DNA from: a virus
Lineage: Duplodnaviria; Heunggongvirae; Uroviricota; Caudoviricetes
Length of the DNA stretch: 16,384 nucleotides
Virus record (IMG/VR): IMGVR_UViG_2563367003_000001
Strand: one strand, 5' to 3'
Position 1 is the first letter of the stretch; the number at the start of each line of letters is the position of its first letter. The notes under the pieces are model-generated. The model was given only the letters and a program-made list of their open reading frames with translations. It ran no database searches and was not told the DNA's origin. This document shows positions 1 to 16,384 of this stretch, piece after piece. The translations under genes were made by a program, and so were the position numbers.

Positions 1-2160
<2,160 letters not shown>

Positions 2161-2236
2161 ACATGAGTCAATGGTGTAAGTATGTGAATGATATAAGAGG
2201 AAAAATAGAGCATAATCTCTACCTGAATGGCTATGT

Positions 2237-2272
2237 TGCAATACACACTGCAATACACACTGCAATACACAG
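2237..2272 (+). repeat. Three tandem 12-bp direct repeats TGCAATACACAC/G (candidate integrase arm-type sites or operator)
   Basis: TGCAATACACAC TGCAATACACAC TGCAATACACAG; related copies near the other end of the element (13310..13350). Confidence 0.8.
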
Positions 2273-2331
2273 AAATCAATGTACAAACCATTCAATTATC
2301 AACCCACAAATGAAGTGAATAAAGATTTGTT

Positions 2332-3093
2332 ATGAATATTATAGATACCCTTCAAAATGACCTAGAGCGCGCAGTAGCGCTTCAAAACATACTAATTGCA
2401 AGAGCTACAGGAGCCCAGGATGAAGCTAATAATGATTATTTGCTTCTAAGAACATATTTCTTACAAAATCCTCCTTTACATCAGCTATTACCAGAGTTTG
2501 TGAGAACTAATCGCTCACTAAAAGAATTTTGGGGATTTATAAAAAAGACTGAAAAGTATGCCCCCCGGAGAGATTTGATTTATAAGGCATTTCAGCCGAT
2601 GCTGGATTATCTAGAAGGGAAAAATAAAGCTCCAGCGGATGAAGACATATCTGATGTATTAAGAAAGTTTAACGAGGATGGAGTCCACGCCGTTTGGATA
2701 AAAGCACTTGAACGGCGCCATACAGATCCGGATGGTGCGATAACCTCCGCAAGAACACTTCTTGAAACAGTTTGCAAACACATTCTTGATGATATGGGCA
2801 TTCAGTATAATAATAAAAATATTGAAATGTCAGAGCTTTATAAAACTCTTTCAAAAGAACTTAACCTATCTGCCGACCAACATACTGAAAATATCTTCAA
2901 ACAAATTCTCGGCGGTTGTTCTGCAGTTGTAAATGGGTTAGGTACTCTTCGTAATAAACTCGGTGATGCACATGGAACGAACAGCTCATCAATTAAGCCA
3001 TCCCCAAGGCATGCCGAACTTGCAGTAAATTTATCAGGCTCAATGGCTCTTTTTTTAATTAACACTTGGTTAAACCTTAAAGATGGGAAATAA
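2332..3093 (+). CDS. HEPN-domain protein with Rx6H motif (Abi_C / abortive-infection-like), 253 aa
   Basis: C-terminal motif GTLRNKLGDAHG fits the HEPN R-x(4-6)-H signature seen in AbiJ/AbiU2/Abi_C proteins. AT-rich gene in the cargo position of the element. Family assignment from motif memory only. Confidence 0.6.
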   Translation: MNIIDTLQNDLERAVALQNILIARATGAQDEANNDYLLLRTYFLQNPPLHQLLPEFVRTNRSLKEFWGFIKKTEKYAPRRDLIYKAFQPMLDYLEGKNKAPADEDISDVLRKFNEDGVHAVWIKALERRHTDPDGAITSARTLLETVCKHILDDMGIQYNNKNIEMSELYKTLSKELNLSADQHTENIFKQILGGCSAVVNGLGTLRNKLGDAHGTNSSSIKPSPRHAELAVNLSGSMALFLINTWLNLKDGK

Positions 3094-3179
3094 CGTATAA
3101 TGAAGTAACACGAGCAATTAGTTAATCATTATACTCAGTCGATTAATTTATTTTGACGACTCGTAAGCAATTTTTCGAT

Positions 3180-3199
3180 GAGGGCGGAACTCCGCCCTC
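3180..3199. repeat. Perfect palindrome GAGGGCGGA-ac-TCCGCCCTC in a 360-bp non-coding spacer
   Basis: 9-bp arms, 2-nt spacer; no flanking U-tract on either strand, so not a canonical intrinsic terminator. Confidence 0.4.
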
Positions 3200-3495
3200 G
3201 GTGCTAACCTATGAGAAACGATATCTCTTCCACCGATACCATAATATTAGGTATCGCGAAGAAGCCCCAAAATCAGTGTGTTGCTTTTACTACCCAAACT
3301 ACCTGTAGTTTCATAGTTGAGTTGCAAATTTGCAATTCGACTACCAGCCACAAGGCGTAAATTTGCGTCGTCAGGAATATCAACGAGTTAGCATATGAAT
3401 AGGCCAAACGGCCACAAACCTCACTTTTGAGGCTTGCTCATTTATTAGCTGGCTATGGTAAGGCCCATTTTGGGGCCGTCGAGAAAATCAAAGAG

Positions 3496-3771
3496 TTATC
3501 GCCGCAGTCTGTCAGGCTTCTTCCACTGGTACGATGCAACGTTCTGGCGTTGTCCCTGCCTCCGCCTAGCTGCCAGTATAGCCAGCACTTTGGTGCGGAT
3601 GACTAAGCAATCCTGTCCGTTCAGTTCTATACCGTCACGCCACATAACCTCAGCAACCACACGAGCGTAATTTTCAGCGGTGACACTGCCCGGCTGCGTG
3701 GCCTGTTCGTCATGCTGGTGGCTGACTCCACCAGCATAGCAGATTACTTTCAGTAGTTCGGATTCAGTCAT
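3496..3771 (-). CDS. Hypothetical protein (91 aa), last gene of the packaging operon downstream of terS
   Basis: ORF 12 bp after the Nu1-like stop, same strand. No recognised similarity; an overlapping plus-strand ORF 3455..3670 is less protein-like. Confidence 0.4.
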   Translation of the reverse strand: MTESELLKVICYAGGVSHQHDEQATQPGSVTAENYARVVAEVMWRDGIELNGQDCLVIRTKVLAILAARRRQGQRQNVASYQWKKPDRLRR

Positions 3772-3782
3772 AGCGTACTACG

Positions 3783-4310
3783 TTACTTATCCTTATTCAG
3801 CTGCAACTTATCCGGTACGTTTCCTGTACTTTCCATCAGATAATCAGCCAGTATCTGTGGGAGGTTGTCAGCAACGCCGGCACTGGCATTACAGGCTTTA
3901 GCCACTTCCTTTTTAAGTCCATCCAGCATAGCCGGAGTCATCTGTGGGAAGCGCCTTTGCATGGTAAGCGGCAGGCTGTCCATGATAGATGAAATCTGAC
4001 TCGCCAGTTTGGAAAGAACATACATACAAAACTCTGTATCAATAACGTCGCCGCGTTCGCGCTCGTTTTTAAGCTCCTGCGCCTCTGCCTGTGCTGTCAG
4101 TAATCTGATCCTGACGCGTAAAAGTTCATCGTCATCAATATCGCCCGTTTCGTTTGTAATCTGGCTGATTGCATTGTTAACCCGATTATCTATTACACTG
4201 GCAACATCATAGAACGCCTCACGGCCCTTACGCTCGACGGGAATCACTCCCCACTTATCGAACGCAGTGGCGCTTACACGGCAACTTTTTGCCATGTTTT
4301 TTTTGTTCAT
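3783..4310 (-). CDS. Small terminase subunit, lambda Nu1-like (satellite-encoded TerS)
   Basis: Middle and C-terminal regions align with lambda Nu1 from memory (AQAEAQELKNERERGDVIDTEFCMYVLSKLASQISSIMDSLPLTMQRRFPQ versus AQADAQELKNARDSAEVVETAFCTFVLSRIAGEIASILDGLPLSVQRRFPE). Sits ~150 bp downstream of the cos-like site, as in lambda. Start chosen at MNKKNMAK; ORF track extends to 4334. Confidence 0.8.
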   Translation of the reverse strand: MNKKNMAKSCRVSATAFDKWGVIPVERKGREAFYDVASVIDNRVNNAISQITNETGDIDDDELLRVRIRLLTAQAEAQELKNERERGDVIDTEFCMYVLSKLASQISSIMDSLPLTMQRRFPQMTPAMLDGLKKEVAKACNASAGVADNLPQILADYLMESTGNVPDKLQLNKDK

Positions 4311-4399
4311 CAGGTGTAATTTCATTGATACCACAACTTAATTACTGTTTCAGGTTGGTGTATTGATTGTATTTTTCTCTTATTATTCATACAGATATA

Positions 4400-4500
4400 G
4401 CGAACAACAAAACCACCACCAGTCCCCTTAAAATGCTCATAAATAGAGAAAACCCGCGCGCCTGACGCCCCGTAGCCTGTCAGATCGCCGGAAAGGACCC
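4400..4500 (-). other. Lambda-like cos site (cosQ-side flank, cosN-equivalent at 4459..4470, start of cosB)
   Basis: Minus strand reads GGGTCCTTTCCGGCGATCTGACAGGCTACG GGGCGTCAGGCG CGCGGGTTTTCTCTATTTATGAGCATTTT. Recalled lambda sequence is ...GGGTCCTTTCCGGTGATCCGACAGGTTACG GGGCGGCGACCT CGCGGGTTTTCGCTATTTATGAAAATTTT. Flanks are near-identical; the central 12-mer differs at ~5 positions. Confidence 0.7.
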
Positions 4501-4526
4501 GCCAGCCAGAGCGGGCCCTAATTTCA

Positions 4527-4910
4527 TCAACCAATCAGCTTATAGCGACCATCCCGTGCATTGCGGCGTACACGCTCAATCTTGAGGCATAGCGCCGCAT
4601 CTGGCTTTTTTGGGACAGGTACGCGGCAATATTCAGAAGCGCGAGGAATATTATTTATCCAGTCGATCACTTCACTTAAATACCAGGCCTTACGCCCTTC
4701 CGTAACCTGCACACGCTCCGGGAACTCTCCACTAGCCTCAAGGTTTAGCAGTGTACGCCGACTCAGGGTTGTAATTTCCATCACCTGATTCATATCAACA
4801 AGGCGCTCGCTTAAACACATTTTGTCAGCGATAGCTTTTAATTCCTCTACAGCTGGATTCGGGTACATCATTTCGGCAATTGGCTTAAGGTCATTGTAAT
4901 CATTCTGCAT
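4527..4910 (-). CDS. AlpA/MerR-like HTH DNA-binding protein (127 aa), between the decoration gene and cos
   Basis: MEITTLSRRTLLNLEASGEFPERVQVTEGRKAWYLSEVIDWINN fits the AlpA-family HTH pattern. RBS GGGGGA 5 nt upstream of ATG at 4910. Function (regulator versus packaging factor) unknown. Confidence 0.6.
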   Translation of the reverse strand: MQNDYNDLKPIAEMMYPNPAVEELKAIADKMCLSERLVDMNQVMEITTLSRRTLLNLEASGEFPERVQVTEGRKAWYLSEVIDWINNIPRASEYCRVPVPKKPDAALCLKIERVRRNARDGRYKLIG

Positions 4911-4921
4911 TGTATCCCCCT

Positions 4922-5263
4922 TTACACACGAGCCAGCGGCTGAACAGAAATACCTGAGCCAACAAACGCGGCAACCTTTGCCGACAGTTCTCTTACAGAC
5001 TCAGGCCAGTTCAGAGCATCAACATTTAAAACACCTGTCTTATAAACCTGTGCCTGTGTTTTTTTCGCTGTGTCGATTTGTACAGCGGAAACATAAACCG
5101 CTTTGCCTGCGCTCGTTCCATCCCATACCACTAGCGCACCAGTTGCATCTTCCTGCATCAGTGGCGTAAACGCAGGTATTACCCCTTTATTGGCTGAAAA
5201 TATCCCCAGCGTAGTAACCAGTGCTTCAGTGCCAGACATGAGTTCAGTGTAATGAGTAGCCAT
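4922..5263 (-). CDS. Head decoration protein, lambda gpD-like (satellite-encoded)
   Basis: 113 aa; AFTPLMQEDATGALVVWDGTSAGKAVYVSAV...QVYKTGVLNVDALNWPES...AFVGSGISV parallels lambda gpD ([31 protein letters not shown]...[18 protein letters not shown]...[10 protein letters not shown]). Strong RBS AAGGGGGAG. Confidence 0.8.
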   Translation of the reverse strand: MATHYTELMSGTEALVTTLGIFSANKGVIPAFTPLMQEDATGALVVWDGTSAGKAVYVSAVQIDTAKKTQAQVYKTGVLNVDALNWPESVRELSAKVAAFVGSGISVQPLARV

Positions 5264-5272
5264 TGCTCCCCC

Positions 5273-6313
5273 TTAGCCAATGCGAACGGTAACAAAACGA
5301 TTGATGCGGGCCGGTATTGGCTGTGGTGCTGAATGTGTCTGCACATATTCAATAGCCGGATCACCAGGCACAATATAGTTTTTCGGTGCAAGTTCGGCTT
5401 TAGTCAGCCCCATTCGGATTAGCTCCGGATCCTGAATACCGCCATAGGCGACAATCCCCTGAAGAGCCGTATTGCCAAGCACCATCAAATCAGGATCAAG
5501 GAAATGTTTTTCAGTTCCGTCCTCGTCGGTATAACGCCCGCTGTATACAACAATCGCAACATCGCCCATATACCCTTTAAAACTCACCGAATCACCAAGG
5601 TCTTTAAGGGCCGTTTCCAGTTCGGAATTAGAACCACGACGGGTATCCAGAGCCTCTTTTATCGCTCTGAATGAACGGTATTTCTTCCATACATTACCGC
5701 CCATAATGATGATATTAGTGACGCCCTCACTAAATTCTGCGTAGCTCTCAATATCATCATTTGGATCAAAAGTTTCTTTATCCTTACCTGACCACTCAGC
5801 ACCGCCAGACTGAGTGATGATATTTTGTGGTTTAATATTCCAGTCCAGCTCATAACGTTCAATACCATCGCCCTCAATGATATTTTTCCCCGTTGTGATT
5901 GCCTGAACGGCAAGCCATTCAATACGTGCACGAATAGCTTTAGCCTGATTTACAATCGCCTGTTTAACTTTAATATTACGCGCTCCAAAAGCATTGTATT
6001 GCTCAGGTGATACACCAGCAGGGCGCACAGCTAACTTATTTGGATCAATGCTGCTTTTCGGCTTCATATAGCCTGGACGAATTGTTTTTGATTCGTACCC
6101 TTCGTCACGTGAAACTTTACTACCCACCATAGGAGAACAAAACGCTGCAATTGGGATATTTGGATCGTCGATTGTATCAAGAATAATATCGCGCGATTCA
6201 AACATTACCGAGCGAGTAAAAAACAAACTGGTAAACAACGCATTTAGTTGTTTTTGTACATCTACAGCATTAACCACCTGTACAAGCTGGGTAGGCGAAT
6301 ATAAATCAACCAT
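5273..6313 (-). CDS. Major capsid protein, lambda gpE-family homolog (divergent, satellite-encoded)
   Basis: Shares blocks with lambda gpE: ITQSGGAEWSGKDKETFDPNDDIESYA, RRGSNSELETALKDLG, GDVAIVVYSG, GYMKPK. Start set at MVDLYSPTQ (RBS AAGAGG); ORF track extends upstream to 6487. Confidence 0.85.
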   Translation of the reverse strand: MVDLYSPTQLVQVVNAVDVQKQLNALFTSLFFTRSVMFESRDIILDTIDDPNIPIAAFCSPMVGSKVSRDEGYESKTIRPGYMKPKSSIDPNKLAVRPAGVSPEQYNAFGARNIKVKQAIVNQAKAIRARIEWLAVQAITTGKNIIEGDGIERYELDWNIKPQNIITQSGGAEWSGKDKETFDPNDDIESYAEFSEGVTNIIIMGGNVWKKYRSFRAIKEALDTRRGSNSELETALKDLGDSVSFKGYMGDVAIVVYSGRYTDEDGTEKHFLDPDLMVLGNTALQGIVAYGGIQDPELIRMGLTKAELAPKNYIVPGDPAIEYVQTHSAPQPIPARINRFVTVRIG

Positions 6314-6487
6314 ACGCATCCTCTTTGCATTCATTAAAAATAATTGTGGATATATGCTATCACCGATATTTGTCATGCGAATACATGCAACCGAGTGCAA
6401 TGTTGTATAAAGTTTTGGGATGACAACTTCAGCACGGATAATTAGTGTTAATATCTTCACTCCCTTTGGTCTGGATTTATGTAGCAT

Positions 6488-6521
6488 GCCGGAAAATTTA
6501 TTTTTTTTCCGGCCTTTTTTA
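6488..6521 (+). terminator. GC-stem hairpin with T-tract (plus-strand orientation) between ssb and the capsid gene
   Basis: GCCGGAAAA-tttatttt-TTTTCCGGC followed by CTTTTTTA on the plus strand; on the minus strand the hairpin is not followed by a U-run. Confidence 0.4.
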
Positions 6522-6531
6522 TTGGCAATAT

Positions 6532-6981
6532 TTAAAACGGAATATCATCTCCCCATTGCTCATTATCTCCCACTGGTGGATGGCTTCCTTGCTGATCTGC
6601 CTGTTGTTTTGCTCTGTTCAGTGCGTCAGTAGCCTGACCCTGTTGATCTTTTTTGCCGCCCGGTCGCACCGTTCGCGCACTGATTACGCTGTCTGCGATA
6701 ACCTGCCAGCCCTGCCGCGTTTCACCGTTCTGTCCAGTCCACTGGCTCACCTGCATATTACCCGCCACGCTCAGGAGTTCGCCTTTGTGATGCTTTGCCA
6801 GCGTGTCGGCTTGTCTGCCAAACGCCAGCACAGATAACCACATCGTCGCCGTTCCGTCATCTGCCTGGCTGCATGGCAAAGATACCGCCATCCGTGCCAG
6901 TGTCATGGGTGTTCCCTTGCTGGTATGTTTTACCTGTGGGTCGTCCACCAGCCGCCCGTAAGCTGCTATTTGCGCCGTCAT
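6532..6981 (-). CDS. ssb: Single-stranded DNA-binding protein (SSB) with C-terminal acidic tip ...WGDDIPF
   Basis: 149 aa; OB-fold-like N-terminus (AYGRLVDDPQ...), Gln/Gly-rich linker, and the DDIPF tail characteristic of bacterial/phage SSBs (E. coli SSB ends DDDIPF). Confidence 0.8.
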   Translation of the reverse strand: MTAQIAAYGRLVDDPQVKHTSKGTPMTLARMAVSLPCSQADDGTATMWLSVLAFGRQADTLAKHHKGELLSVAGNMQVSQWTGQNGETRQGWQVIADSVISARTVRPGGKKDQQGQATDALNRAKQQADQQGSHPPVGDNEQWGDDIPF

Positions 6982-6992
6982 GCTGCCTGCTC

Positions 6993-7235
6993 TCAGGACT
7001 TAATATTGATGGTTGTCACTTCCTCCGCTTCGGCAATCTCCCGTTCGGTCAGCGTGGCAAAGTTTGCAGCCGCCGTTGTCATGAATGCGCTTATCAGTTC
7101 GGGATGTGCTTTCGCGTATCCTTCCCCGGCGTTGCGGTCTATTGCCTTAATCGCCACCCTTAGCCAGTGTTCAGCCATATCAAGGGCGCGGTAATGTGGC
7201 TTTATATGTTTGTTCAGTTTTCCTGATGTGTGCAT
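6993..7235 (-). CDS. Hypothetical protein (80 aa) immediately downstream of the iteron origin
   Basis: ORF with GAGGGGG RBS ~10 nt upstream; no recognised domain. Confidence 0.45.
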   Translation of the reverse strand: MHTSGKLNKHIKPHYRALDMAEHWLRVAIKAIDRNAGEGYAKAHPELISAFMTTAAANFATLTEREIAEAEEVTTINIKS

Positions 7236-7280
7236 TTTTATTTTTACCCCCTCGTTTAAAAAGTTTTTTGTGCACCACCA

Positions 7281-7510
7281 CCTTGTCTACCTTGTCTACC
7301 TGATTAGTTATCAGGCCAGTAATGGCGCGGGTTTCAGGGAGGTAGACAGCCCCAAATAGCTGTCTACCTCATCTCTACCCGTCTCCTTACCTGTCTACAA
7401 AAATGGGTAGATAAGGTAGATAACAGGTAGACAGTGAAAAATAGTTATCTACCTGCATTAATACATTGAAATAAAAGTATTTTATTTCAGTCAGGTAGAC
7501 AAGGTAGATA
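7281..7510. repeat. Replication origin: iteron array (>=11 copies of GGTAGAYA/TRTCTACC in both orientations) plus AT-rich segment
   Basis: CTTGTCTACCTTGTCTACC (7282..7300), GGTAGACAG (7341), TGTCTACC (7361), CTGTCTAC (7391), GGTAGATAAGGTAGATAACAGGTAGACAG (7407..7434), TATCTACC (7447), GGTAGACAAGGTAGATAAC (7493..7511); AT-rich 7457..7490. Lies directly 3' of the helicase gene. Confidence 0.8.
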
Positions 7511-7524
7511 ACCATTGCCATTTT

Positions 7525-9276
7525 TTATAAAAACGCATCGCAATCATCAGTAGTCGTTGCGTTGGTCTGCGTGACTCCCTTAACTTTTCGCGTAATATAT
7601 TCATATCCGTAAACTTTCGCCGCTGACCTCATAGCCTTTCCGAACTCATTCACGCTCAAACATTTCCCCTTTCCTGTATATGCCATGAAGGCCATATAGA
7701 CACGGTAAAGGCTGTTTCTGGTCGTGTACTTCACGGTGTCACCACCACCGCCCATCATTAGCCCACGAGCTTCCTCCAGAAACTCCAGCGCCGCGCAAAG
7801 CTCAACAACCGGATCCGTTTGCTGCTTTATTGCCAGAGCTTCATCACCGTCACGCTGTTCCAGTAATAAAGCCCGTGCCTTTTCAGGGTCAGCAAAATTA
7901 GCCAGCAAGCGGCGGATAATTACGGGGATTTCTGCCGCTATCTTTTCCGGTAATTCCTTGTCTTTTTCGTCCTCCCTTACAATGTTGTCGAACCGGAAAA
8001 TCACCCGACGGCGTGACACACCTCCGGCCCGTTCGGTAAAGATCATCGGGTCGTTATTGGTTGCCAGTACCACCGCCCTTATTATCGTCGTGAATCGCTT
8101 CTCATATTTCGGGTTAATTTCAACGGGATCGCCTCCCGTGATTTTCTTGATGCCCGTGCCTTCCCCCGTATATTTCGGCTGATCGGCAAGGACGATAAGA
8201 CGACTCCCGACAACCTGCGCACGCCCTCCTGCATCATCGAGTGATGTCATCTCTGCGCTTACGGTGTTCTGTTTGCCAGCAAGCAGGGTGGCAATATGGG
8301 TAAATGTACTCTTACCGCTTCCCCCGTCTCCGGTGGCCTCAATGAACATCTGCCAGTCGTACCGGTTCGCCATAATCATGTACAGCGCGGCACATATACG
8401 CATCATCTTGCGCGGGTCTTTTCCGGCTGCGTGCTCAAGCCATTTATGAAAGTTTGGCGCGTTATCGCGGATGTTCTCCCCTGGTGCTGGTGGCGTGTAC
8501 TCAATGCCGTTGTGCGTGGTGATCCAGTTCTCCGGCGTGTGCGGGGAAAATTCCCCCGTTTTCAGGTCAAGCGCACCATTGGCGAACGGCAGCAAATCGC
8601 CGGACGGCTCGCCCATTGGTTCGGCAATAACTTTTAACGCTTCAACGGCGTTATTGATCACGCGTTTGCTGAAAGTGGCCCTGTGCTCTGAATAGATCGC
8701 CACCATTTCGCGGCTCAGCTCCATTGTGCTGATCGGACACCATACCCCGCCGCGCCATACGTGAACGATTTCACTTTCCGGATGCACACAAACGCCATCA
8801 AAGCGCTCGGCAAGCAGCTGCGCGCGCTCACTGTCTGCCATCTGTGAAAGTTGCGCCTTTTGCTTCGTCGGAAGATTAAGCACCAGGCTTTCCCCACGCT
8901 CGCATTCCTCTTTGAGTCGCGGCAACTGGTCGGATAAATCCACTGGGCTGGTGTCAGTAATCCCCGCGTATTCGTGTACGGTCTTCACTCCAGCCACAGC
9001 CAGTAACGTAACAATCTGCGTCATGCTGTGCTCTGTGATATGTCCTGCGCGGTAAACACGCACACACTGACGATCTTCATCAATGATCCGGTAATCGGTG
9101 ATGTTTTTCAGTTGCTCATCAGCCAACACGACAGGCGGCACATCGTCGGCGGCAATATGTTTACCCGCCCATTCCTGCCACTCTTTCGCATGGCTCCACG
9201 CATCACTACCTGCAAAGATGATTATCTCTGTCAGTCTGTCGCGTGGCTGTTTTTTTAAGTTCGGTGCCAGTTTCAT
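7525..9276 (-). CDS. Replication initiator: SF3 helicase of the D5 / P4-alpha family (primase-helicase-like), 583 aa
   Basis: Walker A GDGGSGKST and surrounding D5_N/P4-alpha C-terminal-like sequence; followed by the iteron origin. The N-terminal ~250 aa may be a primase-like domain (not verified). Confidence 0.75.
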   Translation of the reverse strand: MKLAPNLKKQPRDRLTEIIIFAGSDAWSHAKEWQEWAGKHIAADDVPPVVLADEQLKNITDYRIIDEDRQCVRVYRAGHITEHSMTQIVTLLAVAGVKTVHEYAGITDTSPVDLSDQLPRLKEECERGESLVLNLPTKQKAQLSQMADSERAQLLAERFDGVCVHPESEIVHVWRGGVWCPISTMELSREMVAIYSEHRATFSKRVINNAVEALKVIAEPMGEPSGDLLPFANGALDLKTGEFSPHTPENWITTHNGIEYTPPAPGENIRDNAPNFHKWLEHAAGKDPRKMMRICAALYMIMANRYDWQMFIEATGDGGSGKSTFTHIATLLAGKQNTVSAEMTSLDDAGGRAQVVGSRLIVLADQPKYTGEGTGIKKITGGDPVEINPKYEKRFTTIIRAVVLATNNDPMIFTERAGGVSRRRVIFRFDNIVREDEKDKELPEKIAAEIPVIIRRLLANFADPEKARALLLEQRDGDEALAIKQQTDPVVELCAALEFLEEARGLMMGGGGDTVKYTTRNSLYRVYMAFMAYTGKGKCLSVNEFGKAMRSAAKVYGYEYITRKVKGVTQTNATTTDDCDAFL

Positions 9277-9572
9277 TTTTTGCCCCTGAATGCGTTAATC
9301 ATGCTTTTCATTTTCTGGATGTTTCCCCGCGCTTTTTCCCTGCTGATGGGCTTACTGCGGGGTGCGGCATATACCAGGGAAAAATCACGCCGGAACTGAT
9401 AAACAGGCATCACGCAGTCATAGCTATACCCCTCACGACGGTAAGTGATGCGCCGTTCTGCCACGCCTTTAATCGTTACCGTGCCGCCGTATTTATCGCG
9501 GTAAATATCGCCGTTCATAAATTCAGGCCGAGCGGGGCCGCTGGCAATAAAGCCAGAATTTTTCATTTCCAT
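9273..9572 (-). CDS. Hypothetical protein (99 aa), translationally coupled to the helicase gene (ATGA overlap)
   Basis: ORF in operon context; no recognised motif. Confidence 0.45.
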   Translation of the reverse strand: MEMKNSGFIASGPARPEFMNGDIYRDKYGGTVTIKGVAERRITYRREGYSYDCVMPVYQFRRDFSLVYAAPRSKPISREKARGNIQKMKSMINAFRGKK

Positions 9573-9589
9573 ATTATTTATTCCTCGAC

Positions 9590-9811
9590 TTAACTCGACT
9601 TATTTGATAGCAGGGCACTATTTATTGCGTCATTGAGTTTTTCTGCTGCTTCATCAATAAGTGACAACAGGCCATAAGCAATATTTGCATCTTCATTGTC
9701 ATTTATGCAATCAAGCCACATATTTAATATTGCTTTTGCTGAATTATTTAAAGTTAATGAACTTTCTGCACATGCTAACAATTTAAAAAAGACTTCCCGT
9801 TCTGTATTCAT
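9590..9811 (-). CDS. Hypothetical protein (73 aa), AT-rich
   Basis: ORF in operon context; composition differs from neighbours. Confidence 0.4.
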   Translation of the reverse strand: MNTEREVFFKLLACAESSLTLNNSAKAILNMWLDCINDNEDANIAYGLLSLIDEAAEKLNDAINSALLSNKSS

Positions 9812-10003
9812 TTAATCCCCCACCAGCTTACTTTCTTCCTCAATCAAAAAACTAGCGACACTTCCCGAAAGACGCGCCAGTAGGCTCGCCAGTGCGGATA
9901 TATCAGCATCTGTAATTTTGTTCGGGTATACCTCAAGAAGGCGGCAAATAATTTCTGTCTGGTGCGCACGTTCAGCGGCTTCGTGTAATGTGATTTCCTG
10001 CAT
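9812..10003 (-). CDS. Hypothetical protein (63 aa)
   Basis: ORF abutting the next gene with no spacer (stop/start coupling). Confidence 0.4.
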   Translation of the reverse strand: MQEITLHEAAERAHQTEIICRLLEVYPNKITDADISALASLLARLSGSVASFLIEEESKLVGD

Positions 10004-10188
10004 TAATGCACCTCTTTTAATTCATACACTGCTGAAATAATGACTTGTGATAAGCCATATTCTGATGATTCGCTTCTCACCGCAGCAATAGCCGTCTGAA
10101 CATTAACAGCCTTCACATTCTGAGCGATACCAATTGTGTGGCCTATTGGGTTAACAGCTCGGGCAAATACACGGAAGGTTTTAAGCAT
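10003..10188 (-). CDS. Hypothetical protein (61 aa)
   Basis: Start ATG overlaps the stop of the upstream 65-aa ORF (ATGCTTAA). Confidence 0.4.
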   Translation of the reverse strand: MLKTFRVFARAVNPIGHTIGIAQNVKAVNVQTAIAAVRSESSEYGLSQVIISAVYELKEVH

Positions 10189-10378
10189 GACTCACTCCCT
10201 GGCGGATTTTTGCAGCGAATACAGCAACACAACCGGACGGGCAACGGCTACGCGCTTCGCGTTCCGTCCAGGCGGTTACGTGGATGATTTGAGATTCTCC
10301 GGCACTCAGTGCCAGAAAACGCCACACAAAGGCCGTTTGTGTGTGTACAAGGTGTGGTATATGATTTACAGCAACCAT
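10181..10378 (-). CDS. Hypothetical protein (65 aa), first gene of the leftward operon
   Basis: Strong RBS AGGAGCCGTT-ATG. It is the 3' part of the 243-aa ORF 10181..10912 in the track; only the portion downstream of this RBS is considered real. Confidence 0.5.
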   Translation of the reverse strand: MVAVNHIPHLVHTQTAFVWRFLALSAGESQIIHVTAWTEREARSRCPSGCVAVFAAKIRQGVSHA

Positions 10379-10390
10379 AACGGCTCCTAG

Positions 10391-10568
10391 TTTACGTTGT
10401 TGGTTAGACGCCCCGTATGTGTTCCCAGCACTGCGGGGCGTTGCTCTTTGTATTTCAACAATTCTTTCGGTGTGTTTCATGTTATGAGCGCATGAAACAC
10501 ACGTCAAGGCTTTTTGTATTTCTTTTTTTGTGTATACTGAAACACACCGATGATTAGGAGTTTCAGAA
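10391..10568. promoter_or_regulatory. Divergent promoter/operator region between the leftward operon and the rightward RHH gene
   Basis: Inverted repeat GACGCCCCG...CGGGGCGT (10408..10440); palindrome TGTGTTTCATG...CATGAAACACA (10472..10500); second direct copy TGAAACACACC (10539..10549); -10-like TATACT (10531..10536); RBS AGGAG before ATG at 10569. Confidence 0.55.
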
Positions 10569-10874
10569 ATGGCAACGGCTAACAAAAACGCAAAATCACA
10601 ACTGACAACTGTCAGAGTCCCACTAGATGTTATGCAAGGGATGGAATCCGTTAAGCTGGACGGTGAAAGCAATGCCGGATTTATCGTAACCGCCATGCGC
10701 GGTGAAATCGCCCGCCGCCAGGCAGAAGGAAGCGGAGAAAATCCCCTCGTGTCTTCACTGGATGCCTTAGCTAAGGTCGAACAAATCGGCATCAAGGCAG
10801 CGGAGGAAATCGGGCAACTCGTAGCCGTCGCTCGTGAAGAACTCCAGCGGCGTAAAGCCAAAGAATCTGAATAA
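10569..10874 (+). CDS. Putative ribbon-helix-helix-type transcriptional regulator (101 aa)
   Basis: N-terminal beta-strand/helix pattern (TTVRVPLDVMQGMESVKLD...NAGFIVTAMRGEIARR) plus coiled C-terminus. AGGAG RBS. Divergent from the replication operon. Fold assignment is inference. Confidence 0.5.
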   Translation: MATANKNAKSQLTTVRVPLDVMQGMESVKLDGESNAGFIVTAMRGEIARRQAEGSGENPLVSSLDALAKVEQIGIKAAEEIGQLVAVAREELQRRKAKESE

Positions 10875-11224
10875 TTAGTATCAGCGCCGTGATGTGAGTA
10901 ACTACGGCGCATTGCTATGTAAATACTGGCAATAAACAGAAAAGGTAGTTCTACTCCGAATAATTTTATCTGACACTACTCCTGAACTAACATGCGCTTA
11001 TCTTACAGGATATAAATATAAATCCATAAAATCACGATTAAATAAAGTCGCTCCAAACATAAACCACACCCAACGCTTAACAAGATAGCAACAAACAGGT
11101 AAATAACTTGCAGAAATATTTATCGCAAGGATTATCATTATTAATGACAAATCACTTTACCAAGTCATTCCCCTCTCTTATCATAAAGAGAAAGTAATAA
11201 ATAAGTTAAGGGAGTTAGAATGCT

Positions 11225-11761
11225 ATGAATCTAAAAAAAATAGCCACAAACACAAAAAACAAGATAACAGAAACATTTAATAAACTTATATTAGAGGCAT
11301 CTAAAACCCCCACACAAGATGAAATTAAAATACTTGAGAGAAGGAGTAAGAAGTTTAATTACTCCTTTTTCTCATACGCAGTCACAGGAGCTATAATAGT
11401 TTTTTGCTCTCAACCATTAATTAAATACGCAAACCCAATACTTATTTTATTGAGTGGTCTGTTACTGTCTATCATCATTATCATTCTCAGAATGATTTAT
11501 ATTTCACAAGCGAATGCATCATGGACAACCAAAAAACGCTCACATGTACTAGTTCATTTTCTTTCTGCATGTTTCATAGCATCAACATTGACGTTGCTAT
11601 ATCAGGCTTACGATAATAACATCACACACAAATTGTACTGTAAAAATATACAACAACTTATTGAAAAAAGGATAGAAACAGAAAAAAACATCAGCATATT
11701 CAGTGGGATGCAATGCACCCCGGTATATGATTACTCTTTATTTGGATTTAATCTCTTATAA
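11225..11761 (+). CDS. Small membrane protein (178 aa, ~3 predicted TM helices), very AT-rich cargo gene
   Basis: Hydrophobic segments FFSYAVTGAIIVFCSQPLI, ILILLSGLLLSIIIIILRMIYI, VLVHFLSACFIASTLTLLY. Strongly AT-rich versus the flanks. No recognised family. Confidence 0.55.
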   Translation: MNLKKIATNTKNKITETFNKLILEASKTPTQDEIKILERRSKKFNYSFFSYAVTGAIIVFCSQPLIKYANPILILLSGLLLSIIIIILRMIYISQANASWTTKKRSHVLVHFLSACFIASTLTLLYQAYDNNITHKLYCKNIQQLIEKRIETEKNISIFSGMQCTPVYDYSLFGFNLL

Positions 11762-11770
11762 AGAATGTTA

Positions 11771-11804
11771 TTACTGATTTGAGTACAAATTCTCAAATCA
11801 GTAA
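11771..11804. terminator. Bidirectional intrinsic terminator hairpin between convergent genes
   Basis: 13-bp perfect stem TTACTGATTTGAG / CTCAAATCAGTAA with 8-nt loop, A/T-rich flanks on both sides; lies between the plus-strand membrane-protein gene and the minus-strand alpA gene. Confidence 0.65.
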
Positions 11805-11830
11805 TTCATAATATTTTATTCTGAGATAAT

Positions 11831-12058
11831 TTAAACTACCCACTCACCTCGAATCCATGCCTGCACTTCTGAAAGACGATATGCAACAGCAGTGGAACCA
11901 ATCTTGATCCGCTTAGGAAATTTTCCTTCCTTCTCCAGCTTCCAGCGTGTGCTGTTCGCAAGAGTGGTTAGCTCCCGACATTCTTTCTCACGGATCATTC
12001 GGTCAATGTTAGGAATGTACTCCAGACCCTTTTTATCAACAATTGCCATTTTTTTCAT
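11831..12058 (-). CDS. alpA: AlpA-family HTH protein (excisionase/Vis-like regulator), 75 aa
   Basis: IREKECRELTTLANSTRWKLEKEGKFPKRIKIGSTAVAYRLSEVQAWI fits the AlpA pattern; immediately downstream of the integrase gene. Confidence 0.8.
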   Translation of the reverse strand: MKKMAIVDKKGLEYIPNIDRMIREKECRELTTLANSTRWKLEKEGKFPKRIKIGSTAVAYRLSEVQAWIRGEWVV

Positions 12059-12059
12059 G

Positions 12060-13295
12060 TTAACCAGCCTTTTGTTTGAGGATTGTCACTTTTGAATCAG
12101 CACCTGCGATGCTATTGAGATATGTAGTCCAGAGTTCCAGAGCATCCAGTTTTTTAGCCATAAACTTACTCCGGTTGTAAACACCTGCCACGCCAGGTAG
12201 CGCATGGCCTAACAGTTGTTCTACTACATAAAATTCAACACCGAGATCACTTAGATGAGTAGATAGCGTTCTTCTAAGGTCGTGTAGTGACCATTGTTTT
12301 TCATGGCCCAAACGTTTACCGATTTTCCCCCCAATCTTGCTTACGCTTTCTCTAATTCGCAGACTTCCCAGCACATAACCAGTATGTTTTGTCTCTTCGT
12401 GAACATCCGTTACCCACTGTCGTAGAATTTCAGGTACTGGTCTGACGATTTCAACACCAGTTTTTGAGTGATCTTTTGGTACAGTCCAAACCCAACTTTC
12501 GAGATCCCATTCGCTCCATTCTGATAATCGGGCTTCACTCATTCGACATCCAAATACTGTACAAAGCACAAACATTTTTCGCGTGTATTCAGACATTAGT
12601 TTTAAATCAGGCTCGACAAAAATTGCCTTCCAGAGCTGGCCGAGTTCGGCTTCATCCAGAACCCGATCCCGCTTACCTGCAATCTGCCCCACATCACTCA
12701 TGCGCAAATCCTTTAAAGCATCACACGTCGCGTACTGGCGTACCCGACAAAAACGAAGAGCTAATTTAGTGTCAGAAAAAACATACGCCGCCATAACTGG
12801 TGCATTACGTTTAATTCGGTCAAAACAGTCCAGCCATTCATATAGGTGAGTGTCATTTACGGGCAAATGACCGATATAGGGAAAGATATGCTTTCGAAAT
12901 CTGCCAAGCGTTACAGCATGAGTTTTACGACGCACCTTACAGTAATTTTCATACCAGTAATTTAGTGCATCCTCCACTGTAACCGGCTTTAAGCGTTCTT
13001 CAGCCTGAATCTTAATCTGGATACGCGGATCACGTTTGTCAGCCAACCAACCACGGCACTCGTCGCGCTTTTCCCTTGCCTGTTTGAGTGACATATCAGG
13101 ATATTTACCCAACGTTAGCCAGACCGGAGCAGCCCGGCCACCTGCTAACCTGTAGAAGAAAACAAAGCTCACAGCCCCTTTAGTACTCACACGAATAGAA
13201 AGCCCCTTTCCATCAGCAATGGTGATCTGCTTTTCTCTGGGTTTCCCCAGATATCCTTTAAGCGCTTTGTCGCTCAGTTTGTTCTCGCCAGCCAT
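12060..13295 (-). CDS. int: Tyrosine site-specific integrase, P4-type
   Basis: N-terminal arm-binding-like region (LSDKALKGYLGKPREKQITIADGKGLSIRVSTKGAVSFVFFYR), catalytic-box residues (HDLRRT, LLGHA...GVYNRS). Start set at MAGENKLSDK; ORF track extends to a GTG at 13346. Confidence 0.9.
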   Translation of the reverse strand: MAGENKLSDKALKGYLGKPREKQITIADGKGLSIRVSTKGAVSFVFFYRLAGGRAAPVWLTLGKYPDMSLKQAREKRDECRGWLADKRDPRIQIKIQAEERLKPVTVEDALNYWYENYCKVRRKTHAVTLGRFRKHIFPYIGHLPVNDTHLYEWLDCFDRIKRNAPVMAAYVFSDTKLALRFCRVRQYATCDALKDLRMSDVGQIAGKRDRVLDEAELGQLWKAIFVEPDLKLMSEYTRKMFVLCTVFGCRMSEARLSEWSEWDLESWVWTVPKDHSKTGVEIVRPVPEILRQWVTDVHEETKHTGYVLGSLRIRESVSKIGGKIGKRLGHEKQWSLHDLRRTLSTHLSDLGVEFYVVEQLLGHALPGVAGVYNRSKFMAKKLDALELWTTYLNSIAGADSKVTILKQKAG

Positions 13296-13309
13296 TTTTA
13301 GCCCCAAAA

Positions 13310-13350
13310 AGCAATACAAGCTGCAATACAGAGATGATTGCAACACACAG
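13310..13350 (+). repeat. Direct repeats related to TGCAATACA (AGCAATACA, TGCAATACA, TGCAACACA) upstream of int
   Basis: Same motif and orientation as the 3x12-bp array at 2237..2272 at the opposite end of the element. Confidence 0.7.
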
Positions 13351-13457
13351 ATAACGAGGAAAATTCAGTGAAAGCACCAGATAAACTTATTCTTTATTAT
13401 CAAAAGATTAAGTGTAAAAACCAGCAACTACACGAAAGCCTCAGAAAGCCATGCTAA

Positions 13458-13703
13458 GTGCTTCGGCTTGACATATCCCGGCGTAAATTCAGAGGTGGAG
13501 CCGCCACGGGAGCGGATAACCTCACCGGAAACAATCGGCGAAACGTACAGCGCCATGTTTACCAGCCCCGGAATTTGTGAGAGATAGACTTTCTCCGTGG
13601 TGAAGGGATAGCTCTCACGGAAAAAGAGACGCAGAAACAGCGGATCAAACTTAAATTTCTGCTCATTTGCCGCCAGCAGCTGGGCGGTTGTGTACATCGA
13701 CAT
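13458..13703 (-). pseudogene. E: Lambda-like major capsid protein E, N-terminal fragment (residues 1 to ~91), interrupted by the inserted element
   Basis: MSMYTTAQLLAANEQKFKFDPLFLRLFFRESYPFTTEKVYLSQIPGLVNMALYVSPIVSGEVIRSRGGSTSEFTPGYVKPKH matches the lambda gpE N-terminus; the frame then reads 9 unrelated codons (LAWLSEAFV) into the element and stops at 13428. Confidence 0.9.
13459..13468. repeat. Right junction core (attR-like): TGCTTCGGCT
   Basis: Identical to 2151..2160; lambda E sequence continues on the high-coordinate side. Confidence 0.7.
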
Positions 13704-13758
13704 AAAAAAATCCCGTAAAAAAAGCCGCACAGGCGGCCTTTAGTGATGAAGGGTAAGG

Positions 13759-14091
13759 TTAAACGATGCTGATTGCCGTTCCGGCAAACGCGGTCCGTTT
13801 TTTCGTCTCGTCGCTGGCAGCCTCCGGCCAGAGCACATCCTCATAACGGAACGTGCCGGACTTGTAGAACGTCAGCGTGGTGCTGGTCTGGTCAGCAGCA
13901 ACAGCAAGAATGCCAACGGCAGCACCGTCGGTGGTGCCATCCCACGCAACCAGCTTACGGGTGGAGGTGTCCAGCATCAGCGGGGTCATTGCAGGCGCTT
14001 TCGCACTCAATCCGCCAGGCGCAATTGCTGTATGAGCCGGATCACTGTTACCCAGCGGCTGGTAATGGTTAAACTCTTCTTTTGTCGCCAT
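13759..14091 (-). CDS. D: Head decoration protein D (lambda gpD)
   Basis: 110 aa, near-identical to recalled lambda gpD (…[78 protein letters not shown]). Confidence 0.92.
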
Positions 14092-14100
14092 AACTGCCTC

Positions 14101-15432
14101 TTATACCGGTAAAGCTTCAGGTGTATTAAGTAATTCTTTATTGGTATCAGATGCCAGGTTACCTGCAGCCAGCGGTGCCGGTGCACCCTGCATCAGACGA
14201 TCCAGCGCAGTGTCACTGCGCGCCTGTGCACTCTGTGGTGCTGCAGCCAGAATGCGGCGGGCCGTTTCCACGGTCATTCCGGGGGTTTCTGCCAGAACGC
14301 GCGCCTGTTCTTCGCGTCCGTGAGCCTCCTCACAGTTGAGGATCCCCATAATGCGGCTGTTTTCTGCCGCAACCGCTGCGGTGATCTGCGCGTTCACGTC
14401 CGGCTGCGCCGCGCTGGCGTTTTCGCCCTCCGTCGCTGGCACCACCTCAGTAACGTCAGCCTGCGAAGCAGTGGCTGAAACAGTTGTTGATTGAGTCTCT
14501 TTGGTCATTCGCCCTCCTGAGAGACGGGATTTATGTGCATCCAGTGCATCACGCATGACGGTGATCGCATCGGTGCTGTTAACAAGTTCATCAGCCAGTC
14601 CGGCATCAATGGCCTCCTGACCGCTGTACACTGCAGCCTCGGTATCCAGCACAGCCTGCACGGACAGGCCGGTATATGCCGACACCTTCTGCGCAAACAT
14701 CCGGCGGGTTGCGTCCATCCGGGACTGCAGTGTCTCCCGGACGTCATCCGGAAGATGGCTGTAAGGATTGCCATCCACCTTATGGCTGCCGCTGTAAATC
14801 AGCGTGATTTCCACGCCCTGTTTCTCCAGGGCAGCACCGTAATTACTGTGAGCCATCATGACGCCGATGGAGCCTGTCCGGGCGGTCTGCGTGACCAGAC
14901 GCCGGGAGGCGGCACTGGCAAGCAGCTGACCTGCACTGCAGTTCATGTCGTTGGCCAGCGCCCATACCGGTTTTATGTCACGCACACGGGCGATGATGTC
15001 AGCGCAGTCAAATGCCCCCGCCACCATTCCGCCTGGCGTATCCATATCGAGCAGAATGCCGTCCACCATCGGGTCGCTGGCGGCCTGTTGCAGACGGGCG
15101 ATAATGCCGTTGTAACCGGTCATCCCCGAGTACGGCTGCAGCGCCCGCGTCCGGCTGACCAGCGTGCCGGACACCGGCAGCACGGCGATGCCGTTCATGA
15201 CCTGATAACTGCGGGCCTGTCGTGGTCCGTCATCATCACCGGATAATGCCAGCGTCGCGAGTGCCTCCTGGGCAGTCAGGCTGTCGCCGGACACCGCATC
15301 CGTCAGGCGGCTGATCCCAAGCTGGCCTGCAAGCGCACAAAAGAAAACCCGCGCATAGGCGGGTTCAAGCATCAGCGGCTCATTAAAGGCCATGCTGGCA
15401 ATATGCGGGAGATTACGCAGCTCTGCTGTCAC
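14101..15432 (-). CDS. C: Capsid assembly protease C (lambda gpC)
   Basis: Translation from a GTG at 15432 (VTAELRNLPHIASMAFNEPLMLEPAYARVFF...) matches lambda gpC; preceded by GAGGAGGAGGA. The ORF track's upstream extension (to 15546) overlaps B and is not used. Confidence 0.9.
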   Translation of the reverse strand: MTAELRNLPHIASMAFNEPLMLEPAYARVFFCALAGQLGISRLTDAVSGDSLTAQEALATLALSGDDDGPRQARSYQVMNGIAVLPVSGTLVSRTRALQPYSGMTGYNGIIARLQQAASDPMVDGILLDMDTPGGMVAGAFDCADIIARVRDIKPVWALANDMNCSAGQLLASAASRRLVTQTARTGSIGVMMAHSNYGAALEKQGVEITLIYSGSHKVDGNPYSHLPDDVRETLQSRMDATRRMFAQKVSAYTGLSVQAVLDTEAAVYSGQEAIDAGLADELVNSTDAITVMRDALDAHKSRLSGGRMTKETQSTTVSATASQADVTEVVPATEGENASAAQPDVNAQITAAVAAENSRIMGILNCEEAHGREEQARVLAETPGMTVETARRILAAAPQSAQARSDTALDRLMQGAPAPLAAGNLASDTNKELLNTPEALPV

Positions 15433-15718
15433 TCTCCTCCTCCTCTGTTGATTGTCGCAGCCCGGATTCAAATGCCGCAGCCGCCCAGGCGGGCGGTTTA
15501 AGACCGGCCGCGCGGCGCTCCATCGTTTCACGGACCTGCTGGGCAAAAATTTCCTGATAGTCGTCGCCGCGTTTTGCGCACTCTTTCTCGTAGGTGCTCA
15601 GTCCGGCTTCTATCAGCATCACCGCTTCCTGTACTTCTTTCAGACCATCGATAGCCATACGACCGGAGCCTATCCAGTCACAGTTCCCCCAGGCGCTGCG
15701 GGCTTCCTGAAAGCTGAA
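14101..15718 (-). CDS. nu3: Scaffolding protein Nu3, in-frame nested within the 3' part of C
   Basis: Met at C codon 239 (…QSRMDATRRMFAQ…), the same position I recall for the lambda Nu3 internal start; nesting is established lambda biology. Confidence 0.6.
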
Positions 15719-16384
15719 GCGCGCTTTTGAAGGTAACGTCACCACGCGGCGAACGATGGCCTCTTCCAGCCAGCACAGAAACATCTGGCTCGCCTGACGG
15801 GATGCGACGAATTTTCGCCGCCCCATAAAGTGCGCCCACGACTCGTTCGCGCTGGCCCGTGCCGTGGAGTAGCTCATCTGGGCGTAATTCCGGGAAAGCT
15901 GCTCATACGAGACACCCAGCCCGGCAGCGATATACCGCAGCAGTGACTGCTCAAACACGGAGTAGCCGTTATCCGTGTCCTGAGCCGTCTGCAGGTTCAG
16001 TGAGTCCCCCGGCATCAGGTGTGGCACTTTTGCGCCTCCCAGCCGGACCGGTGCTGCGGCGTAATACGCGGCAATTTCACCAATCCAGCCGGTCAGCTTG
16101 TCCCGCTGCTCCTGACTGTTCGCGCCCAGAATAAAATCCATCGCTGACTGCGTATCCAGCTCACTCTCAATGGTGGCGGCATACATCGCCTTCACAATGG
16201 CGCTCTGCAGCTGCGTGTTCTGCAGCGTGTCGAGCATCTTCATCTGCTCCATCACGCTGTAAAACACATTTGCACCGCGGGTCTGCCCGTCCTCCACGGG
16301 TTCAAAAACGTGAATGAACGAGGCGCGCCCGCCGGGTAACTCACGGGGTATCCATGTCCATTTCTGCGGCATCCAGCCAGGATA
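15413..16384 (-). CDS. B: Portal protein B (lambda gpB), C-terminal part; 5' end lies beyond the window
   Basis: Translation reads to ...FESGLRQSTEEEESDSRAA and overlaps the C start; ORF continues to the window edge. Confidence 0.88.
   Translation of the reverse strand, partial: YPGWMPQKWTWIPRELPGGRASFIHVFEPVEDGQTRGANVFYSVMEQMKMLDTLQNTQLQSAIVKAMYAATIESELDTQSAMDFILGANSQEQRDKLTGWIGEIAAYYAAAPVRLGGAKVPHLMPGDSLNLQTAQDTDNGYSVFEQSLLRYIAAGLGVSYEQLSRNYAQMSYSTARASANESWAHFMGRRKFVASRQASQMFLCWLEEAIVRRVVTLPSKARFSFQEARSAWGNCDWIGSGRMAIDGLKEVQEAVMLIEAGLSTYEKECAKRGDDYQEIFAQQVRETMERRAAGLKPPAWAAAAFESGLRQSTEEEESDSRAA

Follow-up and report, generated by a model that had tools for sequence, protein, structure and literature searches.

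A phage satellite that splits capsid gene E of a lambda-like prophage, most likely a further copy of helper-embedded PICI site group E:Phage_cap_E:80

Why should the major capsid gene of a lambda-type prophage lie in two pieces, and what occupies the DNA between them? In the window, i.e., the whole 16,384-nt stretch of DNA analysed here, gene E of a helper prophage (minus strand) is interrupted at 2151-2160 and 13459-13468, with D, C and B on one side of the split gene and FI on the other. The interruption is defined by the following features:

13459..13703, minus strand: E 5' fragment, codons 1-82, ending in the 10-bp core (ORF and translation comparison)
1370..2160, minus strand: E 3' fragment, from codon 79/80 to the stop, without a start
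13459..13468, no strand: att core on the integrase side, TGCTTCGGCT, coding strand agccgaagca (exact repeat)
2151..2160, no strand: att core at the distal element end, TGCTTCGGCT (exact repeat)

An initial annotation, made from the letters of the DNA alone, had described a split E gene, a 10-mer at both junctions and an E reading frame that excision would regenerate, and all three points are borne out. The direct repeat TGCTTCGGCT occurs exactly twice in the window, once at each break point, against a chance expectation of 0.06, and two or more copies were found in none of 200 shuffled sequences. The core spans E codons 79-82 (K-P-K-H), and the element measures 11,298 bp from core to core, or 11,308 bp when one core is counted. 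In-silico excision joins 1370..2160 to 13469..13703 and yields 1026 nt encoding an in-frame E of 341 residues that ends in ...VSVQLA and a stop. This rejoined protein shares 338 of 341 residues with lambda gpE. The circular satellite is expected to contain CTAAGTGCTTCGGCTACATGAG at its attP junction, and the restored E gene CTCATGCTTCGGCTTGACATA. The 5' fragment had been numbered as codons 1-91, nine too many, because the count began at an upstream in-frame GTG. Its frame continues for nine codons inside the element before a stop (...KPKH-LAWLSEAFV), and at homologous loci the fragment is annotated as 'major capsid protein, missing C-terminus'. The GC content falls from ~0.55-0.6 in the flanks to ~0.39-0.45 at both element ends. 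Since the element, which is oriented like the helper late operon, brings no replacement E sequence, the helper gene is broken for as long as the element stays integrated.

The most probable explanation, to which we assign a probability of about 0.93, is that the element is a helper-embedded phage-inducible chromosomal island (HE-PICI) of site group E:Phage_cap_E:80, whose tyrosine integrase recombined a 10-bp attP core with the K-P-K-H codons of the prophage E gene, and which would follow the five-step cycle proposed below. The arrangement is already known: it was described and induction-tested in 2023, and the window holds a further copy. Tommasini, Mageeney & Williams 2023 (NAR Genom Bioinform, PMC10111431) defined the site group, whose 10-bp attL/attR identity block falls near codon 80 of the Phage_cap_E profile, with Eco567.11capE (11capE) of E. 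coli NRG857c as its type element. About 200 copies at the E capsid-gene site were published there. In the supplement, 'agccgaagca' appears as an identity block 85 times or more, and it is given there for E_Phage_cap_E_80 HE-PICIs. For 11capE, precise excision was detected by qPCR and deep sequencing: attB and attP had formed 2-3 h into mitomycin C treatment (PMC10111431). The model published for this element family is that capsids can be made only after excision (PMC10111431), and the switch proposed in the initial annotation agrees with it. The accompanying remark that E is an unusual attachment site holds if P4- and PICI-type integrases as a whole are the yardstick, but the arrangement itself had already been described.

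This assignment is supported by the integration and variable zone, together with the arm motifs at both element ends:

13311..13347, minus strand: arm motif TGTATTGC, with exact copies at 13311-13318 and 13323-13330 and one mismatched copy at 13340-13347, ~133 bp from the core centre
2238..2269, minus strand: arm motif TGTATTGC, three 12-bp tandem units, ~82 bp from the core centre
12060..13295, minus strand: tyrosine integrase, 411 aa (Arm-DNA-bind_3 and Phage_integrase domains)
11831..12058, minus strand: AlpA, 75 aa, excisionase/regulator adjoining int (Pfam Phage_AlpA, E = 2.8e-15)
11225..11761, plus strand: hypothetical protein, 178 aa, in the variable zone after alpA (no significant family)
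10569..10874, plus strand: YlcI/YnfO-family protein, 101 aa (as annotated in RefSeq at locus L001, which is 99.9% identical)
10181..10378, minus strand: Icd-like cell-division inhibitor, 65 aa (RefSeq annotation of L001; no Pfam match)

The integrase differs from that of 11capE at one residue (410/411 identical), and because of this 99.8% identity no integrase phylogeny is needed to place the element in the HE-PICI clade and its cap_E subclade. The spacing of TGTATTGC fits that of the HE-PICI-specific doubled motif, whose published distances from the attP centre are 81±2 bp on the upstream and 132±2 bp on the downstream side (PMC10111431); the distal arm has three units here versus two in the other elements compared. 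The integrase, alpA and primase genes all lie on the minus strand, co-oriented with the interrupted E. Of the four zones in the published plan (Integration, Bro, Replication, Late), three can be made out clearly in the element: Integration, Replication and Late. A Bro zone is not recognisable after alpA, where neither a Bro-N domain protein (Pfam) nor a C4/isrK RNA (Rfam, even at E ≤ 1) was detected; that stretch is occupied by the 178-aa, YlcI/YnfO and Icd-like genes, which are also present in 11capE at 97.6% identity. No terminator-like site is predicted between the E 5' fragment and int.

The remainder of the element carries the replication, capsid-homolog, packaging and cargo genes:

9273..10188, minus strand: three small ORFs (61, 63 and 73 aa; no function assigned), then a DUF4222 protein, 99 aa (ORF, Pfam and PHROG scans)
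7525..9276, minus strand: primase/replication protein, 583 aa (D5_N, DUF5906, Pox_D5)
7284..7512, no strand: cluster of GGTAGACA / GGTAGATAA iterons running both ways, close to the primase gene on its 3' side (repeat search)
6993-7235, minus strand: hypothetical protein, 80 aa (ORF)
6532-6981, minus strand: SSB (profile match)
5273..6313, minus strand: satellite major capsid homolog, 346 aa (Phage_cap_E)
4922..5263, minus strand: satellite gpD-type head decoration protein, 113 aa (Pfam HDPD, E = 4.6e-15)
4527..4910, minus strand: second AlpA-family HTH protein, 127 aa, adjoining cos (Pfam/PHROG; PDB 8c3t)
4430..4501, minus strand: cos-like site (homology with the helper cos)
3783..4334, minus strand: Nu1-type small terminase of the satellite (Pfam Phage_Nu1, E = 1.1e-24; PHROG 57)
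3496..3771, minus strand: hypothetical protein, 91 aa (PHROG 1561)
2332..3093, plus strand: AbiJ-like abortive-infection cargo gene at the distal end (Pfam Abi_C, E = 1.3e-23; PADLOC AbiJ, E = 2.2e-21)

The content first listed for the element was recovered in full, namely integrase, AlpA, primase and SSB, a cos-like site, a Nu1-type TerS and E- and D-type capsid homologs. Its length of 11.3 kb, within the range of about 10-15 kb for Gram-negative PICIs, as well as its int with AlpA, own primase, iterons and cos-like site match the description of these islands; when all its annotated ORFs were searched against Pfam and PHROG, no tail, portal, protease or lysis genes were found. The position of the iteron cluster, which is probably the replication origin, agrees with the origin placement described for PICIs (PMC6092414). 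The satellite capsid homolog is 42% identical to the helper E, and its att-equivalent DNA has diverged, with 7 of 10 core positions matching and different flanks. For the HTH protein adjoining cos, the sole significant PDB match is the AlpA-family protein 8c3t. This copy combines known modules into a mosaic, with its own Nu1-like small terminase, an AbiJ-like cargo gene and a primase unlike that of 11capE (only ~74% DNA identity, over a 302-bp match); the identical primase protein is also present in portal-gene HE-PICIs.

Five steps are proposed for the cycle. First, SOS induction would de-repress the helper, and the composite of helper and satellite would excise and replicate. Second, precise excision by Int and AlpA would release the satellite as a circle and leave E intact. 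These two steps have been shown for the type element 11capE only (PMC10111431); we infer the remaining three, and likewise whether the window copy is active. Third, the satellite would replicate by means of its own primase and iteron origin. Fourth, the satellite cos would be cut and the DNA packaged by the helper terminase, probably assisted by the satellite's own Nu1-type subunit and matching cosB. Fifth, the particle would be finished by the helper portal, protease, tail and lysis functions, and the satellite E- and D-type proteins may join or replace the helper shell.

Whether this copy still completes such a cycle depends in part on the helper, for which two further features are relevant:

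1262..1328, minus strand: helper gene FI, first ~22 codons (homology to three intact helpers ends at 1262)
1..1261, minus strand: IS3-family insertion sequence (orfA 875-1222, orfB 9-1055), passing the left window end and lying outside the satellite

Because the IS3-family insertion interrupts FI ~22 codons in, the helper prophage, of which the window covers only 16 kb, may be defective irrespective of the satellite, and satellite excision alone may not be enough for productive phage in this genome. It is possible, if on balance unlikely, that the satellite is trapped in a decaying prophage, with a composite that is no longer inducible or productive and a split E that is one lesion among several. 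Besides the FI lesion, an internal stop in the portal gene of the GN06489 helper and a frameshifted tape-measure gene in the ST69 helper are in line with such decay; many HE-PICI helpers appear truncated, and plaque-forming particles were recovered for neither the type helper nor its satellite (PMC10111431). However, int, alpA, the arm motifs and the two att cores are all undamaged here, the integrase is nearly identical to that of an element known to excise, and a helper arriving from outside could yet mobilise a stranded element. Moreover, such entrapment concerns the state of the window copy and not the identity of the element.

The AbiJ-like gene raises the idea of a prophage lock or defence island, kept mainly for disabling the capsid and for abortive infection and not for satellite spread. 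Candidate defence genes also occur in other copies: the distal cargo slot is filled in NRG857c and L013 by a HEPN protein together with a DUF262 / GmrSD_N protein, in strain 200177 by a DUF2971 protein, and a TIR-domain gene after alpA in the ST69 element takes the slot of the 178-aa hypothetical protein. This idea is nevertheless improbable, as the full mobility and packaging set is kept (int, alpA, primase, origin, cos, small terminase, capsid homologs) and defence cargo, being common in satellites, is compatible with satellite behaviour. In addition, the modules are shuffled among many strains and different late-gene sites, and therefore point to active horizontal spread.

The P4-alpha-like primase (D5_N/DUF5906), the annotated Icd-like gene and the element's own capsid and decoration genes could suggest a satellite of P4 type or else a capsid-forming PICI (cf-PICI), but either assignment is very improbable. 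A P4-like satellite was rejected since no element protein matched Sid, Psu or Delta, the P4 families for capsid size and transactivation (Pfam, PHROG), and the C4/isrK search in Rfam was negative even at E ≤ 1. A cf-PICI was rejected since, of a full capsid and packaging set, the same protein scans (Pfam, PHROG) yielded only major capsid, decoration and small terminase homologs; portal, protease, head-tail connectors and large terminase are all missing from the element.

The boundaries of the element are discrete, as comparison with uninterrupted E genes of other genomes, a check put forward in the initial annotation along with a search for independent copies, makes clear. When the empty site was reconstructed, its 495 nt matched the uninterrupted capsid genes of at least 10 complete E. 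coli genomes with 100% identity, and the intact site is present in 3100 genomes. The occupied junction was found in 172 of 5426 complete E. coli genomes; a full-length, 99.6%-identical copy lies in an independent contig (L049) without the IS, and the same architecture is annotated in four further strains, including the type strain NRG857c. Since the occupied junction recurs in 172 complete genomes, an assembly artefact is ruled out for practical purposes, and ancestral phage DNA without discrete boundaries, for which no supporting evidence was found either, has a negligible chance given the identity of empty sites across the join and the GC drop at the element ends.

A small point concerns cosN. 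The satellite 12-mer aligned to the helper cosN is GGGCGTCAGGCG (4459-4470), as in most capsid-gene HE-PICIs, and the helper prophages hosting such elements have the canonical lambda GGGCGGCGACCT in all four examined. Among lambdoid phage contigs whose Nu1 and gpA are near-identical, a minority likewise have the GGGCGTCAGGCG variant at their genuine cos, and a neutral polymorphism tolerated by the same terminase is the more likely interpretation. If the mismatch were functional, which is doubtful, it could shield the embedded satellite cos from early cutting within the replicating composite, or bias packaging to a helper other than the host prophage. Neither idea was seen in the 2023 paper (PMC10111431), and this observation is the sole new question, a small one, raised by the window.

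As an HE-PICI, the element would be a parasite of a phage lodged in that phage's capsid gene, blocking helper heads until it leaves. The window adds one mosaic copy, with its own small terminase, AbiJ-like cargo, three arm-motif units and an IS-hit helper, and illustrates that a nested element of this kind can be recovered correctly from raw sequence.

Among known systems, 11capE is closest, with the same E target codons, position of the 10-bp identity block, arm-motif spacing, late-operon orientation and helper type; the integration/variable zone is 97.6% identical, the capsid/decoration/HTH zone 97.4%, and the right flank 97.6% without gaps. The two differ in the core (TGCTTGGGTT in 11capE versus TGCTTCGGCT here, synonymous codon variants that both appear in the supplement of PMC10111431), in the primase module (~74% over a short stretch), in the small terminase (a Nu1-type protein with a different cosB region here; no terS in 11capE), in the cargo (AbiJ-like versus HEPN and DUF262 proteins) and in the distal arm (three TGTATTGC units versus two). 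EcCICFT073 (PMC6092414, PMC6739421; Fillol-Salom et al. 2018, 2019) shares the size class, lambdoid cos helpers and the order int, alpA, primase/origin, E-type capsid and decoration homologs, cos. However, its site in the chromosome is separate from that of its helper, whose TerS it redirects via RppA, whereas the window element has its own TerS; no Rpp-like protein was detected in the element, whose HTH protein adjoining cos matches only an AlpA-family structure. The integrase falls within the broader P4/PICI clade (PMC10111431). With P4 itself, the element shares a P4-alpha-like primase, an Icd-like gene, a length of ~11 kb and cos packaging, but it lacks Sid, Psu, Delta and the CI RNA, targets a phage late gene instead of a tRNA gene, and has a lambdoid, not a P2-like, helper. 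In Listeria, phage excision from comK restores the host gene, a case of 'active lysogeny' or regulated gene integrity. The situation here is similar in that a coding gene is split without a replacement end and is restored by precise excision, but the split gene is that of another mobile element, the helper phage, and the proposed beneficiary of the regulation is the satellite.

Gene E, the major capsid gene in the lambda-like helper prophage, is split at a 10-bp repeat, as had been proposed from the sequence alone; this observation is confirmed, the interpretation of the insert as a satellite is supported, and the feature is already known. The 16,384-base window contains exactly two copies of the core 10-mer, TGCTTCGGCT (2151-2160 and 13459-13468), against a chance expectation of 0.06 copies and with none of 200 shuffles giving two. 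The copies lie where the two pieces of a split, minus-strand major capsid gene of lambda type end. Its 5' fragment (E', MSMYTT…GYVKPKH) runs from 13703 down to 13459, after which the frame continues for nine codons into foreign DNA; the 3' fragment (PKHEVNPQ…VSVQLA*) runs from 2160 down to 1370, and the core spans E codons 79-82. The codon numbers of the initial annotation (1-91 and ~89-341) exceed the true ones by nine, since the count began at a GTG that lies in frame ahead of the real ATG. Joining 1370..2160 to 13469..13703 in silico gives 1026 nt encoding a 341-aa protein, 338/341 identical to lambda gpE. This in-silico product and a comparison with genomes carrying an uninterrupted E agree with the expectation that excision would regenerate an intact E frame: at least 10 complete E. 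coli genomes have uninterrupted 'major capsid protein' genes that match the reconstructed empty site (495 nt) at 100% identity. Measured from core to core, the insert is 11,298 bp long (11,308 bp if one core is counted), and GC content falls from ~0.55-0.6 in the flanks to ~0.39-0.45 at both insert ends.

Features of the element (window coordinates, strand, description)
12060-13295, minus: tyrosine integrase (Arm-DNA-bind_3 and Phage_integrase)
11831-12058, minus: AlpA
11225-11761, plus: 178-aa hypothetical protein
10569-10874, plus: YlcI/YnfO protein
10181-10378, minus: Icd-like gene
9273-10188, minus: three small ORFs and a DUF4222 protein
7525-9276, minus: D5_N/DUF5906 primase
7284-7512: GGTAGACA-type iterons directly 3' of the primase, probable origin
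6993-7235, minus: 80-aa ORF
6532-6981, minus: SSB
5273-6313, minus: E-type capsid protein, full length, with 42% identity to helper E
4922-5263, minus: gpD-type decoration protein
4527-4910, minus: second AlpA-family HTH protein (127 aa), beside cos
4430-4501, minus: cos-like site, located by alignment with the cos region of the E. coli NRG857c helper
3783-4334, minus: Nu1-type small terminase
3496-3771, minus: 91-aa ORF
2332-3093, plus: AbiJ-like Abi_C protein

Genes for portal, protease, large terminase, tail and lysis are absent from the insert, whose content is that of a satellite, not of a phage. The satellite's own capsid gene has diverged at the att-equivalent position, with 7/10 core positions matching between dissimilar flanks; self-integration is unlikely, a point also made in the 2023 description of such elements (Tommasini, Mageeney & Williams, NAR Genom Bioinform, PMC10111431). 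P4-type immunity RNAs (C4, isrK) gave no Rfam match in the element, either at the gathering threshold or at E <= 1. A packaging redirector of the RppA/RppC type was considered and rejected, since the only PDB match of the 127-aa HTH protein is an AlpA-family structure; the satellite's small terminase had no PDB match. Directly after alpA lies a terminator-like hairpin with a 14-bp stem and a poor T tract (11770-11805, minus strand), which could act as a regulated stop that separates the integration module from the remaining genes of the element.

The canonical lambda cosN, GGGCGGCGACCT, had no match in the window at up to 2 mismatches. The 12-mer aligned with it is GGGCGTCAGGCG in the element (4459-4470, minus strand), as in Eco567.11capE (hereafter 11capE), the corresponding element of NRG857c (NC_017634), and in most helper-embedded PICIs (HE-PICIs) at this site; the canonical GGGCGGCGACCT is present in 4/4 helpers hosting such elements (NRG857c, 200177, GN06489 and ST69). 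The variant was found in 9 of the 13 loci compared, all HE-PICI copies. Loci that bear on the cosN observation are the window, L004, L071-L073, L058, L024 and L069. In a scan of viral contigs (57 stretches) the variant lay mostly beside satellite HTH, capsid and decoration genes, and three times it was the cos of a lambdoid phage contig. Among these three, L058 has an intact E, a near-identical Nu1 and a gpA that shares 99% identity with a helper gpA, and its cos-Nu1 region is 96.9% identical to that of the NRG857c helper apart from the 12-mer. A decayed cos is rejected, given the conservation in 9/13 loci and the presence of the variant at the cos of lambdoid phage contigs with intact E and gpA. 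The variant is most likely a tolerated polymorphism; a role in functional insulation is less likely.

Excision would produce an attP junction, …GCCATGCTAAGTGCTTCGGCTACATGAGTCAATGG…, and a restored E junction, …ATTCACCTCATGCTTCGGCTTGACATATCCCGG…; excision upon induction is shown for the type element 11capE only. Replication would start from the iteron origin, and cos cutting and packaging would probably be carried out in the window variant by helper gpA with the satellite's own small subunit. The helper would supply portal, protease and tails, and the E and D homologs of the satellite may also play a part. The element is oriented with the late operon, and no terminator-like site was predicted between E' and int, which is weakly consistent with late read-through.

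Over D, the C protease and the part of portal B that the window holds, the helper's right flank aligns collinearly and without gaps to the NRG857c helper (97.6% identity). An interrupted portal gene, suspected from an ORF ending inside the window, is ruled out by three-frame translation, in which a single frame stays open to the window edge. On the left, homology to intact helpers ends at 1262, and positions 1-1261 are an IS3-family element on the minus strand (orfA 875-1222, orfB 9-1055; HTH_Tnp_1 and rve domains, terminal …CA) that cuts helper FI ~22 codons in (FI remnant 1262-1328) and is absent at that point in L049, an IMG/VR contig, and in related helpers. A full-length Rfam isrC match (1068-1190, minus strand; 150 bits, E = 3.8e-37) falls wholly inside the coding region of orfA; the 'isrC sRNA' model here matches transposase-gene sequence. 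The insertion is a second prophage lesion, and satellite excision will not repair FI; the helper may be defective whatever the satellite does. The switch envisaged in the initial annotation, with capsids built only after excision, may be moot for this copy, and the satellite could still respond to another helper. That the satellite is stranded in a decaying prophage is the main rival, a tentative reading favored by the FI lesion; it concerns activity, not identity, and is compatible with an HE-PICI.

Other satellite classes, namely cf-PICIs and P4-like satellites, are rejected, as their defining genes are absent. The intact site is present in 3100/5426 complete E. coli genomes (coverage >=80%), and the integrase-side junction probe (495 nt) is at least 80% covered in 172. 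In RefSeq annotation, four loci with an occupied junction (200177, GN06489, ST69 and NRG857c) show the same layout throughout, with int, HTH (AlpA), primase, SSB, complete capsid, decoration and variable cargo between two partial 'major capsid protein' pseudogenes in a lambda-like late operon. On these comparisons the boundaries are discrete and recurrent, which excludes both an assembly artefact and ancestral phage DNA. At the ST69 locus (L005, NZ_CP102488.1; junctions ~11499 and ~22535) the two cores differ: the distal one is TGCTTCGGCT and the integrase-side one TGCTTGGGTT. The difference points to a strand exchange that took place within or next to the shared TGCTT, or else to gene conversion of the E fragment at a later time.

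The element is, with a probability of about 93%, an HE-PICI of site group E:Phage_cap_E:80, a feature already described and not new (PMC10111431). The type element, 11capE, is an 11-kb PICI inside a near-lambda E gene of NRG857c, within a prophage that is integrated at icd; it has a capsid gene of its own, and its attL and attR share a 10-bp identity block (PMC10111431). Upon mitomycin C treatment, the composite of helper and 11capE was excised and replicated, and precise excision of 11capE at 2-3 h, detected as attB and attP by qPCR and deep sequencing, occurred in 42-98% of composites; plaques were not obtainable, and passive replication and late-transcript read-through were also proposed (PMC10111431). 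The satellite interpretation is supported by matches to this group in gene set, integrase (410/411 identical to that of 11capE), core and arm motifs. In the supplementary table of PMC10111431 the core's reverse complement, agccgaagca, appears at least 85 times, listed as the identity block of E_Phage_cap_E_80 elements; the block in 11capE is aacccaagca, a synonymous variant. A doubled TGTATTGC motif specific to HE-PICIs, which PMC10111431 reports upstream of the attP centre by 81±2 bp and downstream by 132±2 bp, is found at 2238-2269 (~82 bp from the core centre) and 13311-13330 (~133 bp), all on the minus strand. The distal arm has three tandem 12-bp units with TGTATTGC, compared with two in ST69, GN06489, 200177 and 11capE, and the third accounts for the 12-bp length difference from 99.3%-identical copies. 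The whole element had no megablast match among 50,697 phage records and is therefore not deposited there as phage.

The distal end of these HE-PICIs is a cargo slot whose candidate defence gene differs by variant: AbiJ-like in the window and ST69, DUF2971 in 200177, and a HEPN protein with a DUF262/GmrSD_N protein in NRG857c and L013. The stretches behind this comparison of cargo genes, the one after alpA in ST69 included, are window 2332-3093, L001 4436-5194, L003 13537-15253 and L005 19996-20871. The distal module (AbiJ-like gene, 91-aa ORF and Nu1-type small terminase with its own cosB) recurs at 99.3% identity in 41 complete genomes, including ST69, whose HE-PICI has a different middle and a TIR-domain gene in the slot after alpA; L049 holds a full-length copy (99.6% identical). 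An identical (100%) primase protein occurs in L011 and L012, HE-PICIs that split the helper portal gene (4904-5785 and 16575-17348); these have a different integrase (413 aa), a Bro-N protein and canonical cosN. Replication modules are exchanged between site groups. The one weaker point of the assignment is the 'Bro zone' of the window element, where neither a Bro-N domain nor a C4 or isrK RNA was found; the zone shares 97.6% identity with its counterpart in 11capE. Compared with 11capE, identity is 97.6% across the integration and variable zones and 97.4% across the capsid-decoration-HTH zone. It falls to ~74% in the primase module, where only a short stretch aligns, and the two elements are unrelated at the distal end; the element is therefore a reshuffled combination of catalogued modules.

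Follow-up and report, generated by a model that had tools for sequence, protein, structure and literature searches.

Doubled 12-bp motifs in both attP arms of a helper-embedded satellite: putative arm-type sites that covary with the integrase N-terminal domain

Helper-embedded PICIs, the type of element found here, were described by Tommasini, Mageeney and Williams (2023, NAR Genom Bioinform 5:lqad036; PMC10111431). Their prototype, Eco567.11capE, belongs to the group E:Phage_cap_E:80 and has the identity block agccgaagca. In E. coli NRG857c, induction of the helper made this prototype excise, leaving the capsid gene restored, as followed by qPCR and read counts. Every such attP carries a “doubled motif” (tgTGTATTGCantgTGTATTGCa / TGTATTGC) in two co-oriented places, 81±2 and 132±2 bp from the attP centre. 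The integrase arm domains, AlpA or an unknown protein are suggested as binders, and the binder is left open. The same paper proposes helper late transcription through the split capsid gene as a possible driver of int, and it states that the motif is missing from fis-site PICIs, which have closely related integrases (PMC10111431). Our literature search found no later paper testing the doubled motif.

In phage lambda, the arm-type sites of attP are bound by the N-terminal domain of Int, and IHF sites lie between the arms and the core. For the KplE1 IntS and P4 Int integrases, the arm sites overlap the int promoter, and negative autoregulation has been shown (Panis et al. 2010, PMC2951348).

The stretch of DNA that we analysed, the window, has 16,384 nt. 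It is a lambdoid prophage in which an 11.3-kb satellite at 2161-13458 (11,298 bp) interrupts the major capsid gene E at codon ~80. The genes around the satellite are lambda-type head genes, and the Phage_cap_E profile matches both flanks (profile positions 1-78 at the right and 94-328 at the left). When joined, the flanks 1900-2160 and 13469-13730 align end to end and gap-free to intact lambda-type E genes. The island encodes Int, AlpA, a D5_N/DUF5906 primase, an E-like capsid protein, a D-like decoration protein and a Nu1-like small terminase; E, int, alpA and the primase gene are all on one strand. The gene order int-alpA-...-primase-ori-late genes and the size of ~11 kb are those of a PICI. 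The published identity block agccgaagca is the reverse complement of TGCTTCGGCT, which is present at both junctions, and the element is a helper-embedded PICI of the 11capE type, site group E:Phage_cap_E:80. The same arrangement is present in hundreds of E. coli genomes, and the island has no match among deposited phage genomes. A tRNA attachment site is excluded, the window being without a tRNA gene. The element type, the capsid-gene insertion, the motif, its two positions and the arm-site hypothesis have all been known since 2023. What we add is an extra unit, a conserved fifth, degenerate unit, and a family-wide covariation of the motif with the integrase N-terminal domain. The features on which the analysis depends are the following.

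2151..2160, + strand: core identity block TGCTTCGGCT at the left junction
2161..2171, + strand: ACATGAGTCAA, candidate core-type site beside the core, present in 11 of the 11 capsid-site arms recovered with a search pattern of which it formed part
2237..2272, + strand: int-distal arm units, three 12-bp units head-to-tail, TGCAATACACAC TGCAATACACAC TGCAATACACAG
2332..3093, + strand: AbiJ-like cargo gene with an Abi_C (HEPN-type) C-terminus (Pfam PF14355, 1.3e-23; PADLOC AbiJ, 2.2e-21)
11831..12058, - strand: AlpA-family excisionase/regulator (Pfam PF05930, 2.8e-15)
12060..13295, - strand: tyrosine integrase, 411 aa (Pfam PF13356, 3.7e-19; PF00589, 1e-16)
13310..13333, + strand: int-proximal doubled motif, AGCAATACAAGC (13310-13321) and TGCAATACAGAG (13322-13333)
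13339..13350, + strand: degenerate third unit TGCAACACACAG, 5 nt beyond the pair
13398..13410, + strand: IHF-consensus match TATCAAAAGATTA between the arm units and the core, with a putative role
13459..13468, + strand: core identity block TGCTTCGGCT at the right (int-proximal) junction

The initial annotation, made from this sequence alone, had reported three 12-bp tandem repeats ~80 bp inside the left junction and co-oriented copies upstream of int at 13310..13350, and it had argued that in the circular form the repeats would lie around the crossover core. The three units are confirmed at 2237-2272, both in the sequence and by Tandem Repeats Finder (2237-2271, period 12, 2.9 copies, 100% matches, score 70, consensus TGCAATACACAC). 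The array begins 76 nt inside the left junction, close to that estimate, with units 1 and 2 at the canonical offsets of 77 and 89 nt past the core and the extra third unit at offset 101. The copies at the right are also as described, the last of them degenerate, and the int-proximal pair starts 15 nt upstream of the int ATG (13295, - strand). All units of the left and right sets are co-oriented, on the + strand. The 7-mer GCAATAC occurs 7 times in the window, where 2.65 are expected, and a count this high came up in one of 200 shuffles; the + strand units of the two arm arrays account for five of the seven. When we reconstruct the circular form, the crossover core does lie between the two sets of units, which have the same orientation and start 235 bp apart.

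The 10-bp TGCTTCGGCT is the only sequence common to both junctions. The 7-bp overlap is likely TTCGGCT (2154-2160), because TTTGGTT is all that the two junctions of the Cedecea relative have in common. From the centre of this putative overlap, the distances are 80 bp (2237-2157) and 132 bp (13465-13333), which agree with the published 81±2 and 132±2 bp. Sequence (as the reverse complement), host gene, 10-bp identity block and the two co-oriented places are also the same as in the published motif. There are two differences: the int-distal arm of the window has three units where the published form has two, and the paper counts four half-sites, to which we add the conserved fifth, degenerate unit of the int-proximal arm. 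As for inverted core-type sites around the core, none is clear by eye, with just one unconvincing CATG on each side. The window has three perfect matches to WATCAANNNNTTR, where 0.77 are expected, and the match at 13398-13410 is one of them. The int-distal arm has no clear IHF site. An IHF reading was considered for a conserved TGAT at offset ~27-31 of that arm.

An integrase scan of species-representative genomes gave three loci only, and we therefore turned to motif and protein scans of IMG/VR. There, an alignment-based scan returned almost only near-identical capsid-site integrases, and a blind scan for GCAATAC-N4-TGCAATAC returned 120 stretches. In at least 33 of the 120, an integrase homologue starts within ~12-65 nt of the pair, and some of these homologues are only ~50% identical. 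The distant integrases sit in portal, ClpP, TerL, gpA and gp10-like late-gene fragments, insertions that are other helper-embedded site groups. For the capsid site, 11 distinct int-distal arms keep the (T/A)GCAATAC(A/T) pair with its 12-bp period at an offset of 76-77 from the core. Both the 65-nt spacer from ACATGAGTCAA to the pair and the sequence past the pair are largely unrelated among those 11 arms. The pair is kept in the Kosakonia and Cedecea elements, with integrases 89% and 83% identical. The int-proximal pair, the degenerate third unit and the IHF-consensus site are kept where the integrases are 83-93% identical, the IHF-consensus site with one mismatch. Among capsid-site relatives the degenerate unit is almost always conserved as (T/C)GCAAC(A/G)C, with ATGCAACGC in one of them, and in most ClpP-site relatives it is TGCAACGCC. 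The spacing between pair starts across attP is 234-235 bp in seven elements, 232 bp in a portal-site element, and 233 bp in an excised element of the fis type, whose motif and core are both different. A motif search in related attP regions had been proposed as a check by the initial annotation, and its outcome is that the pair recurs at a conserved position, and that fis-type elements carry their own version.

Two units are the norm in the int-distal arm. There are two in three E. coli elements (L001, L002 and L003), in the Kosakonia element and in the Cedecea element, and the ten distinct capsid-site arms besides that of the window all have two, at offsets of 76-77 and 88-89 from the core. 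Among complete E. coli genomes, 41 share both this arm and its Abi cargo, and each of them is shorter by exactly 12 bp at this point. On this comparison, the third unit of the window is a private expansion. It would have arisen by replication slippage that duplicated the first, near-identical 12-mer, and the extra unit would lengthen the array away from the core, leaving both canonical sites in place. Expansions are also seen elsewhere, with four int-distal units in L295, three int-proximal units in L298, and three TTGTGATACACC units in the int-proximal arm of L273, a fis-core relative. The extra unit is thus one instance of a recurrent slippage polymorphism. Scans of IMG/VR and metagenomes for three-unit arrays returned mostly unrelated minisatellites on giant-virus or eukaryote-like contigs, L295 and L298 being the only relevant hits.

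Relatives outside this clade have other doubled motifs at the same place, such as TGTTTATACA, GAGTACCCCAC, GATGACTACAC and TTGTGATACAC, and four of these motif classes share one fis core, TACGGCATGAAC/T. The fis-site element L128 of E. coli and LR881103, its packaged form after excision, have a tandem TGTTTATACAnn with a 12-bp period. LR881103 gives a contiguous attP, with a co-oriented pair on each side of the core, 233 bp apart. Contrary to the published absence, fis-site PICIs carry their own doubled motif at the same positions. Two unlike doubled motifs occur together in L253 and L258, ~330 nt upstream of int: close to int there is AGTTGTTCCA or TGGCTAG, and ~215 nt from it GTGCCCCAC, after which comes the block that characterises fis-type arms. 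L253 has three inverted copies of TGGAACAACT, and L258 has TAACC-type repeats there. These look like recombinant or nested arms.

The different motif classes allow us to ask which protein the motif follows. Using ~20 representatives in ~7 classes, for most of which outside the helper-embedded elements the int-proximal arm alone was seen, we compared pairs of the same class with pairs of different classes. Identity in the N-terminal 100 residues of the integrase separates the two sets with an AUC of 0.994. For the rest of the integrase and for AlpA alike, the AUC drops to 0.53; these values are descriptive and are not probabilities, as the sequences are related and the classes few. Individual pairs illustrate the pattern. 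L128 and L260 have the same motif, with 76% identity in the N-domain and 68% in the rest. L128 and L248 have the same fis core and different motifs, with 61% identity in the N-domain and 81% in the rest. Class-specific residues are RVS/SFVFF/PxW in the clade of the window versus KVT/SWVFT/deletion in the fis-type. They would cluster in a presumed beta-sheet segment of the arm-binding domain, a placement that we take from the Pfam family and from the known lambda and Tn916 integrase N-domains. A single-sequence AlphaFold model of integrase residues 1-100 had a pLDDT of 43, too poor to place the residues, and was discarded. The covariation makes the integrase N-domain a more likely partner of the motif than AlpA or host factors.

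The integrase consists of an N-terminal arm-binding domain, a SAM-like domain and a catalytic domain. PF13356 (Arm-DNA-bind_3) spans residues 7-93, and the N-domain matches the structures PDB 3JU0 and 3JTZ, both N-domains of CP4-like integrases. Arm-type sites should go with an integrase whose N-terminal arm-binding domain is separate, with a repeated motif that stands at fixed distances in both attP arms and is unrelated to the core, and with a motif specificity that follows the integrase N-domain; all three are seen here. We estimate at roughly 80% the probability that the satellite's own integrase uses the units as arm-type binding sites. This reading is favoured because the motif class tracks the integrase N-domain, and not AlpA or the rest of the integrase. 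The corresponding part of the initial annotation, that these are arm-type sites, is thus upheld as a probable reading by the Arm-DNA-bind_3 domain, the fixed position and the N-domain covariation. Its other part, that the repeats could couple excision state to expression of the HEPN/Abi cargo, finds no support, as the motif is kept whatever the cargo: it is present with Abi in the window, with DUF262+HEPN in L002, and with no annotated gene for ~650 nt in L001.

Other readings have to be weighed against this one. It is unlikely, in our view, that an AlpA-type excisionase or recombination directionality factor binds the units, bends the arms and sets the direction of recombination. Tandem direct repeats are a common target of directionality factors, among them lambda Xis, P2 Cox and KplE1 TorI, which makes this reading more plausible, and alpA directly follows int. 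AlpA is also listed as a possible binder in PMC10111431. However, AlpA does not track the motif, as the AUC of 0.53 indicates. The class with motif TGCAATACA holds two quite different AlpA types, so that identical pairs occur with AlpA proteins of two lengths whose putative recognition helices are very different. Conversely, the AlpA proteins of L128 and L253 are 95.6% identical despite different motifs, where L253, as well as L258, is ambiguous in its class assignment, having two different doubled motifs upstream of int. Moreover, the characterised directionality-factor sites lie on one arm, whereas the motif here is on both arms and does not follow AlpA.

The units could also be operators for int and cargo, bound by another regulator of the element or by one of the host, and dispensable for recombination. 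The right set lies between a weak promoter-like site on the - strand (13418-13389) and the int ATG, and the left set, 60 nt 5' of the Abi ATG, comes just downstream of a weak promoter-like site at 2188-2216. Both matches are near chance level; the one at 2188-2216 is the sole sigma-70-like match near the left units, weak at 9/12, with 1.0 expected by chance. We searched eight distinct arm variants for an outward promoter conserved in the int-distal arm, and only three of them have a promoter at a fixed offset (shuffles give ~0.2 per variant). No conserved promoter overlaps the repeats and no particular cargo is associated with them; the cargo varies while the motif and its distance to the core stay fixed. 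A spacing of 232-235 bp across the core is hard to reconcile with two independent operators, and a host factor is made improbable by the different motif classes found within one host species. We regard the operator reading as quite unlikely. Some interference of bound integrase with the Abi promoter is possible: Abi is the only + strand gene at that end, and its promoter must therefore lie within 170 nt of the core. The AbiJ-like/Abi_C gene adjoins the int-distal arm, on the strand opposite to int, and is outside the recombination site. Hardly credible, finally, is that the repeats are neutral, slippage-prone DNA without function. The unit number does vary, in the window as in L295, L298 and L273, but the pair keeps its place from genus to genus, even with integrases only 50% identical, amid diverged DNA.

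For the favoured reading, that of arm-type sites for the satellite's integrase, the anatomy, conservation, spacing and covariation are established, and from them we infer binding, bridging and autoregulation as follows. Excision would join the ends of the satellite into an attP of ~290 bp. Its order would be the int ATG, 15 nt, two 12-bp units and the degenerate third, ~110 nt with the IHF-like site, the core TGCTTCGGCT, 76 nt, and then two 12-bp units (three in this copy). Integrase protomers would contact the units through their N-terminal domains and the core through their C-terminal domains, and the bent arms would be bridged into a recombination complex as in phage lambda, probably with IHF. 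Any int promoter would be separated from the ATG by the int-proximal units, so that integrase bound there probably also represses its own gene.

The arrangement resembles that of the lambda attP (P1, P2, P'1-P'3) in having a repeated, partly tandem motif that is unrelated to the core on both arms, a separate N-terminal arm-binding domain, and an IHF-consensus site between arm and core. Lambda and HK022, which have the same arm sites and different core specificity, are paralleled here by one motif found at many late-gene cores. It differs from lambda in belonging to the P4/CP4-57-type Arm-DNA-bind_3 lineage, in its 12-bp period, and in having a pair immediately upstream of int; the sites here are putative. 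With the KplE1 (CPS-53) IntS/TorI and P4 Int/Vis systems, it shares an int gene that abuts the attachment site and, putatively, arm-type sites that overlap the int promoter region. The difference is that self-repression by the integrase was shown there and would be expected here.

The comparative result is that related satellite integrases come with one and the same architecture and with differing motif sequences. Tracking by the N-domain would narrow the published three-way uncertainty about the binder to one candidate, and the motif classes are a natural domain-swap set for testing how the arm specificity is recognised. For annotation, the pair marks precisely the outer limits of the satellite attP and the start of a variable slot for defence cargo. 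Tentatively, and with more doubt than confidence, we suggest that an exchangeable specificity module, made up of the doubled 12-bp motif together with the integrase N-domain, is shared by enterobacterial PICI integrases beyond the helper-embedded clade. In the int sense, each unit would have a common GTGTA-like half and a class-specific half, and the module would be reshuffled independently of AlpA and of the core-binding and catalytic part of the integrase. If so, recurrent gains of units (2 to 3 to 4) would offer an easy route to altered integrase occupancy, and thereby to a changed excision frequency or a changed expression of int and of the adjacent defence cargo.

The window contains several other features of the satellite and its helper. 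Core-ward of the int-proximal units, the block 13351-13376 (GATAACGAGGAAAATTCAGTGAAAGC here and AAAGAAAAACACTGGAACAA in the fis-type) is similar across the arm-motif clades, and may belong to the int promoter or bind a factor that the clades have in common, for instance AlpA. Nine-bp iterons (ACCTTGTCT / GGTAGATAA and relatives, in both orientations) are found at 7280-7516, just 3' of the primase gene; their motif is unrelated to the arm units, and the field is probably the satellite replication origin. The satellite's own E-like capsid gene (5273-6487), D-like decoration gene (4922-5263) and Nu1-like small terminase gene (3783-4334) are all on the - strand. Self-integration is unlikely, as the satellite capsid gene differs in sequence at the attachment site (PMC10111431). 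There are two variable cargo slots, 2273-3500 and 11000-12000. The first is the int-distal slot, with the AbiJ-like/Abi_C gene here and the alternatives given above for L002 and L001. The second is a low-GC stretch (0.30-0.36) between an Icd-like gene and alpA, with a 178-aa ORF at 11225-11761 that has no match to a PADLOC defence family; in its place, L003 has a gene annotated as a putative phage abortive infection protein. Inside the portal gene of the prophage, 16175-16211 (+ strand) matches the joined flanks of the portal-site PICI (L063/L078) with one mismatch in 37 nt, so that the same helper prophage appears to have an unoccupied second attachment site for a satellite.

Follow-up and report, generated by a model that had tools for sequence, protein, structure and literature searches.

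SadR of Staphylococcus aureus is an Abi_C-domain RNase encoded by a single gene (Nat Commun 2026, PMC13590631). It is for this protein that metal-independent RNase activity dependent on R and H has been shown, with loss of both RNase and defence activity in the R225A, N226A, and H232A variants (PMC13590631). A SadR escape mutant maps to the phage single-strand annealing protein (SSAP; PMC13590631), as do escape mutants of Lactococcus lactis AbiJ (PMC13064643), an activator role for SSAP not being thereby shown in either system. AbiJ, also termed Abi-859 and represented as 'AbiJ' in PADLOC and DefenseFinder, has the HEPN plus variable N-terminal domain architecture set out by Anantharaman et al. 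2013 (PMC3710099), and its mechanism is still unknown (PMC13064643). Taranis, an Abi_C cassette among the anti-phage systems reported from the V. cholerae superintegron, has been found near integrases in Klebsiella and Burkholderia, and the same report mentions Klebsiella PICIs with Abi_C and AbiJ_NTD proteins (bioRxiv 10.1101/2024.07.02.601686). HepS of the Gifsy-1 prophage is a 'HEPN solo' anticodon nuclease (Nature 2026, PMC13043305).

The carrier of the gene considered here also belongs to a satellite type that is already published: the 11capE helper-embedded PICI, with its 10-bp identity block, was described by Tommasini, Mageeney & Williams in 2023 (PMC10111431). Their report notes a 'doubled DNA motif' unique to HE-PICIs and does not discuss defence cargo, the word 'defense' occurring only in its reference list (PMC10111431). 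The window (the whole stretch of DNA analysed, 16,384 nucleotides) contains an element of this kind, and near one end of it lies a gene, abi, that in our judgement is likely to encode a stand-alone AbiJ/SadR-type abortive-infection RNase carried as phage-satellite cargo. The gene and the parts of its product are as follows.

2332..3093 including the stop, + strand: abi ORF, 253 aa, ATG start, Abi_C/AbiJ-like HEPN protein
2332..2616, + strand: N-terminal all-helical domain, aa 1-95, proposed sensor or regulator (AF2 model)
2638..3087, + strand: HEPN domain, aa ~103-252
2950..2973, + strand: catalytic motif R207-N208-K-L-G-D212-A-H214 (R-phi-x5-H, equivalent to Rx6H), from the sequence

Residues 204-215 of the product read GTLRNKLGDAHG, with R207 encoded by CGT at 2950-2952, H214 by CAT at 2971-2973, and N208 as the polar residue directly after the motif R. 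Because an Rx6H would commonly arise by chance, the weight of the family assignment rests on the profile match, which is far stronger than the bare motif. Pfam Abi_C (PF14355) aligns to aa 168-243 over profile positions 2-82 of 83 with a score of 83.3 bits (E=1.3e-23), against a gathering cut-off of 24 bits, and the PADLOC AbiJ model matches aa 129-243 at profile positions 162-274 of 281 (E=2.2e-21). Searching the PDB by sequence was uninformative (best E=1.1), and fold comparison was used for that reason; the protein has the all-alpha helical-bundle fold of HEPN domains. Membership of the HEPN/Abi_C group is shown by profile and fold together. The preliminary description had proposed such a protein from a 253-aa ORF carrying Rx6H, and both the coordinates of that ORF and its classification stand exactly as it gave them.

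The protein family and its annotation were known before this analysis. The near-identical RefSeq entry WP_001021158.1 was already labelled 'abortive infection family protein', and phrog_23253, a PHROGs family without assigned function, covers the protein over its full length. In a collection clustered at 90% there are 5746 homologues at E<=1e-3, and at the 50% level 3440 cluster representatives; the best 120 of the 5746 are about 250 aa long, 57-100% identical, and nearly all full-length. The motif is conserved across 151 representatives at R207 (148), N208 (141), D212 (145), and H214 (146), and the catalytic residues are near-invariant among 44 closer homologues as well. Conservation extends to the first HEPN helix, where R128, D132, T138, E145, and K149 are each kept in 146-149 of the 151.

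SadR and the abi protein have in common an Abi_C domain and encoding by a single gene on a mobile element, and their motifs, RNEYGDAH and RNKLGDAH respectively, have the same spacing and agree at six of eight residues. They differ in host phylum and in location (SCCmec/rlmH locus versus PICI), and the likeness is drawn from the published motif and domain. RNase, anti-phage, and anti-plasmid activities have been measured for SadR, whereas the abi protein is known here from its sequence and a structural model. AbiJ likewise has a C-terminal HEPN domain and is a single-gene system, but it is plasmid-borne in a Gram-positive host, the N-terminal ~160 positions of its profile are unmatched, and abi has no match to AbiJ_NTD3/4/5; the abi protein is thus not a full-length homologue of L. 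lactis AbiJ. Taranis resembles abi in being a single-gene cassette with an Abi_C domain and, compared by its published description, differs in having an N-terminus said to be distantly related to AbiJ_NTD5, for which abi shows no match. HepS is more distant, being of another HEPN family with an Rx4H motif (R100-H105) and no reported Abi_C match; unlike for abi, its trigger (the tail-tip protein J) and tRNA target are known.

The AF2 model provides a view of the other half of the protein. Helices spanning residues 3-94 are predicted with pLDDT of about 85-95, and a linker modelled with low confidence (100-105) joins them to the HEPN module; confidence is lowest in the motif loop, where pLDDT falls below 50 at 209-215. 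The HEPN module occupies about 150 aa, which leaves a non-HEPN domain of ~95 aa. The preliminary description had assigned ~180 aa to a sensor or regulator outside the HEPN domain, a size that has to be corrected, since the HEPN domain at aa ~103-252 claims much of that length. No Pfam family, AbiJ_NTD3/4/5 included, matched the N-terminal 130 aa at E<=10, a negative that among AbiJ N-termini covers those three, AbiJ-NTD1 and NTD2 being absent from Pfam. The N-terminal 122 aa used as a query retrieved fragments of this one family and nothing else, a result uninformative on other partners of the domain. T26, Y36, R40, P54, W67, and R79 of this domain are kept within the subfamily. Relatives that align only at aa ~85-250 bear AbiJ_NTD3 or other N-termini, and some are extended at one end or the other by further modules, a DnaG-type zinc ribbon for example. 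Judged by its sequence architecture, a C-terminal AbiJ-clade HEPN domain with a swappable N-terminal module, the abi protein belongs to the AbiJ family in the sense of Anantharaman et al. 2013.

The DNA around the gene is compact, and its features are these.

2286..3178, + strand: cassette-specific DNA, approximate limits, comprising abi with ~45 nt upstream and ~85 nt downstream
2188..2216, + strand: weak sigma-70-like site upstream of abi, within the backbone arm (ATGATA-17-CATAAT, 9/12)
2237..2272, + strand: run of three 12-bp TGCAATACACAC repeats in tandem, probably arm-type sites of the integrase (TRF, repeat finder)
3181..3200: perfect hairpin with 8-bp stem, GAGGGCGG-AACT-CCGCCCTC, at the right edge of the cassette, no U-tract

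To the left of ~2285 the sequence is common to a sister element whose slot is empty (L021), and from 3180 rightwards it is 76-79% common to Abi-less PICIs at clpS and thiM. The intervening stretch of ~890 bp has abi as its only ORF. The gene has 38% GC against 49% for the window, and 500-nt windows spanning 2001-3500 have 39-43% GC against 52-57% in the flanks, which agrees with the AT-rich block noted earlier. No neighbouring gene is shared across the Klebsiella, Enterobacter, and metagenome contexts of homologues. Since the cassette-specific DNA has room for abi alone and no neighbour is conserved across contexts, the gene is best described as a single-gene system, as had been supposed when no partner was visible beside it.

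Candidate partners were considered in both protein and RNA form. Small ORFs of 79-135 aa that lie beside homologues are mutually unrelated and missing from the window, and were rejected as partners. There is no MNT antitoxin ORF in the cassette or in the homologue neighbourhoods examined, so the locus does not have the form of a HEPN-MNT pair. The only tandem array that TRF and the repeat finder detected near abi is the 3 x 12 bp TGCAATACACAC run, and Rfam gave nothing credible at E<=1 across 2100-3800 of the window; a type III organisation of AbiV/ToxIN kind is thus not seen. The TGCAATACACAC array itself was rejected as a type III antitoxin, the att-arm doublet being invariant in all slot variants and present without abi.

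Regulatory signals around the gene are faint. Promoter and terminator scans did not rise above shuffled expectation; the site at 2188..2216 is the sole candidate promoter and serves as a lead only, and translation would start from a weak ribosome-binding site (AAAGA before the ATG), a strong Shine-Dalgarno sequence not being found. The hairpin at 3181..3200 lies between abi and the convergent late genes of the satellite and is kept in Abi-less relatives; it was not called by the terminator scan. It was also rejected as the satellite's cosN, since a cos-like site lies at ~4430-4501 and the hairpin block is backbone. More generally, 3181-3420 is non-coding and rich in hairpins, with several perfect or near-perfect inverted repeats that are 76-79% kept in the Abi-less clpS and thiM PICIs, and Rfam has no match in this block.

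The carrier can be delimited from its att sites, integrase, and head genes.

2161..13458, - strand: host element, ~11.3-kb helper-embedded PICI of 11capE type (Pfam domains, annotated sister loci)
2151..2160: att core at the cargo end, a 10-bp identity block (TGCTTCGGCT) within capsid gene E of the helper
13459..13468: second att core copy, TGCTTCGGCT, at the integrase end
12060-13346, - strand: tyrosine integrase gene (Arm-DNA-bind_3 and Phage_integrase domains)
3783-4334: Nu1-like small terminase gene
4922-6487: satellite E-like and D-like head genes

On the - strand the element encodes the integrase, a D5-type primase, SSB, an E-like capsid protein, a D-like decoration protein, AlpA, and a Nu1-like TerS. 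Around it lies the head region of a lambda-like helper prophage, with portal, S49 protease, D, and then E, and joining of the flanks across att restores the lambda-type E protein, with ...YVKPKH continuing into EVNPQM.... The integrase and att region is 99.5% identical in nucleotide sequence to that of the prototype, E. coli NRG857c. By its E-gene site, 10-bp block, and HE-PICI-clade integrase, the carrier belongs to the capE site group of HE-PICIs. The NRG857c 11capE element shares with it the integrase, the backbone, and the 10-bp att block within capsid gene E, and differs in carrying a GmrSD_N plus HEPN (PD-T4-2-like) pair instead of abi and in lacking a Nu1-like gene. The abi gene occupies the end far from int, on the opposite strand, in the order att core, GCAATACA doublet, abi, and its position between att and the packaging genes is the one first proposed for it. 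The GCAATACA doublet is unchanged in all five slot variants, whatever the cargo, and the TGCAATACACAC/GCAATACA repeats are probably arm-type integrase sites.

Several further properties of the element and its helper were noted in passing. The satellite brings its own E-like capsid gene yet splits the helper's major capsid gene E. Its cos-like site, upstream of the Nu1-like gene, has flanks 83% like the helper cos region and a different 12-nt cosN core (CGCCTGACGCCC in the satellite versus AGGTCGCCGCCC in the helper), a divergence in sequence that suggests satellite-specific packaging recognition. A related PICI with the GCAATACA motif sits in the portal gene of its prophage rather than in E (L003, NZ_CP062871.1, ~4067-4874), which fits the late-gene tropism reported for the HE-PICI integrase clade. 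At 9-1261 of the window, on the - strand, is an IS3-family element (orfA 875-1222, orfB 9-1055), located by comparison with locus L001 just downstream of E within the helper FI gene; with FI thus interrupted, the helper in this strain may be defective. The abi-cassette matches in other E. coli are, among those listed, 1008 bp long against 1020 bp in the window, a 12-nt shortfall consistent with two TGCAATACACAC copies elsewhere and three here. Two copies are seen directly in L001.

Sister satellites show what else can occupy the abi position. A search of 5426 complete E. coli genomes found 174 with this integrase, and the slot holds Abi_C in 41 of these, a GmrSD_N plus RiboL-PSP-HEPN pair matching the PD-T4-2/NsnA models in 31 (the published prototype NRG857c among them), a 310-aa protein without assigned function (phrog_21267) in 17, and nothing in 5, tallies that leave ~80 of the 174 unclassified. 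Other contents, taken from sampled genomes, are a TIR protein, a DUF2971/PDC-S31 protein, and two small uncharacterised proteins. At least six non-abi contents are thus found in sisters with the same integrase and att, in keeping with the variable cargo position suggested in the preliminary description. The abi ORF is intact in 41/41 E. coli genomes among the matches listed, and over query positions 2161-3180 the cassettes of these 41 listed genomes are 98.5-98.7% identical in nucleotide sequence, the shortfall being largely the 12-nt length difference. Because the same slot holds unrelated defence-type genes, uncharacterised genes, or nothing, the interval between the att arm and the late genes qualifies as a satellite defence hotspot.

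The general notion of satellite defence hotspots is already published. Such hotspots are said to have been described in P4-like satellites and PICIs by Rousset et al. (2022) and by Fillol-Salom et al. (2022), and the present cargo slot behaves in the same way. A modest new point is that capsid-embedded PICIs have a rich defence hotspot at their att-proximal end, one that accepts at least seven alternative contents and offers a place to mine for new systems, for example among the 310-aa and small uncharacterised proteins.

The homologues outside this element extend the pattern. In K. oxytoca PICIs with a protease-capsid fusion, one of 70% identity occupies the att-distal end beside fis, and one of 68% identity takes the corresponding place in a capsid-forming PICI (cf-PICI) of Enterobacter at the fis site; these carriers are unrelated to the present element. 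The recurrence of this Abi_C subfamily at the ends of three different satellite architectures is likewise a modest new observation. A homologue of 86% identity adjoins a SIR2 gene on a K. pneumoniae island, one of 60% occupies a small islet in a chromosome, and the family occurs on 272 plasmid records. It is rare in true phages (4/50,697 phage records, all partial), a rarity that fits host- or satellite-side defence and is uninformative on function. On one Enterobacter-type cf-PICI contig (JGI 3300011242, 5408-7765) the integrase gene is followed directly by an abi homologue, the junction expected of an excised circular or tandem satellite.

Anti-phage activity of abi is suggested by its family members AbiJ, SadR, and Taranis; by analogy with SadR it would act as an RNase and abort infection, and the analogy with L. 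lactis AbiJ and Taranis suggests a defence function in more general terms. Experimental work on the protein itself, or on relatives more than 50% identical to it, was looked for and not found. As other HEPN RNases do, the protein would build a composite active site from two paired HEPN domains. In the uninfected cell the N-domain, the oligomeric state, or both would keep this site closed, a form of control modelled on that of HepS (PMC13043305), and release would come from a product of an infecting phage other than the helper. The released enzyme would then cut cellular and phage RNA, so that translation stops and the infection is aborted, and the clonal population, and hence satellite and helper prophage, would be shielded from competing phages. 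SSAP as the trigger is a lead from the escape mutants of the relatives, though the N-domains differ among AbiJ, SadR, and abi; since the abi N-domain lacks an AbiJ_NTD match, the AbiJ/SadR trigger is not transferable to abi.

An abortive-infection gene carried by a helper-embedded satellite raises the question of how the satellite keeps it from killing the helper. One possibility for the helper's escape is silencing of the antisense abi by late read-through. In this arrangement, which we think unlikely though worth stating, the orientation of abi antisense to helper late transcription would be a cis-acting safety switch: on helper induction, late read-through of the satellite would collide head-on with abi and turn it off, sparing helper and satellite while defence stays on against superinfecting phages. 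In four of the six cargo types the orientation is antisense with respect to the late genes of satellite and helper, and because most other slot cargos share it the same proposal would extend to them. In a variant, the N-domain could sense an SSAP-type recombination protein that the helper lacks or masks.

The proposal that abi is a defence RNase aimed at competing phages has to be set against other uses of such a gene. The enzyme might instead be a weapon or brake of the satellite on its own helper, trimming helper or host transcripts at induction in favour of satellite packaging. Helper interference is common among satellites (reviewed in PMC10111431), and abi does lie inside a helper prophage, near satellite capsid, decoration, and Nu1-like genes and a variant cos. 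Yet sisters with this integrase and att site leave the slot empty or fill it with defence-type genes unrelated to abi, which makes abi dispensable for the satellite life cycle; with close homologues also found outside satellites, in chromosomal islands and on plasmids, and characterised family members targeting incoming phages and plasmids, a role against the helper seems quite unlikely. We hold it to be distinctly improbable that abi is a silent or decaying passenger, unexpressed or inactive in E. coli. The lack of a promoter above chance, the weak ribosome-binding site, the antisense orientation to helper late and satellite transcription, and the IS in gene FI of the helper in the window would all sit well with decay, but each of the 41 listed genomes has the ORF intact at near-identity, thousands of homologues keep the catalytic and structural residues, and the family has been recruited repeatedly to satellite ends.

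Stabilisation of the satellite by abi as an addiction-module toxin, with an antitoxin (a small protein, or an RNA as in AbiV) that has escaped recognition, is a reading with precedent: toxins of TA pairs are numerous among HEPN proteins (HepT/MntA), recent work has shown AbiV to belong to type III, with RNA as its antitoxin (PMC13064643), and what keeps SadR non-toxic remains unknown. It is nevertheless very unlikely here, given that homologue contexts hold no MNT or other conserved neighbour, that no tandem array occurs save the 12-bp att-arm motif, which is present without abi too, that 2100-3800 has no Rfam match, and that the cassette offers only ~45 nt of specific DNA upstream and ~85 nt downstream. 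SadR lowers plasmid transformation besides blocking phages (PMC13590631), and abi too could serve mainly to exclude plasmids or other mobile DNA, not phages. Such a barrier is compatible with anti-phage defence; as the main role it is very improbable for a gene whose carrier is a phage satellite and whose slot otherwise holds anti-phage-type genes.

As an abortive-infection RNase of AbiJ/SadR type, abi would add to the family a clean, minimal cassette from E. coli (~0.9 kb, one gene) in a genetically tractable host and on a defined carrier. The family's mechanism is only now emerging, SadR having been characterised in 2026 and AbiJ still awaiting explanation. A further variable zone lies at the integrase-proximal end of the satellite. 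There the window has, at 11225-11761 on the + strand, a gene of 30-36% GC for a 178-aa predicted membrane protein with no PADLOC match and, as its best Pfam hit, a sub-threshold DUF443 (E=0.0011). Sister elements bear SWIM and DUF2971 genes in its place, and this zone may be a second cargo slot.

Follow-up and report, generated by a model that had tools for sequence, protein, structure and literature searches.

Lambda-like phage satellites spread virulence and defence genes among enterobacteria. For the cos-type islands of E. coli, the sole packaging strategy worked out so far is that of Rpp, which borrows the TerS of the helper. Rpp is short, is without the TerL-binding C-terminus and pairs with the helper TerS (PMC6739421, PMC9026076). 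Satellites may also bring a TerS of their own. SaPIs, for example, pair theirs with the helper TerL and thereby pick out satellite DNA (summarised in PMC6092414), and the PICI of IHE3034 is one of two E. coli islands noted in 2018 as encoding TerS; its cos was not analysed, and after mitomycin induction it gave at most 40 transductants/ml (PMC6092414). In addition, satellites have been described within the capsid genes of prophages, such as 11capE in prophage 50icd of E. coli NRG857c, and 201 instances of an embedded satellite have been counted at the capsid E site (PMC10111431).

Here, we analysed a 16,384-nucleotide stretch of Caudoviricetes DNA from IMG/VR (record IMGVR_UViG_2563367003_000001; "the window" refers to this whole stretch), in which an earlier note, made from the letters alone, had proposed a satellite-borne lambda-like cos site with altered cohesive ends and a small terminase of its own.

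The satellite and its enclosing prophage

The site is satellite-borne, as had been proposed. The element that carries it, between 10-bp att cores in gene E (Table 1), is an 11capE-type helper-embedded PICI in a lambdoid prophage, an arrangement already published (PMC10111431). The novelty that the earlier note implied for the nested satellite, and for a module of TerS and cosB, is therefore not borne out, both having been published before (PMC6092414, PMC10111431). Gene E is split, with the 10-bp repeat at both junctions, and autonomous virion genes are absent. Indeed, none of the ORFs between the att cores that were submitted to Pfam and PHROG scans matched a virion-formation gene (TerL, portal, tail), all being of another class or unknown, and a tblastn search of the window with a lambda-type TerL query gave no match, in agreement with the claim that the element has no TerL.

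The satellite contains int, an alpA-like gene, primase, SSB, E-like and D-like capsid genes, alpA, cos, terS, a 91-aa gene and an Abi_C cargo, and the minus strand holds every one of its genes but the cargo. Both regulators are AlpA-type and the primase is D5-type according to the Pfam and PHROG scans, and the E-like protein is 45% identical to phage E. The D, protease and portal genes of the prophage lie upstream of the split gene E, and an IS3-family element interrupts gene FI of the enclosing prophage in the window. As a helper, this IS-hit prophage may be defective. The junction between the integrase and the capsid fragment is found at a query coverage of at least 80% in 170 complete E. 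coli genomes.

Table 1. Coordinates of the satellite, its packaging region and the surrounding prophage sequence in the window
Feature	Position	Strand	Remarks
Whole satellite	2161..13458	-	~11.3 kb; inside prophage gene E
att core AGCCGAAGCA	13459-13468 and 2151-2160		10-bp direct repeat; both junctions
Gene E fragments	13428-13730 and 1370-2146		profile positions 1-78 and 94-328, respectively; flank satellite
Tyrosine integrase	12060-13346		Pfam/PHROG scans of surrounding ORFs
alpA-type regulator	4527..4910	-	just upstream of cos; Phage_AlpA (Pfam) 7.6e-9; phrog_2790 1e-49
cosQ heptamer GGGTCCT	4494..4500	-	30 nt upstream of left nick; 23 bases between cosQ and 12-mer
cosN	4457..4472	-	12-mer GGGCGTCAGGCG at 4459-4470, with CG dinucleotides around both nick positions
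Spacer, cosN to R3	4423..4458 (bp 13-48)	-	lambda-like to ~bp 42; length as in lambda
R3-equivalent CTGGTGGTGGTTTTGTTGTTCGCT	4399..4422 (bp 49-72)	-	core GGTGGTGGT at bp 51-59; proposed satellite TerS site
R2-equivalent CAATACACCAACCTGAAACA	4346..4365 (bp 106-125)	-	core ACACCAACC at bp 110-118; inverted relative to R3-equivalent
Possible R1-equivalent GTTGTGGTATC	4327..4337 (bp 134-144)	-	orientation as R3-equivalent; degenerate, 7/11; weak evidence
terS, Nu1 family	3783..4310	-	175 aa from homology-based ATG; RefSeq-style ATG at 4325 gives 180 aa
Conserved 91-aa gene	3496..3771	-	downstream of terS; phrog_1561

The likeness to 11capE extends to the 10-bp core in a lambdoid gene E, to size and gene order, and to a satellite co-oriented with the late genes of the helper (PMC10111431). 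Moreover, the two elements do not differ at all in the left cos flank or in the 12-mer GGGCGTCAGGCG, and the helper of 11capE has the lambda 12-mer. The two differ downstream of the ends: 11capE has a phage-type cosB (R3, R2, R1) with only a 64-aa Nu1 remnant, and is described as being without terS (PMC10111431), whereas in the window the cosB is satellite-specific and TerS is full-length. In these latter respects the element resembles the IHE3034 PICI, with which it shares the order of E-like gene, D-like gene, cos and terS, and a cosB with a (GGT)n R3-like block and an inverted GTTGGTGTATT pair. Unlike the element in the window, the IHE3034 PICI is not housed in a prophage gene: its neighbours are chromosomal (clpS on the side that was retrieved), no broken capsid gene follows it, and its 12-mer is that of lambda.

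The comparison with EcCICFT073 is one of logic, in that the helper TerL would be re-aimed at a satellite cos, and also of layout. Its cos1, like the site in the window, joins a lambda-like cosQ and cosN to an unrelated cosB (PMC6739421, PMC9026076), and it too has a gene for a DNA-binding protein (rppA) directly after cos, followed by a gene resembling the 91-aa gene. Since rppA and terS both lie between cos and the 91-aa-like gene, they share one slot. The 91-aa protein aligns from its N-terminus with the product encoded after rppA in EcCICFT073 (L149 3374-3655), as judged by eye from the translation; it matches no Pfam family, and a PDB search gave only insignificant ankyrin-repeat matches. 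This gene was itself considered as an Rpp and rejected. Assignment of the element to the Rpp-type PICIs was likewise rejected: cos is followed by a full-length homologue of Nu1, the product of which has no detectable similarity to CFT073 RppA (BLASTP E=6.4) and, in a PDB sequence search, gave no match at E<=1, and none to RppC. A satellite TerS of its own also recalls the SaPIs; those, however, use headful pac packaging and a TerS of an unrelated family, whereas the element in the window would use cos cutting and a Nu1-family TerS.

The cos site and its small terminase gene

Read along the minus strand, 4500..4429 consists of GGGTCCTTTCCGGCGATCTGACAGGCTACG, then GGGCGTCAGGCG, then CGCGGGTTTTCTCTATTTATGAGCATTTTA. 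The earlier note had described nearly identical flanks around a changed 12-mer, a diverging cosB side, and a Nu1-like TerS gene after it, and the deposited records bear this description out in each part. The left 30 nt are identical to those of deposited lambdoid phages (2H10, IdasGreatGrand) at 28/30 positions and bp 13-42 at 26/30, with no indels in either, and past bp ~45 the alignment with lambdoid phages finds the window unrelated to lambda cosB. The lambda 12-mer, confirmed in deposited lambdoid phage records, is GGGCGGCGACCT; the window's mismatches it at positions 6, 8, 9, 10 and 12 and agrees at bp 1-5, 7 and 11, four of the five changes falling within bp 7-12 and position 6 alone outside. 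Searched by BLAST against 2.3 Gb of phage DNA, the region returned E values of 2e-15 to 3e-19, and thus its match to phage cos is not due to chance; all of the matches lay at cos, upstream of Nu1. The nick positions are those predicted by the gap-free alignment with lambdoid phages, and the cosN pattern is ACG/GGGCG......./CGCGGG (slashes in place of nick marks), again without indels. The distance between cosQ and the left nick, 30 nt, is likewise that of lambda.

How unusual is such a 12-mer? cosQ is strongly conserved among lambda-like phages and, together with the flanking CG pairs and the left half of cosN, makes up the parts under selection, while cosN bp 7-12 often vary, for example at 9 and 12 in N15 and at 8, 9 and 11 in Gifsy-1; many right-half mutations have a minimal phenotype, and TerL-lambda nicks such variants efficiently (PMC4669245). 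The natural variants of N15, phiD326 and Gifsy-1 have 12-nt 5' ends, as predicted for the window, and share with it a conserved left half, the CG flanks, cosQ, and a concentration of changes in bp 7-12 (PMC4669245), although the window has five changes rather than two or three, and position 6 is among them. In every phage and satellite site that we collected, cosQ, the CG flanks of both nicks and bp 1-5 are invariant. The 12-mer GGGCGTCAGGCG is, therefore, mostly ordinary, lying at four of its five changed positions within documented and tolerated cosN variation.

Downstream of the ends, the lambda cosN-to-R3 spacing is critical, R3 occupies bp 50-65, and R2 is opposite in orientation to R3 and R1 (PMC9026076). 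The lambda R2 core GGAAACG, by direct reading of lambda-type sequences, lies at bp 114-120. The R-like cores of the satellite occupy the places of this core and of the lambda R3 core (bp 53-59), so that the R3-equivalent stands in lambda register, yet with an unrelated sequence. These motifs, which a generic repeat finder missed, were identified from conservation across satellites: among those whose TerS is 82-100% identical, the R3- and R2-equivalent blocks do not vary, in contrast to the drifting AT-rich spacer that separates them, and in Enterobacter and Citrobacter satellites, with a TerS 60% identical, GGTGGTGGTGTTGTT is found at the place of the R3-equivalent. In the IHE3034 PICI, the site GTTGGTGTATT just before terS is an exact 11-nt inverted copy of that island's own R2-equivalent.

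From position and conservation, we infer that the satellite cosB is a lambda-style array of R3, spacer, R2 and R1 with a different recognition sequence, which would match a TerS whose recognition region differs from that of Nu1. The IHF site of lambda lies between R3 and R2. A consensus scan inside the satellite cosB found no IHF site, and so no counterpart of I1. R2/R1-like copies are present in the window, in contrast to the Rpp-type PICIs, which are without them (PMC9026076), and conserved R3/R2/R1-like repeats in lambda register in a satellite cosB appear not to have been described before. As a side observation, ACCACCACC, which has been proposed as the R3-PICI core of EcCICFT073 and lies at bp 55-63 there, reads on the opposite strand as GGTGGTGGT (bp 51-59 in the window); the motif in the window is thus inverted and shifted by 4 bp relative to that of EcCICFT073.

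The gene after cos belongs to the Nu1 family by the profile searches (Phage_Nu1 PF07471, 87.5 bits against a cut-off of 30; PHROG 57, E=9e-52). By BLASTP, TerS residues 1-161 align with residues 3-180 of lambda-type Nu1 at 35% identity, the similarity being weakest in the N-terminal DNA-binding region, where the Pfam match leaves the first 33 profile positions uncovered, and strongest from residue ~66 to the C-terminus. The alignment takes in the C-terminal 40 residues and the (I/L)PxxLxxY(I/L) stretch at the end of Nu1, and the proposed TerL-binding domain of lambda TerS is its C-terminal ~40 residues (PMC9026076). With a Nu1-like C-terminus, the satellite TerS should therefore work without the helper TerS, although the similarity is moderate and TerL binding is not assured by it. 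The protein is 100% identical to the WP_000766228.1-type TerS of TUM1886, C 237-04 and STEC711, and 90.5% identical to the TerS of the IHE3034 PICI.

Cohesive-end alleles in satellites and prophages

An exact scan of IMG/VR found GGGCGTCAGGCG with its immediate flanks on 16 contigs. Twelve of these have the satellite left flank, that is, the 3' flank of the alpA-type gene, and the other four (L125, L128, L135 and L139) have an ordinary phage left flank and a lambda-type cosB, with L125, L135 and L139 extending to Nu1 and TerL beside the variant 12-mer. The same satellite flank occurs at only ~3 of ~117 sites with the lambda 12-mer. A generic scan allowing any sequence at bp 6-12 found the lambda 12-mer at 117/123 sites, as well as a third allele, GGGCGGAAGGCG, in phages and in one satellite (L065). 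The phage records YDC107_1 and PhiR46_1, the best INPHARED matches, carry this third allele, and GGGCGTCAGGCG is absent from all deposited phages of the INPHARED collection. Among 5,426 complete E. coli genomes, ~130 carry GGGCGTCAGGCG, and ~55 complete genomes carry the satellite-type cosB, both being rough numbers from BLAST identity bands that partial alignments confound.

The satellite family thus holds at least three alleles: that of lambda (in the satellites of FDAARGOS_1296 and IHE3034 and in Enterobacter and Citrobacter relatives), GGGCGGAAGGCG and, in many members, GGGCGTCAGGCG. The newness and significance that the earlier note had implied for the 12-mer are accordingly not supported, given that the sequence also stands at the cos of ordinary lambdoid prophages, that it is one of several alleles in the family, and that variation in bp 7-12 is published. 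For GGGCGTCAGGCG and GGGCGGAAGGCG themselves, searches of the searchable literature returned unrelated papers only.

The earlier note had further suggested that the changed end would make satellite and helper DNA non-complementary. The cos of the helper lies outside the window, and six genomes with the same nested arrangement were compared instead; the expectation holds for these relatives, with GGGCGTCAGGCG in the satellite and GGGCGGCGACCT in the enclosing prophage, the presumed helper, in 5/6 pairs (TUM1886, C 237-04, STEC711, Res13-Lact-PEB20-37-A and NRG857c), and with the lambda 12-mer at both sites in FDAARGOS_1296. The sample is small (n=6), was assembled through searches for the variant itself, and carries no correction for common ancestry. 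Among the satellites, that of TUM1886 matched the window with the highest score (98.2% across the packaging module). This mismatch between satellite and prophage, including that in NRG857c, appears to be undescribed before: the two cos regions of the NRG857c composite were reported as 258 bp at 90% identity, and the single passage on cos among all mentions of the word retrieved from that paper does not mention a difference in cohesive ends (PMC10111431).

GGGCGTCAGGCG accompanies the satellite-type left flank whatever the downstream module, be it the satellite's own cosB and TerS (the window, TUM1886), a phage-type cosB with a chimeric TerS whose first ~100 residues are those of the helper and whose C-terminal half is divergent (Res13-Lact-PEB20-37-A), or a phage-type cosB with the 64-aa Nu1 remnant (NRG857c). 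Adaptation or mere linkage could lie behind the recurrent end mismatch. It is tempting to speculate that the distinct 12-mer insulates the embedded satellite from its helper, with ends that cannot anneal and chromosomes of mixed cuts that cannot circularise. The split in five of six pairs across three downstream modules, and the concentration of the satellite left flank at the variant sites, would be expected under insulation, and a 2-bp end mismatch already cuts viable yield ~fourfold (PMC4669245), so that five mismatches should block annealing. If true, the differing ends would keep the packaging products of satellite and helper genetically separate, and a cohesive-end sequence would for the first time be seen to act as a barrier to compatibility between the two. 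We nevertheless regard insulation as unlikely. Satellites of the same family have the lambda 12-mer, including one inside a lambda-12-mer prophage (FDAARGOS_1296), the variant also occurs at ordinary prophage cos sites, left flank and 12-mer may simply be co-inherited in so small and variant-picked a sample, and the blocking of chimeric chromosomes brings the satellite no clear fitness gain.

The phages with GGGCGTCAGGCG raise another thought, namely that a variant cosN needs a specialised terminase and that the true helpers are this minority of lambdoid phages rather than the enclosing lambda-12-mer prophage. Such phages do exist, C 237-04 carries this core at a further site in its genome, and position 6 falls in the selected half of cosN. 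In a comparison of one full-length and two partial TerLs, however, the L135 protein departs from its nearest lambda-12-mer counterpart at 3/641 residues (~99.5% identical), of which one is private (G269 versus S), and the Nu1 of GGGCGTCAGGCG phages with lambda-type cosB shows 0-1 differences from that of the nearest lambda-12-mer phage. On present data, these three TerL differences lead us to reject co-variation of TerL with the 12-mer. TerL-lambda is, moreover, reported not to be cosN-specific for changes in the right half (PMC4669245), and we consider a specialised terminase highly improbable.

An identical TerS and 12-mer recur in satellites whose prophages differ in their flanking genes, which, together with the ~55 genomes that have the satellite cosB, fits a maintained and mobile module. 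In addition, many clusters (77-99% identity) and other genera (60%) retain an intact terS, always in the order E-D-alpA-cos-terS, and drift in the spacers contrasts with the unvarying cosQ, nick flanks and R-like blocks. These features, and the finding of identical satellites in different prophages, speak against the module being an inactive relic of captured phage DNA in an element that is no longer packaged. We hold such decay to be quite unlikely, even though the TerS-type PICIs of IHE3034 and 18098 transferred poorly (PMC6092414), virions of the NRG857c composite were not detected (PMC10111431), the satellite of that composite keeps just its remnant of Nu1, and an IS interrupts the prophage in the window.

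A putative route to packaging

Our preferred reading, which we consider fairly probable, is that 4327-4500 is the cos site of the 11capE-type helper-embedded PICI, at which satellite TerS and helper TerL would act on a tolerated cosN allele. Packaging redirection by this pair is plausible in view of the sequence anatomy, family membership, conservation and allele distribution reported here, from which binding of TerS to the repeats, recruitment of TerL, cleavage at the site and packaging itself are all inferred. After excision, the satellite primase and origin would replicate the element into concatemers. The satellite TerS would then bind the R3/R2(/R1)-like repeats of its own cosB through its divergent, putative N-terminal winged-helix domain, and its Nu1-like C-terminal region would recruit the gpA-type TerL of the helper prophage. 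By itself, TerL discriminates little between sequences, and it is TerS, bound to R3, that places it (PMC9026076); at the satellite site, it would probably nick the CG-flanked positions despite the altered bp 6-12, and the intact cosQ would be used for termination.

The two ends of a packaged molecule are cuts at copies of the same cos, and the altered 12-mer is, therefore, no obstacle to circularisation of the satellite. A packaged satellite would be expected to circularise normally, with no annealing to lambda-type ends.

Current understanding is extended rather than overturned by these observations. In addition to Rpp, the locus points to a second strategy, which is widespread and occupies the genomic position of Rpp, consisting of a complete Nu1-type TerS and an R3/R2/R1 array of its own, and this strategy predicts independence from the helper TerS. 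Modestly new are the GGGCGTCAGGCG allele, its preferential association with satellites and its recurrent mismatch with the enclosing prophage, as well as the lambda-register R-array in a TerS-type cosB and the swapping of cosB and TerS behind a constant left flank. The swapped modules provide a natural set for studying how TerS positions TerL at cosN. Here, the cargo slot that accompanies this machinery holds Abi_C.

A lambda-sized head would be filled by four satellite units of ~11.3 kb each (~45 kb in all), in line with what has been reported for EcCICFT073 concatemers. In the nested composite, the two cos sites are co-oriented and lie ~15 kb apart.

A satellite within capsid gene E

The satellite, an 11capE-type helper-embedded PICI (HE-PICI), lies between repeat copies and is flanked by fragments of gene E of the enclosing prophage, an arrangement already published for HE-PICIs (PMC10111431). 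It also has an E-like gene of its own, whose product is 45% identical to phage E. RefSeq relatives annotate this protein as 346 aa with a start near position 6313, as opposed to the 404 aa of the mechanical ORF, and the 58 upstream codons of the latter are probably not translated. As for the enclosing prophage, the match to the closest relative ends approximately 67 nt into the prophage FI gene, at the start of an IS3-family transposase gene, and in this genome the prophage is probably defective for head completion.

Features of the satellite, its enclosing prophage and a relative
Feature	Sequence	Coordinates	Strand	Length
Repeat copies at satellite junctions	window	2151-2160 and 13459-13468		
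Prophage gene E fragments	window	1370-2146 and 13428-13730		
Satellite E-like protein, mechanical ORF	window	5273-6487	-	404 aa
IS3-family transposase ORF	window	9-1055 (within 1-1262)	-	
Abi_C (abortive infection) gene	window	2332-3093	+	
Chimeric satellite TerS	L144 (E. coli Res13-Lact-PEB20-37-A)	20220-20771		

Variation in modules and cargo

The satellite seems to have a mosaic replication module: the primase region (window 7188-10582) gave no nucleotide-level alignment with the closest relative, TUM1886, and both of its flanks are approximately 97-98% identical to that genome. In the L144 satellite, the small terminase (TerS) is chimeric, with the first ~100 residues near-identical to Nu1 of its enclosing prophage and the C-terminal ~80 residues divergent and closer to the window TerS than to Nu1; the cosB of this satellite is phage-type.

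Cargo differs among relatives as well. The slot between the conserved 91-aa gene and attR, held by Abi_C in the window, is occupied by HEPN and DUF262 in the published 11capE model strain NRG857c, by DUF2971 in L144, and by FRG and DUF3892 in Enterobacter/Citrobacter elements, and it looks like a defence-gene hotspot.

Cohesive ends and the R3-like core

A third cohesive-end allele, GGGCGGAAGGCG, occurs both in deposited phage genomes and in one satellite (phage YDC107_1, PhiR46_1, L023, L088 and the satellite L065). Several ~46 kb E. coli replicons listed as plasmids have an identity score equal to that of YDC107_1 and may carry this allele too. The TerL accompanying GGGCGGAAGGCG is 98% identical to TerL of phages with the lambda 12-mer.

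Read on the opposite strand, the satellite R3-like core, GGTGGTGGT (bp 51-59, window 4412-4420), gives ACCACCACC, the core (bp 55-63) of the R3 proposed to bind Rpp in EcCICFT073 cos1 (CFT073; L149 2529-2660). The DNA-binding proteins of the two elements, TerS of the window satellite and RppA of EcCICFT073, share no detectable sequence similarity. Within the cosN-R3 spacer, cos bp 24 (window 4447) is T, as opposed to G in most family members (CGCGGGTTTTCTCTATTT vs ...TTCGCTATTT), and this T is also present in L134 and NRG857c.

Follow-up and report, generated by a model that had tools for sequence, protein, structure and literature searches.

The window analysed here, a 16,384-nt stretch of DNA, contains a satellite of known type: a helper-embedded PICI inserted in a lambda-like gene E, with its 10-bp att core at 13459-13468 and 2151-2160. 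In its late zone, on the reverse strand, lies a cassette of three genes. The first, capE (5273-6313, 346 aa), encodes a gpE-like major-capsid homologue (Pfam Phage_cap_E, E=2.4e-41), the second, decD (4922-5263, 113 aa), a gpD-like head-decoration homologue (Pfam HDPD, E=4.6e-15), and the third, alpA2 (4527-4910, ATG to TGA, 127 aa), a protein of the AlpA family. The start of capE is the conserved MVDLYSP, as in RefSeq for loci L001 and L007 and in the open reading frames (ORFs) of other genera; a longer 404-aa capE ORF reaching 6487 is not conserved in those genera. The cassette is preceded by a candidate operator and promoter and followed by a cos site, all on the same strand.

The alpA2 gene and its protein

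The boundaries of alpA2 are exact in the ORF list and the translation. Its ATG is separated from the TAA of decD by 11 nt, and this gap includes a strong Shine-Dalgarno sequence read from the letters, AGGGGGA (4915-4921, reverse strand), at a spacing of 4 nt (5 nt for its GGGGGA core, 4915-4920). Compared with the commonest E. coli allele, alpA2 carries 5 non-synonymous and 21 synonymous changes (dN/dS = 0.06); it is a real gene under purifying selection, and its product has an AlpA fold. Synonymous divergence falls in the last 37 codons (dS 0.07, versus 0.47 in the HTH part), which could reflect a constraint at the DNA level or merely recombination.

Residues 36-85 of AlpA2 match Pfam Phage_AlpA (PF05930) over profile positions 2-51 of 51, with E=7.6e-9 and 35.8 bits against a gathering cut-off of 21 bits. 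This was the only family returned by the Pfam scan, with neither PyocinActivator nor Phage_Nu1 among the results; NCBIfam has no model for the protein, and PHROG 2790, the family that contains it, is labelled 'excisionase and transcriptional regulator'. A phmmer search of the PDB matched it to a solved AlpA-type excisionase, 8c3t, at E=2e-9. At 127 aa AlpA2 exceeds the small single domain of 60-80 aa typical of AlpA/Xis proteins, with extensions of 35 aa on the N-terminal and about 40 aa on the C-terminal side that are both conserved family-wide. Literature searches on 8C3T and WP_001178671 gave no match, and AlpA2 is undescribed in the papers searchable here.

The AF2 model, built from a 108-sequence alignment (a shallow one of 25 sequences gave a pLDDT of 51), has a mean pLDDT of 81.7 and exceeds 95 in the core. 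It predicts an N-terminal helical hairpin (8-15, 19-33), a winged HTH (37-86), a linker and a C-terminal basic helix (105-119). The model superposes on 8c3t, the GIsul2 excisionase, with an rmsd of 0.8 A over 52 columns (42% identity, TM(target) 0.86). Its top fold matches (8c3t, RdfS, BldC, Pukovnik Xis and TorI) are DNA-binding excisionases and regulators, which bind direct repeats as head-to-tail multimers; among viral models it matched AlpA and, weakly, PrtN activators (E about 0.014-0.019 for PrtN).

The first-pass annotation had described a 127-aa AlpA-type HTH protein between the gpD-like gene and cos, and both the ORF and its position hold exactly, with the profile match clearing the Pfam cut-off and with cosQ 26 nt beyond the gene. 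The N-terminal extension, given there as about 40 aa, is slightly shorter as measured, and the conserved C-terminal tail had gone unmentioned. The other AlpA that it had placed next to int is likewise borne out by Pfam (75 aa, 11831-12058); the two proteins are 36% identical over 67 residues. It had gone too far in calling two AlpA proteins in one element notable, as roughly 7.5% of the complete E. coli genomes share this arrangement (alpA2 is present in 408 of 5,426).

Inheritance of the cassette and of the region around cos

Full-length AlpA2 homologues occur in many Enterobacteriaceae, in at least 8 lineages besides E. coli. A scan of one genome per species gave only 4 loci, and the context of distant homologues was obtained through exact-protein look-ups. 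A tblastn search of 50,697 phage records with AlpA2 found no match, which argues that, its PHROG membership notwithstanding, this is not a phage gene.

We compared 13 cassette loci, from E. coli, Kosakonia, Kluyvera, Superficieibacter, Cedecea, Buttiauxella, Scandinavium and further metagenome or genome lineages. In all 13 the order capE-decD-alpA2 is fixed, with alpA2 last and decD always adjoining it. These loci span at least 4 replication modules and at least 3 integrase/att types, and the cassette stays constant across differences in integrase, in replication module and in the gene that follows cos. Among the genes mapped in these loci, AlpA2 is the sole recognisable DNA-binding protein that is always found with the cassette, and some of the loci have no homologue of the int-proximal AlpA.

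The integration sites seen with AlpA2 (the capE site, cspD-clpS, fis and a mug-adjacent site) represent at least three unrelated integrase/att systems. A near-invariant HTH alongside all of them is hard to reconcile with AlpA2 being a second excisionase (RDF), or an architectural protein of the arm sites, that serves the satellite or its helper in integration or excision. That role, suggested by the name of the family, by its best solved match being an excisionase and by the PHROG label, is in our opinion very unlikely: RDFs normally co-vary with their integrase, alpA2 lies about 7 kb away from int while the first AlpA abuts it, and the linkage of AlpA2 is always to capE-decD.

Beyond the cassette, and outside the proposed regulatory unit, lies cos (4459-4500, reverse strand), with cosQ GGGTCCT at 4494-4500 and the cosN 12-mer GGGCGTCAGGCG at 4459-4470. 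It was assigned by comparison with the STEC711 helper prophage (L016) and the EcCICFT073 cos; on both flanks it matches the lambda-type cos of STEC711, a closely related helper, almost exactly. The 26 nt between the alpA2 stop codon (4527-4529) and cosQ, on the same strand, show no conservation in the alignment. RNA folding predicts a GC-rich hairpin in this region (4495-4518, reverse strand), weak in the window (z = -1.45), whose 3' arm is cosQ itself; a terminator-like hairpin is found 3' of alpA2 in every lineage.

The gene after cos varies. In the window it is a Nu1-family small-terminase gene (3783-4325), separate from alpA2, and a Nu1-like TerS is also found there in L003, L005, L010, L011 and L017. 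L004 and L014 have a tail-I-like protein at this position, and L006 and L007 have TIR or restriction genes and no TerS; in L006 the gene is on the opposite strand, and in other loci the slot is sometimes empty. A concatenated alpA2+terS query against the 5,426 E. coli genomes showed how loosely the two are linked. Of the genomes with alpA2, about 263 have the Nu1-like TerS adjacent and about 145 lack it, and some 524 E. coli genomes carry the same TerS without AlpA2, having an unrelated 137-aa gene instead. The two genes thus assort independently, and we rejected a functional coupling between them. The same-position gene of EcCICFT073 was also rejected as an alpA2 homologue, its 137-aa product being unrelated.

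These patterns qualify the earlier placement of alpA2 in a capsid/packaging operon: it does end the capsid/decoration unit, but the small-terminase gene lies beyond cos and is inherited independently. They also argue against the proposal that AlpA2 is a packaging accessory, the other role suggested at first pass, binding cos, cosQ, cosB, the hairpin or the terminase so as to favour the satellite, to modulate cleavage or termination at cos, or to hamper the helper terminase as Rpp does. AlpA2 is independent of the gene after cos and of cosB type, the same cosQ and cosN are found in elements whose alpA2 slot holds a non-homologous gene, and the stretch that separates the gene from cosQ is unconserved. 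The attraction of the idea lies in the 26-nt distance from cosQ, in the cos-adjacent HNH proteins of HK97-like phages, which are a precedent for packaging helpers, and in the winged-HTH fold that AlpA2 shares with Nu1 and Rpp; the small-terminase DNA-binding domains 7lwr/7lw0 and 6hn7_B stand low in its list of fold matches. This fold is common to the DNA-binding domains of lambda Nu1 and Rpp (PMC6739421). We find no sequence similarity to RppA or RppC, and AlpA2 has no counterpart of the roughly 75-aa C-terminal domain, made of three helices, through which Rpp dimerises; we consider a packaging role distinctly unlikely. As to homology with Rpp itself, BLASTP gave no alignment to RppA, phmmer did not recover RppC (6HLK/6HN7) at E<=1, and 6hn7_B (RppC) came only 38th in the fold search, at E=1.3; AlpA2 was rejected as an Rpp homologue.

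A variant of the idea would make AlpA2, instead of a transcription factor or besides being one, an Xis-like architectural protein beside cosQ that shifts where the helper terminase terminates. The helper terminase might then, for example, skip cos sites and pack several satellite genomes of 11 kb into one full-size head, or packaging might be matched to capsids built from the satellite's own capE and decD. If true, the capsid cassette would be physically linked to the control of genome length; we think it highly improbable. The distance of 26 nt, cosQ as a hairpin arm and the low dS at the end of alpA2 were noted in this connection.

Phased repeats upstream of capE

By alignment and pattern search we found a candidate operator upstream of capE (6385-6410, reverse strand), which consists of three direct repeats in 10-bp phase: R1 TTATAC (6410-6405), R2 TTGCAC (6400-6395) and R3 TTGCAT (6390-6385), with N4 spacers. 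A predicted extended -10 element, TGaTAGCAT (6354-6362, reverse strand; TG at 6362-6361 and TAGCAT at 6359-6354), corresponds to the conserved block GGTGATAGCAT in the alignment. It lies 25 nt downstream of R3, with the same geometry in other loci, and relative to it R1, R2 and R3 are centred at about -60, -50 and -40. This -10 lacks a -35 hexamer at the standard distance, and the proposed capE promoter was not picked up by a generic promoter scan; it is from conservation only that the -10 is predicted, and the transcription start, expected near 6347, is a prediction too.

The pattern TTRYAY-N4 x3 matches once in the window and in none of 200 shuffled sequences. It occurs once per locus in 8 of the 12 fetched loci with an alpA2 cassette, and in each of these it lies some 70 nt ahead of capE; L010/L011 and L014/L015 have variant arrays at the same place that fall outside the exact pattern. 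It was not found in c1502-type loci, near cos or near either att core of the window, and the array is absent from three cassettes with the non-homologous 137-aa gene in place of alpA2. Cassettes without alpA2 have instead a near-consensus sigma-70 promoter (TTGCAC-16 nt-TATAAT), then a leader hairpin and a T-run. The repeat array therefore exists, is non-random and is specific to the alpA2-type cassette.

Most lineages have three to five repeats per cassette and a -10-like element of the extended, TGn type, and in other genera the array region is non-coding. Buttiauxella and Scandinavium have two clear repeats, and their distance from repeats to -10 is 33 nt, a misfit to the 25-nt geometry seen elsewhere that counts against a regulatory reading of the array.

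Across lineages the repeat sequence shifts together with the DNA-contacting segments of AlpA2. TTGCAY repeats accompany the segments LSRRTLLNLE...EGRKAWY, TTGTAC repeats accompany R52G (Cedecea), TTATAC repeats accompany N56D, L57M, E71P, K74T and Y77L (Buttiauxella, Scandinavium), and TTAGAC/TTGTGC repeats accompany R52Q with other changes (L014). This covariation amounts effectively to 4-5 independent lineages, and both it and the co-occurrence of array and gene are confounded by linkage and phylogeny, because promoter and alpA2 are one inherited block. A use of the repeats as replication origin was rejected, as their conservation extends over elements with four distinct replication modules. 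The ori of EcCICFT073 maps downstream of pri, and its counterpart in the window would be the pri-proximal intergenic region rather than the region upstream of capE.

A protein other than AlpA2 might bind these repeats, with AlpA2 acting on helper or host genes instead. Because the repeats resemble -35 hexamers and the CII consensus, a helper or host factor could bind them in the E. coli lineage: the window's TTGC-N6-TTGC is the lambda CII consensus, a relaxed pattern recovered the helper's own pRE CII site, and host regulators of the OmpR/PhoB type use similar direct repeats, phased at 10-11 bp, as their sites. P2 Cox, P4 epsilon and PLE CapR repress or derepress helper promoters. Helper-directed regulators are common satellite products (PMC10111431). 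In the STEC711 helper DNA scanned (about 38 kb, all but the distal tail end), however, no comparable array was found other than the CII site already known. Compared with promoters that depend on CII, the distance to the conserved -10 is greater by about 14 nt, and lineages with TTATAC or TTAGAC have no TTGC; on these two grounds helper CII was largely rejected as the binder. Since the repeats vary between lineages that share similar hosts, an element-encoded partner fits better than a conserved host factor, and we regard other targets for AlpA2 as unlikely.

In most lineages GC-rich hairpins flank the cassette on both sides, which suggests that it is a separate transcription unit. Some are canonical intrinsic terminators, upstream in Buttiauxella and Scandinavium and downstream in Cedecea and EcCICFT073. 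The hairpin that follows alpA2 in every lineage could be the target of a processive antiterminator: AlpA2 would load on the polymerase at the cassette promoter, its extra N- and C-terminal segments perhaps touching the enzyme, and would let it read through the cosQ hairpin into the gene after cos. Phage Q proteins are reported to act in this way, as is a P. aeruginosa protein named AlpA. An AlpA2 of this kind would have no constant target downstream, since the gene after cos varies and is sometimes on the opposite strand, and no solved antiterminator complex is among the sequence or fold matches of AlpA2. We see hardly any likelihood of such a role.

A proposed regulator of the cassette and its relatives

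We propose that AlpA2 is a dedicated transcription regulator of capE-decD-alpA2, probably an activator that works through the phased repeats, and on the sequence evidence we give this proposal about an even chance. It takes up the late-operon activator suggested at first pass, which is favoured indirectly by the linkage in 13 of 13 loci and by the repeats, set in phase ahead of a -10-like element; winged-helix proteins of the Xis/AlpA/BldC/PrtN class bind sites of this type. The winged HTH of AlpA2 would bind head-to-tail to the repeats (TTRYAY every 10 bp). From this position, about 40-60 bp upstream of the -10-like element, it would most likely recruit RNA polymerase and so switch the cassette on, with the N-terminal hairpin and the C-terminal basic helix perhaps serving oligomerisation or contact with the polymerase. 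As alpA2 is the last gene of the cassette that it would activate, a positive feedback loop would result. A regulator encoded at the end of its own operon also needs an external trigger, which we infer as well: the first AlpA2 molecules may come from transcripts that read through from satellite genes lying upstream or, while the element is embedded in its helper, from late transcription of the helper, which is co-oriented with the satellite. Deletion of the capsid homologue of EcCICFT073 left transfer unaffected (PMC6092414); this puts the biological role of the capsid cassette itself in doubt, and counts against a dedicated regulator for it.

Gram-negative PICIs and helper-embedded satellites are widespread, and lambda-like capsid and decoration genes of their own are found in many of them. 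A conserved regulator with a 26-bp candidate operator would offer a handle on when the capsid cassette is expressed, and hence on its function; should AlpA2 prove no more than a common autoregulator, the benefit would be modest. The late zone appears as a set of independently assorting units, namely the capsid cassette with its regulator, cos, and the variable gene after cos, and the cos-adjacent region as a cargo slot rather than a fixed packaging module.

The element in the window corresponds to the helper-embedded PICI type '11capE' (Tommasini, Mageeney and Williams 2023; PMC10111431), with which it shares the insertion in gene E, the 10-bp att core and the order of zones. The preprint version of that study describes the type as lacking terS, whereas the window copy has a Nu1-family gene. 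The study puts all Phage_AlpA/HTH_17 proteins under 'Integration', and the passages of it consulted here do not single out a late-zone AlpA or the repeat array. The division of the late zone into independently assorting units corrects the filing of every satellite AlpA match under that heading.

Rpp resembles AlpA2 in being a PICI-encoded winged-HTH protein that adjoins cos, and the late zone of EcCICFT073 is laid out as in the window: capsid, decoration, gene X, cos, gene Y. Rpp, however, is gene Y, downstream of cos, whereas AlpA2 is gene X, upstream of it. Rpp binds the helper TerS, while AlpA2 assorts independently of both TerS and Rpp, and where RppC has a three-helix dimerisation domain (residues 65-139) AlpA2 has the single helix 105-119.

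P2 Cox, 186 Apl and Streptomyces BldC are small Xis-like winged-HTH promoter regulators that act on repeat arrays, BldC being also a top fold match of AlpA2. Cox activates the late promoter of the satellite P4. Cox and Apl work at att as well, and their genes adjoin the lysis-lysogeny switch; BldC is encoded on the chromosome. All three lack extensions of the AlpA2 type and ties to a capsid cassette. The RDF-type Apl binds direct repeats one helical turn apart (PMC7498355), and BldC multimers assemble cooperatively on direct repeats (PMC5859096).

The AlpA proteins of the PICI/P4 type (EcCICFT073 AlpA, CP4-57 AlpA and P4 Vis) share the PF05930 family and the winged HTH with AlpA2, and in EcCICFT073 the AlpA activates transcription from its own promoter (PMC6092414). 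They have about 70 aa, compared with 127 aa in AlpA2 with its conserved hairpin and basic helix, and their recognition helix reads LANSTRWKLE rather than LSRRTLLNLE. AlpA2 is encoded not beside int but at the far end of the element, in the capsid cassette and independently of integrase type.

PrtN offers a further parallel, as an AlpA-like winged-HTH protein that activates phage-derived structural genes through about four direct repeats. It differs in that AlpA2 has no Pfam PyocinActivator match, that the GT half of the P-box has no equivalent in the capE repeats, and that PrtN is under the repressor PrtR and encoded outside the operon that it activates, whereas alpA2 lies inside. PrtN activates phage-tail-like pyocin genes via the P-box, four 10-11-nt repeats ATTGnn(n)GTnn(n) found 60-100 bp upstream from the Shine-Dalgarno element (PMC4905994). 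The capE array, to which AlpA2 would bind, matches this geometry, with 3-5 repeats of 10 nt, often (A)TTGCAY, located 60-85 nt upstream of the capE Shine-Dalgarno sequence.

A second AlpA-type protein in a helper-embedded satellite

The window covers the head region of a lambda-like prophage on the minus strand (portal, S49 protease, gpD and a split gpE), whose major capsid gene E is interrupted by an element of ~11.3 kb inserted in the same orientation as the gene. The N-terminal piece of the helper gpE lies at 13428-13730 and the C-terminal piece at 1370-2146 (both minus strand), and the insertion is bounded by a 10-bp direct repeat, the att core TGCTTCGGCT, at 2151-2160 and 13459-13468; the element as a whole spans 2151-13468. 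Its genes run from an integrase, a 75-aa AlpA, a D5-type primase and an SSB, through a gpE-like capsid gene (capE), a gpD-like decoration gene (decD), the gene for a 127-aa AlpA-family protein (AlpA2) and cos, to a Nu1-family small terminase, a 91-aa protein and an Abi_C gene on the opposite strand. The element belongs to the published capE type of helper-embedded PICI (11capE configuration with a 10-bp identity block; PMC10111431; bioRxiv 10.1101/2022.07.18.500453), and E. coli STEC711 carries a near-identical copy.

About 150 nt downstream of the gpE C-terminal fragment we found an IS3-family element (9-1222, minus strand) with two overlapping transposase ORFs, and an Rfam isrC match (1068-1190, 150 bits) over its frameshift region. 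The related STEC711 prophage has an FI gene after gpE where the window has this element, so the window's helper may be defective. At the distal end of the satellite, the Abi_C-domain abortive-infection gene (2332-3093, plus strand) occupies a spot that holds a restriction endonuclease or a TIR-like protein in other copies (L007 and L006, respectively); the spot after cos is a hotspot for defence cargo.

The alpA2 ORF (4527-4910, minus strand) runs from ATG to TGA, and its Shine-Dalgarno sequence AGGGGGA (minus strand) falls within the 11-nt gap after the decoration-gene stop. The first-pass annotation had described a second AlpA-type HTH protein between the gpD-like gene and cos. This is confirmed by the ORF, by the profile search it had proposed (Pfam Phage_AlpA at residues 36-85, E=7.6e-9, 35.8 bits against a cut-off of 21), and by matches to the solved 'AlpA family' excisionase structure 8c3t (E=2e-9) and to PHROG 2790 (1e-49); its description lacked the conserved C-terminal tail of ~40 aa.

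AlphaFold2, run on a 108-sequence alignment (mean pLDDT 81.7), predicts N-terminal helices at 8-15 and 19-33, a wHTH at 37-86 (pLDDT >95), a linker and a C-terminal helix at 105-119. Foldseek matched the PDB over the wHTH only, to the GIsul2 excisionase 8c3t (rmsd 0.8 A), RdfS, BldC, Pukovnik Xis, MerR-type domains and TorI; a chain of the complex between TerS and Rpp, the redirecting phage packaging protein of PICIs, ranked 38th (E=1.3). Among viral models the matches were AlpA and PrtN activators.

Full-length relatives come from Enterobacteriaceae alone, and most have exactly 127 aa. An exhaustive search of 1.8 billion cluster representatives returned three full-length clusters at the 50% level, its other matches covering the AlpA domain only, and tblastn against 50,697 phage genomes gave no match, which marks AlpA2 as a satellite rather than a phage protein. 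The HTH and wing are nearly invariant (TTLSRRTL...GEFP.RVQVT.GRKAWYLSE) and a C-terminal motif, P..P..L.LK..R.RR, is conserved too, while the first ~20 residues vary. The gene is under strong purifying selection: it differs from the commonest E. coli allele by 5 non-synonymous and 21 synonymous changes (dN/dS 0.06). In the same comparison the last 37 codons (4527-4640) have a dS of 0.07, against 0.44-0.47 elsewhere in the gene; decD is 99.7% identical and the TerS gene has a dS of 0.72. The low value at the 3' end reflects either a recombination mosaic or DNA-level constraint beside cosQ.

The capsid cassette and its neighbours at cos

Directly downstream of alpA2, on the same strand, lie cosQ (GGGTCCT, 4494-4500) and the cosN 12-mer GGGCGTCAGGCG (4459-4470), followed by a cosB-like segment (4326-4458) and the Nu1-family small terminase gene (3783-4325, minus strand; Pfam E=1e-24). 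On both flanks the sequence is almost the same as at the cos of a close relative, the STEC711 helper prophage (the window stops short of its own helper's cos); the satellite 12-mer differs from that helper's GGGCGGCGACCT at 5 of 12 positions, whereas cosQ and the sequences flanking cosN are conserved. Among satellites of different genera this cohesive-end 12-mer varies in its right half. A 70-aa ORF (4322-4534, minus strand), absent from the RefSeq annotation, covers the entire cos and matches PHROG 11159 (6e-46); since the gene would be severed by cleavage at cos, that family is probably an artefact of conserved cos DNA.

The satellite TerS is 34% identical to the Nu1 of the STEC711 helper, with the C-terminal part conserved and the N-terminal wHTH diverged. 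In carrying this gene the element seems to follow the SaPI-like strategy of 'own TerS, borrowed TerL' as an alternative to Rpp; the preprint on helper-embedded PICIs describes 11capE as lacking terS (bioRxiv 10.1101/2022.07.18.500453).

The late zone of the model PICI EcCICFT073 (capsid, decoration, a 137-aa gene, cos, the 144-aa RppA encoded by c1503, and a 93-aa gene) matches the window's layout, which defines a slot on either side of cos, X preceding it and Y following it. Neither the 137-aa protein nor RppA is related to AlpA2, and RppA is also unrelated to the window's Nu1-like protein. From gene order we infer that the 137-aa protein is c1502; it is conserved in alpA2's slot in EcCICFT073-type cassettes (L002 7084-7497; L008 and L009, both 6383-6796) and has no Pfam, NCBIfam or sequence relation to anything tested.

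We examined 13 loci with AlpA2 or its 50%-identity relatives, and the order capE-decD-alpA2 is kept in all of them. They include E. coli helper-embedded copies (the window, L001, L007), an E. coli cspD-clpS PICI (L017), elements of Kosakonia, Kluyvera, Superficieibacter and Cedecea (L003-L006) and of Buttiauxella and Scandinavium (L010, L011), and further lineages including a fis-site PICI (L012-L015). All else varies across these loci, which have at least three kinds of integrase. Beside int the regulator belongs to Phage_AlpA or HTH_17, or none can be detected. For replication the elements carry a D5 primase, a 456-aa helicase-type protein, a DUF927 protein or a Toprim-D5 fusion, and slot Y either is empty or contains a Nu1-like TerS, a protein resembling lambda tail I or, on the other strand, a TIR-like or restriction gene. 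The tail-assembly-protein-I-like genes, which take the place of a terminase or Rpp gene, are in Kluyvera (L004 10660-11259), called from its N-terminal sequence, and in the fis-site PICI (L014 6720-7346), called from a weak Pfam Lambda_tail_I match. While cosQ and cosN are common to all compared elements, cosB follows slot Y and not slot X: a GGTGGTGG-type cosB is found where the Nu1-like TerS is present (the GGTGGTGG/TTGTTGTT-type segment accompanies it in other genera too), and a lambda-like R-site segment in Kluyvera. The Kluyvera cosB resembles the R-site region of lambda itself.

In complete E. coli genomes alpA2 is common rather than exotic (408 of 5,426, or 7.5%). A concatenated alpA2+terS query found the two adjacent in ~263 genomes, from which it follows that ~145 have alpA2 but not that TerS, and that ~524 have that TerS with the 137-aa gene in place of alpA2 (for example ATCC 25922 and O157:H7). 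This independent assortment argues against a role tied to terminase or cos specificity. A packaging accessory at cos, or a factor interfering with terminase, had been one of the two functions first suggested for the protein; as alpA2 assorts independently of TerS and cosB type, and cos has no AlpA2-specific feature, we now consider it very unlikely. The comparisons of loci also argue against AlpA2 being the integrase's directionality factor, and a second excisionase is highly improbable, as alpA2 is linked to no single integrase.

Phased repeats upstream of capE

When the capE-upstream regions of five genera are aligned, a conserved series of hexamers stands out, one every 10 bp exactly, with a conserved extended -10-like element 25 nt further on. 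In the window the candidate operator comprises TTATAC (6410-6405), TTGCAC (6400-6395) and TTGCAT (6390-6385), followed by the predicted -10-like element TGaTAGCAT (6362-6354), a capE Shine-Dalgarno sequence near 6326-6320 and the capE ATG at 6313, all on the minus strand. Relative to the -10-like element the repeats are centred near -60, -50 and -40, and at the usual spacing the predicted promoter lacks a -35 hexamer.

The window has a single match to the pattern TTRYAY-N4-TTRYAY-N4-TTRYAY, and 200 shuffles have none. The same pattern was found once per locus, always at the capE-upstream site, in 8 of the 12 alpA2-cassette loci fetched, and is absent from the three cassettes without alpA2 and from the ~38 kb of the STEC711 helper prophage scanned (all but the distal tail end). 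Kosakonia, Kluyvera and Superficieibacter have four repeats in the same phase, and Cedecea has TTGTAC twice plus TTGCAT, also in phase. L012 has CTATAC, TTGCAC, TTATAC and TTGCAT; L014 has five repeats (TTAGAC twice, TTGGGT, TTGTGC twice); Buttiauxella and Scandinavium have two clear TTATAC repeats at a different distance from the -10. The region is non-coding in other genera, and the 404-aa extended capE ORF in E. coli is fortuitous. A replication origin is unlikely, as the repeats are conserved across four different replication modules.

Changes in the hexamer go with changes in the recognition helix or wing of AlpA2: R52G in Cedecea, N56D, L57M, E71P, K74T and Y77L in Buttiauxella/Scandinavium, and R52Q among others in L014. 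This covariation is suggestive only, being confounded by phylogeny. It is possible that another factor such as CII binds the repeats, with AlpA2 regulating helper or host genes, and the true CII site of the helper, at pRE, was indeed among the hits of the pattern search. CII, however, fits neither the distance to the -10 nor the lineages without TTGC, and we regard this explanation as unlikely.

In several lineages the repeats have GC-rich hairpins upstream (canonical terminators in Buttiauxella and Scandinavium), and a hairpin separates the alpA2 stop from cosQ in every lineage (a canonical terminator in Cedecea and EcCICFT073). The window's own alpA2-cosQ hairpin uses cosQ itself as its 3' arm and is of unremarkable stability (z = -1.45). 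The downstream hairpin is the one point in favour of AlpA2 being an antiterminator, the least probable of the functions considered. Cassettes without alpA2 (L002 5350-5440; L008, L009) have a near-consensus sigma-70 promoter, TTGCAC-16 nt-TATAAT, and a leader hairpin with a T-run between promoter and first gene, which suggests that attenuation or antitermination, and not an activator, exerts control. In EcCICFT073 and O157:H7 a gene for a PerC-family regulator is found just upstream. The hairpins and differing promoter designs make the capsid cassette look like a separate unit whose control depends on the presence of alpA2.

A proposed regulator and its parallels

We propose that AlpA2 binds the phased repeats and thereby regulates its own cassette. 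As the predicted promoter has no -35 element and the repeats lie upstream of where its -35 region would be, the most likely effect would be activation of transcription; since alpA2 is last in the cassette, activation would mean positive feedback. We give this model as a whole about an even chance. The first AlpA2 might come from read-through, starting either in satellite genes further upstream or in the late transcription of the helper, which has the same orientation and is antiterminated, as discussed for helper-embedded PICIs (PMC10111431). Of the two functions first suggested, the late-operon activator is favoured, indirectly, by the fixed capE-decD link and the phased repeats, over the packaging factor, which independent assortment disfavours.

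Neither the element type nor its cos nor the AlpA family is new. As far as the PICI literature and accession records could be searched, they hold no description of a late-zone AlpA paralogue, a fixed capsid-cassette link or the repeat array, and the helper-embedded-PICI study places all AlpA hits under 'Integration' (PMC10111431). The role of AlpA2 is now directly testable.

Proteins of this fold characteristically form head-to-tail multimers on direct repeats spaced by one helical turn, often in promoter regulation; Apl (PMC7498355) and BldC (PMC5859096) are documented examples. The AlpA of EcCICFT073 is itself an activator (PMC6092414). The closest functional parallel is PrtN, an AlpA-like activator of pyocin genes derived from phage tails, whose P-box consists of four repeats of 10-11 nt, ATTGnn(n)GTnn(n), lying 60-100 bp upstream from the Shine-Dalgarno sequence (PMC4905994). 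The capE-upstream array, where AlpA2 is predicted to bind, resembles the P-box in number, period, position and ATTG-type start.

Follow-up and report, generated by a model that had tools for sequence, protein, structure and literature searches.

Two adjacent genes on the minus strand of the window (the whole 16,384-nucleotide stretch of viral DNA analysed here) encode homologs of the coat and decoration proteins of phage lambda. The first, at 5273..6313, encodes a 346-amino acid homolog of gpE, the major capsid protein. Its ATG at 6313 follows an AAGAGGA ribosome-binding site, and RefSeq places the start at the same codon in an identical copy. The protein matches Pfam Phage_cap_E (PF03864; 1.4e-41) with 143 bits, the curated cut-off being 22.9 bits, over positions 4-327 of the 329 in the profile, and it matches the PHROG "major head protein" family at 3.4e-89. 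Two solved structures align with it over the full length, 3BQW (2.6e-121) and lambda gpE 7VI9 (2.3e-76). Here, 3BQW is the crystal structure of c1499, the ortholog encoded by the island EcCICFT073, and it establishes that the ortholog is a folded protein. An AlphaFold model of the E-like protein itself, made from an alignment of 13 sequences, reached a pLDDT of 39 and is unusable for interfaces.

The second gene, at 4922..5263, encodes a 113-amino acid homolog of the head decoration protein gpD. It matches Pfam HDPD (PF02924) at 4.6e-15 with 56 bits (cut-off 29.1 bits) and the PHROG "head decoration" family at 1.9e-26. Among solved structures, it matches the SHP protein of phage 21 at 3e-16 and lambda gpD at about 1e-12. 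Its AlphaFold model has a pLDDT of 84.9 and superimposes on SHP with TM scores of 0.81/0.90 and on gpD as seen in the lambda virion with TM scores of 0.85/0.89 (rmsd 1.6 Å).

A sequence-only reading of this DNA had proposed that these are divergent homologs of lambda E and D, similar to them in size and inverted in order, and had called for a formal comparison of fold and sequence. That comparison is significant for both proteins, for the D-like protein by superposition of its model as well. The lengths are indeed nearly equal to those in lambda, 346 against 341 amino acids for E and 113 against 110 for D, and the Pfam families and folds are those of gpE, gpD and SHP. Identity to lambda gpE and gpD is about 43% and 41%, respectively. 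Membership in the gpE family of major capsid proteins (HK97 fold) and in the gpD/SHP family of decoration proteins is therefore confirmed. The E-like protein is predicted to form an icosahedral shell, and the D-like protein to bind as a trimer at the three-fold sites of the expanded shell.

The order is also as proposed, E and then D. This is the reverse of lambda, where D precedes E, and the reverse of a prophage whose genes lie in the same window, with its D at 14091..13759 and its E starting at 13703. Further, the pair is not preceded by a portal gene and C/Nu3, as it would be in lambda, and no full head operon surrounds it. The E-like and D-like genes are in frame with each other here, and one database protein (P0005) is a fusion of the two created by loss of the stop. 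The idea that such a read-through fusion is a designed feature was rejected, since the frame relation varies among other satellites.

The pair lies within a satellite of 11,308 bp that interrupts the prophage's own coat gene. The satellite is bounded by two exact copies of a 10-bp att core, AGCCGAAGCA as read on the minus strand. The integrase-proximal copy is at 13459..13468 and the distal copy at 2151..2160. This core covers codons K79-H82 of the prophage E gene, the 10-bp identity block being centred on codon 80. The 5' fragment of that gene (13469..13703, or from 13459 with the core; minus strand) encodes amino acids 1 to about 79, and its translation is the N-terminus of lambda gpE. The 3' fragment (1370..2150, or to 2160 with the core; minus strand) matches Phage_cap_E over profile positions 94-328. 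Joining the two in silico through a single core restores an intact open reading frame of 341 amino acids. Its product is identical to lambda gpE at 338 of the 341 positions. The decoration gene of the prophage, at 13759..14091 on the minus strand, was recognized from its translation and by tblastn. The satellite has the same orientation as the E gene that it interrupts, and the E-like gene, the D-like gene and the late operon of the prophage are all on the minus strand. Among 5426 complete E. coli genomes, 173 carry the occupied junction and 3103 the empty site. The conclusion that this satellite is a Gram-negative phage-inducible chromosomal island (PICI), and that it has entered E at codon 80 in a lambda-like prophage that is its candidate helper, is well supported. 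This insertion in the helper's own coat gene is the most telling part of the context, and the sequence-only reading made no use of it.

The remainder of the satellite is organized as follows. Next to the integrase-proximal junction is a tyrosine integrase (12060..13295, minus strand; Pfam Arm-DNA-bind_3 and Phage_integrase), with its start as annotated by RefSeq in an identical copy; identical integrases are found in other copies inserted in E. The integration zone continues with AlpA (11831..12058, minus strand; Phage_AlpA, 2.8e-15). A primase/helicase with D5_N and DUF5906 domains (Pfam) occupies 7525..9276, and a single-stranded DNA binding protein (SSB; 3.4e-15) occupies 6532..6981, both on the minus strand. 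Iteron-like repeats between them, at 7340..7512 (repeat families D6 and D12), are probably the origin of replication, a position that agrees with the placement of PICI origins downstream of pri (PMC10111431). A hairpin following SSB (6488-6513) has a run of T on the plus strand only.

A triple TTGCA repeat, TTGCACTCGGTTGCATGTATTCGCA, lies at 6376..6400 on the minus strand, in the gap of 218 bp that precedes the E-like gene. In alignment it is kept in eight satellites from several genera, and related TTGCA/TGCAA repeats are present in elements of the EcCICFT073 type. It may be where a regulator of the E/D operon binds. These repeats share a short motif with the att-arm repeats GTATTGCA; three matches are found with 0.43 expected, and 5 of 200 shuffled sequences reach three, which makes this a lead only. 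Scans with promoter and terminator consensus sequences around the pair gave counts not above those in shuffled sequence. No copy of lambda cosN, GGGCGGCGACCT, is present in the window, allowing up to one mismatch.

Directly 3' of the D-like gene, and keeping that position in relatives, is a gene for a second AlpA-family regulator of 127 amino acids (4527..4910, minus strand; Phage_AlpA 7.6e-09, AlpA-family structure 8C3T 2e-09). Then follows a homolog of the small terminase subunit Nu1 (3783..4334, minus strand; Pfam Phage_Nu1 1.1e-24, PHROG terminase small subunit 3e-53), 89% identical to its counterpart in a PICI of the 3BQW type. The variable end of the element carries, on the plus strand, an abortive infection gene of the AbiJ/Abi_C kind (2332..3093; Abi_C 1.3e-23, PADLOC AbiJ 2e-21). 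In relatives this cargo is replaced by DUF262 plus HEPN, by TIR, or by others.

As the sequence-only reading had it, no portal, S49/ClpP protease or scaffold is encoded by the element, nor a large terminase subunit (TerL), in searches of all of its open reading frames against Pfam and of ten of them against PHROGs, these ten including the capsid pair and most of the small frames around it. Eight short frames (61-101 amino acids) have no match in Pfam, so that a novel small assembly factor might yet be among them.

These features are those expected of a classical Gram-negative PICI: integrase and AlpA at one end, a D5_N primase, iterons, SSB, unidirectional organization, a length between 10 and 20 kb and att repeats. 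To these is added a late zone that carries orthologs of the c1499/c1500 pair of EcCICFT073, in the same order and at the same position. An Rpp, which would redirect the small terminase subunit (TerS) of the helper, was not found in the element. Two candidates were considered and rejected: the 127-residue protein is of the AlpA family, and the Nu1-like protein is unrelated to EcCICFT073 RppA and has no PDB match to RppC. Rpp is not universal among PICIs of the EcCICFT073 type, and its absence is therefore no bar to membership. The present element would be expected to be induced and mobilised by its helper.

Both the gene pair and this type of helper-embedded satellite are already published. In EcCICFT073, c1499 and c1500 belong to the same two families, stand in the same order, and are 55% (E) and 54% (D) identical to the proteins described here. 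They are likewise placed after pri and SSB and before a region resembling the small terminase, in an island without portal, protease or TerL. EcCICFT073 differs in its chromosomal site (roxA/phoQ), in having RppA where the present element has the Nu1-like protein, and in an additional 68-amino acid open reading frame that abuts the capsid gene. The two sets of proteins are diverged, paralog-level relatives within one clade of satellite proteins. As for the embedding, Eco567.11capE (a HE-PICI at site E:Phage_cap_E_80; PMC10111431) is, as here, an 11-kb PICI co-oriented inside a lambda-like E gene, with a 10-bp junction identity block and with an E homolog of its own that differs at the att-like stretch. 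Matched to that published description, the present element is very probably of the same kind and the same family. Excision of 11capE after induction was shown by Tommasini et al. 2023 (PMC10111431).

The sequence-only reading had regarded the element as intermediate between classical and capsid-forming PICIs, and this does not hold, since the pair is standard in classical Gram-negative PICIs; of 29 reference PICIs, 21 carry a capsid gene (PMC10111431). Capsid-forming PICIs such as EcCIEDL933 (Alqurainy et al., bioRxiv 10.1101/2022.09.08.507074) do share the type of int/alpA/rep backbone and a capsid protein of their own. However, they add protease, portal, head-tail connectors, HNH, TerS and TerL, and build their own small capsids; of these, portal, protease, connectors, TerL and HNH were not found among the open reading frames of the present element.

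The history of the pair is best read from the distribution of its homologs. The identities of these homologs are bimodal, being either at least 50% or at most 44%. Wherever the context was read, members of the first group lie in satellites, E before D, without portal or TerL (Escherichia, Serratia, Edwardsiella, Lelliottia, Kluyvera, Superficieibacter, Cedecea and Kosakonia; the E hybrid of scaffold L015 excepted). Members of the second lie in phages, where portal and S49 protease are followed by D and then by E. That the pair is an old branch, confined to satellites, of the gpE and gpD families, present in at least nine enterobacterial genera, is well supported. A profile search of contigs with the E-like alignment returned four loci only, its peptide patterns being narrow, and serves as context rather than as a census. 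The metagenomic scaffold L015 carries a putative hybrid of phage and satellite E genes.

Both genes have been kept by purifying selection, a conclusion that is well supported by dN/dS ratios of 0.06-0.17 (E-like) and 0.06-0.2 (D-like), even near synonymous saturation. Their divergence is correlated (r = 0.90 across 11 loci), and both open reading frames are intact in 395 of the 5426 complete E. coli genomes. The same pair is carried, and is equally conserved, by PICIs that occupy chromosomal sites (cspD/clpS, roxA/phoQ and fis). The satellite clade stands well apart from all phage E proteins, which implies that the capture was ancient and that the genes have been maintained since.

These observations bear on two rival explanations. 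One might, of course, suppose that it is a duplicated remnant of the resident prophage's head genes, since that prophage's own D and split E are in the same window. This is hardly credible. The proteins are only 43% (E; 28% in the N-terminal half) and 41% (D) identical to those of the prophage, synonymous sites are saturated, and the longest exact DNA word in common is 10 nucleotides; the order is inverted, and the same pair occurs in satellites outside prophages. The sequence-only reading's assignment of the pair to the mobile element therefore stands, the more so given the separate satellite clade. Alternatively, the pair could be a functionless leftover of late-gene capture, helper-derived and hitch-hiking, offering at most homology for recombination with the head genes of the helper. 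Capture of helper late genes into the late zones of PICIs is documented (Tommasini et al., PMC10111431), a hybrid E gene apparently exists on L015, and the knock-outs described below have no phenotype. Against this stand the intact frames in so many E. coli genomes and in at least nine genera, the low dN/dS and the separation of the clade from phage E proteins, all of which make the leftover highly improbable.

Two further explanations assign the pair a role directed against phages, and both must face experiments with EcCICFT073. There, deleting c1499 or c1500 altered neither interference with lambda nor transfer of the island, the packaged DNA was all phage-sized, and the authors report no phenotype for c1499 (Fillol-Salom et al. 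2018, PMC6092414). The sequence-only reading had suggested smaller capsids, by analogy with some cos-type SaPIs. In this scheme, the E-like and D-like proteins, together with the portal, scaffold and protease of the helper, would make small shells that hold one 11.3-kb genome and exclude that of the helper. The Ccm protein of SaPIbov5, which acts in this way, is, according to the papers that describe it, also homologous to the major capsid protein of its helper and carried by a satellite of a cos phage; Pasteurella PmCI172, which also has a capsid homolog, makes small capsids (PMC6092414); the N-terminal half of the E-like protein is distant from helper gpE; and by a rough estimate of volume, 11.3 kb fits a T=3-sized shell of the lambda type. 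However, Ccm redirects size and interferes without a partner decoration protein, whereas the equivalent test of c1499/c1500 was negative, and a lambda head of normal size would hold four copies of the element (45 kb). With phage-sized DNA and no effect of deletion, small capsids find no support in the closest model, and we consider them quite unlikely here. The pair might instead target lambdoid phages other than the helper, through poison subunits, dead-end shells or decoys, to the benefit of host and satellite. PICIs are rich in anti-phage functions, of which the AbiJ-like cargo is one here; two reports (PMC10884400, PMC11364771) describe prophage- and PICI-encoded defences that interfere with assembly; the pair is conserved whatever the integration site; and the knock-outs were examined with lambda only. 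Nonetheless, neither protein has a match in PADLOC, deleting the pair did not restore plaquing by lambda, and a poison subunit would need no co-evolving decoration protein. A role in defence seems to us unlikely.

The reading that we favour, to which we would give a probability of about 45%, is that these are real coat proteins built upon the machinery of the helper, and that they matter mainly when the helper E gene is split. Here, the E-like protein would assemble on the portal, scaffold and protease of the helper to form lambda-sized shells, alone or mixed with gpE, and a trimer of the cognate D-like protein would stabilise the expanded, DNA-filled shell. A concatemer of about four units (4 x 11.3 = 45 kb) would then be packaged by the helper terminase together with the satellite's Nu1-like protein. 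In the integrated state, the pair would be transcribed by read-through from the helper late operon, and probably from its own conserved promoter region as well. The pair would amount to the satellite's own supply of coat, redundant while the helper E gene is intact, and useful once the satellite interrupts it. Such redundancy would account for the phenotype-free knock-outs in EcCICFT073.

The decoration protein provides an argument for this reading. The site to which lambda gpD binds exists only on the assembled, expanded shell. Retention of a D-like gene that diverges in step with its E-like partner therefore argues that the E-like protein truly forms shells. The knock-outs are less helpful, as they fit redundancy and a role unrelated to assembly equally well. 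Further, at 43% identity to helper gpE, and 28% in the N-terminal half, the E-like protein need not be compatible with the portal, scaffold and protease of the helper. Tommasini et al. suggested that such a gene serves as a backup intact copy (PMC10111431); however, as the pair is equally conserved at chromosomal sites, backup of a split helper E cannot be its general purpose.

A stronger proposal is that the embedded satellite outright replaces the coat gene of its helper. Read-through would then make the E-like and D-like proteins the sole coat and its cognate decoration, so that early heads would have a satellite coat upon portals from the helper. The pair would be essential in this condition and in no other. 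Essentiality limited to the embedded state would explain why no phenotype was seen in EcCICFT073. As a corollary, homology between the E genes would drive the formation of recombinants and cointegrates, of which the L015 hybrid may be an example. We regard this as doubtful. If true, it would make the pair a route by which coat genes are exchanged between satellites and phages.

The pair matters beyond this one element. It is among the commonest late genes of Gram-negative PICIs and is found, besides E. coli, in many other Enterobacterales. With the structure of an ortholog solved and its knock-out without phenotype, the question of its role is not new but a recognized puzzle. A testable condition under which the pair may be needed is suggested by the embedding in the helper, namely that in which the coat gene of the helper is split. 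In the textbook view, the particles of classical PICIs consist of phage proteins only. Should the pair build these particles, or help to build them, that view would have to be changed.

Two adjacent genes on the minus strand of the island encode homologs of the coat protein (gpE) and the decoration protein (gpD) of phage lambda, at exactly the coordinates where the sequence-only reading had placed them. The E-like gene (6313..5273) encodes 346 amino acids from an ATG that follows AAGAGGA; the D-like gene (5263..4922) encodes 113. Formal searches bear out the homology. The E-like protein matches Pfam Phage_cap_E from end to end (1.4e-41), the PHROG "major head protein" (3.4e-89), and, among solved structures, lambda gpE (7VI9, 2.3e-76) and the crystal structure 3BQW (2.6e-121). 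The D-like protein matches Pfam HDPD (4.6e-15), SHP of phage 21 (3e-16), and lambda gpD (about 1e-12). Its AlphaFold model (pLDDT 84.9) superposes on SHP and on gpD from the lambda virion with TM scores of 0.81-0.90 and an rmsd of about 1.6 A, so that the proposed likeness to gpD extends to the fold. E. coli strain 104 has an identical copy, whose two genes RefSeq labels "major capsid protein" and "head decoration protein."

The order of the two genes is, as had been noticed, inverted. In the island, E precedes D; in the prophage within the same window, D (14091..13759) precedes E (from 13703), in the style of lambda. The reported lack of portal, protease, and scaffold genes was likewise upheld: no match to any portal, S49/ClpP protease, scaffold, or large terminase turned up when every ORF of the element was searched against Pfam and ten of them also against PHROGs. 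Eight of these ORFs, 61-101 amino acids long, have no Pfam match. The E-like and D-like genes are in frame, separated by a stop and three codons. A database relative (P0005) is a 463-amino acid fusion of the two, the stop codon of the E-like gene having been lost. In another (P0146, annotated "terminase small subunit"), a deletion has fused the D-like N-terminus to a Nu1-like C-terminus.

The island is 11,308 bp long and is bounded by copies of a 10-bp direct repeat, AGCCGAAGCA (minus-strand letters; 13459-13468 and 2151-2160). Read along the minus strand, it presents a tyrosine integrase and AlpA, small ORFs that include a DUF4222 protein, a D5_N/DUF5906 primase, iteron-like repeats, SSB, the E-like and D-like genes, a second AlpA-family protein, a homolog of the Nu1 small terminase, and, in the opposite orientation, an AbiJ-like cargo gene. 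The halves of a lambda-type E gene flank the repeats, and joining them via one core copy restores an intact ORF of 341 amino acids. Thus, the island is inserted in its helper's own coat gene, in codons 79-82, co-oriented with the late operon; the prophage D gene, S49 protease, and portal lie upstream of the split E. The restored product is identical to lambda gpE at 338 of 341 positions. Just downstream of the 3' fragment of E, apparently inside the FI-gene region, the prophage matches Rfam isrC, an Hfq-binding sRNA (150 bits, 1068-1190, minus strand).

Might the pair simply be a duplicated remnant of the prophage's own head genes? Identity to the resident proteins is only 43% for the E-like protein (28% over the N-terminal half and 53% over the C-terminal half) and 41% for the D-like protein. 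Synonymous positions have reached saturation, and no exact DNA word longer than 10 nucleotides is shared. Further, the identities of database homologs fall into two groups. Those at or below 44% lie in phages whose genes run Nu1, A, W, portal, S49, D, E, FI. Those at or above 50% lie in satellites in every context read, save for one hybrid E gene; the elements carry int, alpA, one of three replication modules, and then E and D, and portal and TerL are absent from all whose context was read. These satellites occupy cspD/clpS in E. coli, roxA/phoQ in E. coli and CFT073, fis in Serratia and Lelliottia, a prophage portal gene in Edwardsiella, and E itself in Cedecea and Kosakonia; Kluyvera and Superficieibacter are further hosts. 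By sequence comparison, the pair is a satellite lineage that belongs to the mobile element, and the chance that it was copied from the resident genes is negligible. Nor is the pair at all likely to be a neutral leftover. Purifying selection acts on both genes, dN/dS being 0.058 at dS 0.13 and 0.087 at dS 1.2 for the E-like gene, and 0.06-0.11 at dS about 0.25 for the D-like gene. The two are co-inherited, their divergences being correlated across 11 loci (r = 0.90). The divergence is mosaic: against the cspD/clpS PICI (L002:8999-10390), window 4922-6313 has dS 1.2 in the E-like gene and 0.27 in the adjacent D-like gene, which implies a recombination breakpoint between them.

Genes are swapped in and out at the satellite's att-distal end (2161-4340, compared with database loci L001, L003, and L004). 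The window has the AbiJ-like and Nu1-like genes here, as does TUM13867; DS26-1 has DUF3892 and others, and strain 104 has DUF262+HEPN and lacks a Nu1-like gene. That some copies have lost the small-terminase homolog prompts the question of how they are packaged. TUM13867 also has a TIR-domain gene elsewhere, between alpA and an Icd-like gene. The hybrid lies on an ENA metagenome scaffold (L015:2801-4431; protein P0044), where phage portal, S49, and D are followed by the hybrid E and then by a satellite D-like gene and AlpA. Over its 5' two-thirds the hybrid matches the lambda-like helper E at 96-100% identity, and over its 3' third it matches the satellite gene at 98-100%; the sequence is phage up to about nucleotide 660 and satellite beyond about 720. 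It either arose naturally, as a phage-satellite recombinant or cointegrate, or is an assembly chimera. In the window, the longest exact word that helper E and the E-like gene have in common is only 10 nucleotides.

Within the 218-bp gap upstream of the E-like gene lies a triple TTGCA repeat, TTGCACTCGGTTGCATGTATTCGCA (6400..6376, minus strand), whose position and spacing are preserved in eight satellites drawn from several genera; EcCICFT073-type elements have related TTGCA/TGCAA repeats. The doubled repeats next to both att sites (2237-2273, 13311-13334) are built of a similar short motif, GTATTGCA. This hints that the E/D operon may have a regulated promoter of its own, to which either of the AlpA proteins perhaps binds. 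The repeats could be a shared binding site, such as one for AlpA, that links excision with late-zone expression; the motif in common is a short one, and the link no more than a lead.

The pair was already known in two guises. In EcCICFT073, the model classical PICI from E. coli CFT073, the same pair follows SSB in the same order; the window proteins share 55% (E) and 54% (D) identity with it, and its 351-amino acid capsid product is essentially identical to PDB 3BQW. The names c1499 (capsid) and c1500 (head decoration) come from Fillol-Salom et al. (PMC6092414), who explicitly asked whether the two genes act like Ccm, the capsid homolog of SaPIbov5. The pair is also part of Eco567.11capE, a PICI with a 10-bp identity block at the site E:Phage_cap_E_80, found in 201 instances in a configuration called the helper-embedded PICI (Tommasini, Mageeney and Williams, PMC10111431). 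Among 5426 complete E. coli genomes, the E-gene junction is occupied in 173 and the lambda-type site is empty in 3103; about one site-bearing genome in 20 thus hosts a satellite within a prophage coat gene. Counted at a coverage of at least 80%, the pair itself occurs in 395 of the 5426.

Nor does the pair make the island intermediate between classical and capsid-forming PICIs, as had been suggested, because the pair is itself typical of classical Gram-negative PICIs; 21 of 29 reference PICIs have capsid genes (PMC10111431). Capsid-forming PICIs, unlike this island, also carry a protease, portal, connectors, HNH, and TerL. A gene of the protease/scaffold type does occur in some relatives; in the fis-site PICI of Lelliottia sp. 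SL45 (L012:8001-10752), the E-like and D-like genes are followed by a 447-amino acid S49 peptidase, an arrangement opposite to the C-D-E of phages.

What, then, does the pair do? A decoration protein binds only to an assembled, expanded shell, as is established for lambda gpD. That a co-diverging D-like gene has been kept therefore argues that the E-like protein truly forms shells. The sequence-only reading proposed small capsids, and this is distinctly unlikely, because the idea was tested on c1499/c1500 of EcCICFT073, the nearest characterized relative, with a negative outcome: packaged DNA was all phage-sized, deletion of either gene did not restore lambda plaquing, and island transfer was unchanged (PMC6092414). 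Interference with other lambdoid phages is an unlikely role as well. Our tentative preference, at a probability of about 45%, is that the E-like protein is a genuine shell protein that would form normal-sized shells, presumably on the helper's portal, scaffold, and protease; four unit lengths (45.2 kb) would fit a lambda head. Such a supply of coat protein would be redundant where the helper provides ample gpE, as in the published knock-outs, and would become useful once the satellite interrupts the helper's E. The idea of a backup intact copy is also found in Tommasini et al. (PMC10111431). Backup cannot be the whole story, as PICIs at chromosomal sites have conserved the pair just as well. 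The helper-embedded context makes the question of the pair's function testable.

Follow-up and report, generated by a model that had tools for sequence, protein, structure and literature searches.

A probable iteron-type replication origin of the EcCICFT073 family in a satellite embedded in a lambda-like capsid gene

In the window (the whole stretch of 16,384 nucleotides analysed here), the helicase gene is directly followed on its 3′ side by an intergenic gap that is very probably where vegetative replication starts in a phage-inducible chromosomal island (PICI), a phage satellite of the Gram-negative EcCICFT073 family. We observed repeats in this gap, their conservation among E. coli PICIs, homology of the gap to DNA in which a tested origin is reported, and domain homologies of the adjoining helicase. 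The origin belongs to a known kind, already described and tested in the close relative EcCICFT073, and adds in itself nothing new. The origin also contains a G+C-rich core whose sequence recurs at origins served by unrelated initiators.

Repeats and AT-rich stretch in the gap

The features of the gap and of the surrounding element are listed in Table 1. The repeat array begins 14 bp past the helicase stop codon (7525-7527) and fills the gap to the next ORF. GGTAGAYA and its complement gave 10 exact matches in the 16.4-kb window, every one of them inside 7284-7510. Dinucleotide-preserving shuffles (n = 200) gave a mean of 0.51 matches per window and a maximum of 4. When one mismatch was allowed, two further iterons were added within the cluster, at 7372-7379 and 7392-7399. 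With flanking bases included, the iteron consensus is RGGTAGAYAR. The iterons occur in both orientations across the array. The two terminal doublets are mutually inverted, 7283-7303 pairing with 7491-7511 as a 21-nt inverted repeat with 95% complementarity. The AT-rich stretch is flanked by opposed iterons, a minus-strand copy at 7446-7453 on one side and the plus-strand doublet 7494-7510 on the other, and more iterons extend out to 7284. Just 5 of the 16349 stretches of 36 bp in the whole sequence have a higher A+T content than this best 36-bp stretch (83%).

These results can be set against a first-pass annotation made from the letters and open reading frames. It had described both orientations, tandem doublets and triplets, and an AT-rich stretch of about 35 bp; all were recovered (doublets at 7284/7293 and 7494/7503, triplet at 7406/7415/7426, AT-rich DNA at 7455-7490). 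Its count of at least 11 copies of an 8-bp core holds only if the two one-mismatch copies are included, which gives 12; the exact count is 10. The gap had rightly been placed 3′ of an SF3 helicase gene, whereas its length, given as 260 bp, is 289 bp.

Consensus scans of the gap (7236-7524) found no sigma-70-like promoter and no terminator. An RNA gene or riboswitch was also considered for the gap and dropped, as the Rfam search returned nothing better than E 0.07. A tRNA search of the window found none.

Table 1. Features of the origin gap, the helicase gene and the satellite (positions in the window)
Feature	Position	Strand	Remarks
Whole satellite, about 11.3 kb	about 2151-13468	minus	10-bp direct repeat TGCTTCGGCT at 2151-2160 and 13459-13468
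Nu1-like small terminase (TerS)	3783-4334	minus	Pfam/NCBIfam/PHROGs
AlpA-domain protein	4527-4910	minus	Pfam/NCBIfam/PHROGs
Lambda-D-like decoration protein	4922-5263	minus	Pfam/NCBIfam/PHROGs
Lambda-E-like capsid protein	5273-6487	minus	Pfam/NCBIfam/PHROGs
Single-strand DNA-binding protein (SSB), satellite-encoded	6532-6981	minus	Pfam, NCBIfam, PHROGs
80-aa ORF, function unassigned, phrog_1231	6993-7235	minus	First gene past the origin in all relatives
Intergenic gap with probable replication origin	7236-7524	no strand	289 bp, helicase stop codon to 80-aa ORF start
Leader and ribosome-binding site (GAGGGGG) of 80-aa ORF	7236-7262	minus	78% of columns invariant; outside the repeat array
Distal-end iteron doublet	7284-7291 and 7293-7300	minus	GGTAGACA twice, 9-bp spacing
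G+C-rich non-iteron core, 26 bp	7314-7339	plus	GGCCAGTAATGGCGCGGGTTTCAGGG; 73% of columns invariant among E. coli PICI origins vs 16% for other spacer
30-bp palindromic unit	7340-7369	both	Iterons 7341-7348 (+) and 7361-7368 (-), 12 bp between; repeat families D1, I10
Two degenerate iterons	7372-7399	minus	7372-7379 GGTAGAGA, 7392-7399 TGTAGACA
Iteron triplet	7406-7433	plus	At 7406, 7415 and 7426; spacings 9 and 11 bp
Second 30-bp palindromic unit	7425-7454	both	Inverted iterons 7426-7433 and 7446-7453, 12 bp apart
Iteron at left edge of AT-rich stretch	7446-7453	minus	Pairs with 7426-7433
AT-rich stretch, proposed DNA unwinding element	7455-7490	no strand	83% A+T
Iteron doublet adjoining helicase stop codon	7494-7510	plus	7494-7501 and 7503-7510, 9-bp spacing
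Initiator-helicase, 583 aa ("Pri-Rep" of Gram-negative PICIs)	7525-9276	minus	D5/P4-type SF3
C-terminal winged-helix domain, residues 487-578, proposed iteron reader	7543-7818	minus	1KA8 (P4 alpha origin-binding domain), E 2.3e-7, 33 bits
N-terminal 145-aa helicase module, TOPRIM-like fold	8842-9276	minus	Appears to lack acidic catalytic residues
DUF4222 protein	9273-9572	minus	Pfam/NCBIfam/PHROGs
Tyrosine integrase	12060-13346	minus	Pfam/NCBIfam/PHROGs

The element and its insertion site

The lambda-like gpE is split: it breaks off after ...YVKPKH (at about 13459) and resumes with EVNPQM... (at about 2146), and the 10-bp repeat TGCTTCGGCT stands at both junctions. Therefore, the satellite has inserted in the capsid gene of a lambdoid prophage. 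Beyond the satellite, lambda-like portal and S49 protease genes (14101-16372) were found in addition to the two gpE halves. As in other Gram-negative PICIs, int, the AlpA-domain gene and the helicase, capsid and decoration genes are all on one strand, the minus strand, and the size of 11.3 kb falls within the range of 10-20 kb. A short HTH-type gene beside int (11831-12058) had no family match. The element is an 11capE-type PICI embedded in its helper's capsid gene E, and this type is already published: 11capE is a helper-embedded PICI at site E:Phage_cap_E:80, co-oriented, with a 10-bp att identity block (PMC10111431). E. coli strain 104 carries a 100% identical copy of the gap; in its PGAP annotation, the element is flanked on either side by split capsid pseudogenes.

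Conservation of the gap among E. coli PICIs

The gap was matched in 567 of 5426 complete E. coli genomes, in 402 of them over at least 80% of its length, and copies at least 99% identical were present in 75 complete genomes. All 567 matches are chromosomal and none carries an annotated feature over the gap. Among phage records, none was similar to the gap.

The match in EcCICFT073, the prototype PICI, carried by CFT073, has 75% identity over 98% of the gap; on one side it has pri-rep (annotated as "DNA primase family protein") and on the other an 85-aa ORF, with SSB next in line. The two elements have the same flanking order (DUF4222, helicase, gap, 80-85-aa ORF, SSB). In each, the origin follows the helicase gene directly on its 3′ side, and the AT-rich stretch separates the last iteron from the doublet on the stop-codon side; their helicases are 82% identical. 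They differ in the N-terminal 140 helicase residues, which diverge, and in a DnaA-box-like TTATCCAC of the EcCICFT073 gap that is missing from the gap of this element. Moreover, this element sits in its helper's capsid gene, has terS and is without a lambda cosN.

In the available part of Fillol-Salom et al. 2018 (ISME J, PMC6092414), the origin of Gram-negative PICIs is assigned to the DNA that follows the replication gene directly on the 3′ side, and those of E. coli PICIs are depicted as an AT-rich region between two iteron sets. The same part reports that a pri-ori plasmid of EcCICFT073 was maintained in DH5alpha at restrictive temperature, whereas its delta-ori and delta-pri versions were not. 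Going by its position 3′ of pri-rep, the homologue of the gap would overlap the segment concerned in that delta-ori version, as far as this part of the paper describes it. The first-pass annotation had read the region as a rep-ori arrangement of the SaPI/PICI type. This assignment is supported by the identity to the gap 3′ of EcCICFT073 pri-rep, by the shared gene order and by matches of the helicase to 7OLA and 1KA8.

Eight gaps from different E. coli PICIs were aligned and the percentage of invariant columns was determined for each kind of feature. In this alignment 71% of the columns are invariant in the 6-bp GGTAGA iteron cores, as compared to 33% in the AT-rich stretch, 16% in other spacer sequence and 0% at the two trailing iteron bases. 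Of the 12 iteron positions, 10 carry GGTAGA in EcCICFT073 as well as in other E. coli PICIs. The positions of the terminal doublets (7284-7300 and 7494-7510) are kept in all eight origins. The degenerate iteron at 7372 corresponds to a conserved GGTAGA site in the relatives, whereas the site at 7392 is not conserved. In one subgroup (L006-L008), GGTAGAGG or GGTAGATG replaces GGTAGAYA. The helicases of this subgroup carry N543A and G546S in the C-terminal domain, which is otherwise almost invariant. The joint change of iteron and protein is suggestive of co-variation and represents a single evolutionary event.

Domains of the helicase

The helicase contains the Pfam domains D5_N (residues 152-281), SF3 P-loop DUF5906 (315-416) and Pox_D5 at the C-terminal side (517-575). 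It also matches TIGR01613 (P4-family primase C-terminal region) and phrog_864. The protein is 81-82% identical to that of EcCICFT073 and to other E. coli PICI homologues, and its residues 194-441 match SaPI5 PriRep5 (7OLA, E 4e-14).

No Pfam match was obtained with the first 145 residues. Homologues of this N-terminal module were all from E. coli or Shigella and were fused to D5_N or AAA_25 helicases. One AAA_25 protein, encoded beside a CGCGCA-type origin, resembles the present helicase in the N-terminal module only. The N-terminal domain has the look of an inactive TOPRIM exchanged between helicases of two classes, and this degenerate module may be new.

Repeats downstream of distant helicase relatives

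A scan of 185,579 species genomes for relatives of the helicase gave 34 loci, and the 420 bp downstream of each helicase gene were inspected. A Shigella relative has GGTAGA 11 times in this region. The clearest layout with doublets flanking an AT-rich stretch was found in a Morganella relative (52% identity), where TGTTCAT occurs 11 times; the doublets lie at the same relative positions as here, though with another iteron sequence. Downstream of a Pectobacterium relative (41% identity) we found TGTTCACC and variants of it, and downstream of an Aeromonas relative (49% identity) CAGTGCC repeats. Most Pantoea and Erwinia relatives (44-45% identity) have no obvious repeat array within the 420 bp. 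Therefore, either the layout is not universal in the wider family or some origins lie elsewhere, as in P4.

The C-terminal 120 residues of these relatives were compared with 1KA8. Scores were 97 bits for Morganella, 96 bits for Pectobacterium and 45 bits for Aeromonas, as against 33 bits for the helicase of this window with its GGTAGAYA repeats. The type I iteron of P4 is reportedly TGTTCACC; a literature search for the P4 iteron sequence gave no match. Similarity of the C-terminal region to P4 alpha is greatest where the repeats resemble those of P4. Overall, the repeat sequence appears to follow the C-terminal domain of the helicase, as expected if this domain reads the iterons. Homology and co-variation over about four lineages point to this domain as the probable iteron-binding part.

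Comparison with SaPI and P4

In SaPIs, a C-terminal winged helix of Rep binds penta- or hexanucleotide iterons directly downstream of rep; the origin has an AT-rich centre with at least two opposed iterons on each side; binding and melting are ATP-independent, and hexamers self-load (Qiao et al. 2022, PMC9371898). The present origin resembles those of SaPIbov1, SaPI1 and SaPI5 in its place directly downstream of the helicase gene and in its short iterons (5-6 bp core), which stand in both orientations around an AT-rich region. PriRep5 and the present helicase are homologous in their core, and a winged helix is likewise predicted at the C-terminus. In contrast, there is no similarity at the DNA level, the host is here a Gram-negative bacterium and the genes of this island run one way. 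A G+C-rich core is present in this origin, whereas none is mentioned for SaPIs in the SaPI literature consulted.

With P4, the helicase shares the TIGR01613 family and a C-terminal domain homologous to that of P4 alpha. By analogy, the short 8-bp iterons would be recognised by the helicase itself, as in P4. The iteron of this element is GGTAGAYA and not the TGTTCACC reported for P4; P4-like iterons were found in the more distant relatives only, namely TGTTCACC in Pectobacterium and TGTTCAT in Morganella. No second cis site comparable to crr was seen, with no exact GGTAGAYA outside 7284-7510 in a window that holds the whole element. P4 alpha has 777 amino acids, about 200 more than the present helicase, in which the N-terminal TOPRIM-like domain appears inactive.

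A G+C-rich core also found at other origins

The consensus of the 26-bp core is CCAG-NNN-TGGCGCGG-N-TT-NN-AG-S-G. Within the window, its 14-mer CCAGTAATGGCGCG occurs once only. The Aeromonas relative carries this 14-mer without change, at the same position and orientation with respect to the helicase gene and together with different iterons. An exact scan of IMG/VR with this 14-mer gave at least 120 loci, of which 113 could be scored. Among the matches listed, the 14-mer lies inside an array (at least six copies of some 6-mer) in 47% of these 113, as compared to 1.5% for control positions in the same loci. About half of the listed matches have no iteron context and are probably due to chance.

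The arrays around the 14-mer fall into at least seven repeat families (GGTAGA, CCGCACA, TTGTCCAACGG, GTGACA, GTACCGAATCGGTAC, TTGACAC and CGCGCA). Replication genes in the vicinity encode either Phage_rep_O with a DnaB-like helicase, the array then being inside the O gene as in lambda, or AAA_25 helicases. Among the matches listed, a D5-type helicase is found with GGTAGA arrays only. The CCGCACA-type core is located in the O genes of CUS-3, HF4s, many Stx2a-converting phages and Salmonella phages. The P22 origin was also checked and lacks the core, which is therefore not universal among O-type origins.

A plasmid search gave close variants of the core in phage-plasmids of the P1-like kind. One of them, GGCCAGAAATGGCGCGGCTTACAGCG of pO111_2, has five iterons on one side and, on the other, a region rich in GATC that includes a DnaA box. 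Through homology to pO111_2, the core could be traced to the annotated oriR of P7, where GGCCAGACGTGGCGCGGCCTGCAACG is located between RepA iteron 14 and the first Dam site. The core of this element, GGCCAGTAATGGCGCGGGTTTCAGGG, aligns with both sequences in the same polarity. The order, with iterons on the 5′ side of the core and AT-rich or unwinding DNA on the 3′ side, is common to P7/P1-type, O-type and PICI origins. The P1/P7 oriR, which comprises RepA iterons, the G+C-rich stretch, GATC heptamers and DnaA boxes, differs in having an unrelated initiator (RepA); Dam methylation and DnaA are both required at P1 oriR. Core and unwinding region are directly adjacent in P1, whereas iterons intervene here.

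The stretch that aligns with the core is the "G+C-rich stretch" of the P1 origin core. This P1 stretch reportedly serves as a spacer, its length being more important than its sequence, and perhaps as a clamp limiting strand opening. According to a review, the role of such G+C flanks "has remained unclear" (PMC5043065). Our literature search for the core motif found no paper containing it. Compared by eye with consensus sequences, the core did not fit a sigma-54 promoter, an IHF site, a DnaA box, a dif site or a Ter site.

The initiators at core-bearing origins are of the PICI D5/SF3 type (Escherichia, Aeromonas), the lambda-O type (Stx2a, CUS-3 and related phages), the AAA_25 type and the P1/P7-like RepA/RepB type. 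A role as a pure spacer does not account for conservation of the core at the sequence level over these unrelated initiators. It is conceivable, and we suggest it only tentatively, that the core is a functional module of one polarity, independent of the initiator and shared by origins with unrelated initiators. A shared core of this kind may be new.

Alternative readings of the array

In the only induction study of 11capE, made with NRG857c, two of three repeats gave attP:attB ratios of about 1, and replication of the composite preceded excision of the satellite (PMC10111431). With such ratios, most copying of the element may be passive, as part of its helper. The gap would then be a true origin by descent that is little used, the element being mainly a passenger of lambdoid helper replication and the iterons at most a back-up. 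In the same study the evidence for replication after excision is weak or ambiguous, and all that its authors conclude about replication by 11capE itself is that it "may well also contribute"; the third repeat gave a ratio of 1.6-1.9 (PMC10111431). We consider such disuse unlikely, since the helicase ORF is intact, iteron cores and G+C-rich core are under clear purifying selection as compared to the spacers, and nearly unchanged copies (at least 99% identical) persist in 75 complete genomes.

The array could also serve transcription. A conserved leader and ribosome-binding site follow it directly and, as no terminator is predicted, read-through transcription would cross the array. Plasmid iteron arrays often autoregulate too. 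The repeats might accordingly be mainly operators, through which the helicase or another satellite regulator (AlpA, an HTH protein) controls transcription into the 80-aa ORF, SSB and capsid genes. This is quite improbable: the gap has no sigma-70-like promoter, the iteron sequence appears to track the C-terminal domain of the helicase and not AlpA, and the ori at the equivalent position of EcCICFT073 was needed in cis for plasmid replication (available part of PMC6092414). Moreover, a regulatory role could coexist with origin function and need not replace it. The element also encodes a Nu1-family TerS, and lambda cosB consists of repeated R sites (PMC6739421), so that the array might be taken for a packaging signal with cosB-like R sites for the small terminase. 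We rejected this reading, which has hardly any likelihood, since no cosN-like sequence is found near the array, the terS gene is 2.9 kb off, relatives without terS carry the same iterons, and the two exact lambda cosN sequences of EcCICFT073 are 3-4 kb from the homologous gap.

Proposed mechanism and significance

The gap is best read as a replication origin, and for binding, melting, self-loading and primer source a scheme can be drawn by analogy. After induction, the 583-aa SF3 helicase would bind about ten AGGTAGAYAR iterons through its C-terminal winged helix. The opposed iterons beside the 36-bp AT-rich stretch 7455-7490 would position helicase oligomers there. The AT-rich DNA would melt, and the helicase would need no separate loader but load itself, as SaPI Rep proteins are proposed to do. 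The satellite SSB would then coat the unwound strands, while priming and synthesis would be carried out by host enzymes. Because the N-terminal TOPRIM-like module appears to be without catalytic residues, the host primase DnaG would be the likely primer source. The G+C-rich core 7314-7339 would be a further part of the origin, perhaps a spacer, a clamp on strand opening or a site for a host factor.

As annotation, the origin assignment is useful for E. coli genomes, because none of the 567 that match the gap annotates any feature over it. The inactive-looking TOPRIM raises the question of what primes PICI replication. If the core is indeed a module shared by origins with unrelated initiators, its conservation would point to a host factor used in common or to a structural role tied to the sequence, unlike the sequence-tolerant spacer of P1. 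The core would then link PICI, lambdoid-O, AAA_25 and P1-type origins, and would offer one target of 15-26 bp for a host-factor or DNA-mechanical role in origin opening.

A G+C-rich core shared by origins with unrelated initiators

The iteron-containing origin lying 3′ of the SF3 helicase gene encloses a G+C-rich, non-iteron core, GGCCAGTAATGGCGCGGGTTTCAGGG, that is conserved in the E. coli PICIs. At least seven other repeat types form iteron arrays that contain or adjoin this core, with its polarity unchanged. The initiators of the origins sharing it are unrelated (lambda-O type, AAA_25, P1/P7 RepA and pO111_2 RepB-type). In P1/P7 oriR, it is the 'G+C-rich stretch' that aligns with the core. 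A literature search for the motif returned no paper containing it.

In the origins of EcCICFT073 and of two other PICIs, a DnaA-box-like sequence, TTATCCAC, is found between two iterons. Because this sequence is absent from the equivalent site of the window origin (about 7352-7360), it is probably dispensable and not essential.

Features of the element, its helper prophage and related loci
Feature	Locus	Position	Strand
G+C-rich core GGCCAGTAATGGCGCGGGTTTCAGGG, within origin	window	7314-7339	+
G+C-rich core	L012	3105-3118	
G+C-rich core	L152	about 3790-3815	
G+C-rich core	L164	1799-1825	
G+C-rich core	L167	403-428	
DnaA-box-like TTATCCAC, EcCICFT073 gap	L001	9116-9124	
Codons 543 and 546 of the helicase gene	window	about 7639-7650	-
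80-aa ORF, phrog_1231	window	6993-7235	-
Element's own E-like capsid gene	window	5273-6487	
Element's own D-like decoration gene	window	4922-5263	
Nu1-like small terminase gene	window	3783-4334	-
Abi_C-domain gene	window	2332-3093	+
10-bp att repeat	window	2151-2160 and 13459-13468	
gpE fragments	window	13428-13730 and 1370-2146	-
Rfam sRNA isrC (full-length match, 150 bits)	window	1068-1190	-
IS, rve-family transposase	window	9-1055	-

Proteins associated with the origin

Three related E. coli PICIs (L006-L008) carry iterons ending in GG or TG, as compared to YA. Their helicases show the substitutions N543A and G546S in a C-terminal winged-helix domain that is otherwise almost invariant. On the basis of this single lineage, N543A/G546S may be an iteron specificity switch.

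Throughout the EcCICFT073-type PICI family, the first gene past the origin is always the 80-aa ORF, located between the origin and SSB. A Pfam search with the window's copy gave no hit; it may encode a replication accessory protein.

Insertion in the helper capsid gene and variable cargo

The element splits gpE and has the layout already described for '11capE', a helper-embedded PICI (PMC10111431). The published 11capE is said to be without a Nu1-like small terminase gene, whereas the window's copy has one. The lambda cosN, GGGCGGCGACCT, occurs twice, exactly, in EcCICFT073; in contrast, no match with up to two mismatches was detected across the whole element in the window.

Just past the capsid gene fragment stands an IS, which the isrC match adjoins. 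In the related prophage of E. coli strain 104, the position occupied by this IS holds the FI packaging gene. The helper prophage may be defective.

Apart from its variable region, the strain 104 element is 99.9% identical to that of the window; strains vary over some 20% of its length, at window 2152-4438. The Abi_C-domain gene adjoins the att end farthest from int, on the opposite strand, and strain 104 carries DUF262 and HEPN genes in its place (L002 5071-6787). This site beside the att end looks like a variable defence-cargo slot.

Follow-up and report, generated by a model that had tools for sequence, protein, structure and literature searches.

A putative ribbon-helix-helix repressor and its operator array facing the replication operon of a helper-embedded phage satellite

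We propose, at a probability of roughly three in four, that a small ribbon-helix-helix (RHH) protein of a phage satellite would bind an array of short repeats and thereby repress both the leftward replication operon facing it and its own promoter, with an antisense RNA furnishing a second layer of control. The repeats, promoter geometry, protein fold, covariation and strand-specific RNA structure behind this reading were computed, and from them we infer DNA binding, repression, expression of the RNA and the lifting of repression; the comparisons across loci likewise suggest for this 101-aa protein the role of a 'master repressor'. The putative RHH/operator module occurs widely: of 5426 complete E. 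coli genomes, 1298 contain DNA that matches a 1.8-kb stretch encompassing it, the model island EcCICFT073 also carries it, and it is reported in the cf-PICIs of Enterobacter too. The activator AlpA is the switch known from EcCICFT073, for which no repressor phenotype has been reported, and the difference between Gram-negative and Gram-positive islands has been termed 'a mystery' (PMC6092414). If our reading is true, the protein would be a candidate for the repressor believed to be missing from Gram-negative satellites of the PICI type. Our literature search found no paper describing this gene as a regulator, nor one on this repressor module.

The island, its back-to-back promoters and the repeat array

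The window (the whole stretch of 16,384 nucleotides that was analyzed) contains a phage satellite residing in an E. coli prophage. This island is a known helper-embedded PICI (HE-PICI) lying inside the prophage capsid gene at the described insertion site E:Phage_cap_E:80 (PMC10111431): an int-alpA-...-primase island is placed at about codon 80 of a lambda-E-type capsid gene, whose halves flank it as matches to positions 1-78 (13428-13730, − strand) and 94-328 (1370-2146, − strand) of the Phage_cap_E profile. In a 99.9% identical locus, PGAP reports both capsid pseudogene halves. The int gene (12060-13346, − strand) and an AlpA-like gene (11831-12058, − strand) are convergent with the + strand gene for the 101-aa protein (10569-10874), which on its other side faces the replication operon across two back-to-back promoters, as the sequence-only reading had it. 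The first gene of this leftward operon codes for a 65-aa Icd-like (host cell division inhibitor-like) protein (10181-10378, − strand; Shine-Dalgarno AGGAG at 10384-10388, − strand), recognized by the NF033153 phage_ICD_like model (63.7 bits against a cutoff of 25) and annotated as such by PGAP in the 99.9% identical locus. The remainder of the operon (7525-10188, − strand) comprises three small ORFs, a DUF4222 gene (9273-9572, − strand) and a D5_N/DUF5906 primase-helicase, i.e., a D5-type primase (7525-9276, − strand). With the Icd-like CDS as the leftward neighbor, the true intergenic region is 10379-10568, and its size has to be corrected from an earlier 178 bp to 190 bp.

The predicted leftward promoter, TTGACG-17-TAACAT, has its −35 element at 10502-10507 (− strand) and its −10 element TAACAT at 10479-10484 (− strand), the latter being marked out by both a consensus promoter scan and conservation. 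The predicted rightward promoter of the RHH gene has a poor −35 and the −10 element TATACT at 10533-10538 (+ strand). The scan flagged the leftward promoter only, passing over the rightward one and the antisense promoter considered below. Of the 58 unique upstream regions, nearly all keep this geometry: on the − strand, TTGAC(N)-17/18-TAnnnT recurs at −62, with weaker alternative hexamers in class B and in loci L004 and L066 (for the repeat classes, see below), and a rightward TAnnnT recurs at −36/−35 from the ATG, save in two class F loci that differ.

Each of the two −10 elements is bracketed by two sites of a repeat array. The exact 10-mer TGAAACACAC occurs three times in the 16-kb window, all within 78 bp, as against a mean of 0.03 copies in dinucleotide-preserving shuffles, none of 200 of which reaches three. 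Two of the copies form the palindromic pair GTGTGTTTCATG-N9-CATGAAACACAC at 10470-10502; this pair, the third copy near a −10 element and a GC-rich inverted repeat had all been noticed in the sequence-only reading and are present as described. Counting degenerate copies, there are five 9-bp sites (three perfect, two degenerate) with the consensus TGTGTTTCA in the window and with centers 22, 22, 22 and 23 bp apart. Putative operator site 1 (TGAAACACAC, 10470-10479, − strand) shares the final base of the leftward −10 and covers the predicted start (~10472), and site 2 (TGAAACACAC, 10493-10502, + strand) lies in the spacer of the leftward promoter, adjoining its −35. Site 3 (10515-10523, + strand), in the spacer/−35 zone of the rightward promoter, is the degenerate TGTATTTCT with two mismatches to the consensus; other classes have a class-specific copy at this position. 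Site 4 (TGAAACACAC, 10538-10547, + strand) abuts the rightward −10, overlapping its last base and the predicted start. Finally, site 0 (TGTATTTCA, one mismatch, 10449-10457, + strand) lies 22 bp upstream of site 1 and was seen only in classes A and B, among them locus L022. The class A half-sites are invariant or nearly so in Escherichia, Xenorhabdus, Photorhabdus and Serratia, and the spacer between them varies freely. Sites of mixed orientation are seen in classes B, F and H. Upstream of the prophage's own ylcI gene (L001, 21100-21560), a comparable repeat array was not found.

A + strand hairpin and a candidate antisense RNA

The GC-rich inverted repeat had been taken as part of the operator region; it is instead, by its pattern of substitutions, an RNA hairpin selected on the + strand, and probably the intrinsic terminator of an antisense RNA. 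Its arms, ACGCCCCG (10408-10415) and CGGGGCGT (10434-10441), are 100% complementary and 18 nt apart, and the full hairpin (10407-10442, + strand) is followed by the U-rich tail GCTCTTTGTATTTC (10443-10456), which site 0 overlaps. In the hairpin alignment (A3), 92% of the cells are paired, four pairs show compensatory change and none of 500 shuffles reaches the observed score. One might alternatively place the hairpin in the leader of the leftward mRNA, as a 5′ stabilizer or a device sequestering the ribosome-binding site: it sits between the predicted leftward start and the Icd-like Shine-Dalgarno, and the − strand folds too (−13 to −24 kcal/mol). This seems unlikely given the strand asymmetry of the data. 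The alignment has 42 cells with G·T/T·G (G·U in the + strand RNA) against two with C·A/A·C, and thus many variants would be mismatched in the − strand RNA. Moreover, for each of the 49 variants the + strand form is the more stable one, only the + strand has the U-rich tract 3′ of the hairpin, and the − strand (sense) leader folds no better than its shuffles (z = −1.1).

On the antisense-terminator reading, the hairpin would close a candidate cis-antisense RNA of about 85 nt with predicted ends at 10372 and 10456 (+ strand), whose sequence is complementary to the Icd-like mRNA from its 5′ UTR through the Shine-Dalgarno to the start codon. This stretch folds on the + strand into two hairpins at −33.6 kcal/mol (z = −4.5). 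The first of them, a 5′ hairpin (10373-10405, + strand), presents a CUCCU loop complementary to the Icd-like Shine-Dalgarno; a like fold is found in 30 unique variants, with the + strand being more stable than the − strand in all 30. The + strand is G+T-rich here, which by itself favors the folding of that strand. A candidate −10 element, TATGAT, lies at 10360-10365 (+ strand) inside codons 5-7 of the Icd-like gene, with TGG at 10355-10357 preceding a TATATG that overlaps it. Across all types a TAnnnT precedes the hairpin base by a constant 36-37 nt, whereas its distance from the ATG of the left gene ranges over 5-13 nt; this −10-like hexamer is in register with the hairpin and not with the codons. 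Several types carry TGGTATAAT or TGGTATGAT, and in several types the candidate antisense promoter is weak. Together, these features suggest that an antisense RNA over the Icd-like ribosome-binding site probably exists. In CFT073 (NC_004431.1), where the RHH gene occupies 1380473-1380652, the corresponding stretch is on the − strand of the record from 1380653 to about 1380860 and reaches slightly beyond the start codon of the Icd-like gene at 1380852. Rfam yielded no family for this part of the window, either at the gathering score or at E ≤ 10 (9900-11300); the only weak match, to a microRNA family, was dismissed as meaningless.

The 101-aa protein, its putative operators and a proposed mechanism

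The rightward ORF of the sequence-only reading is present, with its AGGAG Shine-Dalgarno (10556-10560, + strand) 8 nt before the ATG; the GGAG is invariant in the alignment of upstream regions (A2). By profile match, its product is a member of the uncharacterized YlcI/YnfO family: the 42-residue N-terminal model NCBIfam NF041551 (YlcI_YnfO_N) hits residues 9-50 with 62.6 bits against a cutoff of 30 (E = 2.7e-17), and PGAP gives the same name to the homolog in the 99.9% identical locus. The protein is most likely an RHH DNA-binding protein. Its predicted RHH domain (~11-50) has the strand-helix A-helix B topology of that superfamily in about 45 residues, with the strand QLTTVRVP, helices at 19-28 and 35-55 and, at the N-terminus of helix B, the G-x-S/T/N turn as D31-G-E-S-N35; among 30 homologs, E33 hardly varies and position 34 is almost always S or T. 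Residues 59-100 form a long conserved helix. The modeled N-terminus superposes on complete RHH chains, which agrees with the RHH-like N-terminus proposed earlier, the model being a monomer of an obligate-dimer fold with a pTM of 0.41. The best structural matches are RHH antitoxins, viz. Rv0298, MazE4/6/7, TacA1 and CopA_SO; a Foldseek search of the PDB with the monomer model returned nothing below E = 6.

At the sequence level, no significant profile match to curated RHH families was found with Pfam, PDB or hhalign comparisons. The best Pfam hit, PSK_trans_fac, stays below its cutoff (16.3 against 28.3 bits) and is weakly matched by 22 of 30 homologs (best E = 0.0011). Likewise, phmmer and hmmsearch/profile searches of PDB sequences did not find an RHH match, and hhalign against a hand-typed Arc/Mnt/CopG alignment gave a probability of 8%, with the strand and helix A in register. 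The top PDB profile match, a helix-hairpin-helix segment of Hef (E = 0.007), falls on the C-terminal helix and is not an RHH domain. A repressor of the lambda CI type had been discounted earlier, and we concur, as Pfam and NCBIfam give no HTH (HTH_3/XRE) or S24 peptidase match to this protein of 101 aa with its RHH-like fold. As tblastn against 50,697 GenBank phage records found no match to the 101-aa protein, the full-length form appears to be satellite-specific, with no characterized phage homolog.

The structural matches raise the alternative that the protein is an antitoxin-like factor that binds DNA only for autoregulation and chiefly neutralizes a toxic partner, such as the Icd-like protein or the product of a small downstream ORF, via its C-terminus. 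The latter is highly conserved independently of the operator class, Icd-like proteins are annotated as division inhibitors, and in some loci a small ORF lies 58 nt downstream. Yet we consider this improbable, for there is no conserved co-transcribed partner: the + strand has no ORF of at least 40 aa between 10874 and 11225, those found downstream elsewhere vary and give no match to a toxin family, and the Icd-like gene is divergent and hence not co-transcribed. Furthermore, the EcCICFT073 protein is a short form that lacks the whole C-terminal helix but still has an operator array. Repression of the leftward promoter would be compatible with an antitoxin as well.

The main evidence that ties the repeats to the RHH protein comes from a comparison of 155 related loci. 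In these, seven repeat classes correspond one-to-one to classes of the N-terminal strand with no conflicts, three QMKNIRFP loci having no assigned motif. The strand QLTTVRVP or QLFTVRVP goes with TGTGTTTCA, QMTTIRVP with GTGA(G/T)ATATACA, QSLTARIP with TGTAAGAC, KQISIRIP with TGTGATTC, QQLNARFP with TGGTATTCA, Q(L/V)KN(I/V)RIP with GTGTGTATTTA and QMKNIRFP with GTGTGC(T/A)AC; an eighth type from CFT073 pairs QALKARVP with GTGGCCCAC. Within a locus all copies of the repeat change in step, whereas the promoter elements are constant. No such coupling to the class holds for the remainder of the protein, the neighboring Icd-like gene or the type of replicase, all of which recombine freely: identical C-terminal sequences are paired with up to four classes, identical Icd-like proteins with two, and the replicase type (D5_N, DUF927 or AAA_25) is independent of the repeat class. 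For the Icd-like proteins we relied on exact-sequence sharing between classes, since single linkage at 60% identity had merged the proteins and so left the clustering uninformative. The specificity determinant thus appears to map to the N-terminus of the protein, and the earlier view of the repeats as operators, here of the 101-aa protein, is well supported by this covariation. The repetition of the sites and the way their sequence varies with strand and arm residues would also lend indirect support to an RHH homodimer that places a two-stranded antiparallel sheet in the major groove.

Nevertheless, the operator block adjoins the first ~35 codons of the gene, and hence the covariation may in part reflect linkage within one recombination cassette. 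One could go further and hold that it is linkage only, with the repeats being bound by AlpA, which is the demonstrated regulator of EcCICFT073 (PMC6092414), or by a host or helper-phage protein. The divergent block is indeed contiguous (~−160 to +110), and class A and B proteins differ only at residues 2-5 and by L12M, V15I, L19H and Q23E. However, this too we regard as quite improbable. The concerted change of three to five copies per locus, with conserved promoter elements in between, requires a cognate reader changing alongside them; the DNA on both sides of the block is common to different classes (90-100% identical in cross-class pairs), and thus that reader cannot be encoded farther away in the element; and eight specificities would be needless for a host or helper factor. 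Further, the variable residues sit on the very arm and strand with which RHH proteins such as Arc, Mnt and CopG read DNA. The sites of classes A and B are very different, so much specificity would be resting on few residues. That the repeats are instead replication-origin iterons bound by the island initiator/primase, as their regular 22-23 bp spacing over five sites (a 22-bp period being typical of plasmid iterons) and the adjoining replication operon might suggest, is highly improbable, since class C sites occur with AAA_25 in L019 but with a D5_N primase in L020, the D5_N type is found with classes A, C, D and G, the sites, which differ in orientation, flank two conserved −10 elements, and their sole covarying partner is the N-terminus of the small protein.

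Hence, we propose that the RHH protein would read the periodic 9-bp sites, whose centers lie 22-23 bp or two helical turns apart, via its N-terminal arm and β-strand. The promoter predicted to drive the Icd-like gene, the small ORFs, DUF4222 and the primase has its −10 bracketed by sites 1 and 2, and the protein's own promoter has its −10 bracketed by sites 3 and 4; given that both −10 elements are so bracketed, the bound protein would repress the replication operon and autoregulate. Repression is expected to be tighter at the two perfect left sites than at the right pair, which would be weaker owing to the degenerate site 3. RHH dimers sitting two turns apart are probably held together by the conserved C-terminal helix, which may also serve as a contact surface for another protein. 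A second, post-transcriptional layer is probable, in which a short + strand RNA starting in the first Icd-like codons and ending at the GC-rich hairpin would base-pair with the Icd-like mRNA at its ribosome-binding site.

How repression would be lifted is a separate matter. The module had been cast as the likely point of helper-phage sensing, a claim that lacks support because published work on EcCICFT073 places sensing at alpA expression, with AlpA as the demonstrated inducer (PMC6092414). We tentatively offer a broader conjecture, at rather less than even odds, for Gram-negative PICIs (EcCICFT073 and the HE-PICIs). They would have a YlcI/YnfO-type RHH master repressor in at least eight hetero-immune classes and a cis-antisense RNA against the Icd-like gene; AlpA would induce not by activating the repressed promoter but by read-through transcription antisense across the repressor gene into the replication operon, and in HE-PICIs helper late transcription could act likewise in cis. 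AlpA in Pseudomonas is an antiterminator.

If the protein is a repressor, it would provide a direct handle on satellite silencing and explain allelic 'immunity' classes among co-resident islands. Its eight or more orthogonal repressor/operator pairs, few residues apart, would furthermore constitute a data set for the rules of RHH recognition. If real, the antisense RNA would be new among prophage/satellite small RNAs, with a division-inhibitor-like gene under its control.

Comparison with known systems

The immI region of phage P22 combines the RHH repressors Mnt and Arc with the divergent promoters Pmnt and Pant and the sar antisense RNA. The satellite module resembles it in having a small putative RHH repressor that would autoregulate and is divergent from the operon that it would control, a putative operator overlapping back-to-back promoters and, as in Mnt, an RHH domain followed by a C-terminal helical domain (which in Mnt serves oligomerization). 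Moreover, sar covers the ribosome-binding site of ant, the first toxic or regulatory gene there, as the candidate antisense RNA would that of the Icd-like gene. However, there is no detectable sequence homology to Arc/Mnt (hhalign probability 8%), four or five sites 22 bp apart take the place of the single 17-21 bp operator of P22, a satellite replication module with an Icd-like head gene takes that of the antirepressor, and there are at least eight specificity classes.

An Icd-like head gene with a candidate small RNA at its translation-initiation region is also reminiscent of P1/P7 immI (c4 RNA-icd-ant) and of the P4 CI RNA (PMC10111431). Here, a putative protein repressor is additionally present, and an Rfam search for C4/isrK upstream of the icd-like gene gave no match (window at gathering score; 9900-11300 at E ≤ 10). 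The c4 and CI RNAs are processed from the sense transcript and act by loop-target pairing; in contrast, the structured RNA here is on the opposite strand and would thus be cis-antisense.

With Stl and Rpr of SaPIs and Gram-positive PICIs, the module shares a gene divergent from the excision-replication operon, the need for silence until a helper is active and allelic diversity (PMC6092414). Those are larger HTH proteins co-oriented with int, as against an RHH protein that is divergent from the replication operon yet convergent with int and alpA. While derepression of Stl by a helper protein has been shown, the demonstrated inducer in Gram-negative PICIs is the activator AlpA (PMC6092414).

NikR, whose operator is GTATGA-N16-TCATAC, and certain other RHH tetramers bridge two sites two helical turns apart. 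NikR resembles the proposed arrangement in that a C-terminal oligomerization domain spaces RHH dimers on sites with centers about 22 bp apart; its domain is, however, metal-binding and ACT-like as opposed to a single long helix that is absent in the CFT073 short form. Omega (pSM19035), ParG and CopG place RHH dimers on arrays of short direct or inverted repeats that overlap promoters. They do so in plasmid copy-number and partition control, on contiguous 7-bp heptads or 4-bp-spaced motifs rather than on 9-bp sites with a 22-bp period, but tolerate the same mixed orientation of sites that is seen in classes B, F and H of the satellite array.

The satellite island and its divergent control region

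The window is E. coli DNA (the query 9500-11300 is 99.9% identical to many complete genomes), and the gene for a 101-aa YlcI/YnfO-family protein (10569-10874, +; hereinafter the RHH gene, for ribbon-helix-helix) lies with its upstream sites within an island of ~11 kb (about 2150-13420). The island interrupts a lambdoid prophage at about codon 80 of its major capsid gene, which is of lambda-E type, leaving Phage_cap_E profile positions 1-78 at 13428-13730(-) and positions 94-328 at 1370-2146(-). This configuration, a helper-embedded phage satellite (PICI) at the site E:Phage_cap_E:80, was published by Tommasini, Mageeney and Williams (PMC10111431), and the island as such is already known; the RHH gene is not discussed in that paper. 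The island codes for a tyrosine integrase (12060-13346, -), an AlpA/excisionase-like HTH protein (11831-12058, -), a 178-aa protein with no assigned function (11225-11761, +), a leftward series of genes (Icd-like, three small ORFs, DUF4222, D5_N/DUF5906 primase, an 80-aa ORF and SSB), its own lambda-E-type capsid (5273-6487) and D-type decoration (4922-5263) genes, a second AlpA-like protein, and a cargo of an Abi_C (abortive-infection C-terminus) protein and a Nu1-like small terminase/packaging protein (2332-3093, + and 3783-4334, -). In strain 14EC020, an otherwise near-identical island has DUF262 and HEPN genes in place of this cargo, and the position looks like a variable defense hotspot. 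In the prophage part, the interval separating the 3′ capsid fragment from an IS3-type transposase gene (9-1055) contains a strong full-length Rfam match (150 bits) to the Hfq-binding sRNA isrC (1068-1190, -).

The leftward neighbor of the RHH gene is the Icd-like CDS (10181-10378, -; AGGAG at 10384-10388), so the intergenic region measures 190 bp; the sequence-only reading had located it correctly but gave 178 bp. The inverted repeat, palindromic pair and third copy described there are all present on direct reading: a perfect 8-bp inverted repeat with an 18-nt gap, ACGCCCCG (10408-10415) / CGGGGCGT (10434-10441); the pair GTGTGTTTCATG-N9-CATGAAACACAC (10470-10502); and TGAAACACAC (10538-10547), which touches TATACT (10533-10538). 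All three copies of the exact 10-mer in the 16,384-base window fall in this region, against 0.03 expected, and none of 200 shuffles reached three. Two weaker copies, TGTATTTCA (10449-10457) and TGTATTTCT (10515-10523), bring the array to five sites (0-4, left to right) with centre-to-centre spacings of 22, 22, 22 and 23 bp. An 11-nt sequence, GGCAACGGCTA, is repeated exactly and in direct orientation, inside the Icd-like gene (10240-10250) and in codons 1-5 of the RHH gene (10571-10581), which may be due to chance.

A consensus scan placed the leftward promoter, TTGACG-17-TAACAT, on the - strand at 10507..10479. Across 58 unique upstream regions of related loci, TTGAC(N)-17/18-TAnnnT is position-conserved in nearly all, the exceptions (class B, defined below, and loci L004 and L066) having a weaker alternative hexamer pair, and a + strand TAnnnT hexamer lies 35-36 nt ahead of the ATG in all except the two class F loci. 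The leftward -10 is bracketed by site 2, which occupies the spacer beside the -35, and by site 1, which covers the start site; the rightward -10 is bracketed likewise by sites 3 and 4. Sites of the left pair are perfect; those of the right pair are imperfect. Judged by sequence, this is the layout of a putative repressor shutting both promoters.

Covariation of sites and N-terminal strand

We gathered 166 sequence sources (genomes, metagenomes and viral contigs), in 155 of which both the gene and its upstream region could be used. Site positions, about -98, -76, -53 and -31 relative to the ATG, are shared by all classes, while the site sequence is class-specific, and across the 155 loci each site class goes with one N-terminal strand (residues ~11-18) with no class conflict. 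Thus, QLTTVRVP or QLFTVRVP pairs with TGTGTTTCA (class A, the type of the window), QMTTIRVP with GTGA(G/T)ATATACA (class B), QSLTARIP with TGTAAGAC, KQISIRIP with TGTGATTC, QQLNARFP with TGGTATTCA, Q(L/V)KN(I/V)RIP with GTGTGTATTTA, and QMKNIRFP with GTGTGC(T/A)AC, three loci of this last type being assigned no class by motif search. The promoter hexamers stay constant between classes and every site copy in a locus switches in concert. Class A sites are invariant or nearly so in Escherichia, Xenorhabdus, Photorhabdus and Serratia, while the spacer separating sites 1 and 2 varies freely.

C-terminal protein halves of identical sequence are found in as many as four classes and Icd-like proteins of identical sequence in two, and replicase type shows no correspondence with site class. 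In cross-class pairs the divergent block spans about -160 to +110, with flanking DNA 90-100% identical. The covariation, the free recombination of the C-terminus, Icd-like protein and replicase, and these block limits together argue that the predicted reader of the sites is encoded in the first ~35 codons of the RHH gene. These codons cover the arm and strand, the base-contacting parts of RHH proteins such as Arc, Mnt and CopG. As the divergent block is contiguous, linkage contributes to the covariation signal. Moreover, class A and B proteins (window 10569-10640 versus locus L037 and related) differ only at residues 2-5, L12M, V15I, L19H and Q23E and are identical beyond residue 23, yet their sites are unrelated; either very few residues decide this specificity or another factor adds to it.

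The 101-aa protein and its relatives

The protein matches NCBIfam YlcI_YnfO_N (62.6 bits; cutoff 30) and PHROG 6522, to which no function is assigned; no Pfam model reached its cutoff, and PSK_trans_fac matches 22 of 30 homologues, all under its cutoff. Sequence and profile searches of the PDB gave no relevant match, hhalign against Arc, Mnt and CopG gave a probability of just 8%, tblastn with the full-length protein against 50,697 GenBank phage records found nothing, and Foldseek with the model returned no match. The AlphaFold2 model (30 homologues as input; pLDDT 82.8) opens with a short strand at the N-terminus, followed by helices at 19-28 and 35-55 and then by a long one spanning 59-100. 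Superposed on RHH chains, its N-terminus gave 47/54 for MazE7, 49/51 for TacA1, 46/49 for MazE6-N, 47/48 for CopA_SO and 43/45 for StnY, and the D-G-E-S-N turn preceding helix B is consistent with the RHH G-x-S/T/N motif. Since sequence-level links are weak or absent, its prediction as an RHH protein rests on modeled fold and motif rather than on family membership.

The C-terminal helix (residues ~59-90; 10745-10840) has a weak profile match (E = 0.007), centered on the invariant E71-x-I73-G74, to the helix-hairpin-helix (HhH) region of Hef (1x2i); AlphaFold renders it as a single continuous helix, and the segment may be a coiled coil or an HhH-like hairpin. Just past the stop codon, a hairpin GCGCCGT...ACGGCGC (10884-10910) without a clear U-tract folds modestly better than shuffles (z = -1.55), is kept in CFT073 and in locus L015 (there with a T·G wobble on the + strand), and may be a 3′ end or processing element. 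The 64-aa YlcI of the prophage itself (locus L001, 21537-21731) is plainly RHH-like in pattern (RNIRFP, helix, G-S-G-N, helix); its gene and the small-terminase gene nohD are divergently arranged, and no comparable repeat array was seen upstream of ylcI.

The model island EcCICFT073 of E. coli CFT073 has the same order: int, alpA and the YlcI/YnfO gene, then divergent Icd-like, DUF4222 and primase. The protein encoded there is only 59 aa long, a short form (locus L166 5474-5653(-); NC_004431.1 1380473-1380652) in which the RHH domain is fused straight to the basic tail, residues ~51-93 (the long helix) being missing; the function can therefore, at least in part, do without the long helix. The strand QALKARVP with sites GTGGCCCAC at -98 and -75, plus GTCCCCCAC past the -10, constitutes an eighth specificity type.

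A candidate antisense RNA and the proposed circuit

The sequence-only reading had taken the GC-rich inverted repeat as part of the operator; its pairing and G·U bias instead mark it as a + strand RNA element. Its 14-pair helix is 92% paired in 22 distinct variants with compensatory change at four pairs, a score reached by 0/500 shuffles, and its non-Watson-Crick cells comprise 42 G·T or T·G as against only two C·A or A·C. The former pair only in + strand RNA. A U-rich tract follows 3′ of the helix on the + strand only. Directly upstream is a second hairpin, conserved in fold and not in sequence, whose + strand is more stable in 30/30 unique variants, as is that of the full 87-nt element in 49/49 variants, with the G+T-rich composition of the + strand a partial confound. 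The two-hairpin fold of 10372-10458(+) reaches -33.6 kcal/mol (z = -4.5), as compared to z = -1.1 for the sense leader, and its first loop presents CUCCU, the complement of the Icd-like Shine-Dalgarno sequence. A -10-like hexamer (TATGAT, TGGTATAAT, TATGCT, TAGACT or TACTAT) lies 36-37 nt ahead of the hairpin base in every type, while its distance to the Icd-like ATG and the codons it overlaps vary. EcCICFT073 also has this two-hairpin + strand element, preceded by TGGTATGAT. The candidate matches no Rfam family. The most economical reading, which we favor by a modest degree, is an expressed ~85-nt cis-antisense RNA that would mask the Icd-like ribosome-binding site. Within the Icd-like CDS, a terminator-like - strand hairpin, CACACAAACGGCCTTTGTGTG then GCGTTTTCTG (10323-10343, tail to ~10313), could be an attenuator in the first gene or a by-product of the codons for the conserved motif HTQTAFVWRFL.

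From the site array, promoter geometry, fold, covariation and strand-specific RNA structure, all computed directly, we put at roughly three in four the probability that the 101-aa protein binds the repeats and represses both promoters. RHH dimers would occupy the sites, with the C-terminal helix joining dimers two turns apart; both promoters would be repressed, the leftward more tightly, and the antisense RNA would stop Icd-like translation from leak transcripts.

As to release, Fillol-Salom et al. (PMC6092414) showed AlpA to be an activator induced by the helper, and AlpA-family proteins can be antiterminators (PMC7969949). Consistent with published data, AlpA-driven - strand transcription might cross the repressor gene in antisense and continue into the replication operon, so that the repressed promoter is bypassed; in embedded islands, helper late transcription could take the same route. 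Helper sensing via the conserved C-terminus, with Stl as analogue, is possible, and the earlier proposal that the RHH/operator module is itself the point of helper-phage sensing we regard as doubtful.

According to Fillol-Salom et al., a global repressor in Gram-negative PICIs "is unclear" (PMC6092414). In the papers on EcCICFT073, cf-PICIs and HE-PICIs that were consulted we found no mention of a repressor or of the YlcI/YnfO gene as a regulator; one survey names a "YlcI/YnfO, prophage-associated protein" in cf-PICIs with no function assigned. The predicted repressor module is a widespread, apparently undescribed candidate with eight or more specificity classes, whose value lies in its location, a satellite family for which the means of silencing is a recognized gap. 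It has no detectable membership in P22 immI or P1 immI. Nevertheless, P22 immI is the closest in logic, combining divergent promoters under the RHH repressors Mnt and Arc with an antisense RNA, sar; P1 immI, where an RNA controls icd, is also similar, and the proposed helix-linked dimers two turns apart resemble the geometry of NikR.

Follow-up and report, generated by a model that had tools for sequence, protein, structure and literature searches.

[quoted passage not shown] ORF178, the gene examined here, is not discussed in the 11capE paper, where the non-hypothetical genes are all co-oriented (PMC10111431).

Two small membrane proteins of temperate phages, P22 SieA and HK97 gp15, serve as models for how such a gene might act. 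P22 sieA encodes 164 residues with three hydrophobic segments and has a GC content of 34%, whereas the 8-kb stretch around it has 41%. HK97 gp15, a moron product of a lambdoid temperate phage, is reportedly a small inner-membrane protein that blocks genome entry; it is said to be much smaller than ORF178 and to span the membrane once. At the level of genome position, Rousset et al. 2022 are said to describe defence hotspots in P4-like satellites and P2-like phages.

The window, meaning the whole stretch of DNA that was analysed, comprises 16,384 nucleotides of a Caudoviricetes record (IMGVR_UViG_2563367003_000001). A preliminary description of it had singled out ORF178 as a cargo locus encoding a small membrane protein.

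The carrier element

The carrier element is a satellite of a known type, an "11capE"-like HE-PICI that has inserted into a lambdoid prophage at the capsid gene. Fragments of a capsid E gene lie at both ends, a 10-bp direct repeat bounds the element (Table 1), and identical loci in RefSeq are annotated with split capsid pseudogenes. As is characteristic of HE-PICIs, the insertion interrupts the major capsid gene, runs in the same direction as that gene, and is flanked by a short identity block, and the zones follow in the order int and AlpA, dynamic zone, primase/SSB, and a late zone that includes a capsid gene of its own. Pfam matches occur in the order Phage_integrase, Phage_AlpA, D5_N/DUF5906, SSB, Phage_cap_E, and Phage_Nu1, and a head-decoration match (phrog_49) was found in PHROGs.

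Eco567.11capE has the same gene order (int, alpA, D5-type primase, SSB, capsid E homologue, decoration protein, and a second AlpA-like gene), likewise uses a lambdoid major capsid gene as its insertion site, and has a variable zone after alpA. The difference is that the cargo at both island ends varies between copies; the end away from ORF178 holds an AbiJ-like gene here and DUF262 and HEPN genes in strain 104. The YlcI/YnfO-like gene to the left of ORF178 is found in many other PICIs that lack ORF178.

Table 1. Features of the ORF178 locus and its carrier element (window coordinates)
Feature	Position	Strand	Description or basis
ORF178	11225..11761	+	178 aa; ATG 11225, TAA 11759-11761; predicted inner-membrane protein
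Candidate sigma-70 promoter of ORF178	11156..11184	+	TTTACC, 17 nt, TATCAT; consensus scan, 9/12 matches
Shine-Dalgarno GGGAG and 2-codon mini-ORF ATG CTA TGA	11210-11214; 11220-11228	+	read from sequence
Perfect inverted repeat, putative terminator	11770..11805		14-bp stem, 8-nt loop, between convergent ORF178 and alpA
Swappable cassette (promoter region, ORF178, hairpin)	~10920..11838		0.9 kb (919 bp); megablast breakpoints
Allelic mosaic patch	11458..11581	+	codons ~79-119; nearly all differences between the two E. coli allele classes lie here
YlcI/YnfO-like gene, conserved left neighbour	10569..10874	+	101 aa; NCBIfam YlcI_YnfO_N, 2.7e-17
alpA, conserved right border of slot	11831..12058	-	75 aa; Pfam Phage_AlpA, 2.8e-15
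int	12060-13295/13346	-
Capsid E fragments	1370-2146; 13428-13730	-	same strand as int
Direct repeat, 10 bp	2151-2160; 13459-13468		TGCTTCGGCT

ORF178 is a genuine gene of foreign composition

A chance reading frame in an AT-rich spacer would account for a GC content that is flat across codon positions (31/32/31) and for the lack of any match in curated libraries. Its length argues against this: after dinucleotide-preserving shuffling of the 919-bp cassette, the longest ORF averaged 56 aa and never exceeded 131 aa, so that 0 of 2000 shuffles reached 178 aa. Other genera moreover hold full-length homologues at 24-36% identity with invariant residues, and a confident AF2 model can be built from the family alignment. 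Given the shuffle test and these homologues, the chance reading was dropped, its probability being close to nil. The reading frame is undamaged in all 25 copies examined, and ORF178 is a genuine small membrane-protein gene.

Its composition is foreign to the element. The GC content of ORF178 is 31.3%, compared with 44% for alpA, 45% for int, 52% for the YlcI-like gene, and 53% for the primase. The preliminary description, which had reported a 178-aa frame, far more AT-rich than its surroundings and encoded on the strand opposite int and alpA, was right on all of these counts.

A swappable cassette next to alpA

Megablast homology to elements that lack ORF178 breaks off on the left at ~10916-10919. 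On the right it begins again at ~11826-11840, where the sister elements become similar from the alpA stop codon. The cassette is carried by 68 of 5426 E. coli genomes, adjacent to alpA in every one, and by 68 of the 179 that have the same int-alpA module; put the other way, 62% of the E. coli elements that share this integrase lack ORF178. Wherever it is missing among the elements sampled, other genes fill the slot, several of them of defence type, and 12 elements yielded seven other types of occupant. These include a TIR protein (PADLOC PDC-S35, 7e-67; Pfam CAP12-PCTIR_TIR), putAbiC in the orientation of ORF178, DUF2971 and SWIM proteins, and unrelated proteins of 265-467 aa. The dynamic zone also houses genes with regulatory roles (Bro-N, SWIM, HicB-like).

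The locus thus has the features of a variable hotspot, with unrelated genes replacing one another between conserved flanks at sharp break-points. It also combines deviant composition (31% versus 44-53% GC) with signals of its own, a promoter-like site and a hairpin that are consensus matches. The comparison bears out the earlier cargo assignment, which conservation in all related elements would have spoken against: because ORF178 is not so conserved, being absent from most related elements, the accessory reading stands, and ORF178 is very probably accessory membrane-protein cargo. A role as a core satellite gene was rejected on the same observation. No RNA family in Rfam matched the cassette at E <= 1, and the cassette therefore holds no C4/isrK-type immunity RNA.

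The arrangement resembles the hotspots of P4-like satellites and P2-like phages in having a fixed satellite position with conserved borders, between which unrelated and often anti-phage genes are swapped. It differs in belonging to another satellite family, in lying next to alpA rather than cos, and in a zone that is partly occupied by regulatory genes. Inference of function from position is weak for hotspot genes, many of which are not defences.

Expression signals

The candidate promoter lies ~40 nt upstream of the ORF178 start codon, in a 350-bp upstream region that is nearly invariant between alleles. Both promoter and terminator are consensus matches, which AT-rich DNA yields in number (9 found versus 5.7 expected). 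The stop codon of the mini-ORF overlaps the start codon of ORF178 (ATGA), and translational coupling between the two is a speculative possibility.

The hairpin downstream of ORF178 has a dG of -22 kcal/mol (z -6.1), with just 4 G-C pairs in its stem. The preliminary description had called it a perfect bidirectional terminator. The perfect 14-bp hairpin is there, but the consensus terminator scan was passed only in the - strand reading, which corresponds to termination of alpA transcription; on the + strand, the T-run starts ~8 nt past the stem, and terminator function is putative. Since the hairpin is inside the cassette, it travels with ORF178, and it may separate the ORF178 transcript from that of alpA.

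ORF178 would be transcribed from its own promoter, opposing the late genes of satellite and helper. Such an orientation suggests expression in the quiescent lysogen, to which the promoter-like site also points.

Predicted topology and structure

Hydropathy identifies three hydrophobic segments in ORF178 at residues ~46-64, 71-93, and 108-126, preceded by 45 N-terminal residues with 11 K/R against 5 D/E, which agrees with the three or so transmembrane (TM) helices and basic N-terminus described before. In every enterobacterial member of the family described below, the loop between TM2 and TM3 has 3 K/R and lacks acidic residues; summed over 45 family members, this loop has 81 K/R against 30 D/E. 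The positive-inside signal is weaker in distant members, mainly those of Sphingomonas type. This charge distribution points to a cytoplasmic N-terminus and a periplasmic C-terminus, the latter including the tail with C139, Q143, and C164.

An AF2 model built from the family alignment has a pLDDT of 85 and five helices, compared with a pLDDT of 63, too poor for use, from the single sequence. The C-terminal helical hairpin is probably locked by a C139-C164 disulfide, though the invariant cysteine pair could bind a metal instead. The protein is predicted to insert in the inner membrane in an N-in/C-out arrangement, which would place its most conserved parts, the TM1-TM2 loop (QPLxKYxNP) and the C-terminal helical hairpin, both on the periplasmic side.

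Searches against known families and folds

Scans of ORF178 against Pfam, PHROGs, PADLOC, and NCBIfam gave nothing above threshold, with 0 defence families in PADLOC-DB v2.0 at E <= 0.1. DUF443 (PF04276) reached 19.2 bits (E = 0.0011), under its gathering threshold of 26.2 bits; because only 2 of 11 family members match it in Pfam, the match is compositional, between TM regions. The sub-threshold matches as a group (DUF443, DUF4131, Saf_2TM, DUF4231, and others) were set aside as noise from TM composition, none being common to more than two members. The family profile matched no PDB sequence at E <= 1, fold searches returned generic helical hairpins only, tblastn against 50,697 phage genomes gave zero matches, and the RefSeq protein accession turned up nowhere in a literature search.

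A sparse family with an invariant cysteine pair

The earlier statement that the protein belongs to no recognisable family holds for the curated libraries. It does not hold beyond them, as a remote homology search retrieved full-length relatives at 24-36% identity. ORF178 is therefore no true orphan but one of ~110 unannotated proteins that form a sparse family, described here for the first time, with three TM helices and a C-terminal motif that contains two invariant cysteines; the "3TM + C-x3-Q...F-x4-C" family is defined in the present analysis. The family signature consists of a TM1-TM2 loop of the QPLxK(F/Y)xxP type and a tail with invariant Cys, Gln, and Cys. In ORF178, P64, C139, Q143, F159, and C164 are in register with 44 other members, and C139, Q143, and C164 are invariant through the wider family. 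Members span Gamma- and Alphaproteobacteria with fold, motif, and cysteine pair kept, and a profile search with a narrower alignment found the family in 3 of 185,579 species genomes.

At 32-35% identity, relatives are present in the alpA-proximal slot of two further capE satellites, one from Kosakonia and one on a metagenomic IMG/VR contig; the integrases there are 86-89% identical to that of the present element, and a YlcI-like gene is absent. Because divergent relatives recur at the same slot in the satellites of other genera, the association with this slot is more than that of random cargo. Prophages contain further members as opposite-strand morons, in head, tail, or integrase-proximal regions, and two of these lie beside toxin-antitoxin pairs. 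One member, in P. mandelii, follows a retron type XI gene (RT-protease) after 48 bp in a low-GC defence island, and some members are chromosomal singletons among metabolic genes, outside any mobile-element context. Every member examined has a GC content 7-23 points under that of its flanks.

The recurrence at one slot in capE satellites of three hosts, in a family of only ~110, could also indicate a factor in the life cycle of satellite or helper, one that governs lysis timing, cell division, or helper DNA entry or exit in favour of satellite spread. A Pantoea homologue located 2 kb from a D5-type primase fits this idea, as do the regulatory or kil-type genes that follow alpA in P4 and other PICIs (PMC10111431). 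Such a role is nevertheless very unlikely: most same-integrase E. coli elements dispense with ORF178, and those sampled are otherwise intact; its orientation opposes satellite and late transcription; the family also occurs in ordinary prophages and at chromosomal sites that have no satellite; and ORF178 lies outside lysis cassettes, with a size and topology unlike those of class I-III holins.

Allelic variation

The amino-acid differences between the two E. coli allele classes all fall at residues 83-118, which cover the end of TM2, the cytoplasmic loop, and the start of TM3. The mosaic patch has a dS of 0.47 and a dN of 0.36, compared with a dS of 0.03-0.04 and a dN of at most 0.01 elsewhere. 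The codon positions are flat in GC and the patch, the sole variable region, has a dN/dS of ~0.7, so there is little within-species evidence of constraint.

This scant sign of purifying selection would suit a gene for host physiology or lysogenic conversion (stress, envelope, or virulence), or a near-neutral passenger silenced by H-NS. Strong AT-richness is typical of substrates of xenogeneic silencing, many carriers are avian-pathogenic or extra-intestinal isolates, and the chromosomal singletons sit amid metabolic genes. Such a role is decidedly improbable all the same, given a fold, motif, and cysteine pair conserved over two proteobacterial classes, a frame intact in every copy, and contexts that are mostly accessory sites of phages or satellites. 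The predicted periplasmic face of the inner membrane, furthermore, means no surface exposure of the Bor/Iss type.

Comparison with exclusion and abortive-infection systems

P22 SieA resembles ORF178 in size (164 versus 178 aa), in its three hydrophobic segments, and in being AT-richer than the surrounding phage DNA. Both are lone genes of temperate elements, on the strand opposite the adjacent late gene and with a promoter of their own, a candidate one in the case of ORF178. The differences are that SieA has no Cys...Cys motif at its C-terminus and has one hydrophobic segment N-terminal and two near the C-terminus; hhalign of ORF178 against P22 SieA gave a probability of 0.1%. With HK97 gp15, the likeness is that of a moron-type single gene, whose mechanism is the one proposed for ORF178; the difference is that PHROGs and Pfam scans show no similarity between the two. 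Homology to a characterised member of the superinfection-exclusion class (e.g., P22 SieA, HK97 gp15, or T4 Imm) was found neither in PHROG and Pfam nor by hhalign against P22 SieA.

In sister HE-PICIs that match the present element at 97-98% identity over the alpA-int DNA (window 11840-13346), the same slot and strand hold the gene for the putAbiC membrane protein (PF16872), preceded by a YlcI-family gene. The gap to YlcI is 33 bp for putAbiC, in an apparent operon, whereas it is 350 bp for ORF178, which has a separate promoter-like site. Comparison by hhalign of ORF178 with the putAbiC neighbour likewise gave a probability of 0.1%.

This neighbour suggests that ORF178 might itself be an abortive-infection or otherwise toxic effector, inert in the membrane until a phage cue causes it to oligomerise and depolarise the cell. 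A partner, for instance the YlcI-like ribbon-helix-helix protein encoded upstream, might keep it in check. RexB, AbiC/AbiP-type proteins, and the 2TM effectors of retrons and CBASS are analogues for such depolarisation. The retron type XI gene beside one relative, in the same low-GC island, and the toxin-antitoxin pairs beside others are consistent with an effector, and the allelic patch covers the cytoplasmic loop, a possible site for sensing a cytoplasmic trigger. No partner is constant, however, as the YlcI-like gene is missing from the Kosakonia and IMG/VR satellites; the best-conserved residues are periplasmic rather than cytoplasmic; and ORF178 has no homology to putAbiC. A role as a retron type XI partner was dropped as unsupported, as the adjacency occurs once, the gene upstream differs in the closest relative, and no RT lies near ORF178; retron type XI is moreover described as a single-gene system (PMC7736814). 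An abortive-infection effector is accordingly rated unlikely.

Proposed function of ORF178

Position, topology, and analogy leave an anti-phage role of any kind at about an even chance. The favoured reading is narrower and is put forward tentatively, a little short of even probability: ORF178 may be a moron expressed in the lysogen, encoding an N-in/C-out membrane protein that acts as a superinfection-exclusion or abortive-infection factor. It would then be a horizontally acquired, self-contained moron in the variable zone beside alpA. The protein would act at the envelope against incoming phages, most likely among the possible modes by blocking genome entry as P22 SieA or HK97 gp15 do, a specific claim that by analogy is possible though less than probable; membrane damage by an abortive-infection effector would be the less likely variant. 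Either mode would shield the cell that carries the helper-satellite composite.

A wider proposal, unlikely as it stands, is that the 3TM + Cys...Cys proteins form an unrecognised single-gene family of envelope anti-phage proteins, found mainly on prophages and satellites. In capE elements, ORF178 and its relatives would be recurrent, fast-evolving residents of the alpA slot that shield the composite from competing phages (e.g., heteroimmune lambdoid phages) at the step of genome translocation through the inner membrane, with the TM2-loop-TM3 patch setting specificity.

Implications

The hotspots of satellites and prophages are a productive source of new anti-phage genes, and the ORF178 locus is a candidate that can be tested cheaply: a single 537-bp gene with putative signals of its own, which occurs in two natural alleles and has clear relatives. 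Should ORF178 have no such role, it would simply add to the hypothetical membrane proteins of known mobile elements. If phage exclusion is true, the gene would represent a new single-protein family of entry block or abortive infection, and the alpA-proximal zone would serve helper-embedded PICIs as a site for defence genes.

The carrier element

The satellite carrying ORF178 lies in E. coli DNA, and stretches identical to the window occur in many complete genomes. Its gene block (~2161 to 13458) splits a lambdoid prophage's major capsid gene in two. The block opens with int and alpA, followed on the other strand by ORF178 and a YlcI/YnfO-like gene. Next come an Icd-like gene, three small ORFs, and a DUF4222 gene, and then genes for a D5-type primase and SSB. 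A capsid E homologue, a decoration protein, and two further genes, one AlpA-like (the second of its kind) and one Nu1-like, precede the last gene, which is AbiJ/Abi_C-like. [quoted passage not shown] Of the zones described for these satellites (integration, dynamic or ‘Bro’, replication, and late), ORF178 belongs to the dynamic one, where it is the first gene past alpA; it is not discussed in the 11capE paper (PMC10111431).

The copies of a second 10-mer, CTGCAATACA, two near the left end and one upstream of int, may be integrase arm-type sites; a comparable ‘doubled motif’ within attP has been reported (PMC10111431). The mechanical int ORF has a GTG start (428 aa), and RefSeq and other gene calls begin at an ATG at 13295 (411 aa). 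In the helper prophage, a full-length match to the Hfq-binding sRNA isrC of Rfam (150 bits vs a gathering score of 39) adjoins the gene for DNA-packaging protein FI, which comes right after the capsid fragment on its downstream side.

Features of the window and, where an L number is given, of compared loci from other genomes or contigs
Feature	Location	Strand	Remarks
isrC	1068-1190	-
Capsid gene, C-terminal fragment	1370-2146		helper prophage
10-bp direct repeat TGCTTCGGCT	2151-2160 and 13459-13468		ends of ~11.3-kb satellite in capsid gene
CTGCAATACA	2248-2257, 2260-2269, 13321-13330
AbiJ/Abi_C-like cargo gene	2332-3093	+	253 aa; Pfam Abi_C 1e-23; PADLOC AbiJ 2e-21
YlcI/YnfO-like gene	10569-10874	+	upstream of ORF178
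Promoter-like site TTTACC, 17 nt, TATCAT	11156-11184	+	upstream of ORF178; sequence match
Shine-Dalgarno GGGAG	11210-11214	+	sequence reading
Mini-ORF ATG CTA TGA	11220-11228	+	two codons and stop
ORF178	11225-11761	+	178 codons, ATG to TAA
Allelic mosaic patch	11458-11581 (codons ~79-119)	+	sharply bounded, in-frame
Perfect 14-bp inverted repeat, 8-nt loop	11770-11805		between ORF178 and alpA
alpA	11831-12058	-	convergent with ORF178
int, mechanical ORF	12060-13346	-
Capsid gene, N-terminal fragment	13428-13730		helper prophage
Slot: DUF2971 protein and SWIM-finger gene	L002, L003, L030
Slot: TIR-domain protein	L004		PADLOC PDC-S35, 7e-67; Pfam CAP12-PCTIR_TIR, 1e-33
Slot: putAbiC membrane protein	L026, L027		PF16872, 3e-16
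Slot: unrelated hypothetical proteins	L025, L005, L028, L029		265, 273, 467 aa
Slot: BRO-N protein, 58-aa ORF, or pseudogene	L058-L060		more distant PICIs sharing YlcI-like gene
198-aa ORF beside alpA, Kosakonia sp. S29	L015/L052/L055 8543-9139	-
Pseudomonas mandelii relative with retron type XI RT-protease gene	L008 6303-8447
Sphingomonas relative	L062 7001-8142
Another prophage relative	L063 7001-8194

Gene structure and signals

ORF178 is a real gene, foreign and self-contained, that codes for a three-helix membrane protein. When the surrounding 919 bp are shuffled 2000 times with dinucleotides preserved, the longest ORF averages 56 aa and never exceeds 131 aa, so ORF178 is far beyond chance even in DNA rich in the bases of stop codons, and a chance ORF is excluded. 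Its GC content is 31.3%, flat across the three codon positions, compared with 44% for alpA, 45% for int, 52% for the YlcI-like gene, and 53% for the primase.

The mini-ORF begins 5 nt after the GGGAG sequence and ends in a stop codon that shares bases with the start codon of ORF178 (ATGA), so ORF178 could be subject to translational coupling or attenuation. Downstream, the inverted repeat folds with a dG of -22 kcal/mol (z -6.1), and no shuffle folds equally well. Of the ‘perfect bidirectional terminator’ in the preliminary description, the perfect 14-bp hairpin stands, but termination in both directions is only putative because the stem has just 4 G-C pairs and the - strand reading alone passes a terminator consensus scan.

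Variability of the slot

Among 5426 complete E. coli genomes, 179 carry the int-alpA module (window 11840-13346), with an identity of >=95% in nearly every case. ORF178 is found in 68 of these 179, always beside alpA, and other genes occupy the slot in twelve sampled elements that lack it. The gene is therefore not conserved in all related elements, and the variable cargo locus proposed earlier is borne out. Homology to ORF178-less elements starts at 11826-11840, a few bases from the alpA stop codon, and elements sharing the YlcI-like gene lose homology at ~10916-10919. These breaks at both borders delimit a cassette of ~10920-11838 with its own promoter-like site and hairpin.

Several of the alternative occupants are defence-type genes. 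The putAbiC gene shares the strand of ORF178 and follows a YlcI gene at a distance of 33 bp, and its presence at this slot favors the main rival explanation, that ORF178 encodes an abortive-infection membrane effector. The AbiJ/Abi_C-like gene, at the island's other end, is a second AT-rich, opposite-strand cargo gene. This end is also variable, with DUF262 (NsnA-like) and HEPN genes in E. coli strain 104, whose ORF178 is identical to the window copy.

The YlcI/YnfO-like gene of the window is a long form (101 aa). Two sister elements (L025, L026) have shorter forms of 59-64 aa at the equivalent position, one carrying a HicB-family antitoxin annotation. The YlcI/YnfO-like protein weakly matches the Rv0623-like ribbon-helix-helix factor of Pfam, which suggests that it is the DNA-binding regulator of the divergent early promoter.

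Protein family and topology

ORF178 has three hydrophobic segments (46-64, 71-93, 108-126) and 11 K/R vs 5 D/E in its first 45 residues, in agreement with the small membrane protein of ~3 helices and basic N-terminus described before. The absence of a recognisable family, also noted then, holds for curated libraries, as nothing in Pfam, PHROGs, PADLOC, NCBIfam, or PDB sequences matches above threshold, but not for remote homology searches. A word-indexed search returns only E. coli copies (>=88% identity), an exhaustive phmmer search of 1.84 billion cluster representatives adds ten proteins of similar length at 24-36% identity, and profile searches widen the family to ~110 proteins, none with a Pfam domain or a name other than ‘hypothetical’.

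Alignments of 11, 17, and 45 members share a plan of three TM helices, with a six-residue TM1-TM2 loop (QPLxK(F/Y)xxP) and a C-terminal tail (ANDxRCLAIQxDMLSAxPxRxDxPDLFQALGCRPQG) in which C139, Q143, and C164 are invariant and F159 and R165 nearly so. An AlphaFold2 model from the 17-sequence alignment is confident and all-helical (pLDDT 85, pTM 0.60; helices 3-26, 31-66, 71-94, 100-147, 152-161); TM3 runs on into the long helix bearing C139, and C164 comes just after the short final one. The TM2-TM3 loop has ~3 K/R and zero acidic residues in every enterobacterial member, and 81 K/R vs 30 D/E in total over 45 members. From this charge distribution, a signal weaker in distant members, we infer an N-in/C-out topology, which would place the conserved TM1-TM2 loop, like the tail with its two cysteines, on the periplasmic side and thereby make a disulfide in the tail plausible.

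All 25 E. coli copies examined are intact, encoding 13 protein variants with an almost invariant periplasmic tail. Two allele classes, about equally common, differ almost only at ORF nucleotides 234-357, which changes the protein at residues 83-118, from the end of TM2 through the cytoplasmic loop to where TM3 begins. Inside this patch dS is 0.47 and dN 0.36; outside, dS is 0.03-0.04 and dN <=0.01. Since synonymous divergence rises together with non-synonymous, local acceleration is ruled out, and the patch is a segment recombined from a more distant, unsampled allele. A dN/dS of ~0.7 within it shows weak constraint or diversification.

Genomic settings of the family

Most family members occupy accessory sites in prophages and satellites. 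The two closest relatives outside E. coli (35% and 32% identity), from Kosakonia sp. S29 and an IMG/VR contig, occupy the same slot of capE helper-embedded satellites, whose integrases are 86-89% and AlpA proteins 92-95% identical to those of the window. In Kosakonia the slot is shared by a 198-aa ORF without Pfam or PADLOC matches and, beyond it on the opposite strand, the ORF178 homologue; that satellite also has a replacement replication module, in which an AAA_25 protein takes the place of the D5 primase. A Pantoea relative has a D5-type primase 2 kb away, and a prophage relative (L010, L011) is an opposite-strand insert between head genes. Singletons lie among ordinary chromosomal genes of an enterobacterial genome, on a Pseudomonas-like metagenomic contig, and beside a truncated integrase and umuDC-like pair.

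Toxin-antitoxin and retron neighbors of other relatives also favor an abortive-infection effector. A Sphingomonas relative lies in a prophage tail-gene region beside a Gp49/HTH pair, and another prophage relative near an integrase beside BrnT/BrnA. Both, which are distant members of the family, are immediately upstream of these same-strand pairs (Gp49/HigB-like with HTH_3; BrnT with BrnA), in opposite-strand moron clusters. The P. mandelii relative follows a retron type XI RT-protease gene (PADLOC, 1e-174) after a gap of 48 bp, in an island with SoFic-like and DUF4238 genes; it and the RT-protease gene are both ~39% GC in a 56% GC region. Type XI retrons are described as single-gene systems (PMC7736814), so a membrane partner, if this is one, would be a novelty. 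In the nearest relative of this member (L009) a different gene lies upstream, and no constant partner gene is seen across the family contexts examined, which argues against an abortive-infection effector, as does conservation on the periplasmic side. Every member examined is 7-23 GC points under its flanks. The family is rare: the enterobacterial subfamily pattern occurs in 3 of 185,579 species genomes, and there are no family matches in 50,697 sequenced phage genomes.

Proposed function

ORF178 is very probably accessory membrane-protein cargo, and the chance of an anti-phage role of any kind is about even. ORF178 would be expressed in the uninduced lysogen, driven by its own promoter, as it runs antisense to the late transcription of satellite and helper that is proposed to pass through int and alpA (PMC10111431), with the hairpin insulating its transcription unit. 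The protein would then insert N-in/C-out, form its periplasmic disulfide, and act against phage at the envelope. The favored mechanism is superinfection exclusion through a block of genome entry, because the conserved surface is predicted to face the periplasm and the anatomy parallels that of P22 sieA; an entry block specifically is a tentative proposal. sieA encodes a small protein (164 aa) with three hydrophobic segments, is AT-rich (34% GC vs 41% in the surrounding 8-kb stretch), and lies on the opposite strand with its own promoter; no homology between ORF178 and SieA is detected. A role in the satellite life cycle, or a host trait unrelated to phage, is less likely.

Like the HE-PICI carrier, defence hotspots in satellites and prophages and small membrane exclusion proteins as a functional class are already known. 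The modest novelty lies in delineating, for the first time, a protein family that has no annotation, in its recurrence in several genera at the slot beside alpA in capE satellites, and in the mosaic allelic patch. ORF178 is a well-defined, cheaply testable candidate that would not surprise a specialist.
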